From NCBI GenBank assembly GCA_951406725.2, contig OX597822.1:31248001-31312000 (forward strand): DNA of 64,000 nucleotides. The letters run 5' to 3'. The stretch is from Octopus vulgaris (taxonomy: Eukaryota). Positions 1 through 64,000 of the stretch are shown piece by piece. Position 1 is the first letter of the stretch; every line of letters begins with the position of its first letter. A program made the position numbers and the translations under genes. The notes under the pieces are model-generated. The model did not search any database. It saw nothing but the letters and a program-made list of their open reading frames with translations, and was not told the DNA's origin.

Positions 1-91
1 ATTGGTATAATTATATGCTTTACACACATTGATTCATCTTCGGCTCCTTTGCAAGAAGAGATTCAACATGAATAAGATTATAAAAAGAAAG

Positions 92-412
92 TGATAGATC
101 TGGTTATATAATATTATCTGCACACGCTTAGATTCAGCACCGGTAATTAAGTCATGCAAGATTTCAGTACATAGACAATCTCTCGTCGCACGAACGATGA
201 AATCACAACGATAGTAACGTCAGAAGGTAATATATCTGGCCATATAATTTTATCTGCACACTCTTTGATTCAATAACGGTAATTAAGGGTTGCACCAGAA
301 TATAGGCAAACGCTCGTCACACGAACGATCACAATGACTACTATAATAAGAGAAGATTGTAATAGATTTAGTCATATAATATTATCTGCACACACTTAGA
401 TTCAGTGTACCG
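92..412. repeat. Diverged tandem repeat, ~135-bp unit, ~2.3 copies
   Basis: ATATAAT(A/T)TTATCTGCACAC..T(A/T)GATTCA recurs at ~105, ~242 and ~375; CTCGTC.CACGAACGAT recurs at ~183 and ~313. Confidence 0.75.
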
Positions 413-753
413 GTCGATTGTTGGCCTTGTGCCAAAATTTGAAACCATTATTAACTGAACGGTGTGAAATATTTTGTTGCTTGTTTTGTTAATAGCATTC
501 GATCGTATGCTATTTATATATATATATATTTTGCACACAAAACCATCTACTAATAACATTAATAACCTTAAACAGAATTGTTAATTACAGTAATGATTCT
601 CTAAAGAGAATAAAGAAATTTGCATAAATGATCATTCCGTTTTAATCAGAAAATTTTATCGGAACAATTTCGATGACTTTCATCTATATATTGACTATAA
701 CACACTAGTAGGAAATTACTAATTTACACACACATAAACACTCACGCACATCC

Positions 754-794
<41 letters not shown>

Positions 795-2027
795 ACACAC
801 ACACACACAGACACCCAGACTGACAGACACCTCTCACACATACAAACGTGAATGTATATACAGGTGGTTCCCTTTGGCAATGGCCGATAAAACATGGGAG
901 ATAACCATTCCTTCACAACAACAGACAGGATAAAATATCTAAATTTGAAATGTAAGAAAACAAGTCATACAACATATTTTAATAAGAAAAGAATGAATAA
1001 TTAACTCATGAACTTCAATAGCTTACAGCTGTTTCTGCTATGAGATGAAATGCACTCATAGTTGAGTGCCTAAGCATCACCTTATAGGTGTAAGCTAACG
1101 AATTACATATTCGTTTGTCATCTCAATCTGAGTGCCGCTGTGTACTCGACTGAGGTTCACTTTAAAGCATATGTGTATTGATTCCTAATACAAGGCTATT
1201 ATTATCGCAAGGCATACACAAATTATGAATATCAATAAAAGTACCCATCTATCTATCTATCTATCTATCTATCTATACATACATACATACATACATACAT
1301 ACATACATGTCTATATATGTGCACAGAAAGTCACTCACACACACACATCCACACACACACATATACACACACACACACTGTATCCACGTAAGACCATGAT
1401 CTTCACTTGATGATACTGATTAGATCTAGTCCACTGAAAAAATCTTGAAAATAACAATATGGTCAACATAGAGCTTTACTTTCAGGGATATACAGTCTCA
1501 AGGGGGCAATGTAGTTGAAACGACCCGACAGAGGACGTGTTCAGCAATATGACAACACTAGCTCCGGGTCACAAATTTCAGCAGGATACTAATTAAAGGC
1601 TCGGTTGGGAAGTTCTGCAGCATCCACCGTATGCTCCTGATATAGGGCATTCAGTTTATTACTTTTTTCTCTCACTTTCCAACGGACTGCGAGGTGTTTA
1701 ATTCAGCAATGATATGGAGCTGAAAGCGTAGCTAGATAAATTTTTCCAAAGAAGACGAAGTGGTTTATTCCATCGAGGTACAGACAAGATAGTGAAATAT
1801 TGTCAGGGAATCCTGAACAAAGAAGGGGAATATATTGTTCGCTGATCTGTAAAGACCATTGATGAAAATTAAAGATTAAGATAAATCGAAAAATAAGCAA
1901 GCAAGTTATCTGAAAAACTCATGTAAACGAAAATACAAACACGAAAATACAATCCCACACACAAACAAATAAACACACAAAAATAATACACACACATAGG
2001 CATACATGTATGTATATATACAAACAT

Positions 2028-2089
<62 letters not shown>

Positions 2090-2452
2090 GCACACGTGAC
2101 CGCTGACATGAACATACGCACAGATATAACAATATTTTTTTTTTTAGCAAGCAATTAGGCTGCGAAAGATTCTGTAATGTTCTGACAACCGAATATAATT
2201 ATTTAATTTTAAGCTATATATAGTAATTCATACTTAAATTTCCAGAAACGTCTATACGATTACTGCAATTTTCGTTTCAATTACAAGGCGAATTTTTATC
2301 ATTCAAGAAATGTGTATTCGACTATATTTAGACAAATGCATATGCTTCAAGACAATATGTAGGGCACAGAAATGTACGTAGGCACATTTTTTAACTAGTT
2401 TTCATTTGGGTGTTCATGTGTGTGTGTCTGTATATGTTTGTGTATGTCTTCT

Positions 2453-3100
2453 CGTGGCTGTGTAGGAAGTAAGCTTGCTTTGCAACTACATGGTTCCGGT
2501 TTCAGTACCACTCCGTGGCACATTGGGCAAGTGTCTTCTGCTATAGCTACGTGCCGACCAAATCCTTGTGAGTGAATTTGGCAGACGGAAACTGAAAGAA
2601 GCCCGTCGTGTGTTTATATATATATATATATAGGAACCCCACCAGTCATGAATGACAATGTAGTTGCACCTAGAATGTTCGCTCCCCTCAGAGGCAAAAG
2701 TCCGGTTAAGGTTGTTTAAGGAAGAACAGCAGTCGCCTATACACACCAGCCTCCCCTCTCCACACCACTGATGTTATCCAAGACAAAGGCTGTTACAGCT
2801 TGGTACCAGTGAAGTTGCAACACATTTCTACAGCTAAGTAAACTGGAGCAACATGAAATAAAGTGCCTTGCTCAAGAACACAGCATACAGCCCTGTCTAT
2901 ATGTATTTATTTGTGTGCCTATGCTTCTCCTTGATAACCGATGTTGGTGTAATTACGTCCCCTTAACATAGCGGTTCAGCATAAGAGAGCGATAGAATAA
3001 ATACTAGGCTTACAAAGAATAAGGTGTTGGATTGATTTCTTCAACTAAAGCTGGTATTCCATCATGGCCGCAGTCGAATTACTGAAACAAGTAAAAGAAC
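2453..3100 (+). mobile_element. tRNA-derived SINE family A (diverged), interrupted at its central microsatellite
   Basis: Head 2453-2611 and tail ~2905-3100 (..GGCCGCAGTC..ACTGAAACAAGTAAAAGA) match the intact copy at 23433-23841. Confidence 0.8.
2632..2895 (-). mobile_element. Probable SINE fragment nested in SINE A
   Basis: Minus strand reads GTGTTCTTGAGCAAGGCACTTTATTTCATGTTGCTCCAGT, resembling a post-tRNA SINE core; it splits the SINE A head from its tail. Confidence 0.5.
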
Positions 3101-3329
3101 AGTAATAGAATAAATTTTCTTTTTTTTATTCTCTTGTTTCTTTTTTATTTAATTTTCTTTGTTTATTTTCTCGTGCTCCTTTCTATTGAAGAGCGTAGGC
3201 TTGAAACGTAAAATACATTCTCACCTTCCCGAGCGTTAAACAAATACACCTGTTTGTTGTTTACACATTTGTTTCCGTCTTTTGATTTCGTAAGTTCCAA
3301 ATATATATACACATATTTATATACATATA

Positions 3330-3378
<49 letters not shown>

Positions 3379-3475
3379 ATTAGAGACAAAACCACTATTA
3401 TGCAAATCAAACAAAGAAAGACTTAAGCCAATACATAAAATAATTTATATAAATTAAAATTTAACAATTATAAAT

Positions 3476-3529
3476 AACCACTACGATCGTTTCGTGTCAG
3501 CACATCTTTGAGACATTCTTCAGGTGGTT
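3476..3529 (-). ncRNA. Type I hammerhead ribozyme (C3-G8)
   Basis: Minus: AACCAC-CTGAAGA-ATGTC..GACAC-GAAA-CGATCG-TA-GTGGTT. Confidence 0.8.
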
Positions 3530-3595
3530 TCAAAACCTTCTTGGCGAGTTATAAACTATGAACTCATAGTTTATAACTCGCGAAGAAGGTTTTGA

Positions 3596-3649
3596 AACCA
3601 CCTGAAGAATGTCTCAAAGATGTGCTGACACGAAACGATTGTAGTGGTT
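3596..3649 (+). ncRNA. Type I hammerhead ribozyme (C3-G8)
   Basis: AACCAC-CTGAAGA-ATGTC..GACAC-GAAA-CGATTG-TA-GTGGTT. Confidence 0.78.
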
Positions 3650-3847
3650 ATTTATAATTGTTAAATTTTAATTCATATAAATTATTTTATGTATTGGCTT
3701 AAGTCTTTCTTTGTTTGATTTTCATAATAGTGGTTTTGTCTCTAATTTAATATAATATAATATTTTACTATAAAATTAGATTCAATCCTAAATCTGATTT
3801 TTCCCTGTAATTTCGGATTTATTCCTTAATATTTATTATATATATAC

Positions 3848-3902
<55 letters not shown>

Positions 3903-3914
3903 CTTACATATATA

Positions 3915-3973
<59 letters not shown>

Positions 3974-4149
3974 AAGAAAATAAGTTGGCTAGCAGCAAGC
4001 TGTTTCGCCTCATACCGAAGGAATTAGAAATGGCAGTCAAAGACCGTTTTTTCCATTTCTATAAGTGGAGATTCCAAAAACGAAGGCCCTTGCGGCTCAC
4101 ATACACAAAATCGGAGTGGCAAATATACGAAGGCAGTCACTTACCGTTA

Positions 4150-4220
4150 ATAGCGAACACCGTGTTTCTGGATCACAAACATATAAAAAAAAGGAGTTTG
4201 AATTCCGTCATCAGCGCTAT
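4150..4220 (-). ncRNA. Type I hammerhead ribozyme in insert 3971-4280 abutting (TA)n
   Basis: Minus: ATAGCG-CTGATGA-CGGA..TCCA-GAAA-CACGGTG-TT-CGCTAT; the 3' tail shares GAATT(T)AGAAAT.GCAGTCAAAGA with the 583-nt family. Confidence 0.7.
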
Positions 4221-4589
4221 ATTCGATAGCTTTATCAAATGCCACCAGCCCTCACTTCTGACCCAGCGACATCAGATAGTGTATATATATATGTATATAA
4301 TTTTCTGTTTCGATGTAGTTTTCTCCATTGGGGAAGGACTTGGTTCTTTATTTGTAATGTTGAAGTTATTAGGTTCTTCCCATGTGGTCCTTCTTTCTGT
4401 TGCTCCACGTAAAGGAAATGGTTAACTTTTCCCTTACTATTTCTGAACTGATACCCAGCTTTTGCCTTTCATCTATTTCAGGGTTGATGAATCAAGTATC
4501 ATTTCAGTTTTTTGCGCCCATAGTAGAAAGTAAATGTTTTCTGAAAGCATTCTCGCTTTCACACTAATGCTACATAAAAGATGGGTCTA

Positions 4590-4755
4590 TAGTTGCATTT
4601 GTCGCTGTCGGTAGTATTGTCTATTCTGCACTTCACATATTTGGCCCTTGACGCGTGTTTTTGAGCTGCGTATGTGGGTGCTTCTGTCTTTGCCTTCAGG
4701 TCACTCATCCTCATCCATAAACAACGGCTTCCTCTATCGTTCGCATCTCTGTTAC

Positions 4756-4757
<2 letters not shown>
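4590..4757 (-). pseudogene. Non-LTR retrotransposon fragment, R4/Dong-like region between RT and zinc knuckle
   Basis: Translation WMRMSDLKAKTEAPTYAAQKHASRAKYVKCRIDNTTDSDKC resembles W..GDLK.ETE..I.AAQ.QAL.T..IK..ID......KC of R4-clade elements. Confidence 0.6.
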
Positions 4758-4837
<80 letters not shown>

Positions 4838-5072
4838 GAGTGAGAGAGCAGTGCATGCCATCAAAGTGACACTGGGGTAAAATATATGAAGTCCAGTATA
4901 CCCATCATAACTACACGTCTGATAAGGATACACTAGGGACATGTATCACAACCATATGTGCGCGACATGGCGATCTCATATCAAGATGAACAGCACATGA
5001 CCTTGCAGGTGGGGCCTAGTTAGAATTTTCTTCTGGTTGAGTAATCCATCCCGCTCAAACGGTCCCTGAATA
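4838..5072 (-). mobile_element. Probable SINE/retroposon 3' portion ending in an (AAT)n tail
   Basis: Complex, GC-richer block running directly into (AAT)n on the minus strand. Confidence 0.45.
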
Positions 5073-7104
5073 GAACTATATATGTTTTCTTCATCTTTAT
5101 AATCTAGACAAGAATGTTCTTTTGTGGTTAGATGTATGCTACTTACTCTGTTTATATTAAATAAAAAAAAATTGATAATATATCCTTTTGATACATTCTC
5201 CAGCTTAATATTATTTTAAGGAAAACAATTACAACATGTAATTATATTATCCTAAAACATTCATCTAAACTTTCCATTCACAGTATTTTTGATGATATAA
5301 TCAGCTACATCGATAGAATTATATTTAATTTTCTAAACATTATTTGCTTCAGAATTTCTAGTGGAGTGGATGTAATTTTTCGCTTCTGTACGATATTTTA
5401 AATTATGTTTCGTTGAGATTTCGTCGTTATAAGAAGACTAGCCGCTGAGAGGTTACGCTGTATGCTGCTGTAACGGAAGAACTATTAGTTGAGACGAATT
5501 GTTAATTTACTTATTTCATAATATCTTTTGTTTTGGAAATATTTTCTTCTTTTCATACATATTCATCGAAGACAAGTAACGTGATTTATTCTAAAAGCAA
5601 AATAATTTAATTTTGTTAAGAATGTTATAGTATACTTGTTATTCTTATCATAATAATAAGAAAAGTCATAAATACGGGCATGGATGCGCAATCAGAAATT
5701 TAGAAAAAGACAATATATCTTAATCGCTCGAAACCGCTCAAATGACAAAAACACCACTATGAATTCATTTGAAACTTCAAATCATTCCATCGCTAGTCTT
5801 CATGATTTGGAATATTTTGGGGTGGAAATAATTTTAATAAGAAGGAGAACGTCTAATTATATGTACGTGTATGTATGTATATATATATGTTTATGTGCAA
5901 TTATATATTGGTGTGAATGTGCATATATATTTTTCTTATTTGATAGGTGCAAACCAGGGGTCTTGAATCATATATAACAATTAGTATATAATAAATAATA
6001 TATACATACATATGTGTGTGTGTGTGTGTTTACTTGGTTGTGGCGGTCGGTGTGTAACACGTTATGTTCCGTGTTGGAATACATTTAATAGGGCTTAGAG
6101 AGTAAAAACCCAACAACCATGGTATTACAAAATATATTTTATGCTCTCTTTCATTGAGTTGCCCACTCACGAATCGATGTTAATTTTAACAAGTGAGATA
6201 CTCAAATACTGCCAGTACACAATACTCTTCAGATGCTAATCAGTGCGAAAAGGACGCTGGTAAAAAGTGTTTATATAATATAATTCTAGATAGAAAATAT
6301 TGAATTATGCAATACAATAGAAGATAGGTACAGGAGCAGTATGATTAATGAAGCAAAACAAGCTAAGAAAAGAGGAAAACGAAATTCGCTGAACAGTTAT
6401 AGAAAATTTTTTACTCATTAGCATATATGTTTTGAACGTATAAATATTTATTGAAAAGAAGGAAGAAAAAACTTCAGTTCATCATAGATAGCATTAATGA
6501 ATCTCTGTCCTCTTGGCACATATTAATATTCAGCTGGCCATTATGTTAGATTTTTGTGTAGCCGTGTTATTAGTCTGAGTTTTAAAATAAATATAGAAAA
6601 TTATGTTTTTAAATTTATATGATATATGATATCTTTTGTTATGTTTAGGCGTCTGTCTGGCTATAATTGTATTTCTTCAATTGTGTTTGCGATAATATGT
6701 AGATGTATATGTATGATATTCTACACTGACAAATATGTTATTCTGTGCGGTTAAACGTATGCCACTGTTGTTGATGTAGTATTTGTTTATTGCTAGAACA
6801 TGACTTGTCAAAATGACATATTATCAATTGTCGAGCTCCATCCTTTTACTAGTGATGTCCTCAATATTGTATTACCTATTGTAATCGAACTAAAACTATA
6901 GGATGCTATCTGAAACAGATTCAGTTGTTATTTACAGCAAGTGGGTACAGATCATTCAGGGTGCATCATTGGATATGACATAAACTTGAAATAAATTATA
7001 CAGATTATATTATTTGTCCTTTATTTACTTACTTACACACACATACACTCACATGCAAACACACGGTAAACATAACTACTCACATACGTATATAAACGTA
7101 TACG

Positions 7105-7158
<54 letters not shown>

Positions 7159-7645
7159 ATATAGATATAAATGTATGTGACTACATGTGTGTAAAATGAG
7201 GCTTTTATCTACTTAATTTCGGCATGTATAGCACTTTTCTAGAGAGTGAAATTCTGTCCATTGGCCATTTACGATATACGGTGGAAATATAGTATTTTTC
7301 CGACAAGACAAATCTTTCTCGTACTTTGTATGATATAAAAATAAAGTATACGCTAATTCAATATTTAGTTAATTGTTTAGAAAAGTTCTATTAATATAAA
7401 ATAAAAAAGTTGCAAGAAAATTGAAAAGAAAAAGTCATTTCGATAATTATGGACAAAATATTTACTGAAAATATCATTGTTGAATATTATTATTTCCGAA
7501 ATGCGCTGTTTAATCATTGGAGTTCAATCGACAGGCAAAACTATTTATTTAATCATTTAAGTATTACAGTCATTAGAATCAAGCAATGCTGAGGCAGCAC
7601 CTTCAAAGGTTCAGTCGAAGAAATCTATCCCTAGTATTTACAGTT

Positions 7646-7712
<67 letters not shown>

Positions 7713-8922
7713 TGTGTGTGTTTGTGTGTTGTGTTTTCATTCCGTGTACTTATTTCACCGGCCCCCTTTAACAGAAATGTTTGTAGAGCTGATAGGTAAT
7801 CATGCCAACGCTGGCTAGCAAGCGCTGGTTTGGGGCAAAAATAATTGCAAAATCGCACGCCCCCCACCCCCATATATATATATACTTGCCCAAGGTGCGA
7901 CGCTCTAGGACTGAACCCAGAATAATACGATTGAGGAGCCACACAAACATATCGGCAAATGCTGTTAACATATAAATATATTTCTACGTTTGCTATTTTA
8001 ACTGTCTGGAGTTTATTTCTAGCGAGTTTACATGCAGCGGAATATTAGCCTGCAGAGCAGTGGTAATTAGTAATTAGCACACGTTGAACAATACACAGGT
8101 GTATACGATAGTCCATACACGAGCTAATCATATATATGTACCACTGTATAATTAGTAGCTTAAAAACTTCTATATATAAATAATTAGATATAAGATAACA
8201 GATTCTCGATAGTTGCCTGATTAAGAGCAGTACTAAATTATATTTAAAGCTTTAATGTGAATTATTTCTTCTCCCTGCTGAATGTTCCCTCTCATGTTTT
8301 ACATTACACGCTTTCGTTCTTGGGGGCCATTTTTGTAAATTTACTACGGTGTGTTACATTTGTAGAAACCAGGGAACAATTATACAGTGATTTTACTTTC
8401 CTTATCACACCCACATTACGAATGCAACTGGGTATTATTGTGAAAGGTTTCTGCAGAACCTAGCTGCTAAAAATGTAATGGTAGACGTTTAGAGCTGTTA
8501 AAATAAATTCAGACGAAACACTTCAATTGCTTATATCGTTCCTTCTCTGTGGTTCGCTATCTGTTTTTTTTTTTTTTTTTGCTGGCAAGTATGATGCAAG
8601 GAAAACTCATTAAGGTAGATATACGGATAATATTAGTATCTGTGTAGTAATTAGTAGTTCAATGGTGGAGAAATCATGTTAATTATTCAGCTAACTGGAA
8701 CTCAAATCTCTGAATAACATAGAGCATAATTACAATAATAATTGCTAATTGACTCGTCAAAAACCTTAAGTGCTGATACAGATACATTTCTATTTGATTA
8801 TGTATGCAAATATATGCGATTGTCTACATGCACATTTGCTAGATGGGAGTCAAAGTTTCATTCATGTTGTTTGGTTAATTTATCTTACTTCATTTTTAGT
8901 TTATATCTTATGATTATATATA

Positions 8923-10189
8923 CAGGGGTTGGACAAAATAATGGAAACACCTAGCATCATAGCATCATAATTTTGAAATATCTATAAAATCGTCAAAAGC
9001 GTGTTTATTCTTCTGTTCTTTTTTTTATTTATTATTAGTGTTGCTCAATATGTTTTTCTAAAATTGGTATTTGTTTTCAGATATCACCAGGAAAAGGTAA
9101 TTAAAATTCATTAAAATGAGAGATCTATCGGACTTTCAAAGAGCTTAAATTGTAGGTGATCGTATGGCAGGCACTAGCGCAACGAAAACAGCCAAAATGT
9201 TTAGTGTGTCAAGAAGTGCTGTCTTGAAAGTAATGACAGCCTTTGAGAAGGAGCAAAAAACCTCCTCGTCGAAACAAAACTCTGGAAGAAAATCAAACAT
9301 TCCAGATAGGGACAGTCGGACTCTTCCACGAATTGTTAGAAAGGATCACAAAATTACAGCTTCTAAGTTACTGCAGAGCTTAATGACCACCTGGGGAACC
9401 CAGTTTCCACAAAAACTGTTCGCCGGGAACTGCACAAAGCCGGATTTCATGAGAGGGCTGCAATCAGAAAACCACTACTTTCAGAAAAAAAACAACTTAC
9501 GAAGCGCTTAGAGTGGAGTAAAGACCTACATAATTAGTCCCGGGAGCAGTGGAAGAATGTTATTTTCTCGGACAAATCATCCCTTACCATATTTCCGACC
9601 AGCGGTTGAGTATACGTTTGGAGACAGCCAACAGAAGCATTTGACCCAGACTGTCTTCTTTCAATTGTTAAACTTGGAGGAGGATCTGTGACTATATCCT
9701 GAAAATCCGCCGGCCTAATGGTTTCCCTTCATGGCAGAATTAATAGTCAAGAATATTTAAGCATTTTAACTGATCAAATTCATTCTATGTTTCCGGAACT
9801 GTTTCTGGAGGGAAACGCAATGTTTCAGGATGATAATACACCAATTCATACAGCTAATGTTGTTACTAAATGGCACGAGGAACATTCTAGCGAAGTGAAA
9901 CAACTTATCTGGCCACCAAAATCCCCAGATCTCAATATTATTGAACATTTATGATGCATTTTAGGAAAGCAAGTATGGAGTCAATATCCTCCTCCATCAT
10001 CACTAGAAGACCTGGAGACTGTTTTAGATGAAGAATGGAAAAAAAAGTCCCTTTGGAAACAATTCAAACTCTGTACGAGTCCATACCATGTAGAATTCAA
10101 ACTGATTACTGTCAAAGGCGTTCCTACCCCATATTAAAATATATTTATTTGAAATTTTAAGGTGTTTTCATTATTTTGTCCAACCCCTT
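8923..10189 (+). mobile_element. Tc1-like DNA transposon, full length and defective
   Basis: TIRs CAGGGGTTGGACAAAATAATGGAAACACCT / AGGTGTTTTCATTATTTTGTCCAACCCCT, flanked by TA. Confidence 0.93.
9117..10135 (+). pseudogene. Tc1 (DD34E-type) transposase pseudogene
   Basis: MRDLSDFQRA*IVGDRMAGTSATKTAKMFSVSR (HTH); VIFSD; FQDDNTPIH; WPPKSPDLNIIEHL*; stops and frameshifts present. Confidence 0.92.
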
Positions 10190-10837
10190 TATATACGCAT
10201 TATTGTATGATATAATGTGCATATATGATATACGTTTAAGCTACAAATTTATTAGATATGAAGCTATATATGCTAATCAGCGTCTGCAGTAAAAATTATA
10301 TTTCATTACGATCAATGCTATCTTTATGGAAAGATCGAAAAATCCATATAAAACATATAAAATTGACTTTACTTTTTTATCAATGATTTATTAATATTTT
10401 CGTATGAGTATTAATTTTCGTGATTAATAAAATTAATCGAATAGTCAATATACGTTGTTTCTCTATATAATAGCGCCGTAAAGATATTCGCAAACAAACG
10501 TAACAAAAATCATAATTAAAGCTGCCGATTGAAAATACTTGAAATATAACGGTGCAGAAATTTAGAAAAGAAGATCAAGTGTTTGGAATAATATGTGACA
10601 TACCTAATACCTAATATCTAAATTTAAGAACGGCAGAATTCAAACCTGTACCTTTTAAAATTACCTTGCATAGGAAATACCCCGAAATATACAATTTGAA
10701 ATATGGTATATCAAACGTAAGAACTGTACCTTTGATTTTCAAGTTATGTATTCCTTACACCAGTCGATTTGCAATTTTACGTCAAAACCAACTCTCTTAT
10801 ATTCTTTCCAGCTTGGGGAATATACTTCCTTTCTCCA

Positions 10838-10901
<64 letters not shown>

Positions 10902-10947
10902 AATCCATCTATCTATCTATCTATCTTTCTATCTATCTATCTATCTA

Positions 10948-11003
<56 letters not shown>

Positions 11004-11498
11004 ATCAAAATAAGAAACACGGATATCCAGAGGTAATGCAGTACGATCGTTTCAAGTAACTCCCTTTAATTGAACGATGCACAACATTACATCAATTTAA
11101 ATGCACAACAATCCTCAGCTGCATAAAGACAGAATTTAATAAAATTATATCCATCTGTTTTAATTTAATGCTATACTAAATTTTGGTGCCTTGACACTTA
11201 TTTCTAGCAATGCAACGTACCTGAAAATCCGGAAAATCCGAGCGATAAATATATGAAGTATATAAAAATTATATTAAAAAAGTTTAGGGTCTATGACAAG
11301 TGGGTACAGGTTTAATTTATCTCTTGACTGCCATTGGATTATGGCCTAATGCAGGCATATACGCATCATTTCTTTTATACTGAAATTTATACTACACGCT
11401 GAAAGTTGCTCAAAGATCGTAATGCAATGGAAGTCATATGGTGAAATAAATCTGTATTCTTTCCTCATACGTACTGAGATTTTGTTCATATATATTAT

Positions 11499-11559
<61 letters not shown>

Positions 11560-11561
<2 letters not shown>

Positions 11562-12045
11562 AACGAAAGAAGGTTTGAAAATGTTTATTTACCGGTTTCA
11601 CTCTTTGGAAAAAGATTGTCAAAAGTAACATGTAGAAGTTTGGTTGTGTTAGTTATAGGTTGTTACAAATTGCTACATTACATATATACATTCTTTGGTA
11701 ACAAGGACATGTTAAGGACTTAAAAAAGTTTAACAAGTTCCTTAAAATATTGGGCACAAAAGATTACTACATAAATAATCATTCTGATTATTTATGTAGT
11801 AATCTTTTGTTCCCACGATTTTAAGGAACTTGTTAAACTTTTTTATGTCCTTAACATGTCCTCGTAGCAATTTGTAACAACCAATAATTAACGCAACTTC
11901 TACATGTTACTTTTGACAATATTTTTCCAAAGAGTGAAACCGGTAAAGTAAATAAACATCTTTTAAAATTGCATTTTCAAACCTTCTGTCGTATATAATT
12001 CCACGCGTGCGGTACCCTATAAAGTAATATATAAGGTATAGTAAT
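11560..12045. mobile_element. Diverged fold-back insert (centre ~11782) with U3-A8 HHR-like motifs on both arms; flanked by (TA)n
   Basis: Inverted arms; plus 11907-11951 reads TTACTT-TTGACAA-..-GAAA-CCGG-TA-AAGTAA (stem II weak); mirror copy at 11588-11628; related motif at ~35058. Confidence 0.62.
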
Positions 12046-12071
12046 ATATATAGGTATATAAAAATATATAA

Positions 12072-12161
<90 letters not shown>

Positions 12162-12652
12162 TATTTACTGTTCTGTAACAGAGAGATAAACAGAAAAATA
12201 TCCCATCTGGTGTGGTATAGATATCATTTAATTAAAGGGCACAATAGTTCAATATGCTGAGAAATACCCTATGCATATCCATCAGACATAAACAGTGTAT
12301 CATAGTGAACATAATTGTTTTATATATACATACATACATACATATATATCAAACTAAGGTTATAGAACAAACAAATGCAAGGTCATCCACATAACATTTC
12401 ATAACTGGAACATTTAATCACAGAATATACATTTAGACATCACGGAAGATGGAATATAATTCATCTGTACAAGCATATAATAAAGTGCGAGAAAAATGTG
12501 TGAATACCGTTCATCACGGTTAAAAGTTAATACTTTAGCGATTAAGAATCATATATATTTTTAAAAACCATTACAACATCTAGAACGTAAATGCGTAAAA
12601 ATATAGTATAAAGTAATATATAAATATATATGTATATAAAAAATATATATAA

Positions 12653-12683
<31 letters not shown>

Positions 12684-12805
12684 TATAGGAAGCATATAAA
12701 AATATATAATATAAAATAAAAGTTCATCGTTTAGAAAATCTTATAAAATTACTTTTTAAATAAGAGAGGCCTTACAGTTAAAAAAAGAAAACCATATTTA
12801 CTAAA

Positions 12806-12887
12806 TTCCCTATGGCCATTTCAGGGGTATATTATTGTGTTTAAAGCACTAGGGTGCATCACGCTAATAACTCCTTCGTCAGGGGAA
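12806..12887 (-). ncRNA. Type I hammerhead ribozyme in the 3' region of a PLE
   Basis: Minus: TTCCC-CTGACGA-AGG..CCT-GAAA-TGGCCA-TA-GGGAA, ~230 nt downstream of the GIY-YIG stop. Confidence 0.75.
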
Positions 12888-13117
12888 AGAATAGATAGAC
12901 AGACATCATCGCGTACCAGGCTTAACACAATATTAATATCATATCGTGTGCTTTCTTATTGAAGCAGTCATGCTCAGACGAGCCCAAAAGAAAGAATTAA
13001 AGCAGTAGAAAATGTTTTTATAAAGCAGTAGAAAAAAAAAACATGGGGGTATTAAATTAAATTAAATTAAATTAATTTGCACTTCCGTGGTTTCAAACCC
13101 TGTAAGAACTAAATTAT

Positions 13118-13555
13118 TTATTTTCTACGACTTATTTTATTTCTATACACTTTTAAGAATGTAGAAGAAAATTTATGGATGCAAAAGGGAATTACGTCAG
13201 TAAATTTATTCAGAGTGTGCGGTCCATAACACCTAAGGATGGTAAGGGATTCCCTTATGCACAGGTTGCACTTGTTAATATTTCCCTTGGAATTTTGGGT
13301 TTTAGAGATAATAGACCATTCTAGATAATAATTCTTATTATTTTTCTTCAAGTTGTGTATATGGGATGCAAGTGTTGTTGAATTACAGTATTTATAGTTA
13401 GAAAATGAGCTCATATGTTATCTATATCTAGCCTTAAAATCTACTGTGCTACCTATATAAAATTTATTTAACTTATCCTCGTCCTTGACTACACATTTTT
13501 ATATAACGTTAGTAACTAGTCAGGAACCATCTAAAGGGCATAATTCAGGTTTACA
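13118..13555 (-). pseudogene. Penelope-like element GIY-YIG endonuclease, 5'-truncated
   Basis: One frame: CKPELCPLDGS*LVTNVI*KCVV..FYIGSTVDFKARYR*HMSSF..STTLASHIHNLK..LEWSII..CNLCIRESLTI..LNK..CIH. Confidence 0.88.
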
Positions 13556-13621
13556 TATTATATATATATATGAAAAAACAAGTCGGGATAGAAAATGCTA
13601 AAATAATTTTATAAAGAACAT

Positions 13622-13662
13622 TTCAGTACCGGTTTCAGTCATTGAGACCTTTTCAACTGTAA
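13622..13662 (-). ncRNA. Minimal type I hammerhead, U3-A8 variant
   Basis: Minus: CAG-TTGAAAA-GGTC TCAAT GACT-GAAA-CCGG-TA-CTG; the insert abuts (TA)n at ~13570. Confidence 0.65.
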
Positions 13663-13827
13663 CAATTAAATAATTAAATTTAGAAAAATTGAAAGAACCG
13701 TTTTTTAAAAAGAATATTTGTATAGTGTTCAAATATAAGTGACATTTTCCTTGTTTCTGCCTGTCTCTGTCTCTCTCATTAACTCTTGTGGGCTCGAGGT
13801 TGTTGTGAATTCTTGGTAAGGAAGAAG

Positions 13828-13860
<33 letters not shown>

Positions 13861-13933
13861 CACACATATATTCATGTGATCAAATATATATTGGCATAAC
13901 ACATAGACGTATTTATATACTTATCTATCTCCG

Positions 13934-14000
<67 letters not shown>

Positions 14001-14766
14001 GAGTGTTTGTGTTTTATGTCTAACTAACATTACTAATGCTCACTTATTCCCACATCGTAATTACTCTCAGAGGGGAACCTTTAGCTAAGTCCTCATGAAA
14101 TTTTTATGACAATTATAAAATTTTTATGATCTGTATTTCTCATTTTTATATGAGCTAGCAAAATAAAACAGAATTATTTATTTTCTGATGCAAGATACAA
14201 AACACATATGCATGCATCTTATCTTAACTTGAGGTAAACATTGAGCTAAATTATGATCGTGTACGACGGAAATTTTCTAATCAATTGCTGTGTGTGACTA
14301 TCTACATTTCTTTGATTATTTTTACATCTATTTTAATAGTATATCGGTATTCTTGTATTATCTTTTTACGACCGAGATACATAGTTTGTTCAATAATATT
14401 ATTTAAGAATTCACACGCTGGGCGTCTTAAGTGTCTGTCGATTGAGAGAATTCACTTAAAATAATAACAATACTCATAAAGAACAAAAATTTATCCTGAG
14501 CCTTACAAGTCGCTTCAGTTATGTTCGTCAATTTGAAGTGTATACGATGAATCATTTGCCAAGTGTTTTCGAATAAACAAGGTATAAATTTAGGCATACA
14601 ACACATCAAAAATTTAAATGTAATGTATAAATCCACCAAAAATGCTTCCAAAAGAATATTCCTCATAGAAAAACTGTCCCGTTTATAAATGTTATCTCTA
14701 ACATTAATGTACATTAAGGTATTTATACAGAAACGTTTACGCTATTCGTGTTACAACTTCATATAA

Positions 14767-16510
<1,744 letters not shown>

Positions 16511-16516
16511 TATGCA

Positions 16517-16797
16517 TACTCTTTTACTCTTCTACTTGTTTCAGTCATTTGACTGCGGCCATGCTGGAGCCCCGCCTTTAGTCGAGCAAATCGACCCCGG
16601 CACTTATTCTTTGTAAGCCCAGTACTTATTCTATCGGTCTGTTTTGCCGAACCGCTAAGTGACGGGGACGTAAACACTCCGGCATCTGTTGTCAAGCAAT
16701 GCTAGGGGGACAAGCACAGACACACAAATACACACACACATAAATATATATATAAATACATATATACGATAGGCTTCTTTCAGTTTCCGTCTACCAA
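16517..16797 (-). mobile_element. SINE family A, 3' two-thirds
   Basis: High similarity to the reverse complement of 23565-23841. Confidence 0.88.
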
Positions 16798-17018
16798 ATA
16801 TATTATTAAAATGCGAGGGCTTGCCATTTAGAGAAATACGACTTCTGCCATTTATGTTGATGTAAAATCTTGATGAATGCGACCATATATTTTGTGAATG
16901 AAATATAACCAGTGAAAAGTAAGATTCGCCAAAAACAATGGTCATTATAAGCCTACTAATTTTCTGAAAACATATTTTGCTCAATGCTTGCCATAATGTA
17001 TCTTATCTCCTGTATATA

Positions 17019-17232
17019 AGGCGTTGAGCTAGCAGAATCGTTAGTACGTAGAACAAAATTTTTATCAGTGTTTCGTCCGTCTTTACGTTCTGAGTTCAAA
17101 TTTCGCGGAGGGTGAATTTGGCTTCTATCATTTCGCAGTCGGTAACATAAGTACCAGTAGAGTCCTGGGATCAATGTTATCGACTATATATTCTACCACA
17201 AATTTCAACCCGTCTGCCGATATTAGAAACGA
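17019..17232 (+). mobile_element. tRNA-derived SINE family C
   Basis: GGCG..GAGCT.GCAGAA.CGTTAG..GTTCTGAGTTCAAAT; matches 46524 and 53882 copies. Confidence 0.7.
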
Positions 17233-17242
17233 TATCTATCTA

Positions 17243-17309
<67 letters not shown>

Positions 17310-17417
17310 ATCGCATGACCGACCAGTCCATCAGATGTAGTTACACATCGCTGGTCATAATACGTTCGCATTGTTTTAGCTTTCGAATGACGCCACCCCG
17401 CTGGCTAAGTGTGCAGC

Positions 17418-17484
<67 letters not shown>

Positions 17485-18010
17485 GTATGTGTGTGTGTGT
17501 AAAGATGAATCAAATATAGAGATATTCTATTGACAATTTATATTGCAATATTACATTAAATTGTATGAATATAATATAGAGCATGATATTATATAAATAG
17601 TTATAAAAACCATAAAAGCCAACAAATTCTTTCGACATATATATTTTTTTCTGTTATACATAATGACAGTTCCATTATACATATAGTCACTTCAGGGAGT
17701 TTGGTTCAGAAAAGACTAGATTCCGTGCGAAACGACGGCTGGATTGTAACACTTACGTCTAAATATACTCACATACAAACAAACAAAGACACCCAGCCAC
17801 ACAGGCACACGTATATGTACTAATTAAACATGTATACTATATATATATAGTTCCCTATGCAGAAAGCCAGCAAGGGTATGGGTTTATCAGGAGACAATGA
17901 TAGCCGTTTGGGTTGCATAATAGGGGTTTTATCTTTAATTTATATTTTATATATTTATATTGTGAAATTTTATTTAATACTAAATTGAATGTTTCCCTGT
18001 AAGTTTGGAG

Positions 18011-18053
<43 letters not shown>

Positions 18054-18057
<4 letters not shown>

Positions 18058-18452
18058 TAGTTATCGCCATACTAATATGGCATTCTTATAAAAATAAGAA
18101 TAAAGCTGTCCGCTTATTAGCTCCATGAGGCCATCGCCTTAAGTTAGCTATTTGATACACAAACTGTATCCATATAACCTTCGAACAAGGGAGGTCAGTC
18201 GCTCCACACTACTTGATCGACAGCTACAGACGCGTTTCGGGGTATTGCCCCTTGTCAATGTAGCGTAGTCAGACCAGTAGGTGTCGCTTCCGACTATCTC
18301 TGTTCGAAGGTTTTATTTACCTAGTTTCGGTGGAATACATCCACTTGTTTTCAATAATAGAAATATTAAAATTACTAAGTCTCTCTAAAAGAGAACACGG
18401 CAGCGTTCTGGAAATTAATAGAAATTTCCAGGAACGCTATTAATTTCCAGGA
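18054..18452 (-). mobile_element. Dispersed monomer of the 360-nt HHR repeat (retrozyme-like)
   Basis: Nearly identical to array units at 41618-42416; abuts (TA)n; short fold-back at 18402-18450. Confidence 0.85.
18223..18264 (-). ncRNA. Minimal type I hammerhead, U3-A8 variant
   Basis: Minus: GCTACA-TTGACAA-GGGG CAATA CCCC-GAAA-CGCG-TC-TGTAGC. Confidence 0.8.
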
Positions 18453-18797
18453 AATATAATATATATAATATACAAAATGAGAAAATTGAGAAATATACCT
18501 AAATCAATCATCAACCATCAGATAATACCCAATCAATACTTTATTAAACCATTACACAACAGCAGTTATGTTATACATAATATATTACAAATATAACAAG
18601 ACATAGAAATAGAAATAGAAAATACATTTATATTATAGCTGACAGCTGTTTCGGCCGTGAAGACAGGTATGTCCCATTTAACCGATAGAACTTCAAATTT
18701 AAGAACTTGTATATTCACACACACACACACTCACGAACGCACAAACATACACGACATACACAGGCAAGCAAACACACACTTACATCATATATATATA

Positions 18798-19741
18798 TAT
18801 GCATACATATATACATTTATGTAACTATAGACATATGTAATAATAATTGACAAAATTATTACTTATTGCTCACAGAAAGTATTAGTCAAAAATAGATTTG
18901 CTAAGAGATTAGAATATCTACGTTAGAATTGTTTTTCCAAAACTGGAAATAAATTAGCGTAGCATCTTTCAACCAGAGTGTTTTTTTCGGTAACTTAAAC
19001 AACCATGAAAGTTAAAATCGAAACGTCCTGATAATTTTACATATATTTTAAGCTGTTGGTTATCATAAACTTTGCACATACTTTTACACTACTTTAAATG
19101 TAAAATATAAGGAAATAATTCTAATTACTGCAAACAAATATATCCCTAACATAGACGATAGAACTTCAAATTTAAGAACTTGTATATTCACACACACACA
19201 CTCACGAACGCACAAACATACACGACATACACAGGCAAGCAAACACACACTTACATCATATATATATATATATATATATATGATGTATGTGTGTGTTTGC
19301 TTGCCTGTGTATGTCATGTATGTTTGTGCGTTCGTGAGTGTGTGTGTGTGAATATACAAGTTCTTAAATTTGAAGTTCTATCGTCTATGTTAGGGATATA
19401 TTTGTTTGCAGTAATTAGAATTATTTCCTTATATTTTACATTTAAAGTAGTGTAAAAGTATGTGCAAAGTTTATGATAACCAACAGCTTAAAATATATGT
19501 AAAATTATCAGGACGTTTCGATTTTAACTTTCATGGTTGTTTAAGTTACCGAAAAAAACACTCTGGTTGAATGATGCTACGCTAATTTATTTCCAGTTTT
19601 GGAAAAACAATTCTAACGTAGATATTCTAATCTCTTAGCAAATCTATTTTTGACTAATACTTTCTGTGAGCAATAAGTAATAATTTTGTCAATTATTATT
19701 ACATATGTCTATAGTTACATAAATGTATATATGTATGCATA
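18798..19741. repeat. Long palindrome with ~460-bp arms centred on (TA)n at ~19270
   Basis: 18798-19258 is the reverse complement of 19281-19741 with very few mismatches; 18683-18800 also directly duplicates 19156-19270. Confidence 0.92.
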
Positions 19742-20758
19742 CAATAACACACACATGCACACACAAACATATATAAATATATGATTATTTTCTCATAATG
19801 TATATGTTTTATATATATATGCATCATTAGAGAATATTCATGAAGAGAGTGTGGAGAATTAATCGAGATACCAAATATATGTTGCGAAAATGGTAGAAAT
19901 GCTTATCAGTGATGCTATTACAGTACGATTAGTATATATTTGATCAATGGTTATATGCAAGTGTCATAAAATTTCAGCTCTAAAGATAAAAGAGCAAAAC
20001 TAGACGCTCTACTATGTATATATGTTCGTGTGCTTTATGATTTCAGTAACCTCATTCCATGAATGCATCGTCACTAAAGGTAATAAAATTTACTAATAAT
20101 AGTAATTTTCTTCCCTAACAATGAGTTTAGTAGGGGATTAATTGCTAAAGCAGTATACCTTACTTAAGATAATAACATTAATCAAAACTTTTAAATCAAT
20201 TAGGTTTCCCTTTTCTAAGGCTCATACATACAAATGCATCGAAATTTTCGATGTAGAACATGTAATGTCGGGAGCTCTAATTTCTTATAATTACATTTCG
20301 CGTTCGGGAAACAATGCCAATGTCCATCGCCTGATTATTCGAGATGAACAATTCTTTCTTTGTGTAGATTTTCTGTTCTTATATGCTGAAGGAAGAACGA
20401 CTAATGGCTGGCTTCAAACAGAACGGCAACTAAATTAAAGAAAATATTTAAGTCAGCGAAAACAATGCATGTATCAGGAGGATCATTGTAATTCAAATCA
20501 ATTATGTATTACAACGCTTTAAACTACCTCACAAAGTAGAACGGATGTTCAACCTTTTATTTTCGTCCCGTGATATCGTTGATAATAGTTTCAGAAGAAA
20601 GCGTTTTTGACTTTTCACTGCAGCACAGCACTTGACACTCAGTCGTCTCTAAAATAATATTGAAGGCAACAGCTACAATATATAGCATTCAGCTACCGGA
20701 TAAATTTTATTTACAATAAGGGCATAATCACTCAGGTTTAAAGGGAGCTGCAATACTG

Positions 20759-20818
<60 letters not shown>

Positions 20819-20862
20819 CGGAATGGTCATATTAAAAAATCTTGCACAACAAATATTTAAAC

Positions 20863-20897
<35 letters not shown>

Positions 20898-21100
20898 TAT
20901 TGCGGTTCGCTTTAAACCTGAGTTATTATGCCCTTGTTGTAAGTAAAATATAATATAATATAATATAATATAATATAATATAATATAATATAATATAATA
21001 TAATATAATATAACAAGATACAGTTACTGGTATAATGATAACCGGGTAAGGTTAATTGGACCCAACTGAGTATGTAATCTGCTTTTGAGCTATTCAGATA

Positions 21101-21846
21101 TGTATATTTTATTAAATATACCGTCCTTAAGCAGAAAATCAAGACAAAATCGAGCCTCAGAACCGTCATTGGAGACTACAATCTGCCGGTCACAAGCTGC
21201 TGATATGCGGCCACCAGAAGAGTTCGTGAAACGCCTACCTGACCACTATTGCCATCTTATCTGCGATTGCTCGCCCTGCAGAGACCGAACACCAACGTAG
21301 GATTCGCCGAATTACGAATGCTCCGTCAATGGCAGTTGCTCGAACTTCAGAGAAAGAGGACCAGCGAAGAAACCACCGATCTGCTAACACTGCGTCTACA
21401 GCCACTGCAAGATCTTCTCAAACAAGTCCCCAGCGGAAACGTCACCGAGCCGCTAATGCTGCGTGCATCTCAGCAGCCGCACGTACCGAGGAGAATGAAG
21501 AACAACGCCATAGACGTCGGACAACATATGCTGGAAACAGTCCTGCTGCTCTATCTTCCCAGACGTTACAAGACTGTGATAATTGCCTTCAGAATTATGT
21601 CAGACAGCGAGCCCTTCCGAAAGGTGTTTCTAAACCGTTGGCCTCACAGTGGGTCTTAAAAACATTCCACAAGTGTATGCTTCTAATCGGCGCTGCGCTG
21701 AGGAATAAGGTGTTGAAATCAGAAGAGCATTGCGCGAGCGCGGTTGCCGAGGTAGGGGTCAAAACATTTTCTCAAGTGTAAGGCTACATCTTTCTGCAGT
21801 TGTATGGTAATTTATTAAGACCCGTGCAACGCCGGGTACTTGCTAG
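21101..21846 (+). mobile_element. Non-autonomous Helitron with a RepHel N-terminal-like remnant
   Basis: 3' hairpin CCCGTGCAACGCCGGG then CTAG|T at 21843-21847; GC-rich interior encodes EKEDQRRNHR..ARTEENEEQRHRRR repeats; 5' end approximate. Confidence 0.72.
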
Positions 21847-22249
21847 TGCATAATATAATGAAGTAATATTTGAAAATATCTATAGTCACTTATACGGTTC
21901 TCTTAACACCCTTCCTACCAAAACAGTATTTCATGTAGCTATAACTTGTTTTGTTGGAAATCTACTGTTGATAAAATTTGATCTATATATTAAAAAATAT
22001 CTTTAAAAAATAGTATTTATTATATCATTCTTGTACTGTAGTGTTTATGCATAATTACATATGATTACTGAATTAATTCTAATAAACGAATGCGTTTTAA
22101 CTGTTGTTGTTGACTTTTTTTACTTTAATGTAAATATATCGAAGCATTTATCTCGGTATTTCTTACAATAAAATAGCTTTTTAATCGTATTATTCAAGAA
22201 TTCTGTAATTACAATTTTGAATTCAAAATGAAAATGAAAATAACAACAA

Positions 22250-22298
22250 AACAACAACAACAACTATGATAGTAATAATAATAACAATAATAATAATA

Positions 22299-22390
<92 letters not shown>

Positions 22391-22403
22391 AAGAAGAAGA
22401 AGA
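22250..22403. repeat. Compound (CAA)(AAT)n(AAG)n microsatellite
   Basis: Seen directly. Confidence 0.95.
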
Positions 22404-23432
22404 ATTGTAATTATATTTATGACTTTGTAAAGCAAGACTGGATTTTAGAATTATAATGATATTGATTTCATCTTTAGGCACATATGAAAATTGTGTGAAA
22501 CATGTTATTTTTTATTAACGCCAGAAGTATGAAAGCAAACTGATACAGTAGCCTACTCAGAATTTGCATGCTATCGCTTATAAATGTCGTAGGGTATTTA
22601 ACATGACACTCTAAAATCTTGGCTCAAATTACGCCTCTGGCGTTTCGGTGACATAAAATTTTACTAAATAACGTTGTAAATGTTACTGATATTCTAATTT
22701 CCTTTGTTATCTCGAAAATTGTATGAATCTTAAATAACCAAAACAATTGTTATACAGAAAGAATTTCACGAATCGCGGATGATAATCAAATTTTTTTTGT
22801 TGTTTTTGTGGCCGGCATTGTAAATTTAGGCATTTTATTGAAAGGGTGTCTGTATGGTCTGCATTGAAGTAAATTATTATGCAAATCTCAAGGAAATCAA
22901 CAAAAAACATCTTATGTTTGGACATGACACTTTAGATAACGTAGTTGGAAATAGCCTTAGAATAGACATTGTTTAATATTGGAAATGTATTAAACATAAA
23001 TATGGGAATAAACAGGAACATAAGTAGTATGCTTTATGTTTTAAGACGCAATAACGCCAAAACACTCTACAAATGAAATTCAAATGTGAAATTATTATTG
23101 AGAATAAAACAGTTGTTTTATCAGTAGGATTATATACAATATTCAGCGGGGACGGTCGAGGCAAGAAAAGAATCTGCGTACACTACTGTGAAATTAAGCA
23201 GAAACGTCGTTCTATAAAAACATGTACAACACAAAATGACATTTGGCAAGGAAGATAAAGAGAGACGTGATCCTGGAAAATATTTTGAATCCAAACGAAT
23301 CTCAAATAATCTCAATTTGAAAACGAGAAGTACTACATCATATCTTTGGGTACATATACATATATACACATATACATACATACGTACATATATACACTTA
23401 CATACATACACACACATAAATACATACATATA

Positions 23433-23841
23433 GGCGCAAGAGTGGCTGTGTGGTAAGTAGCTTGCTAACCAATCACATGGTTCCGAGTTCAGTCCCACTG
23501 CGTGGCATCTTGGGCAAGTGTCTTCTGCTATAGCTCCGGGTCGACCAATGCCTTGTGAGTGGATTTGGTAGACGGAAACTTAAAGAAGCCTGTCGTATAT
23601 ATGTATACATATATATGTATGTGTGTGTGTTTGTGTGTCTGTGTTTGTCCCCCTATAATTGCTTGACAACCGATGCTAGTGTGTTTACGTCCCCGTCACG
23701 TAGCGGTTCGGCAAAAGAGACCGATAGAATAAGTACTGGGCTTACAAAGAATAAGTCCCGGGGTCGATTTGCTCGACTAAAGGCGGTGCTCCAGCATGGC
23801 CGCAGTCAAATGACTGAAACAAGTAAAAGAGTAAAAGAGTA
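23433..23841 (+). mobile_element. tRNA-derived SINE family A, full length
   Basis: A box TGGCTGTGTGG, B box GAGTTCAGTCC, central (TA)(TG) tract, tail (GTAAAAGA)n. Confidence 0.9.
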
Positions 23842-24419
23842 TATGTATATATATATATATATATATTGATAGATAGATATAGATACATATGTGAGTGTGT
23901 GTGACTATTGCTTATAGACGACCGAATTTCGTGACCGAGTGTGGCTTTGTTTTATATAGTTTGATTGTATAATTGCTGTTAGTTATCCTATTTCTTCGCC
24001 GTCAGACATATATATAATCCCGCTCCCATCGGCCATGAAGAACTAGAATAACTGAAATATGAAAACTGGATGGAAATAGGACTGCAGTAGTCCCCTAACT
24101 AAAACCAATAAAGTTGAATGCATTGATAAAGCGTGAAACCATACGAGTTTCTTCAGCCTCAAAACATACCACGAGATTCAGCATTCAAACCCGTTATTTT
24201 ACTACAATGATTCCAACCTATCTCATTCAAGTTAAGTTACGACTCTTATATATGTGTGTTTGTTTGAGTATGTGTGTGTGTGATCGAGCCTGTGTGAAAA
24301 TATACATTTGATTAAAGTCGGTCCAGTAGGATTCAAGGCATATCAAAGTGATGCGCGCCACTACTGATGACTCGACAGAATGACAGACATCGGTCAGTAA
24401 AACAATCCGTTACCATATT

Positions 24420-24803
24420 GGATGGAAGCACTCCGTCGATTACAACGACGAGGGTTCCGGTTGATCCGATCAACGGAACAGCCTGCTCGTGAAATTAACG
24501 TGTAAGTGGCTGAAAACTCCACAGACACGTGTACCCTTAACGTAGTTCTCGGGGATATTCACCGTGACACAGAGAGTGATAAGGCCGGCCCTTTGAAATA
24601 CAGGTACAACAGAAACAGGAAGTAAGAGTGAGAGAAAGTTGTGGTGAAAGAGTACAGCAGGGATCACCACCATCCCTGCCGGAGCCTCGTGGAGCTTTAG
24701 GTGTTTTCGCTCAATAAACACTCACAACGCCCGGTCTGGGAATCGGAACCGCGATCCTACGACCGCGAGTCCGCTGCCCTAACCACCGGGCCATTGCGCC
24801 TCC
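24420..24803 (-). mobile_element. tRNA-derived SINE family B, full length with a 13-bp TSD
   Basis: Head GGAGGCGCAATGGCCCGGTGGTTAGGGCAGCGGACTC; TSD CCGTTACCATATT at 24407-24419 and 24804-24816. Confidence 0.92.
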
Positions 24804-24947
24804 CCGTTACCATATTACGGAATGTATTAACTCTACAGTATCGAATAGCCAATTCCTCAGCTTTTATGAGGTACATGAATATTTATACACACACACACAC
24901 ATATATATGTATACATACATACATACATACATACATACATACATACA

Positions 24948-24980
<33 letters not shown>

Positions 24981-25219
24981 CCATATATGCTTATATACAT
25001 ATGCCGATATATTTGTATATAAAAATAATACTGTATTCTGAATGTTTCTATCTCAAGCTCCTAGTATATCTTTTCCAGGGAGAATACCATCTGGATGATA
25101 TTAAACAGGAAAGCGATGCACAACATTTTTCTTTCTTTTCTTCTGAAAATCGGTGAATTTACTTAATGGAATACAAGAAAAGTAAACATCCAATCACATG
25201 CATATAAATCTATACATAA

Positions 25220-25285
<66 letters not shown>

Positions 25286-25330
25286 GTATATGTATATATA
25301 TATATATGTGTGTATATATATTGCTATATG

Positions 25331-25398
<68 letters not shown>

Positions 25399-25401
25399 AA
25401 A

Positions 25402-25434
<33 letters not shown>

Positions 25435-25442
25435 ACTATATG

Positions 25443-25480
<38 letters not shown>

Positions 25481-25564
25481 TGTATATATGTATACATATA
25501 TATATATGTATATATATAACTATATGTATGTATATATATGCATATATGTGTGCATATATATGTA

Positions 25565-25617
<53 letters not shown>

Positions 25618-25837
25618 TATATGTATATATATATATATTTGCGAACAGAGAACATATTTTTTTATGGATTGCTTAGAAGAATTTGTTAAATTGCCATTTA
25701 TACTTTTTGAATGTTTTTATCAAAAGCAGAATAAAATGTTACATTCTATTTTGAAGTCATTCTCACTTACTTTATTCTAAAATAGAAATGGCGTTACTAT
25801 GCATCATATTTGCATGTGCGTGTATATCTTATTTACA

Positions 25838-25890
<53 letters not shown>

Positions 25891-25951
25891 GCAAATAGTA
25901 TCATAGACACACAGGCATATTCAAATAGAATAATATACCCAAACAAATATC

Positions 25952-25993
<42 letters not shown>

Positions 25994-26046
25994 CGTATAT
26001 ATGAATGTATGTATTATAAATATACGCTCACATATATGTATTCACA

Positions 26047-26094
<48 letters not shown>

Positions 26095-26964
26095 ATACTA
26101 GCGCATGCATGAGTTCATTGCGTGAACATGGAAAGAAGAAGAAACTATAAATTTCATTAACTTTCGCATTTGCAAATACAATGAGACTTTTATGCACCTT
26201 TAAAATAATACTATATATCGATTTCACAATATATATGACCGAGACAGGGTTTCAAAAGCCACGTACACACACAACATACACACTCACGGACGCACGCACA
26301 CGCACACACATGATTGCATGCATATGTTATGTGTTGTATAATTGAAACATTACGTTTATGTAAATATATCCCTGTGTAAATTTCTTAACGAGATTATATC
26401 CTTCAAAATAATTTTGCATTATATCAATTTCGCAACCATTAGACAATAAGGCTGCATGGTGTTTCAATCAAATGGAATTGAAAATTTATTCATAAAAGAA
26501 GTCTACAATGCAGTCTATATTTGATATGTTGAGAAAAAAAAGTGTAGTAGGTAAATGTGAAGAGAGATAGGAATGGAAAGTAATGTCTTAATAATAGCCG
26601 ATACAAATGTTTTGTTTATGTAATGGGGTAATAACTTCACACAAAATAATAAAAAAACTTACAGAAAAAGTACTAGAATCGTTGGTAGGCAAATTCACAC
26701 AGGATAATTTCTTTTTCAGTTTTTTTTCATCAATTTAAATATTGTTTTATTGAATTTTAATTTTTAATTTAATAAATAATTTTTTTGAAAAGTAGTGTTT
26801 ATTTCACTATTGTGTATAAGTACCAATATATTTGATATCAGTTAACTTATAAGTATACAATGTATACTACACTTCCTGATGTTACCAAGCTAAAATGTCT
26901 ATACTTCAAAAGTTACTCATATGAAATATATTCCAGCTAATAATTGAATATATACATCCATTCT

Positions 26965-27527
26965 CATCATGTCTTTCAGTCATTGAACTACAGTCATGCT
27001 GGGGTACTGCCTTGAAGAATTTTTGTCTTTAGTCTCATGAATTGACTCCAGTATATATTACTTTTTAAAGCTCAGTTATTAACCTACCGATCTCTTCTGC
27101 TCAAGTGCACGGTCACAGGGTCGTAAGCAGAATAATGCATGTTGTCAACCGGTGGGGAACAAACACGAACAAAAATATACACACACACATGAGCGCACAC
27201 GCATATACAGATACATACCAATAGCTTCTTCAGTTTCCATCTACTAAAGTGTATTACAAGCCTTTAGTGGATTTGTCGCAATAAAACGAAGTCATCTGCC
27301 CAAGGTATCCCAAAGCGGGAATGAACCCGGAACCTTGTGCTTTGAAAGCAAACTCCTTACCGCACAGCCACACTTGCACAGTGCGGTGAAAAGTTTGTTT
27401 CCAACCACATGATGCCGAGTTCAGTCCCATGTCGTGGCATCTTAGGCGAGTGTCTTCTGCTATACCTTCGGAGAAACCAAAGCCTTATAGATGGATTTGG
27501 TAGATGGAAACTGAAAGAGTCCCGTAG
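26965..27527. mobile_element. Two back-to-back SINE A remnants (minus 26965-27375; plus-strand head 27376-27527)
   Basis: Similarity to 23433-23841 on each strand. Confidence 0.65.
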
Positions 27528-27623
<96 letters not shown>

Positions 27624-27639
27624 TGTGTGTGTGTGTATA

Positions 27640-28487
27640 CAGGGTGTGGGTGAGTAAATTACGCAAAAATGAAAATAAGACTCACATCTCATTATAACTG
27701 ATATATTTACCAAAATTACATAAAGAATATCTTGAAATTCTAAAGAGTAAATTTTTTCAATGAAATCTCTATTAGCTTCACTCACGGTCTCCAGACAACT
27801 TCGGAATCTCTTGCAAATCTTCTGGACACTCTTCTTGTTTAAGTTGGTCAGTACTACCATAATCCTTGCCTTCAATTCATCTTTTGTGTTACAAGGAATT
27901 ATTTTGATGGTCTCTCGCTCACCTGCGCCCCACACATAACGGGGTTGAAGTCTGGAGAGTCAGGTGGCCACATTATAGGGGTAAGGTGGTCGCAGAAATT
28001 GTCTGACATTCATCAATTGATTCTCCTGCCTGTGTGACAGACATAGAGTCATCCAGCAACCACCCTCTTGATCTAGGGCAGCGGTATCTCCTTCAGGAAC
28101 ATGTTGTAGGCTTCTGTGCTGAGTCTGAGGCCGTGTAGGAAGATGAATGGAGGCATAATGTCGCCATCACTAATGATAACTCCAAACACCATGATGTTGA
28201 CTGGATGTTTGATTTTTATTATTCTTTGTATGTGTCCTGAGATTGCACTGTCCTCATATTCACACACAGATATTCTGAAATATTCGTTTTAGAGCTTCCG
28301 GTGGAAATGCCACGCAGTACAGCATACCGTTACCAAATTTCTGGCACTGTGAACTGCGTAATTGCGCTGTTTTTGTCACAGATGTTGCACAACTGACCCT
28401 ACTATTGTGGGTAGTCGACAAAATCAAAAACAAACAATATGTGAACTTAAAAATATAGAACGGCGACGTTTAACCCATCGTACCCTG
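27640..28487 (-). mobile_element. Internally deleted mariner-like (maT/DD37D-like) transposon
   Basis: Minus translations KHPVNIMVFGVIISDGDIMPPFIF and WPPDSPDFNP..VWG..NTKDELKARI..CKRFRSCLETV; degenerate TIRs beginning CAGGGT at both ends; a related TIR lies at ~57066. Confidence 0.8.
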
Positions 28488-29064
28488 TCATTCTGTCCCA
28501 ACACAGATAGTTTTCAATATTGTGAAGAAAAAATTACTTTTACATGGTGTTTAAAATAAAAATAAAATAAGGTGACGGCGCATAGTTCTTTTTGCATTTG
28601 ACAACAGTTTCTGGGTTCTAGAAGTTACGTTGTAGTCATAATGTTCATAATTAACCGATAGAATGTGCACAAAGCCATGTATATGCCCAATGAGCTTTTT
28701 CCAGTTTTCATTTATCAGTGTCGCTCATAAGACTTTGGTGGCCCTGGTGCTAGAGTAAAATACCCTCTATTCAGGTGTCACGCATTAAGACGAAAATCTG
28801 AACCATGTCACTGATAACAAAGATTTTACCACACACCCTCTCCTGTACCTATATGCATATATATTCGAGTGTTTTATTATATTTTGAATTTCGTGAACAT
28901 AACGCAAATTCTAGAAATGTCGTGTAGACATTGCAAAAACTATAGGGATGGGGTGATCTTATCTGCTATTTATAAGGTCTCTGTATAGGAATCGAAGTTT
29001 ATGTAAAATAAGAAGTTGCTTAACTTCAATATGAGTAAAACGAATTTACATCATTGTACGCAAA

Positions 29065-29460
29065 GGAGCAGGAGTGGCTGCGTGGTACGTGGCTTGCTTA
29101 CGAACCACATGGTTCCGGATTCAGTCCCACTGCCTGGCACCTTGGGCAAGTATTTTCTACTATAGCCTCGATGCGACCAAAGCCTTGTGAGTATATTTTG
29201 TAGACGGAAATGAAAGAAGTCCGTCGTATATGTGTATATATATATACGTATGTGTGTGTGTCTGTGCTTGTCCCCCCAACGTCGCTTGACAATCGATGCT
29301 GGTGTGTTTACGTCCCCGTAACTTAACGGTTCGGCAAAAGAGACCGATAGAATAAGTACTAGGCTTATAAAGAATAAGTCCTGGGGTCGATTTGCTCGAC
29401 TAAAGGTGGTGCTCCAGTATGGCCACAGTAAAATAACTGAAACAAGTAAAAGAGTAAAGT
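29065..29460 (+). mobile_element. SINE family A, full length
   Basis: Colinear with 23433-23841. Confidence 0.9.
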
Positions 29461-31045
29461 AGAAAATACTTAGTATCTAACGATTGCTTCCTGAAGTATT
29501 GGTTCTAACATCGCTAAATAGCCTGATGAAGTGGAATTCAATGGCAGTCAACCGTACAAGATCACTGCAGTAAGCACGCAGCAGTAATAAAATTTTGATG
29601 TGCAGCAAATAATTTACATTGTATCTACCTAAATTTAAGCGACTAAAAAATAGAAAAGTATATAAATTTCAAATATATATTATAACATTACATACTGAAT
29701 GGTTCATTTCACTTTATGAAGACCATATTAAAAACTAAATTTGCAATGCTGGATGAATTAAATTGTGAGCGCGAAAAGCCATGCAATACATTTAATGTAA
29801 ATTTAGCTAGGGTAACTATCAAATCAGTTGACTGTTTACTCTCTTTATCGTTAGAGTTTCTTCATCGGCCTAGATTCTCTGTGTTGTTGTTGCTGGTAGT
29901 GCTAGTGTTGATGGTGCTCGTGATCATGGTTTGGTGATGGTGGTAATGTTTGTACAGGATGTGGCTCTTTTGTCTATCTCCGACAATTATTCATGTCTGT
30001 GGAACGAAACGAGCAACAGAAAATCATTCAGGCAACAGCAAATCATAAAAACAACAGTAAATCATAACATCAAGTGTAAATCATGAATTTGTGATGGTTA
30101 TTAGATGATACTGGGCATGCGGTTTTCAGTCATATTTTAGTTTTCATTTTCTTTTTATCGAAGCTGTATTAATGCTATTAAAATAATAGGAAGTGATGTG
30201 TTGTGATATCGTTTGACAAGCAACACTAAGATGGCTTATCTCTTTCACTATTACGCTGCCATGCATGAGTTTTTACCATAGACAGGGCAAATAACAGTGT
30301 TAATTATGCGATACGATCTTAACCATTGAACAATCGAAACCGCAACACTGAATTCACTTGACTGCATACACCGACAAATGTATGGGAAAGAAGTAACAAT
30401 AATCAACGCATTGGCATATATTACCCATGTGGAGCCGACATGTTCTCAAAATATATATATCTTTATCTGTTACCAATATCCATTGACGTTTTAACATTTG
30501 TTTTTATTACTTCAGCCATTGCTGCAGTACGCAAAATAGACAAAAGCATTGTTTTGCTTATCTTACTCTGGCACATTTGGAAAAATCTTTTACAGATATA
30601 AATAACTAGAAGTATTTTCACCGAAGATTTTGCTTATTTATTTCCAGAAATATTTCATGTCAGCTTGCAAACTTGAAGGGGGAAATTTTCTTATTAAAAA
30701 CCAGGCATTAAAGTGACTACTAAAGAGGAATTTTATTAAACAACTTTCCTGACTGCGCACACAAGTTTTGATTAACAGATAAATTTCTCTTATTTCATTG
30801 AAGTTCCTAAAACAGAGCAGGTGTCAGGTTACTACTAACAAGTAGAAGTATTTGACAACTATTTTATGTTCGATACTAAAGCAAATTTTGAATTCAAATG
30901 GTATCTTACGCTTTCTGGGTTTTAATGAATGTGTTTCTTATACGGCAATATATTTATTGGATTATTCCCCCTAAAAGAATTCACTGCTAGTTTATATTAG
31001 TTATTCGATTCGTAACCATAATATATATATATATATATATATGCA

Positions 31046-31152
31046 TATCGTGGCACTCCGCCGGTTACGACGACGAGGATTCCAGTTGATCCAATCAACG
31101 CAACAGACTGTTCGTGAAATTAACGTGCAGATGGCTGAGCACTCGACAGACA
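31046..31152 (-). mobile_element. SINE family B 3' fragment
   Basis: Matches 24425-24525. Confidence 0.75.
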
Positions 31153-31746
31153 AAGAAAGATTCAGCGTCACACAGACTTTTTCAATTCCCGAGCGTTATA
31201 CTAATACATCTGTTTGATTTCTACACCACCTGTCTTAGTCTTTTGTTTTTTTTTTCGTGAATTATTTCACATATATATATATACATACACGCGCACAAAC
31301 TTATATATCTGTATGTGTGTGAGGTATGTGTGTGAGGTGTGTGTGTGTGCAACATTACATATATGGATATGAAGATAATTATATAAAGTGGTGTAAATAT
31401 ATATAAGTATGTGTGTGCGTGATATACACGCACACATGTATCCGGTCAATATATGAGACATCTTATATTTACATAGCTTTTAAAATTCAGAGAAGAATTC
31501 CAAAAATTCAAAATGACAGACTAATTTACGAGTTAGCTTACAAAACAGTGGTTGATAATCTATCTATTTCTACTGTTGCATACGCAATAAGCACCTGCGC
31601 CGACATATAAAGGGAGATACAGAGGCATTTACTGCAGAAACAGATATACGCACATTTATACATAAATATATTTTTTAGGCATATTTACACACACACACAC
31701 ACGTATATTGTATGTATATATATGTGTATATATCTCTATATATATA

Positions 31747-31847
<101 letters not shown>

Positions 31848-32086
31848 TTATGTGTATACTTAAACATAGGTAATTATCTCTGTATATATAAATATGTGTC
31901 TGTGTGAGCGTAAAATGTCAATATCCAACCTTTTAAGCAGTTTTGCATTATTTTGTTGTCAGTCGTTTGTACTTTCAAGCTTCCACGTACAGACGAATAT
32001 ATCAAAATGTTTATCTAAATACGTACACACAGCGAGAAACACCCACGCACACATGCATGCGTTTGCACATATATCCCATATAAATA

Positions 32087-32155
<69 letters not shown>

Positions 32156-32171
32156 TTGTGCGTATATATGC

Positions 32172-32207
<36 letters not shown>

Positions 32208-32327
32208 TTACATATATATACACATATATAGATGTATGTATATATTTGTGTGTATGTGTGCACAAATGTATATATATATATACATATATATATATACATG
32301 TATACATACATATAAAGACACACACAT

Positions 32328-32361
<34 letters not shown>

Positions 32362-33356
32362 TATAATTATAGGCATACACACATAATGTATATATAATTA
32401 TACGTACATGTACAACGGAATATATATATATACATATATATATATATTTCACGTGCATCTAGACATATATGTGTGTGTGTATGTGTGAGTATGTGCATGT
32501 GTGTGTTTCTCTGCGTGTATGTGTGTGTACGTGTGTGTGTATGTATGAATATGTGTGTGTGTGTGTGTGTCTGTGCATATCTGGCTTTCAAACTCAAACT
32601 CGAAATTTCTTCCATCTCCGATCCATAATATTTTCAAACATATTTCAGCGTAGCTTTTAGCAACTATTCACATGTGAAATTTTATTTACTTAACTTTGAA
32701 AAAGTTCTAAGATATTTTCTTTTACTTTCCGTACATTTTTAAATATTCGATTTCCAATTTCACTCACCAGCACATCTGCACGCATTACCTCTCTTAAATA
32801 ATATGTGCACTGTCTTAATTCTTTCCATCATATACGTGTATATATATATATTCATATAAATGCATGAGCATACGAGTTTTCGTGAATTGAAGTACGCACA
32901 CACACACACACATACACACACACACATACACATATAGAAACTCACACACGCGCATATTCTTGGAGTTTGTACTAGAGACCATAAGGTGATTCAGTTCAAA
33001 ATACTTGAAAGTGTTTTATAATAGAGGTTCTCAAAACTAACACCCATGTACGGTCAGAATCGTCCATGTTGAAAATTTACTTACGGCATATGAATTAAAT
33101 AGATGCCCTTTGTAGCTTAAATTGATATATCAAAAGTTGATATTTCCTAAAATTTGGATGAAAGTATCCATAATGCCATCTCAATATAATTTTCTAACCT
33201 TTACATAAAATGTTTTATATGCATATGTACGCATAGACGTCGCATGCGCATGGCATATATGTTATAGATATTAATGTGTGTTTGTCTACGTATATATGTG
33301 TGGTTGTGTATATATATGTATACATATATATATAAATACATATATTTATATATGTA

Positions 33357-33406
<50 letters not shown>

Positions 33407-33407
<1 letters not shown>

Positions 33408-34054
33408 TAGCATTAAATACCCGTCGTTGCCGGGTCATAGTGCTAGTGCATGTATATATGTGTATATATATGTGTACATATTACATGTACATCTATATAT
33501 ATACTTCAACACATAAAATGCAAAATGCAAAGTTATATCTTGATATCGCTAGTGATAACAATACTCAAAATATATAATAGACTGGAAATGTTAGCTCTTC
33601 CTTTTTCTCTATATTGTATACTTTATAGACAATAGTCTTTTCTTTAATTTAATTTTTTATTATCCATAAAATAGAGAAACGTTTTTGTTTCACTTTTAAC
33701 GCGTAATACTGAAATAGTGGAGAAGATATGATATTGCTATGGGCTCGCTCTAGGCAAGAAGTTGAACATTTTTTTGCCCATGAAACTACATGGACCCTAA
33801 GTAAGGCATGTGTCAAATTTGAATGGAATTGGTTGCGTAGATCTCAAGTTTTAGGTAATCGTAGTGGAGAAGATATGATATTGCTGTGGGCTCGCCCTAG
33901 GCAAAAAATAAAAATTTTTTGCCGATGACACTCCTCGGACCCTAAGTAAGGCATGTGTAAAATTTGAATGAAATTGGTTGTGTAGTTCTCAAGTTTTAGG
34001 GAAACACACAGACAGACAGACAGACACACATTCTCTGTTTTATATATATAAAGA
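33407..34054 (-). mobile_element. Non-autonomous Helitron-like element with an internal ~150-bp tandem duplication
   Basis: Minus 5' A|TCTTTATATATATAAAA..(CTGT)n; 3' hairpin CCCGGCAACGACGGG..CTAG|T; units ~33714-33860 and 33861-34000. Confidence 0.72.
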
Positions 34055-34300
34055 TATGAACACTTTCACACTTTCACACTTTCTAATGGTATTTACCCAA
34101 ATTACGAAACTGATTTCCCAGCTCATTTGCTTTCGAGAATTCCTTTATTTTCTGTAGCGCGGACACACACACACAAACACCCCCATCCCACCCCCACTCA
34201 TTCAAACACATATAGTACCGTCCCGTAAAGGCAAGACCAACATAAGTCCATCTGATGCGAGATAATATTATTTAATATACAGAATATATGTTTGTATCGT

Positions 34301-34582
34301 GGAGGCACATGTCCAAGAGGTTAGAGATGCGGACCCGCGCTCGAGGGATCGAGGGTTCGAATCTCAGACCGAGTGATGTGTGTGTTTATGAGCGAGGCAC
34401 CTAAGCTCCACGCGGCTCCGCCTGAAGGAAATGGCGAACTTCTGCTGAGTCATTCACTACAACTTCATCTCACTATTTCCTTCTGCATCTTGTAGCTCAC
34501 CTGCGACGGACCAGCATCCTGTCCAAGTGGGGAACCTATACGCCAAGGAATCCGGGAAACCTGGCCCTAAGAGAAGGAACAA
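34301..34582 (+). mobile_element. tRNA-derived SINE sharing its head with family B
   Basis: GGAGGCACATG..GGTTAGAG..GGGTTCGAATCTC..CACCTAAGCTCCACG.GGCTCCG. Confidence 0.7.
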
Positions 34583-35135
34583 GCATTTTTTTTATGAGGT
34601 CCTTAGTAGTGTCATGCGATAAAATCGGCTCAGAAAGTTTTTTCAACATGTCTGGTGCCTCAGCGCAATTTCCATTGTCATAAGAATGTTAAAAACGTTC
34701 CTTAGCTACACACATGACAGAAAATGTCAGATGGACAGGTTAGACACATGACAGAAAATGTCAGACGGACAGGTTAGTTATTTCTCTCCATTCTTTGTAA
34801 ATTCTTAAATATAGTGGCGGTGCTCCAGCATGGCCACAGTCATTGGACTGAAACATATAAAAGAATAAAAAAGAAAGAATATCTCCTTCTACTCAAATTA
34901 CTTCCCGTTTTACTTCCCGTTCTCGAATACATGCTTGTGTACATTCTTGTAAACTGTCTTTTAACATTAATCATTATCAAAGAATGTATAACTATATTTT
35001 AATACTTTTGTGATAACCAGTACTTGACACAATAAAGCTTATACAAAGATTTACATTTTACTTTTGACAATCTTTTTCTAAAAAAGTGAAACCGGTCACG
35101 TCTTTAAAAGTCCATTGTATTTTCAAACTTTCTTT

Positions 35136-35305
<170 letters not shown>

Positions 35306-35310
35306 GAGTG

Positions 35311-35351
<41 letters not shown>

Positions 35352-35518
35352 CAACGAATTGCCTCACCACACACCGAATTTAGAAATAGCAGTCAAAGAG
35401 TTATAGCTATTCTTTCTACTAAAAGGGAGATCTCAGTAAAAATACAGCACTTGAATGGCAAACACAGACAGGTAAGAGAGAATGAAATGACGGCAATCTA
35501 TCATACAATTTTCAGTCA

Positions 35519-35610
35519 CCTACGGACGTACGTTTCGAAATCAAGTTTTAGGAAAGCATAAGAATTAGATAATTCTACCTTACCCAAACTTCTTTTCTCA
35601 TCAGCGTAGG
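35519..35610 (-). ncRNA. Type I hammerhead ribozyme
   Basis: Reverse complement of 36175-36266. Confidence 0.82.
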
Positions 35611-36174
35611 ATACTACAATTATGAATAATTGTATATTAAATTTTGAGATACTAGAACTTGATTTCGAAACGTACGTCCGTAGGTGACTTAAAATTGTAT
35701 AATAGATTGCCGTCATTTCATTCTCTCTTACCTGTCTGTGTTTGCCATTCAAGTGCTGTATTTTTACTGAGATCTCCTTTTAGTAGAAAGAATAGCTATA
35801 ACTCTTTGACTGCTATTTCTAAATTCGGTGTGTGGTGAGGCAATTCGTTGCTAAACCCTTAATTGCTTAGTATTACTTAAATTTTCCTCGAATGAGGCTT
35901 TTACATGCCGAAATCTACTTGGTGTAATTAATAATTATTCCAAATTAATTAATTTCACCCTTTATTGTTACTGATAACCATATTTTATCCCAGTAAATGA
36001 CCACAGCATCTTGTCTTGGCTACACGCGGGTGGAAAGGGGCTGGTGACACAAACTTTCATTCACACTTTGAATTTCGTGGTACTGGTAATGCTTTGGCTC
36101 GCTCTGACACTGAGTTGAGATGATGCCTTCTAGTATCTCAAAATTTAATATACAATTATTCATAATTGTAGTAT

Positions 36175-36266
36175 CCTACGCTGATGAGAAAAGAAGTTTG
36201 GGTAAGTTAGAATTATCTAATTCTTATGCTTTCCTAAAACTTGATTTCGAAACGTACGTCCGTAGG
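36175..36266 (+). ncRNA. Type I hammerhead ribozyme with extended stem II
   Basis: CCTACG-CTGATGA-GAAA..~55 nt..TTTC-GAAA-CGTACG-TC-CGTAGG. Confidence 0.85.
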
Positions 36267-36757
36267 TGACTTAAAATTGTATGATAGATTGCCGTCATTT
36301 CATTCTCTCTTACCTGTCTGCGTTTGCCATTCAAGTGGTGTATTTTTACTGAGATCTCCCTTTTAGTAGAAAGAATAGCTATAACTCTTTGACTGCTATT
36401 TCTAAATTCGGTGTGTGGTGAGGCAATTCGTTGCTAAACCCTTAATTGCTTAGTATTACTTAAATTTTCCTCGAATGAGGCTTTTACATGCCGAAATCTA
36501 CTTGGTGTAATTAATAATTATTCCAAATTAATTAATTTCACCCTTTATTGTTACTGATAACCATATTTTATCCCAGTAAATGACCACAGCATCTTGTCTT
36601 GGCTACACGCGGGTGGAAAGGGGCTGGTGACACAAACTTTCATTCACACTTTGAATTTCGTGGTACTGGTAATGCTTTGGCTCGCTCTGACACTGAGTTG
36701 AGATGATGCCTTCTAGTATCTCAAAATTTAATATACAATTATTCATAATTGTAGTAT

Positions 36758-36849
36758 CCTACGCTGATGAGAAAAGAAGTTTGGGTAAGGTAGAATTATC
36801 TAATTCTTATGCTTTCCTAAAACTTGATTTCGAAACGTACGTCCGTAGG
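36758..36849 (+). ncRNA. Type I hammerhead ribozyme with extended stem II
   Basis: Same motif one unit downstream. Confidence 0.85.
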
Positions 36850-37133
36850 TGACTTAAAATTGTATGATAGATTGCCGTCATTTCATTCTCTCTTACCTGT
36901 CTGCGTTTGCCATTCAAGTGGTGTATTTTTACTGAGATCTCCCTTTTAGTAGAAAGAATAGCTATAACTCTTTGACTGCTATTTCTAAATTCGGTGTGTG
37001 GTGAGGCAATTCGTTGCTAAACCCTTAATTGCTTAGTATTACTTAAATTTTCCTCGAATGAGGCTTTTCATGCCGAAATCTACTTGGTGTAATTAATAAT
37101 TATTCCAAATTAATTAATTTCACCCTTTATTGT

Positions 37134-37220
<87 letters not shown>

Positions 37221-37557
37221 CAGATGGAGAAAGTGATAAGAAGCGATATTGAGGTACTCGTAATCTAAAGAACAAAAAATAAGCTCTAGACAAGATGTAC
37301 GATATGAATTTCATAACCTTACCACTCAGTGAAAAGAAAAAAGATGAAATATGTTAAACATTGCCCTTCGACAAGATATAATTCGACTTTTGAAGTAGAC
37401 GATTCATGACGGATAAAATTGAATGAGATGTAGAAGAATGTCTAGTGAAAGTGTGACAAGATCTCTTGGCTTACATCTGCATATTTTATGCGTGTGTAAA
37501 TATATACATATCAGTGTTTGTACATATGTATCGGCGTGTGTGTATGTTTCTGGTTGA

Positions 37558-37613
<56 letters not shown>

Positions 37614-38557
37614 GTATATATATATTTATATATATATGTATGTATATGTATATATATATATATATATATACATATATTTATATATAAGTATATATGCACA
37701 TACACACAGGCATTCACACATAAAGTCACACACATATTATTGAATACATTATTACGTTAATGAAAATATTCAAAGCGTGTAATTAACCACAATACACATT
37801 AGTTAAAGACCACATATAATTCTGCACTAGAAAGTAGTTATTTTAAGATCAACACAGACATGCCATGAAACTTCAAGTGTTTGCATATCCTCACCAGCCG
37901 TCTGCTGCGCAGTTAAATATTCATGGTACATTTAATTCTAAAACCTGTCTGTCTCTAAAACTAATTAGAAGTTCGATTAAAAGCTGACCAAATTTGAATG
38001 TTTTTAAAGTCAATATTAAATCTCTCAACTACATGTTTATAGGCATTTAAATGTTTTCGAAATTAAGTTTTATTTGTGTTTTGATTTTATTAAAATGGTG
38101 GAGAGAGAAAGAAGAGTCAGTTGGTAGTAATTCAATTACTAAATATTGACACAGGTATAGACTATTGTTTAGGGGCTAAATACATATATACAGAAACCCA
38201 TACACATGATATACATGAATATATGTTTGTTATATATATATATATTTGAATAGTTGAATGAATTATCTTATTAAGGATAATTCGAAAGATAACCGGTACC
38301 TGGGTAGCAAATTCACATCAGAAAGAATACGGTTGAAGTTATGTCCCTAGTGCATGGACTACGTGCTTTCGTGCGGAAATTTGTATGTTTATTTTAATAA
38401 ATTCTAGATATTACTCCACTATAAATTCGCATAAAATAAGGATTGCATTCTCAAATACTAAAAATCTATCGCAGATAATAGCCTCCCACAATAATAAGCT
38501 GCTAAATAAGGTCTCATCACCAACGTAGCATACAATAATAATAATAATAGAAGTAGT

Positions 38558-39223
38558 ATGGATATTAGCAATATTCATAGCAGCATTGGCGATAGCAATA
38601 GTAATAATGATAATAAAATTAACCAGATTATTAACAGTGGTGGTGTTAGTGGTAATAGTAACAGCATTCTTAATAACAGTTATATTATTGATGATAACAA
38701 TCGCAGCATTCCTATAGCCAGGGAATTTGCCGACGATATTACAACTAATAGTAATGATAATAAGATGAATAGTATCATGGCCAAAGCCAGCAACAATTTT
38801 TACACCTATCACAACAATAAAAACTCTGTCTTAGTATCGGAAACCAACCCCAACAGATTAAAGTTCTTATCCCAAAATTCCAAAATTAGAAACACCACTT
38901 ACCAGTGCAAAATTACTTCTGGAACCGATGTCTACTTCTACATTGGCGCAACCTCTTCTAAATTAGCCCAAAGGATCTCCAACCATTATTCTACTTTCAG
39001 AGATAAGAGAAAGCAACACAGCACGGGGCTAAGCAAATTAGTCTGGCGTCTGAAGAACAATAATACTTCTTTCAAGCTGGAATGGTCCATTTCGTCGGTG
39101 TCCTTCCCGTTTGATGAGGGCAGAAAATATTGTAGCATTTGTAATTCCGAACTTTTTCATATTTTGTTCGCCAAAGTCCCTTTAATAAATACACTGGAAA
39201 AGACACACCTTTCACTCATATGA
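38558..39223 (+). CDS. PLE-type GIY-YIG endonuclease ORF with an Asn-rich N-terminus (221 aa, no RT; may be a pseudogene)
   Basis: TTYQCKI..YFYIGATSSKLAQRISNHYSTF..STGLSKLVWRLK..LEWSI..CSICNSELFHI..LIN; aligns by eye to the 13118-13555 remnant. Confidence 0.72.
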   Translation: MDISNIHSSIGDSNSNNDNKINQIINSGGVSGNSNSILNNSYIIDDNNRSIPIAREFADDITTNSNDNKMNSIMAKASNNFYTYHNNKNSVLVSETNPNRLKFLSQNSKIRNTTYQCKITSGTDVYFYIGATSSKLAQRISNHYSTFRDKRKQHSTGLSKLVWRLKNNNTSFKLEWSISSVSFPFDEGRKYCSICNSELFHILFAKVPLINTLEKTHLSLI

Positions 39224-39784
39224 ATATTGACTAATATAGATAACCCCTCGATTTACAAAAACGTTTTGTTATATTTCACCCCAATAGTCAAAAGATTTTC
39301 TTATAATTCCAAGAACTACTACCCATTCCAGCGTTGCTTCTCACCTCGCCCGGCTCTTCCTCCCTTTCTCTCTCTACTTCCCTTTCTCTACAGTAAACAC
39401 AATCGAACACACAGACACAGACCTCTCACCTCACAGCTGTCATTTTTCTGACATCTACCCATCCACAAACACAATCATGCATTCACACACACACATAAAC
39501 ACATTATGACAGTTATATACAGTCACACACACAGGCACTCATTCATAAAAGAAATCAATTAAACCCACCATTCCTTTGACCTGCATCCTCTCACCTTACT
39601 ATTCTTATGTCTCCCTCCTCCTACTTCGTTTGAACCCTTGAACCTTTAGATCCTTCTAGATTCTTCTACATTCAGCCACTCTGACGTCACTCCTTATAAA
39701 CAGACACTCATTATCGCCATGGGCTCCTTGAGAGCAGTCAGCTAAACGTTTTTTGTCCATTTTGATGCCGACATAAGTACCTTG

Positions 39785-39874
39785 CCTTTCCTGATGAGAA
39801 ATCTGCATAATGTACTCCTTATTCCTTCGGAATTAGGAATATGCAGCCTTCGAAACATATGTCGAAAATAAAGG
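39785..39874 (+). ncRNA. Type I hammerhead ribozyme
   Basis: TTTC-CTGATGA-GAA..CTGCATA..TTCG..TATGCAG..TTC-GAAA-CATATG-TC-GAAA. Confidence 0.75.
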
Positions 39875-39916
39875 AAATTTGTTTACAAGTCGTTCAACTC
39901 CATTCTTTCATAAACT

Positions 39917-40051
<135 letters not shown>

Positions 40052-40746
40052 TTAGATAGATAGATAGATAGATAAATAAACAGTTATGTGTATGTTTACG
40101 TCCATGTATGCTTGCGTGTGTGTGTGTTTGTGTGTATGTATACATATATAAATCGGCACTTATAGGTATTGATATAGTATATTTATTTATATATATTACT
40201 GTTTATAAATGAATTTATATATATTAAGGTTTTACTTTGTCGTAACGATTTTGGAGTTATAACACAATATACATGTTTTGTCGTTCAATTAATCTCAGAA
40301 AAAGTACAGAACAAATTGCTAATAACTTATTTCACTATATCACATCACAAACATTATATTCACAATGCTTTAACATTTGTTAGATAATGAAAATTGTATG
40401 ATAAGAGGCATTGTAAAAAATGCGGATATGTTTAGAATTTATACGTAACATTACAGAAGAGTACGGTTCTTGATAATAGTAACCATATTGAAGGTAGAGA
40501 GCAATTCTCACTCTATTTCTGTATAAAGCCATGCAGATTACACGAGAGCGTTTATACATCCATATTTGTTAACGGTTATCTTTAATACTTTTCTCACTGT
40601 ATTGCGTGTTCGTTTCTCTTTTTGCCATGTGTAATTTTATTTCTGATCTACATATATGAAGATATTTCCTCCGTCTGGATGATTTTCTCTCTACAAAACA
40701 AGAAGTTACATTGCGGAACAGTTATTTTAATGACTTATATTTATTT

Positions 40747-40852
40747 ATCACCCGACGAGATACATCGGCACCGGCAGATTCTCCTGAACCGGTTGTTGAA
40801 TATCCCACCCATGACAGATCGATACCAGATGTGCCGAAACAATTGTCATGAT
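40747..40852 (+). ncRNA. Degenerate type I hammerhead (U4C), long stem II
   Basis: ATCAC-CCGACGA-GATACATC..GATGTGCC-GAAA-CAATTG-TC-ATGAT; (TA)n ~35 nt downstream. Confidence 0.58.
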
Positions 40853-40883
40853 TTATTATATATCCCGTCTTCCGTGTTTCATT

Positions 40884-40930
<47 letters not shown>

Positions 40931-41167
40931 GAAACATATGTGATCTAAACGATTAGGTACGGTAGGTAAGTACTATAACAGATTACTAGGACACCAAGAT
41001 TAAAACCGAGACAGTATTTATGGAGACATTATATGCTTAAATGTATATAAATGTATATAAATATGTATATTAAGCGATTATCTCCCTTACGCCGGAAGAA
41101 ATCACTTATTACCTCCCCTTATCTGGAACTCTTTCTTCACACTTCTCAACGTAAACATAACGATGTA

Positions 41168-41205
41168 AGAAATTTGAAAAGCTGAACGCGAAACCGGTAA
41201 TTTCT
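41168..41205 (+). ncRNA. Minimal type I hammerhead, U3-A8 variant
   Basis: AGAAAT-TTGAAAA-GC TGAAC GC-GAAA-CCGG-TA-ATTTCT. Confidence 0.62.
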
Positions 41206-41850
41206 CCAAAAACTATGTCATTGTATGAAAAAAATTTATAACATTCTTCAGACATAATGACTCAAACATATATTTTTTAACCTTTTAAAACAAGCCTTCT
41301 GTAGTTTTTTCACTTTTTACTATCTTCTATATATTCAACCACGTGCTTTCACACATCAACTTTCTCACCTATATATATATATATATATATATAAATAGAA
41401 ATATTAAAATAACTAAGTCTCTCTAAAAGAGAACAGCGGCAGCGTTCCCGGAAAATAATAGTTATCGCCATATTAATATGGCATTCTTATAAAAATAAGA
41501 AAAAAGCTGTCCGCTTATTAGCTCCATGAGGCCATCGCCTTAAGTTAGCTATTTGATACACAAACTGTATCCATATAACCTTCGAACAAGGGAGGTCAGT
41601 CGCTCCACACTACTTGACCTTGTTCGAAGGTTATATGGATACAGTTTGTGTATCAAATAGCTAATGCTCTTAAGGCTTATTTTTTAAGAATGCCATATTA
41701 TATGGCGATAACTATTTTCGCTCCTGTTCTCTTTAGGACTTAGTTATTTAATATTTCTATTATTGAAACAAGTGGATGTATTCCACCGAAACTAGGTAAA
41801 TAAAACCATCGAACAGAGATTGTCGGAAGCGACACCTACTGGTTGGCTAC

Positions 41851-41892
41851 GCTGCATTGAAAAGGGGCAATACCCCGAAACGCGTCTGTAGC
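41851..41892 (+). ncRNA. Minimal type I hammerhead, U3-A8 variant
   Basis: GCTGCA-TTGAAAA-GGGG CAATA CCCC-GAAA-CGCG-TC-TGTAGC. Confidence 0.8.
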
Positions 41893-42210
41893 TGCCGGTC
41901 AAGTAGTGTGGAGCGGCTGACCTCCCTTGTTCGAAGGTTATATGGATACAGTTTGTGTATCAAATAGCTAACTTAAGGCGATGGCCTTATGGAGCTAATA
42001 AGCGGACAGCTTTTTCTTATTTTTATAAGAATGCCATATTAGTATGGCGATAACTATTATTTTCGGGAACTCTGCCGCTGTTCTCTTTTAGAGAGACTTA
42101 GTTATTTTAATATTTCTATTATTGAAAACAAGTCGATGTATTCCACCGAAACTAGGTAAATAAAACCATCGAACAGAGATTGTCAGAAGCGACACCTACT
42201 GGCTGGCTAC

Positions 42211-42252
42211 ACTGCATTGAAAAGGGGCAATACCCCGAAACGCGTCTGTAGC
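42211..42252 (+). ncRNA. Minimal type I hammerhead, U3-A8 variant
   Basis: Same motif one unit downstream. Confidence 0.78.
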
Positions 42253-42410
42253 TGCCGGTCAAGTAGTGTGGAGCGACTGACCTCCCTTGTTCGAAGGTTA
42301 TATGGATACAGTTTGTGTATCAAATAGCTAACTTAAGGCGATGGCCTCATGGAGCTAATAAGCGGACGCTTTTTTCTTATTTTTATAAGAATGCCATATT
42401 AGTATGGCGA

Positions 42411-42459
<49 letters not shown>

Positions 42460-43510
42460 ACACACACACACGCGTATGTATATTTATTTAAGAATATTTC
42501 TAGCTATTTGAAGAATATAAATTTAAGGTTTATGTACCAGCCCGTAGGTACTATACCTATTTACACACATATTCACACGCACATATAAGTACATACACAT
42601 ATAGAGAATAGAAGTCAATGAGATATATAGTAATACCTAAGCACATACTGAGAAAGATTGAGCGATACACATATATAAATACATACATACATAGTTATGC
42701 GTGTATATATGAATTATGAATGCATTAGAGATTCTAAGCTACTCTTTCCCTCTGTCGTGGTGTATTAATTGAATTCTGGTACGAACGACGTGTGAATTTT
42801 ACCCAGGATTCCAATTCTAAAACGGAATCTAATTACTTCCTGTTTTATATTATGGTTTCCCGCAGAAGGAACATTTTTTGAAATGTATAACCGATCATAT
42901 ACTTAAAAACCAGTATTTTCCTATATCGCATAATAATATATCATTAAATTCTATATTTCTTGTAATTCGTCCTTGTCCTTCCAATGCAATTGACTCAGCC
43001 ACCTTACAGTTTCACAGTATCATTGAAATATATTATCTTATGCATAAATATAACCTCTGACAATGTATGCGGGTCATTTACAGGTGTTACGTCAAAGCTA
43101 CAATGACGACTATAATGATCCGTCTATTCTCTATTAAATGAACATTATACCCATGGGAAGCATGAAAGAAAATGTTAGTTCAACTCATATGAGGGAAAGA
43201 AATGCGGAATATGTATGAATTAAAAGTCAATATTTATTCCAATTGAAATACAAATAAAAATTTAAATGTGGGCATGCAATCAATCATTTACACTGTAAGT
43301 TTTTAATAATATACTTCGACTGTTGTACGGAATAAAATTGCAATCATTCAAAAGATTATCAGGCTCAATACGAAATGTAAGTATATCCACATAAATATTT
43401 ACATCTCTCCTCGTGTAGTAAATTATTGGAATGTTCTCTGAGTAGCTTTATTCACTCTTTGGAAACTTTTTGGAAAGCAAAAAATTCATCGTCTGTATAT
43501 AAAGAGACAG

Positions 43511-44281
43511 ATAAAATGATGGGCTATGGAACATATATACCATGCTCACAATAACCACAAATCACGGATAGTTACTATAGATAAACTGTTGAACAAAACC
43601 TACAAACCGGAAGTAATAAGTATGGCATGTCTAAATATCCTGGAGACGCATTTCCTGGTATTATTGTCTGTATTAAATATTTGAGTAAATAACCAGATTT
43701 GCAAAGAATGCACAGGTATGGAAAATAGAACTGGCCGTATCATCTGTCTTATTTAATGATTGATATAAATTCATATATGTAGCATTGCTGTTCTAAAATT
43801 AAGTAATTTTTCTATGATTAATATCAAAATAGAGACGAAAATAATGAGCAAAATCCCTACATTTCTCCTACACACTGAATAAAATAATGTATGTGTAATT
43901 TCAGATATATTTTATGAAGAATTCATTACTTTAAGATGTATCTGTTCCTGCGATAAAGTTGAGATTATATATCTTGGTAAGTATCCCATATTTTCTAATT
44001 TTAAAGAACTCATTTTGTTTCAGGGTTTGAATGAATATTTTTCTAAACTTTTATTCCTTTGCAGTTGTCACAAATTGAAATCTGGTATGAAATTTCTTTA
44101 TCCTTTACATAATTTGTAGACTTGAAAATACAAAAGATATATAGCAAGATTTGAATTCATAGCATGAAACACAGAATGAAACAACTTTGTAGGTTTTGTT
44201 CAACAGTTTATCTATAGTAACTATCCGTGATTCGTGGTTATTGTGAGCATGGTATATATGTTCCATAGCCCATCATTTTAT
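43511..44281. mobile_element. Element bounded by ~96-bp inverted repeats (MITE/fold-back-like)
   Basis: 43511-43606 is the reverse complement of 44186-44281 (one mismatch seen); no clear TSD. Confidence 0.7.
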
Positions 44282-46523
44282 TTCACAATGTTTGGACTAC
44301 ATTTTAGGATTTGCAGCTATTTAGCGATAGAAATATAAAACAAAGGTCTTTGGTGAAAATATAATGTTACTACAAACAATGTATTTAACTATATTTTAAA
44401 AGCCTGGATAGTTACAACAGAATCGCCTTCATAGTATAATGCCATAATTTATAAATCTGTTCAAACACCACCACCGTGGGCCTTCACAACAACTGAAGAT
44501 GAACAGCTCAATATATATTTCTAGTAGAGTATATTTGTGGAAGACTATTATTAAAAAAAAAACAGCCGTCATATACCGAAAGCGAGAAATGGGATATGTG
44601 CCTTAGCTCGGTAAATCTAAAACTGCCAACTTATACGCAACAATTTTATGCTAAAACATGTTAGTGGAAAATTTATTATTTTGTTATTTAGACAAATAAC
44701 AGAACCTCGTCATAAACTGCATTGGTATACGTTGTATTATTTATGCCGTTTTTGCAATCCACCAACTTCATCATTCACCATATTCCACAAGAGTAATGGT
44801 AGCATATTGATGTGAAATTCCATTAAGAAAGTATGAGCAATAGCTCGTAATTTTAGTTTAAAATAAAATCGCTATATATGAAAAAACATTAAAGAATCAC
44901 ATTGAATTTTTTGTCCTCTTTTTAATGTTTGTCTTTCAAAAGTTTATTTCATTCTTTTACGATTTGGTTGATATACTCTTAGTTAAATTATTTCATTATA
45001 TCAATCGGTAATGGATTAAATAAATAAAAGTAATGTTTATTGTTTCAATTGAATAATATCAATCATCTACAAGGTTTGACCTTTGTCTAATCGACAGCAA
45101 TAGCGATTTTATGAGAGGATAAGCTTTTGGTTTTGGCCCAATACCTCTATAAATAAATCTATCTTTGAAACAAAAGACAAATGTTATTTTAACAAATTAA
45201 TGAAATGAATTTCACTACCTAACTACCTTTATATTTTATTTTAAAATTTATTCCGTTGTTTCTTTCATACAATCTGTTATTTTTTTTGTTTCATTAATTT
45301 TCTTAATGTATTCCGTTCCATTGACAGGTCGTTTCTTTAATGGCAACAATATTCTAACACACACACACGCACACGCGCACACACACACGCACACACACAC
45401 ACACACACACAATTCCGAATTGATAATAACATTTCGAATTAAAGCAACCGAATAATTGATTTGTCTTTTATAGTCATTTTCATAGAAAATAAATTGTTTG
45501 AATTGATGTAAATGTAATACTTGCCTTCGCACACAGTAATAAATTGTTTTTAGATGTCTGTAATCGAAAGAAATCGTGTTATTGATTCCTTATTCTTCTT
45601 CACATCGAAAACAATTTCTTCCTGATTGCACTGGAATTCCATGTACTTACCACGTACCCCAGAGCCCATGCAGCGACTCATTGAGTTATCGCTGTATAAT
45701 ACTTAAGATATTAAGAAACAAGATACGACTAATATCAGAATTAACTGAAATTGTTTCAACTGCGAACAGAAAAAGCACAATAGATTTCACTCTTTATACA
45801 TATCATCTAGCCTGGGCCTTGAAATTGTATACTTCCAGATAAGCGTCGACTTTTATTCCTCGGAATCAAGGAAGCGTTACGCCCAATCAAGACCGTGTTG
45901 TTCCAAATATTTAATACAATGCAGGTGCCATGTTGTAGTACTATCGGCAGAAAGAAACTACAGAAATGGTTTTACATTCCGTTTTAACTACTGAGATCAA
46001 GTGTATCTTTGAACTAAGATAAATCAACAGGAATCTAATCTTCAGCTTATCCTACATCTTCAGATCCACGTCTTTAATGCAACTCAATTGATAATCTGGT
46101 TTTAATAAGGATTATGCTTGACACGGAATAAAACAAACTACCTTGATTCCATAACGAACAGAAGAAACGTGAAAAAGTGAACATCTTTATTCGATTAAAA
46201 TTGGATTACGCAATTGCTGGATGTTAGAGCTCACCAGCAATATATGAAGTTTATTTTATGATACAATGTTTATTTGTTCTTTGCGCAAAAGAATAGTTAG
46301 AGTTAACACTCTCAAATTACGCAACACTCGTTAGATTTATTTCTGTTGCATCTGACATTGCTACTACCACCATTACTGCCTCTAGTGTTGTTTATGCCCC
46401 GTCTAACGTCTCACTATAGAAAAGGGAACAGGGTTGTTGAAGACAGGATGTATATTTTATTAAAGAAGAAAACACTGCTGTAAACATACTTTATCAATTT
46501 CAATATACCAGAAGGTGAGAGAA

Positions 46524-46733
46524 GGAGGCGAGCTGGCAGTATGGTTAGCACACCGGGCTAAATATTTTGCAGAATTTCGTCCGTTTTCACATTCGGATTT
46601 CAAATTCTGCCGAGGTCATCTTAGCCTTTCTCCTTGCGGGTCGATAAAATAAGAATCATTTGAGCACTGGAGACAATTTAATTGCCCTTTCCGACCAAAG
46701 AAATGCTGGCCTTATACTAAAATGTGAAACCAA
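46524..46733 (+). mobile_element. SINE family C
   Basis: GGAGGCGAGCTGGCAG..GTTAGCACACCGGGC..GCCGAGGTC..GCCTTTC. Confidence 0.75.
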
Positions 46734-47288
46734 TATACTTGAAAGTGGACAATTATCCAAAGACCTATAAAGTTTTTACTATCATTGATATGTTTGAACC
46801 GCTTTTTGCTTCGAAAAATTTTGTGCTTAAAAGTTATGTAGGTGAAAAGTTCACTTTGCAATGATATGCTCTCAGGTTCAATCCCACCGTATGGTAGCTC
46901 CTAAAGATGTCTTTAATATGGAGATGACAGTTGTATTGTATTTGGAATTGGGTAGATCAGAACTGTGAAAAAGAACATAAAAACACTTAAGATACACCCA
47001 ATACTCTACATTTGATTAGAACACGCAATGCCCAAAACACCGAGTTATACATTATCCACATCCCACAACTGAGAAGAGACCCAAATATAAAACAAGCACA
47101 GGAAATGCGCAAAATAATTAAAAGTAAAAGTCAGTCTGAGTGTCTCTCCTTCTGTCAGTCTGTCTGCCTATCCGTCTTTCTGTCTACCTGTCTGTCCGAC
47201 TGTCAATGTGTCCGTCTGTCCATCTCTCTCACTACATGTCTGTCTCTCTCTCTCTATCTGGCTATCTGTCTATCTGCCTGCCTGCCTG

Positions 47289-47377
<89 letters not shown>

Positions 47378-47437
47378 TTATCTATCTATCTATCTGGCAC
47401 CCAAGTAACTGGAAAATGTCTGTCGTATATATATGTA

Positions 47438-47942
47438 CGAGCAAAACGCAGCCCGTCCAATGGACGGTGCTGTGTTGTTAAACATTTAAACCAATTTTTC
47501 TCAAAACAACTTGCCCGACCGTCCCATAGGCCTTTGAGAAACACAGATTTAGACGCTTTTTCTATTCCAAAGAAACACCATTTTATTCGCACAAATATGC
47601 AACCGAACAGTTTAAAGTATCAGTAATGATAAGGCTGTTGACTGGGAGAACACAAACATGGTTTAAACAGTAAGCTTGGCAGGAAAGAAACGTGCCTTTA
47701 AGCAGTACAAAGACAACAAAAAAATGGGAGGTGCAGTTACGTACAGGTTAACGGAAGAACAGCAGGACAAAAACGGCTTTATCGATCGCATTCTCGTCTG
47801 GAATCGATTTTTGTAATTTTTTCAAAACTTATACATGCCGTCAGTATCTATATATGAAATCTGAGCGCAATCGGATGGAGGATGCCCGAGATCGTAGAAG
47901 ACACACACACAGAGGCAAACACAACAGATTTTATATAATAGA
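47438..47942 (-). mobile_element. Non-autonomous Helitron-like element
   Basis: Minus 5' A|TCTATTATATAAAATC; 3' hairpin CCGTCCATTGGACGG then CTCG|T (decayed CTAG). Confidence 0.6.
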
Positions 47943-47983
<41 letters not shown>

Positions 47984-48009
47984 GACAGTGAATGTGTGTG
48001 TGTGTGTGT

Positions 48010-48195
48010 GTTTGTCTGACAACCGGTGCTAGTGTGTTTATGTTTCAGTAACTTACAGATTCAGCTAAAGAGACCGTTAGAATGAGTGTCAGACTTAACA
48101 AGATGAGGGCCGTTCGTTCGACTAAAAATTCTCCAAGGTGTTGCTCCAGCATGGCTGCAGTCTAATGAATGACACAAGTACAATATAAAAAGTAA
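48010..48195 (+). mobile_element. SINE family A tail
   Basis: TGACAACCGGTGCTAGTGTGTTTA..GCTCCAGCATGGCTGCAGTC. Confidence 0.7.
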
Positions 48196-48346
48196 AATAT
48201 ATATACAGAGATATGAATTTACATACACAGTCATGGATATATACAATCATATTCATATAAATATCATATCAATGATATTCATGTCATTGTATGTAGGGTG
48301 TATTCGAGACCCTCTGTTCCAAAACAATATATACCTATATGTCCAT

Positions 48347-48401
<55 letters not shown>

Positions 48402-48580
48402 ATATATATATAGGGAAAGTTTACGAAAAATACGGTGACAGGTGGTATTAGTATAACTCTCAGGAATAGAGAAGTCTTTTACGTTTCGAGTCTACGCTCT
48501 GCTACAGAAAGGGACACAGAAAAAACAAGGAGAGAAAAAGGAGAAAAAAATGGGGAGGAAAAAGGAGAGAAAAAAGGAAA

Positions 48581-48645
<65 letters not shown>

Positions 48646-49577
48646 CATACATACATACATACATACTTGCATAGATATATATATGTGTATGTATGTGAAT
48701 CGGCACCAGAATCTACGTTAGTATGTGCACCGGTGTAGCTGTATTTGTTATCTCTACATGTATGGACTACTAATATGTAAGTAGTCTTCCTAAAAATGAA
48801 ATATATATTTTAATTGCAAACGCCAAAACAAATTTCGATTTACAGAATTGCCTTCAATGATTTTATTCTTTAATTGTACATAGTAATTCAATCTTAAATA
48901 TCTCCTCGGGTGTGTTGATATGTTCTTGTTTTATTATTATCTTTCCATATTCAATTTTTTTTGTTCGTACTAGTGCTGAATGTCTGTTTTAAATTGATAT
49001 ACTTGTACTGAGAGTTCTTACGAAAAATCTGAGGAATCAATGAAGAAGTTAATTATTTTTCTCTTCATCAATATAACTACCGGCAGTATCGGTAGTATCA
49101 AAATGATGTTCGCCATTACAGCTATGGTAATTTTTATTTGTATCTGACGATATTGTGTTCTGTAGTGTTTTGATCGCTGTGGTTAATATACCAATGCACC
49201 AAATTGAATGAAAATTTAATTGTACGTTTCCTATTCTCATTATAAGAATCAGAAAATAGAATATCTGACCTACTAAAATAACAATTGCAAAGTTCAGATC
49301 TACTCACGCACAGTAATTTTTAAAACTTACAGTATTTTGATTAACCGGTTTTAGCGAAGATGGCAATTTTGTTTGTTGATCTAAATTTTATACACCGTAA
49401 AGGAAATTCTTTTCATTTCATGTAATAGATTATATCAATCGACTAAAATTTATAACTTACTATACGTGAGGAGCATAAGGGTTTGTAGTACTGAACGCTT
49501 TGGCTTTGGTCATGAATTCCAGCAATATAGCTGACTAGATAATACTGCTTAGTAAATACAAACCCATTAGGTAACTC

Positions 49578-49621
<44 letters not shown>

Positions 49622-50030
49622 ATATCTCTCTCTCTCACCCTCTCCCTTTATATATATATAATGGAGAAGTAAATGGTATGCTTATCCATTTTATACAGCG
49701 CAAATAATTAGCGCTAGGAGGTACTCTTAAAGTCAAAACTACTAAAATAAATAAACAAATCGTACCGAATGCAACTCTCGAAGCAAGTCATTTCAAAACA
49801 GAATTTAGCTGCAGATCACTTTGATTTCATAATCCGTGAAGTGGTGCACTCTTTATTCATCAGTACAAGCATAATTCAAGATTTATAATGAACGAACAAA
49901 ATCAACATACCAGACGAACAACCAACGTATCCAACGTAGTATATAGAAATGTTCACCCCTTATACATCTATGTAAATGGTGGCCTTTTTCGAATCTCTCT
50001 CTCTTTCACTCTCTCTCTTTCTCTCTCTCT

Positions 50031-50074
<44 letters not shown>

Positions 50075-50329
50075 TAGAAGTCGCCACAATTACACACCAT
50101 AGTCTTCGTTTCTAATGTTTATTCCCTTAAACTCCCACCTTTGCTTCTGGACACATGTTGACTGTATCCGATGACGGGTACCATTGTCTAACGATGTGTT
50201 TGCTTCTTACAAAACATATGAAATGTTGAATCTGTAGTCTAACGTTATGACTTGCCGAATAGTGAAACATATGTAACAATTGGAGTAACGAAATATCAAG
50301 TTAAGAGCATGTTCTTTACTCTCTCTCCC

Positions 50330-50404
<75 letters not shown>

Positions 50405-50487
50405 TGTGTGTATGTGTGCGTGTGTGTGTGTGTGTGCGTATGTGTGTGTTTATCTCTGTGTGTGCGTGTGTGCGTGTGCGTGTGTGT

Positions 50488-50862
50488 GGAGGCTCAATGG
50501 CCCAGTGCTTTTGGCAGCGGACTCGCGGTCTTAGGATCGTAATTTCAATTCCCAGACTGAGCGTTGATTGAAAACACCTAAAGTCCCACGAGGCTCCGGC
50601 TGGAGGGGTGGGGTGGCGAACCCTGCAGTACACTTTCACCACAATTTTCTTTGACACTTTCTTCTTGTTTACGTTGTACCTGTATTACAAAAGGGCGAGT
50701 CTTGTCATAATCTGTGTCACTCTGTATCTTCCCGAGAACTACGTTAATGGTACACGTGTCTGTGGAGTACTCAGCCACTTGCTCGTTGATTTCACTAGCA
50801 GGCTGTTTTGTTGATCGGATCAACTGGAACTCTCATCGAGGTAACCGATGGTGTGCCACGAT
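50488..50862 (+). mobile_element. SINE family B
   Basis: Colinear with the reverse complement of 24420-24803. Confidence 0.88.
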
Positions 50863-51141
50863 ATATATATATATGTATATATGTATGTATGTATGTATAT
50901 ATGTATGTATGTATAGTCAATCCGAAGATATCAAGCCCTTAAAAAGAATTAAGTATTCTCAAAATTGCACAGGATAATCATACAAGGAGAAACTCTCAAC
51001 GATATGTTAGGGTTTACTATGGTAATACATATTATTAATAATGAAAGAAAGAAAATGGATATACATATAATTTATTTGCATGATAGATTATACATCAATA
51101 ATTCTCCATTGTTTCTCTCTTTTATATATATATATATATAT

Positions 51142-51258
51142 ATTATTGGTGAATTGAAGAAATGGAGCTGAACGCAGATTGAACAGAAATCGTTTTATAT
51201 AAAACGATTTCTGTTCAATCTGCGTTCAGCTCCATTTCTTCAATTCACCAATAATATT
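51142..51258. repeat. Perfect palindrome (~58-bp arms) at the start of an insert flanked by (TA)n (51142-51405)
   Basis: TATTATTGGTGAATTG..ATCGTTTTAT|ATAAAACGAT..CAATTCACCAATAATA. Confidence 0.9.
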
Positions 51259-51404
51259 TTAATTTCAATTATCCGCACCAACGCACGGTTGCAACACCAT
51301 ATGGTTGTACCTCCAACCGTGCTGTTTACTGCTGTGATTTTTGCTACTAAGGTATCGGTTAAACTTTTGATTAATCTACTACAAGATTAATCATCTTTAT
51401 TCAC

Positions 51405-51465
<61 letters not shown>

Positions 51466-51467
<2 letters not shown>

Positions 51468-51661
51468 AGCACCACCAGCAAAAAAAAATTTTTTTCCTCT
51501 ATCTTCCCTTCTCGGGATCTTTCCTTCCCCTTTGTTTCCGACGAAGAGCTCCGCTCGAAACGTTTAACCCTCCTTCCCTTCTTTCCTGAGCGTCAAATAA
51601 TACTTTAATTGTTCCACGTTCTCGCGTTGCTGTTTTTTTCTGTGTTTTCTTGTTTGGATTA

Positions 51662-51666
<5 letters not shown>
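51466..51666 (+). mobile_element. ~190-bp dispersed repeat with a minimal HHR-like motif (51534-51568), ending at (TA)n
   Basis: GTTT-CCGACGA-AGAGCTCCGCTC-GAAA-CG-TT; near-copy at 61490-61687; relatives at ~3130-3300 and ~48410-48580 (minus). Confidence 0.7.
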
Positions 51667-51700
<34 letters not shown>

Positions 51701-51721
51701 AAGAGATATATATGTGTGTGT

Positions 51722-52407
51722 GTGTTGGACAAAATAATAGAAACACCTAGCATCATAGCATCAGAATTTTGAAATATCTATAAAATCTACAACAGCTTGT
51801 TTATATTTTATGTTTTTTTGATTTATTACTAGTGTTCCATAATATGTATTGCTAAAATTTTCAGATAGGGACCGTCGGACTGTTATGCGAATTGTTATAA
51901 AGGATCACAAAAGTACAGCTCCCAAGAATACTGGAGAGCTTAATGACCACGTCGGGAACCCAGTTTCTACAGAAACTGACCGCCAGGAACTGCACAAAGT
52001 CAGCTTTCGCGGGAGGGCTGCGATTAGTGAAAAAATACTTTCAAAAACAAACTTTGCAATGCGTTTAGAGTGGAGCGAAATCCTACAGAATTGGTCCCTA
52101 GAGCAGTGGAAGAGTGTTATTTTCTCGGACGAGTCATATGTTATCTTATTTCCGACCACCGGCCGAATATACGCGTAGAGACAGACACCCAGAAGTATCG
52201 ATTAACCCCGACTGTTAAACATGGAGGAGGATTTGCGATGATGTGAGGTGGGGATAAATCTTGGAAATCCGCCGGCCCAATGATTTCCCTTCTGGGCAGA
52301 ATTAATAGTGAAGGCTATTTAAGCATTTTATCTGATCAAATTCATCTTAAGTTTGGGGAAATGTTTCCGGAAGGAAACGCAATCTTTCAGGAGGAAAATG
52401 CGCCAAT
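51722..52407 (+). mobile_element. Second Tc1-like copy, internally deleted and 3'-truncated
   Basis: Left TIR remnant GTTGGACAAAATAATAGAAACACCTAG; skips ~9065-9300 of the first copy; WKSVIFSDES; ends near FQEENAP. Confidence 0.88.
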
Positions 52408-52503
52408 GATGTTTGCTGAATTTTCTTGAGAATAATTTTTCTTAGTAGTCAGGCTATTGGGGTCCACATCTAGCATATTGGATGTCCACTTAGTGGTCAT
52501 TCC

Positions 52504-52576
<73 letters not shown>

Positions 52577-52580
<4 letters not shown>

Positions 52581-52925
52581 GCAGCGTGGAAGGTGTTTGT
52601 AAGCCATTTTAGAAACACACAAAAGCCGTTCGATTCACTTCAACATTTAAGTTTAATTTGTCAAAATATTTTCGTCGCAAAAATCCGCGACCTGTTCACT
52701 GACAAGAATCCGTGCTGCATCGAGGTAACCGATGGTGTGCCACGATGCAGCACGGATTTTTGTCAGTGAACAGGTCGCGGATCTTAGAGACGAAAATATT
52801 TTGACAAATTAAACTTAAATGTTGAAGTGAATCGAACGGCTTTTGTGTGTTTCTTAAATGGCTTACAAACACCTTCCACGCTGCAATTGTTTTCGTTTCA
52901 GCACACGATCTCAGATCAAATCACT
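52577..52925. mobile_element. Fold-back insert (arms 52577-52722 and 52743-52888) with G3-C8 HHR motifs, flanked by (TA)n
   Basis: Inverted arms seen directly. Confidence 0.82.
52759..52808 (+). ncRNA. Type I hammerhead, G3-C8 variant (mirror copy at 52657-52705, minus)
   Basis: TTTGTCA-GTGAACA-GGTC..GAC-GAAA-ATAT-TT-TGACAAA. Confidence 0.68.
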
Positions 52926-52946
52926 TGCTATGCGAGTACATCTCCG

Positions 52947-53006
<60 letters not shown>

Positions 53007-53691
53007 TGTTGACACTATCGTCCGGATTGAATCGTACTGCCCAGGTGTCGAAACCACAATGACATCCGTAGAGCAGCTGCTGACGGAGGTAAGTTGGATT
53101 GATGGTATGGCTGCTTTTGTATATGCGGAATGGTATTGTAACTCATCCTTTTGATATATATATATATATATATATATGTACTTGCATGCCTTCATATACA
53201 CACACATGCACACATGTGTATATCGATAGGGTAATACAAGTGGAGGGAGATGGGGAACATGCAACATTCCAAGTCAATTTAATCTTATCACACAAGCTGT
53301 TCACACTAATTTCATACAGGAAGAAGTTTCTTCGTCAATCCGAACGCAGTGTAAATTAAAAAAATATAACAAGAGTAATTATTTTCTACATGCGATAATT
53401 TACTTTACACTTTGGACTACCTAACTAGGTCCCTATATTTATATTGATTTTCATGTGAAGGAGATAATGTAGGAAATAATATGTAATAACTCAATGAGAA
53501 CTAATATTTTTATTACTGAAAGTTATTATGCTACCGACAATTGAGTTTACATATGCCTACTATATAAAGCTATAACCATCTCTACAAAAATGTAATTTAA
53601 GTATGCATTTTCAGCTTCATTCTCGGATAATTAATTATTCACATATTTCATTGATCCACACTTGTAAATTTTCTATGCGCACTTGTTGATT

Positions 53692-54103
53692 TGAAATTTT
53701 ACCACAAGACCAGCAATTTCGGGGAGGAGGTAAGTCGATCGCATTAACACCCAGTATACAACTGGTACTTACTTTACCTAATCCTAAAAGGTGAAAGTCA
53801 ATGTCGACCTTAGCGGTGTGAGAACTCAGAACATTAATACGGTCGAAATGCTACTAAGCATTTTCCCACCATGCTAGAGATTGTTTCCTTCTCTAGGCAC
53901 AAGGCCCGAAATTTTGTGGGAGGGATCCAGTCGATTAGATCGATTAGATCGACCCCAGTACGCAGCTGGTACCTAATTTATTGCTCCCGAAAGGATGAAA
54001 GGCAAAGTCGACCTCGGCGGAGTTTGAACTCAGAACGTAAAGACAGATGAAATATCGCTAAGCCTTTGCCTGGCGTGCTAACTTTTCTGCCAGCTCGCCG
54101 CCT
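53692..54103 (-). mobile_element. Two adjacent SINE family C copies (53692-53875 older; 53882-54103 younger)
   Basis: Minus head GGCGGCGAGCTGGCAGAAAAGTTAGCACGCC..GTTCTGAGTTCAAACTCCGCCGAGGTCGACTTTGCCTTTCATCC. Confidence 0.82.
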
Positions 54104-54864
54104 TTCTATGAGTAATTGTTGAAAATCAAGTGCTCCATGAAAAGAAAAAATAGTATATTCATTTAATCAAATATGTCGTATGCAGAGCTATTTGAATCTT
54201 CCTGACGAACGCTATTTAGTTTATGAACCGATTTCATTCCTATTCATTCATCGAATATATGAATACAAACTTTATTTTTGCTAACAGCTTCTCTAAACTT
54301 TTATAGAATTCCTAGTCAACTCATTTTAAAAGACATTTCTTCATTTAAAAAAAAAATGTGTCATATTTGATAATAATTGATATAATAGTTTTCTATATGA
54401 ACTTAGAATTAATTTAGAGCCGTTACCATAGAATACTCATGCGACACAGATATGCTGATAAAACAAATATCGGATAGACTCTTGGTATTTGTCACCAACG
54501 TAATTCATGATTTTTTGAGGAATGTATCTGAAATATCTGATAACAACTCTTGGTGAGATTAGCGGAAATGTTTTCTTAAGCTGAAGGAGATAATTACGAG
54601 AGTTATCAGTGATTTTATTCATTCATCTGGCGTACAGTTCACTAATGAATAGAATAATCTTAGAATTCATAGTAAAATCACTATTCTGGAACTACACATT
54701 TACATTGCAACTGAATGAGGTGTATATCATTATAATAGAGCTTTGTGCACTTGCACAAATTACAAGAATTTAATTGAAGCAAAAAATAAATTTCATTAGT
54801 TTTTAGTAACATAGATTAATGGAAATCACTACAGCTCGAATGGACACTGCTAGGTCGTTCAGAG

Positions 54865-55161
54865 AATGAAAAATGATGTTAAACCTAAAGCAGCTGCTGT
54901 AGTTGAAACGAATTCATCTGACGGTGAAAAGTTACTGCGGATTTTCGAAACCTTAATATCATATTTTAACCTTTTGAACCCGTCAGGACGGTTTTCCGGC
55001 CTGAATGTGTAGTATATATACTCAGGCCGGAAAACCGTCCTGACGGGTTCAAAAGGTTAGAATATGACATTAAGGTTTAGAAACTCCACAGTAACTTTTT
55101 ATCGTCAGATGAATTCGTTTCAAATACTGCAGCTGTTTATTGTTTAACATCATTTTTCATT
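54865..55161. repeat. Inverted repeat (~140-bp arms), probably piggyBac-related termini
   Basis: Inner ~36 bp perfect, outer ~100 bp diverged; lies just upstream of the piggyBac transposase remnant. Confidence 0.75.
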
Positions 55162-55316
55162 GTATATACCTATAAGGCCGTTAACAACTTAACCAATAAA
55201 AGGCCACTTTACATCGCAGTTTAGGCTTCTATTCACGGTCGAGCTTCCGAGAGGAAGCTTTGATAAATTTCTAATCTTAGAAATTGCAGATTTTTTAGTG
55301 TCTTTTTGCTATAAAA

Positions 55317-56035
55317 ATGAGTCGTAAGAAAGTGACAACCGAACAGTCATTACGAATGATAACGTCGGTTTCTGATGAGAATGAAGAGTATGATTATGAA
55401 AATAATAATGATTTTAAAAGCGAAGAGGGTGAAGATGATGTTGTCAACAAATAATAATAACATGAGTGCAAACGAAGGTGAAAATGAAAATGATAGTGAC
55501 TCTACTGGCAGACACGCCCAGGTGGTGGCCATAGTCGCGGTACAGGACGTGGTCACGTTGTGCAACGGATTTCTCAGCTACTATCTGACACTAGAGGGTA
55601 CACTGAAAAGCAAATCAATCCTAAATAAACTCCTGACCCTCAAAATATTCAATCAATAATGAGAGCAGCCTTACTGACTTTTTCACTTTAATCTGAGATG
55701 ATGATTTGTGGCAGCTCTTTGTCGATGAAACTAATAGGCATGCAGAACACATCAGAGAAGCAAAAACCTAAATGCAAGTTCCTTTAGTTCTCGGACCTTG
55801 ACAATATAAGAGATAAAAAAACGTTTTTGGAGTTCAAGTAGCGATGGAAATGCTTAATGACAGGGACCAATATCAAATATATTGGCGAGATAAGGAAAAT
55901 GTCTTGACTCTTATACCTTGATTTGCACAAGTTTTTACAAGACAAATTTTTAGCAATATGATCTATGCTACATAGTGTAAATGAACGAGACCCAGAACTA
56001 GGCAAATCTGACAAGAAAATTGTAAAAACTTTGAA
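55317..56035 (+). pseudogene. piggyBac (PGBD-like) transposase N-terminal remnant
   Basis: Acidic N-terminus MSRKKVTTEQSLRMI..DENEEYD; FTLI*DDDLWQLFVDETNRHA; EIKNVFGVQVAM..YQIYW; FLAI*SMLH..DPELGKSDK. Confidence 0.82.
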
Positions 56036-56954
56036 GAATGTAACACATTTTCAACTACTACCGGATAGTGAGGGACGAAAAAACTTTTCAACTGCATGTA
56101 TTTTAATATATTTAATCGAAACATGTCTTATAAAAACACTCCCTTTTAAAATATGAAGATTCTTCTACAGAAACAATTTTTATTCTTACAACGAAACAGC
56201 CATTTCAAACGTAAACTAGGAGAGAAATGCTTTACAGACAGAATTAAAGTTACTTCCTCTAACTTTGAATCCCTTCGACTCCAATTATAATTTTATCTGA
56301 TATTAATTTAGTCGACAATGTAAGTTGTTGGAGTCTCTTTTCTCACTTAAGCTTAATCCTAATCAGAGCTAGTAATTTCACGTGGTTATGTCTTGTGACT
56401 TATCCATGATTCTGTGATCACGCACGAAAATCTGTTTAATAATTGATAAAGTAAGAAATATAAACCTGTAGGTGTCACTCTCTATTATCCTCCAGTGCGG
56501 GGAAAGCTTGACAAATATCTGGGCACTACGTAGACTCAGTTGGGCTCATGCAACTGATTTGTGATATAATCCCATACAAGCTGCATTCATTCTCTTGGTG
56601 TGGTATGAAGAAAATGAAAATATATGGTCACTACTTTTCAATGAACCTCATCCGGATCTGACCACATTCATTGACATCTTCAACACAATTAGAGCAATTA
56701 TAAATGATTTTCTTTTTTAAGAAAGAAACAGATGGAAGACAATAGAATTTTGGTTTCTCTTGTTCAATTGAACTGATTTGTTGCAGCTACGACTAAACGC
56801 GAGACAGTTCATTATGTACAGAAAATTAGTATGTCTTTGTGTATATCAGCAAGAGTACGTGTAGGTATATATGATTATGTGTATATATGTACGTAGGCAT
56901 ATATGTATGTGTATGCGTGTGTGCATGTATGTGTACATACATACATATATATAC

Positions 56955-57056
<102 letters not shown>

Positions 57057-57124
57057 ATACACCTACACGGTGCGATGGGTAAATTATCGCAATTTCATAT
57101 ATTTAATTTCGCATAGTATTGCAC

Positions 57125-57905
57125 ACAATATATGATGCTTCTTATGCCGAATTTTTCCCTCAAGACGGTTACACTCAGTCATACATTCACACCGACATTC
57201 CACGTCCGGCGCAGCATACTAATTCAGTCCTTTCAAGTCTTCGCATGTCCTCCGCCGTCACAGCCCATGTTTCAGTGCCATATAGAGTATATAATCTGCC
57301 CTTACTCTGAGGGAGAAACCCTCTGTTGCCAACAAAGTTAGAATCTCACTGAATCTTGCCCAGCCTAATCTTATTCTAGCAGATTCATTCTCGGATCATC
57401 CACCTCGGTCACCTAGATAATGGAAGCTATTAACTATTGTGCATCTGCCACACACAAGGACTATTTTCTCTGTTAAGTCTCCTCTGATATTTCTACAAAT
57501 CTAATGTGTCCATAGCTTGTACCAGGTACACCTTATGGAATGTCTACCTTTTCTCCATAGGAAGCAGGGCCATCTAACTGAAGGGTTTCGTAATTTGTCA
57601 TCTTTTCTACTTACTGAGACTTTGGTTTTCATTACCTTAACTCTAAGTCCCTTTAATTAGAGACCTTGCTTCCACTCATCAAATTTATTCTCTAGTTCTG
57701 GTATGAAAACAAGAGCATCAGCATGGAAGAGCTCCCCGGAGCAGCCCGACTGAAATTCCTGGTATTGCCTGGAGGACTATGATGAACAAGAGGTGGGCTG
57801 AAGACTGAACTCCTAATTTTACACTAAATCCATTACCATACCCATGGCCAACCTTCACCTTTTTGGTAGGACCCTGTACATTGGTTGTATAGTACTCACC
57901 AGTCA
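57125..57905 (-). pseudogene. RTE-clade LINE reverse transcriptase fragment
   Basis: KVKVG..FSVKLGV..LLFIIVLQAI; GLRVKVMKTK; LYGTETWAVTAEDMRRLER. Confidence 0.82.
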
Positions 57906-57929
57906 CTCTTCTCTCTCTCTCTTTCTCTC

Positions 57930-57991
<62 letters not shown>

Positions 57992-58121
57992 TAGATACAC
58001 ACATACATATATATGCATACATGTTAAATATATATACGTGTATGTATATATGTATATATATATATATATATTTATACATACGTAGTCATTCTCACACACA
58101 CAGACACACACACATATATAT

Positions 58122-58687
58122 ATATCTTGTAAATTAAGTATAAATTTTACCTTTAAAGGGATTTTTTAAAAATCCCTTTAAAGGTAAAATTTATACTTAA
58201 TTTACAAGATATGGGCAGAAGAAAAATTCTAATGCCAAATATGCCGAAAGAAAAAAAAATTTTGTCGATAAACATTATAATTTATGCGTCTGGAAACAAA
58301 CCGATAGAAATTTCTAAAAATCATTTTCGATAGGCTGGCCATTGATAAATTTTTTTTCCCGAAAAAAATTTTATCCTATATTAATTATAAATAGATTAGT
58401 GTTCACTTCCGGATTCTATCACTCTGTGAATGTTTCTAGTTCGAATCACACGTGCCTCGAGGTGCGCTGAAGATTTTTCTATTTTGCATATATTTGGGGT
58501 ACTTAAGTCTGCTCAGGACTTAGTGCTTGCTTTTTCCATGGGTATGAGTAAGTATTTCATTTATATCTCGCGTATTTGCCGCTGAAGAGGGGAAAATTTC
58601 TTATGAATTAACCCCGAAATTGGACCAATACGGTAATAACGACTTTTTTAGAGATTTCTATCGGTTTGTTTCGAGACACATAAATTA

Positions 58688-58692
<5 letters not shown>
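58122..58692 (+). mobile_element. Insert flanked by (TA)n with a terminal hairpin (58122-58211), an internal inverted segment and an HHR
   Basis: Hairpin centred ~58167; 58273-58322 is the reverse complement of ~58642-58691. Confidence 0.72.
58576..58636 (+). ncRNA. Type I hammerhead ribozyme (C3-G8)
   Basis: TTGCCG-CTGAAGA-GGGG..CCCC-GAAA-TTGGACCAA-TA-CGGTAA. Confidence 0.8.
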
Positions 58693-58772
<80 letters not shown>

Positions 58773-60102
58773 GTGTGTGTGTGAAAAACAACGACTATAT
58801 TTTCACACATTTGTTCCAGTAAATTAGCTTCATAGTGTCTCGACCCGTGTGTTCCTAGCATGTAACAATAAATAGGTCCTAGGGCTGCACTTAAGAATCG
58901 AAATCCCAGCGATGTGGATGCTAATTACAAACTCAAATCGTAATCAGAAGATTTTGTATTCAAAATTTCAACTTCAAAGCACTTGATTACTTTCACTTTC
59001 GAAATGAATTTCTCTCGTAGCAAATAACTTTTACTTAAATAACCTGCCAACGACAAATTCTTCATATGAATTAAAAGTAAGGATTTAACCAGACAGAAGA
59101 AATTATTTCTGAGAGAATAAATGCACACAACATAAAAGAAATATTCGGTGACAACAACGTATGAATATTTACACAGAATGAAATATTCACACAACACAAG
59201 AACAGACTAATAATTGCTTGTATATACACGCATATTTGTTGATATATATATACATACATACATATACACACACACATATATATATATATATGCGTTTACC
59301 AGCTATGTATGAATGCGTATACATATATGGATATATATGTATGTGTATGTGTGTATACATGTAAATATACTTGTAGCAATAACTTAATCTACCAAGGCAT
59401 ATATGAGTATGTGTGTGTTTGTGTGTATGTATCTATACATATGTGTGTGTATCTATACATATGTGTATATATATATATATATGTATGTATATTCATATCT
59501 TCATTCCTGTTACTTTTTATATTTTTTCTTGTTCCTTCTCTCTTCCTCACAAGCTTAGTATCTGATGTCTTACAATACTGAACAGTTTTATTCGATCAGT
59601 GTCTGTTTGACTAGCAAGTAAGGTGACATCTTGACTACAGGTAATGTGCTTTTAGGAAATAAATTCGATTTCGAATATTTATTCCCTTTAATCCAACAAA
59701 CGTTTAATCATATTATCATCTTTCGCTCTTATCAAAGTTTTACAAGCTCGGTAGTTGCTCACTTGTACATATATCTAATTTAATCTGCAAGGACACGTTT
59801 TCGGGGTGCATTTTCCTTGTAAATATGTGCATAGACACACGAAGACAGAGGGACACACAGACACACACAGAATCACAGGCACATACTTTTTCCAAACGCC
59901 CACACTCATACATATCGGTAAATAGGTAGATAAAATACAGATATATGAAGTAATGTGTACACATATAAACTATAATACGTGTACGTGTGTTTGTGTGTTT
60001 GTGTGTATGTGTTTATTCATACAAACATATATCTGCTACCAAAGTACATGCAAACTCATATGTAAGTGTATCTATTATACAAACATACATATATAAATGT
60101 AA

Positions 60103-60120
60103 ATAATAATAATAATAATG

Positions 60121-60174
<54 letters not shown>

Positions 60175-60203
60175 TTAATAATAATAATAACAATAATAAT
60201 AAT
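60103..60203. repeat. (AAT)n microsatellite
   Basis: Seen directly. Confidence 0.95.
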
Positions 60204-60275
60204 ATCTACCTGTCTGTCTAATATGTTTATTTTTCTGTCTCTATATCTCTGTCTTATTCTTCTCTCTCTTCCTAT

Positions 60276-60342
<67 letters not shown>

Positions 60343-60381
60343 ATATATACAGAGAGTGAAAGACAGGCAGACACGTGCATA

Positions 60382-60442
<61 letters not shown>

Positions 60443-60658
60443 GTATATATATATACATACATACATACGAATGGAAGTAAAACTGTCTGCAGCGTTATGT
60501 ACTTGCTCTAATCATAAAAAGATAAACTAGAAGTTGGTGTGTATTAAAATATGAGAAAATCAACAGAAGCTTCATTTCGCATTTCTATTTATAGATGCAT
60601 ATGTACAAGAGAGCCTGTCATATGTATGTATACATTATATAAATGTGTAAGTGTGGAG

Positions 60659-60691
<33 letters not shown>

Positions 60692-60741
60692 TGTATGTAT
60701 GTATGTATGTATGTATGTATGTATGTATGTATGTATGTATG

Positions 60742-60786
<45 letters not shown>

Positions 60787-61423
60787 TGTCCTCCTTATAA
60801 GCTGACCTTCCTCGCGTTCAGAATATTTTTTGTATCGTCTCGGCTTAACAGCTCTCACCTTTTGTGTTTTTTTGGTTTGTTCTCACTGTCCTGTTCTTGT
60901 TACCAATTTCATCCTCCGCCAAAAATTACAAATTTTCTTGAATTTGCTTTGCGGGAAGGACACTTTCAACGAAGTCGCGTCTTATACTTGCCTTCGGACC
61001 GTGGAGTAGATGAAACAGGGACGACTAAAGAAGAGGAATGTTCTTTATGTCGTATGCCTCGTTTCTTTGTTTTTTCGTTGTTCGACAAAAAGATTTTTTT
61101 TGTTTTTGCTTTATGCTTTCGTTTCTCATTGTTTTCAACTTTATATATGCATATATTTTTATGTTATTTATATTATATTATATTATATTATTTTATATTA
61201 TATTATATTATATTATATTATATTATATCATATTATATTATATTATATATATATATGTATATATACACAACACATATACATGTACATGCTCGTACACGTA
61301 AATATATATGCACTTATGTTCACATACAAATATATAATATATACCTACAAACGCACTCAAACCATATGGATACTTGTTTTTACACACATGCATAAATACA
61401 AATACACATACATGCATATATAC

Positions 61424-61472
<49 letters not shown>

Positions 61473-61489
61473 TTCAAAATGTGACCGCG

Positions 61490-61686
61490 TGTGTACCGTT
61501 GGCAACTTTTTTTCCTCCGTTTTCCGTTCTTTGGATCTTTCCTTTTCCTATGTTTCTGACGAAGAGCTCCGCTCGAAACGTTAAACCCTCCTTCTTTCCT
61601 TTTTTTCTGAGCGTCCAATAATACTATACTTGTTCCACGTCCTCGCGTTGTGTTTTCTCTTTGTGTTTTCATGTTTGGATTAACTT

Positions 61687-61687
<1 letters not shown>
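61490..61687 (+). mobile_element. ~190-bp dispersed repeat with a minimal HHR (61552-61586), ending at (TA)n
   Basis: GTTT-CTGACGA-AGAGCTCCGCTC-GAAA-CG-TT-AAAC. Confidence 0.72.
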
Positions 61688-61754
<67 letters not shown>

Positions 61755-62705
61755 AGCAATGATATACTTTCAGGGACTGTACCTAGGTGTGATTTTAAAT
61801 ATACATAAAAGTAGGAAGATAAGCTCAATCCGGCACACGTACTAATGTTTGGTTGGGGTAAGGGACAGTTTGGTGTTTATTGCATCACTATCAATTATTT
61901 TCCAAGTGATAGATACTAGCTGAAAAAAGTGAAAGAGTGTTTTTTTCAAGGTGTACACCTTTAAACTCTCTCTGTAAACATGTTCACCAGTTTATGTTTG
62001 GAAAATAAATAAGTGGTTTTCTGTTCATGAAATGTGTGTGCAGTATTTAAGTAATTAACAATGTATATGTGTAAGGCAAAAATCCCTACACATCACGTGT
62101 TTTGATCTGAAATCGTTTGCTGAAATTGTAGCGATTGCAGCGGAGAAGACATATATTAGCCATTCAGAGAGCAGATATTGCGTACCAAAGCGTATACAGT
62201 TGTTATCTTTTATCGTACCCTCTGGTGGTTTTACGTCGAAGAGTATTGAAAAATTTAAGAACTTCTGAATAAATTTGATTAAAATAAGATTAGTTTGATA
62301 TTATTTGACGCCATATAATATTCTTGCATATTTATTGTTTCTGAAATGCAAAATTTAAATCGGGAATTCATTATATCGAATGATCTCTCTTAAATTATGA
62401 ACATATATTTACGATAATAGCATATAAATGATTTTTTGTTGATACATTATAACGAACACCGTTCTAATTACTGTTATACTTGATGGCATTTGTATAAATG
62501 TCGTATTCTCGATCGAAATTTCTTTGATCAAATGCATGTTTGATGAATGGCGGTAAACAATTCGGGTAGTTATTTGTATACATTTTTATATGTGTATATT
62601 TATATCAGGCATGGATACATACATACATATATATATATATATCAGGGTATGCATGTATATGTGAAACAAAGTGGGGAAATGGTATACGAATACCGGAGTA
62701 ATATG

Positions 62706-62928
62706 ATTTATTAAAGCTACAAGAACATCACAAAAATCACAAAAAAAAGACGCTACTCAGAGTTTCAAGTTCCCGTTCGTTGGACAGTTTTTTTTTCTGA
62801 GAATCAGTTTTTTTCTTGCAACTGTTTGAATAATGAGATTCTCAATCCGAACTGTGCGACGAACGGGAAAAAGGAACTCTGAGTACAGCTTTCTTTTGTA
62901 ATATTTTTGCAGCTTTAATCATAATATA
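62706..62928. repeat. Decayed fold-back with degenerate HHR-like motifs
   Basis: TACTCAGAGTTTC..TTCCCGTTCGTTGGACAGTT vs AACTGTGCGACGAACGGGAA..ACTCTGAGTA. Confidence 0.55.
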
Positions 62929-64000
62929 TATACACACACATATTCATACACACATATACATATATATATACGTGTGTATATTATGTGTGTATGGTATGTG
63001 TGTAGGCGTGCGGGTGGAGTGTTTTGTTATATATACACGTACACACATAAGTATATACATACACGTACATATTGCTTAACATGGATACATACGTTCGATA
63101 TTAGTGATGCATTCTTCTCTTTTTCTTTTCAAGTAGAATTTTGCAAGCTTTTTGTAAATATTGTTTCGAAATAATTTATATTGGAATATACATTTTAGAT
63201 GTGATCACTTGAAAGTTCAATGTTTACACCCTCCCCTTGGCCCGATAAATTTTCTCTTGTTTTATTCTGGAAATCTATTTTCCTTTGTGGGGAAATCCCC
63301 ATTCGGTTTTTGTCTCTATTGAATAATGTTGCAATATTCTACGGTTCCAGCTGTATCCGTTTTATAATCAGATTCCACTGACCATGTTATGTATATTCTC
63401 ATACGATCATTTATAATACTTAGCTTTACTTTTATGAGTGGAACTGATTAGATTATAAAACAATTCTTCGCGGACGAGGATGAAATAGTCATCTACTAAT
63501 ATCTATAAAGACATAACACTTGTTATTTGTTTAAATTGTATATAACGTTTATGGATCTCAAAACCTACACTGAGCAATGGAAGAAAACACATGATACCTG
63601 GAATGCAACGCTGATCGTCGTATAATTCTAGTCTGCTGTGCAAAGAGAGATACATCAAATAATGTTATGCGCATAACTAGAGAAACAAATCCGTGAGACA
63701 TTCCTGATCGTTCACGGGTGTAGTACCGTGTTTTAGTAGTAATTGTCTAGAGCTGACGTGTGTGTAAGAATAACAGACACAGTAAGGTTTAGACAGTAGC
63801 AATTGTCATGGACTTTTATATTACATTTGATAGTTTAAACAGCGCGCTAAACTACAGTAACAATCGTCCCATCAAGGACAGCCACATTATGTTGGCAAAG
63901 AGTCTTTAATTTAAAGAACTGTTACCAAATATCTTTCATTGTGAGATTTAAAAATAATGATGCTTCTATTTATTAGATCAGTGATTGTGTGTCACTTTGA

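What the first reader, a model, noticed from the sequence alone, without database searches (positions are those of the whole stretch)
35351..37137. 583-nt non-coding HHR monomer in a young tandem array with an inverted leader: candidate circular-RNA retrozyme
Seen: ~2.5 nearly identical direct units plus an inverted partial unit, bounded by (TA)n; one HHR per unit (GTC site at 36258-36260 and 36841-36843); array ends are out of register with the cleavage site. Known: metazoan non-LTR retrozymes are tandem HHR repeats processed into circular RNAs, usually with monomers of a few hundred nt. Inference: the array arose by rolling-circle reverse transcription of a 583-nt circle, which is a large monomer with an unusually long stem II.
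Basis: partly seen in the sequence, partly recalled or inferred. Interest (0 to 1): 0.76.

Follow-up and report, generated by a model that had tools for sequence, protein, structure and literature searches.

The report
Penelope-mobilised hammerhead retrozyme family
This is one copy of an abundant non-coding repeat that carries a hammerhead ribozyme motif and is likely pasted around the genome by Penelope-like jumping genes; its two-armed copies end at two fixed sites, one per arm, which likely marks how those enzymes start copying, while the proposed circular RNA remains untested.

Summary
The array is real: 2.55 direct units (582/583 nt), a 309-nt inverted leader and (TA)n flanks. It holds two complete type I hammerheads, a half one and an antisense one.

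The unit belongs to a dispersed family (1,085 exact core matches). No coding parent turned up in 99 loci, so it fits the known animal non-LTR retrozymes. The size (published range 51-972 bp) and long stem II (54-56 nt in local coding Penelope-like elements) are ordinary.

The ends are not random circle permutations. They cluster at two sites, A (+190-207) and B (+286-308) from the cleavage site. All 28 of 46 two-armed inserts with both ends in these windows pair A with B. A coding Hydra-type family does the same (16 of 16 scorable). This points to twin priming at two internal start sites.

Sister non-coding families share a structured module around these sites (5,003 motif matches). Against a simple rolling-circle origin here, units 2 and 3 share variants absent from unit 1, suggesting later duplication.

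Cleavage and circular RNA are untested. The scan noted similar Penelope/hammerhead inserts in other genomes, but not this family. Verdict: new member of a known kind.

The parts
35149..35350 (.). (TA)n-rich left flank, the likely insertion target
35351..35657 (-). Inverted arm covering monomer positions 451-583 then 1-176; outer end at +176, 14 nt short of window A
35519..35610 (-). Complete type I hammerhead motif on the minus strand; cleavage triplet at 35527-35525
35652..36260 (+). Start of the direct array: 3' half of a hammerhead (triplet 35676-35678) and the first full monomer (35679-36260, 582 nt)
36175..36266 (+). Complete type I hammerhead 1: 6-bp stem I, CUGAUGA core, 61-nt stem II, GAAA, self-complementary stem III, GUC at 36258-36260
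36261..36843 (+). Reference monomer between cleavage sites: 583 nt, 36% GC, non-coding, fold z = -3.5
36758..36849 (+). Complete type I hammerhead 2; GUC at 36841-36843
36946..37137 (+). Terminal copy of the module shared with sister families (monomer +103 to about +300). Contains site A (about 37039) and ends at site B (37137); inferred start sites of reverse transcription
37137..37224 (.). (TA)27 then (AG)n right flank

Best explanation
The element is one insertion of a dispersed, non-coding, hammerhead-bearing tandem repeat (an animal non-LTR retrozyme) that is likely copied in trans by the reverse transcriptase-endonuclease of a Penelope-like element. Inferred steps: the enzyme binds a structured module 100-300 nt downstream of the ribozyme and cuts both strands of a (TA)n target. 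It primes one cDNA at site A and the other at site B. Both cDNAs run upstream through the ribozyme cleavage site and stop at variable points, and their ends are joined by microhomology. This gives a direct arm plus an inverted arm, one of them carrying the ~100-nt tail. The template is likely a circle closed after dimer-dependent self-cleavage (about 55%) or an uncleaved multimer (about 45%). At this locus the third direct unit was likely added later by DNA-level duplication. Shown: array, motif, family size, fixed ends, the A+B pairing, no coding parent in the sample. Inferred: cleavage, circularisation, twin priming, identity of the helper.
For: Family: 1,085 exact core 19-mers, control 0; near-full-length matches at 93-99% identity. 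Ends: in 60 chromosome-C1 loci taken without regard to identity, 75 of 85 arm ends fall in two windows covering 41 of 583 positions; 5' ends are scattered. Pairing: of 46 two-armed loci among 92, 28 have both ends in the windows and all 28 are A+B, none A+A or B+B (Fisher p = 2.7e-8; C1 alone 17 of 17). The same holds in a coding family with a 778-aa ORF: 16 of 16 scorable loci among 20 fetched, ends +52/+200. Neither arm is contained in the other in 5 of 28 retrozyme loci or in coding loci L203, L205, L207, L216, L217, and the A arm is the longer one in 14 of 28, so fold-back copying alone cannot make them. None of 22 C1 copies found by a pattern starting at +1 begins at the cleavage site, so copying reads through it. 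Core positions C3, G5, A6, G8 are invariant in 81 of 81 pieces while N7 varies and a stem I change keeps pairing. Chimera L098 joins the array to Hydra-type endonuclease sequence through an 8-nt microhomology. Literature: a PLE protein cuts and extends both strands and starts internally at two sites that bound the tail (PMC11167929); inverted 5' copies, a one-ended tail and (TA)n targets are PLE traits (PMC8557442); retrozymes are proposed PLE derivatives.
Against: No autonomous element sharing the unit's sequence or module was found, so the helper is not identified. The A and B windows were drawn from these same data, and 18 of 46 two-armed loci, this one included (+176/+295), have at least one end outside them. 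The chimera L098 is B+B and is a single case that a deletion between two independent insertions could also give. In long arrays the variants shared between units are nearly private to the locus and recur with period 2-4 (L095, L125, L143, L101), which one monomer circle cannot give. In vitro a PLE used unprocessed RNA as its main substrate and hammerhead mutants still inserted. Only 1 of 9 Xenopus retrozyme dimers cleaved in vitro. Only 12 of 60 C1 loci have two intact cores one unit apart.
Confidence: 0.8

Rival explanations
1. One reading: the array is a direct record of rolling-circle reverse transcription of one 583-nt circle, with ends set by arbitrary permutation.
For: Copying reads through the cleavage site. 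Units within a locus are far more alike than between loci, and L102 and L026 have no variable substitution site. Coding copies also carry partial tandems of variable length (L208, L210, L212). Circles are shown for coral, mussel and axolotl retrozymes (PMC7229834).
Against: The 3' ends are fixed, not permuted. Window units 2 and 3 share 61C and 78G, absent from unit 1 and the leader, and that pair occurs in no other sampled locus. Periodic private variants occur in long arrays.
Confidence: 0.3
2. The unit is the pLTR of a coding Penelope-like element that was not sampled, and the copies are its truncated ends.
For: Insertion anatomy matches that of the coding Hydra-type families. Most copies are shorter than two units. 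Searches score only the best candidates, so coding families were sampled incompletely.
Against: Upstream of the module the sequence returns to the same unit, not to an ORF: head-to-tail arrays of up to about 10 units (L095). No in-line ORF in 99 loci apart from one chimera; the only gap over 700 nt between unit pieces holds a transposase-like insertion. No pLTR homology in the Hydra-type or Neptune-type loci tested.
Confidence: 0.1
3. The inverted arm arises by fold-back self-priming (as proposed in PMC3846280) and not by a second priming event on the RNA.
For: Several loci have near-equal inner ends of the two arms (L014, L008, L018, L125, L140, L117), as a hairpin would give.
Against: Loci exist where neither arm is contained in the other, either arm can be the longer, and A always pairs with B among the 28 scorable loci.
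Confidence: 0.15
4. The local array or its inversion is an assembly artefact.
For: Microsatellite flanks; two of the unit differences are homopolymer indels; the junction was not checked against raw data.
Against: The same anatomy recurs at dozens of loci with different junctions. Contigs of other public runs leave the unit for (TA)n at the same A and B positions (36456; 36553-36560).
Confidence: 0.04

Closest known systems
Animal non-LTR retrozymes (Cervera & de la Pena 2020, PMC7229834; Li et al. 2026, bioRxiv 10.64898/2026.07.22.740005)
   Same: Non-coding tandem repeats with one type I hammerhead per unit, GC under 50%, well-folded monomer, dispersed in many copies, co-existing with coding PLEs.
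   Different: Longer than the 170-400 nt circles of the 2020 paper but inside the 51-972 bp range of the 2026 preprint. 61-nt stem II. Circle and cleavage not shown here. The parts of those papers that I read do not describe fixed end sites, inverted arms or a shared recruitment module, and no pLTR sister was found for this family.
Insertion architecture of EN+ Penelope-like elements (PMC3846280; PMC8557442; PMC11167929)
   Same: Partial tandem, inverted 5'-truncated copy with a short overlap, tail at one end only, AT-rich target, hammerhead upstream of two internal start sites.
   Different: No ORF. Tail about 100 nt (about 150 nt in the coding family here) rather than 30-40 bp. The strict one-A-one-B pairing per insertion is counted here; the papers call the tail optional or present at one end.
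Hydra-clade PLEs (PMC8557442, section 11)
   Same: Coding families in this genome show the DKT motif, CxxC and CxH around the conserved E and N, (TA)n targets and hammerheads with long stem II and palindromic stem III; they follow the same A+B end rule.
   Different: Their pLTRs show no detectable homology to the unit. The clade call rests on motifs read by eye, with no tree. The CxCX5C linker was not seen.

Membership tests
Animal non-LTR retrozyme | At least two consecutive tandem units with a complete type I hammerhead | tested here: met
   36175-36266 and 36758-36849; core invariant in 81 of 81 pieces; no Rfam match
Animal non-LTR retrozyme | Non-coding, GC below 50%, highly self-paired monomer | tested here: met
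   No open frame over 87 aa; 36% GC; z = -3.5, 0 of 100 shuffles as stable
Animal non-LTR retrozyme | Dispersed multi-copy family with monomers, dimers and multimers | tested here: met
   1,085 core matches; arrays up to about 10 units
Animal non-LTR retrozyme | Unit size in the known range | tested here: met
   583 nt is outside 150-450 bp but inside 51-972 bp
Animal non-LTR retrozyme | Self-cleavage of the transcript | not testable with these tools
   Stem III is 1-2 bp with a palindromic loop (intermolecular duplex -10.4 kcal/mol), the form reported to need dimers
Animal non-LTR retrozyme | Accumulation as monomeric circular RNA | not testable with these tools
   Only contigs are available; a circle junction and a tandem junction have the same sequence
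PLE-mobilised insertion | Partial tandem with adjacent inverted 5'-truncated copy | tested here: met
   Window and 46 of 92 loci two-armed
PLE-mobilised insertion | Two internal 3' end sites, tail at one end | tested here: met
   75 of 85 C1 ends in two windows; 28 of 28 scorable inserts A+B
PLE-mobilised insertion | Target-site duplication | tested here: inconclusive
   Flanks are (TA)n, which hides a duplication
pLTR of a coding PLE | RT-endonuclease ORF directly upstream of, or between, the repeats | tested here: not met
   0 of 99 loci apart from chimera L098 (Hydra-type queries on 76 loci, and on L001-L030; Neptune-type queries on 99 loci)
pLTR of a coding PLE | Sequence homology to the pLTR of a coding family in the genome | tested here: not met
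   sampling of coding families is incomplete

The most novel reading that the evidence does not exclude
Several unrelated-looking non-coding hammerhead repeats in this genome form one superfamily of Penelope parasites. They share a structured RNA module that presents two start sites, and each integration uses each site exactly once, one per target strand. That rule would explain the long-unexplained one-ended tail and inverted arm of Penelope-like elements and would be direct genomic evidence that PLE enzymes mobilise retrozymes, on a circular template.
Probability: 0.45. Interest if true: 0.65.

Novelty: new member of a known kind. Interest (0 to 1): 0.42.

Why it matters
The element itself is an expected kind of repeat. 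Its value is as a natural experiment. Papers name PLEs as the likely helpers of retrozymes and call the tandem/inverted PLE structures mechanistically undefined. Here a non-coding family and a coding family in one genome follow the same A+B end rule. A short non-coding RNA with two mapped start sites and intact candidate helper ORFs makes both questions testable in vitro.

Tried and rejected
Rfam: no hammerhead match at the gathering threshold or at E<=10; only hairpin and microsatellite chance matches.

The neighbouring coding PLE (38248-39920) as parent: rejected, alignment scores did not exceed the shuffles.

Pfam on the endonuclease fragment and on two long ORFs: nothing over cut-off, so 'PLE' rests on motifs and architecture.

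Parent search: no shared pLTR or module in line with an ORF in 30 loci of the neighbour's family, 30 of family 2, 64 loci around ORF starts (output partly cut) or 30 GIY-YIG loci, mostly Neptune-type. Module hits in those loci (L046, L056, L218, L257, L298, L317) lie apart from the coding elements' own pLTRs and were read as separate insertions.

Expression: no RNA holder listed on record. Four runs guessed to be RNA have contigs over all 30 bins, and three cross the 583-to-1 joint unchanged. This cannot tell circle from tandem or RNA from DNA, and is not used as evidence of expression.

Enrichment of 5' ends at the cleavage site: not found; one or two cases (L105, L119).

In alignment A1, rows L067 and L070 were in the wrong orientation and were disregarded.

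Paper searches for a prior description: Penelope-like + tail + inverted + twin priming, 1 unrelated review; retrozyme + Penelope + twin-priming, 0; octopus + hammerhead ribozyme, 5 held, none of the 4 listed on this family; cephalopod + Penelope + non-autonomous + ribozyme, 0. The library lacks most subscription papers and Repbase/Dfam entries, so prior annotation as a repeat is not excluded.

Full report
Observation. The element runs from 35351 to 37137 between (TA)n tracts. It consists of a 309-nt inverted arm and a direct array of 2.55 units with 99.1% identity. Hammerhead cleavage triplets lie at 35676-78, 36258-60 and 36841-43, 582 and 583 nt apart. Two direct motifs are complete, the first is a 3' half, and the leader holds a complete antisense motif. 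The motif is type I: 6-bp stem I, CUGAUGA, a 61-nt stem II, GAAA and a 1-2 bp stem III with a palindromic loop, the form reported to cleave well only as a dimer (PMC4209133, first quarter read). Rfam does not detect it. The monomer is non-coding, 36% GC and folds better than all 100 shuffles (z = -3.5).

Family. The window lies in a 2.8-Gb genome of 227 contigs; from its size and microsatellite content I guess a cephalopod, which no call confirms. The unit gave 2,339 first-look candidates, 40 scored. A 19-nt core pattern matches 1,085 times against 0 for the control. The 90 matches on contig C1 fall in 61 loci; 60 were fetched as an identity-blind sample and the 61st earlier. Core positions C3, G5, A6 and G8, which were outside the search pattern, are invariant in 81 of 81 pieces, while N7, position 4 and a stem I base vary in tolerated ways. 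Twelve of 60 loci have two intact cores one unit apart.

Ends. Counting from the cleavage site, 75 of 85 arm ends in the C1 sample lie at +190-207 (A) or +286-308 (B), usually at a TA-rich point that runs into the flanking (TA)n; 5' ends are scattered. The windows were drawn from these data. Among 92 loci (60 C1, 32 chosen by identity), 46 are two-armed. Twenty-eight have both ends in the windows and every one pairs A with B (Fisher p = 2.7e-8; C1 alone 17 of 17, p = 5e-5). Eighteen have an end outside, including this locus (+176, +295). A young coding family (778-aa ORF; endonuclease identical in dozens of copies) ends at +52 and +200 from its own hammerhead: 16 of the 20 loci fetched were two-armed and scorable, and all 16 pair the two sites. 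Either arm can be the longer (14 and 14), and in 5 of 28 retrozyme loci and five coding loci neither arm is contained in the other. Both arms were therefore likely templated on RNA, which favours twin priming over the self-priming proposed in PMC3846280 (passages). It agrees with an anole PLE protein that cuts and extends both strands and starts at two internal sites bounding the tail, though that paper saw no strand difference in start site (PMC11167929, first half read). Contigs of other public runs leave the unit for (TA)n at the same positions.

Autonomous or not. No locus has a PLE ORF between units or directly upstream, with one exception. In L098 the array is joined to endonuclease sequence of the 778-aa family through an 8-nt microhomology; this is one case, B+B, and only a hint at the helper. 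The pLTRs of the Hydra-type families (DKT, CxxC and CxH motifs as in PMC8557442 section 11) and of Neptune-type families show no homology to the unit. Their hammerheads have 54-56-nt stems II, so the long stem is the local norm. Sister non-coding tandem families (about 576 and 616 nt, with different hammerheads) share blocks at monomer +103-174 and +223-241. The first block has 5,003 exact pattern matches, control 0. The blocks are predicted to pair around site A in the window's unit, and the differences seen by eye between families are one-sided changes that keep pairing; no formal covariation count was run. I infer that this module recruits the enzyme.

Circle or not. For: none of 22 C1 copies found by a pattern starting at +1 begins there, so copying passes through the cleavage site. 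Some arrays are homogeneous (L102, L026). Coding copies carry partial tandems of variable length. Circles are shown for other retrozymes (PMC7229834, parts 2-3 of 6 and passages). Against a simple reading: window units 2 and 3 share 61C and 78G, absent from unit 1 and the leader, and no other sampled locus has that pair. Long arrays carry nearly private variants in period 2-4, best explained by duplication after insertion or by multimer templates. In vitro a PLE preferred unprocessed RNA. A read-through transcript of this locus would also form a 309-bp hairpin with its leader, which would likely hinder the ribozyme (inference). I put the circular template at about 55%.

Comparison and verdict. 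The element meets every testable criterion for an animal non-LTR retrozyme. A 2026 preprint (main text read, parts 1-3 of 5; its supplements were not opened and may list related families) reports units of 51-972 bp and argues for a PLE origin, so neither size nor PLE link is new. Four paper searches found no description of this family or of the A+B rule; the one-ended tail itself is known. Earlier scan notes report similar PLE/hammerhead inserts in other genomes and nothing in this genome or by sequence. New member of a known kind; interest 0.42, carried mainly by the end rule and the shared module.

Noticed in passing
window 38248-39920: Truncated two-armed coding Penelope-like insertion (Hydra-type endonuclease fragment 38510-39223, Asn-rich linker, own hammerhead near 39790-39865). 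Its inverted arm ends at that family's long site and its direct arm at the short site. The endonuclease query gave 15,930 first-look candidates.
   Followed up: yes
L062, L070, L089, L223, L245, L238, L067: Several sister non-coding hammerhead repeat families (about 576-644 nt where a period was seen; stem II about 30-83 nt) sharing the 3' module and the two-armed insertion form.
   Followed up: partly
L098 (G000:C4:97757786-97759700): Chimera of the unit array with a young Hydra-type element through an 8-nt microhomology.
   Followed up: partly
G000: Young PLE families with many intact open frames: 778 aa and 899 aa (Hydra-type) and 781 aa (Neptune-type, long repetitive 3' region, no hammerhead found by my pattern).
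   Followed up: partly
L095 (G000:C8:3133797-3139510): Ten-unit array with alternating unit variants (period 2 and 4).
   Followed up: yes
window 33715-34000: Two copies of a 145-nt unit, 87% alike, probably from another repeat family.
   Followed up: no
window 13121-13516 (-): Another degraded GIY-YIG fragment of Penelope type.
   Followed up: no
window 9149-9951, 27360-27959, 51843-52175: Frames resembling Tc1/mariner transposases by eye; no host-gene exon was recognised in the window, not tested by search.
   Followed up: no
window 19052-19452: Inverted duplication of a few hundred bases (near-identical translations on opposite strands).
   Followed up: no
L120:2600-3940: A 1.3-kb mariner-like element inserted inside an old copy of the unit.
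   Followed up: no
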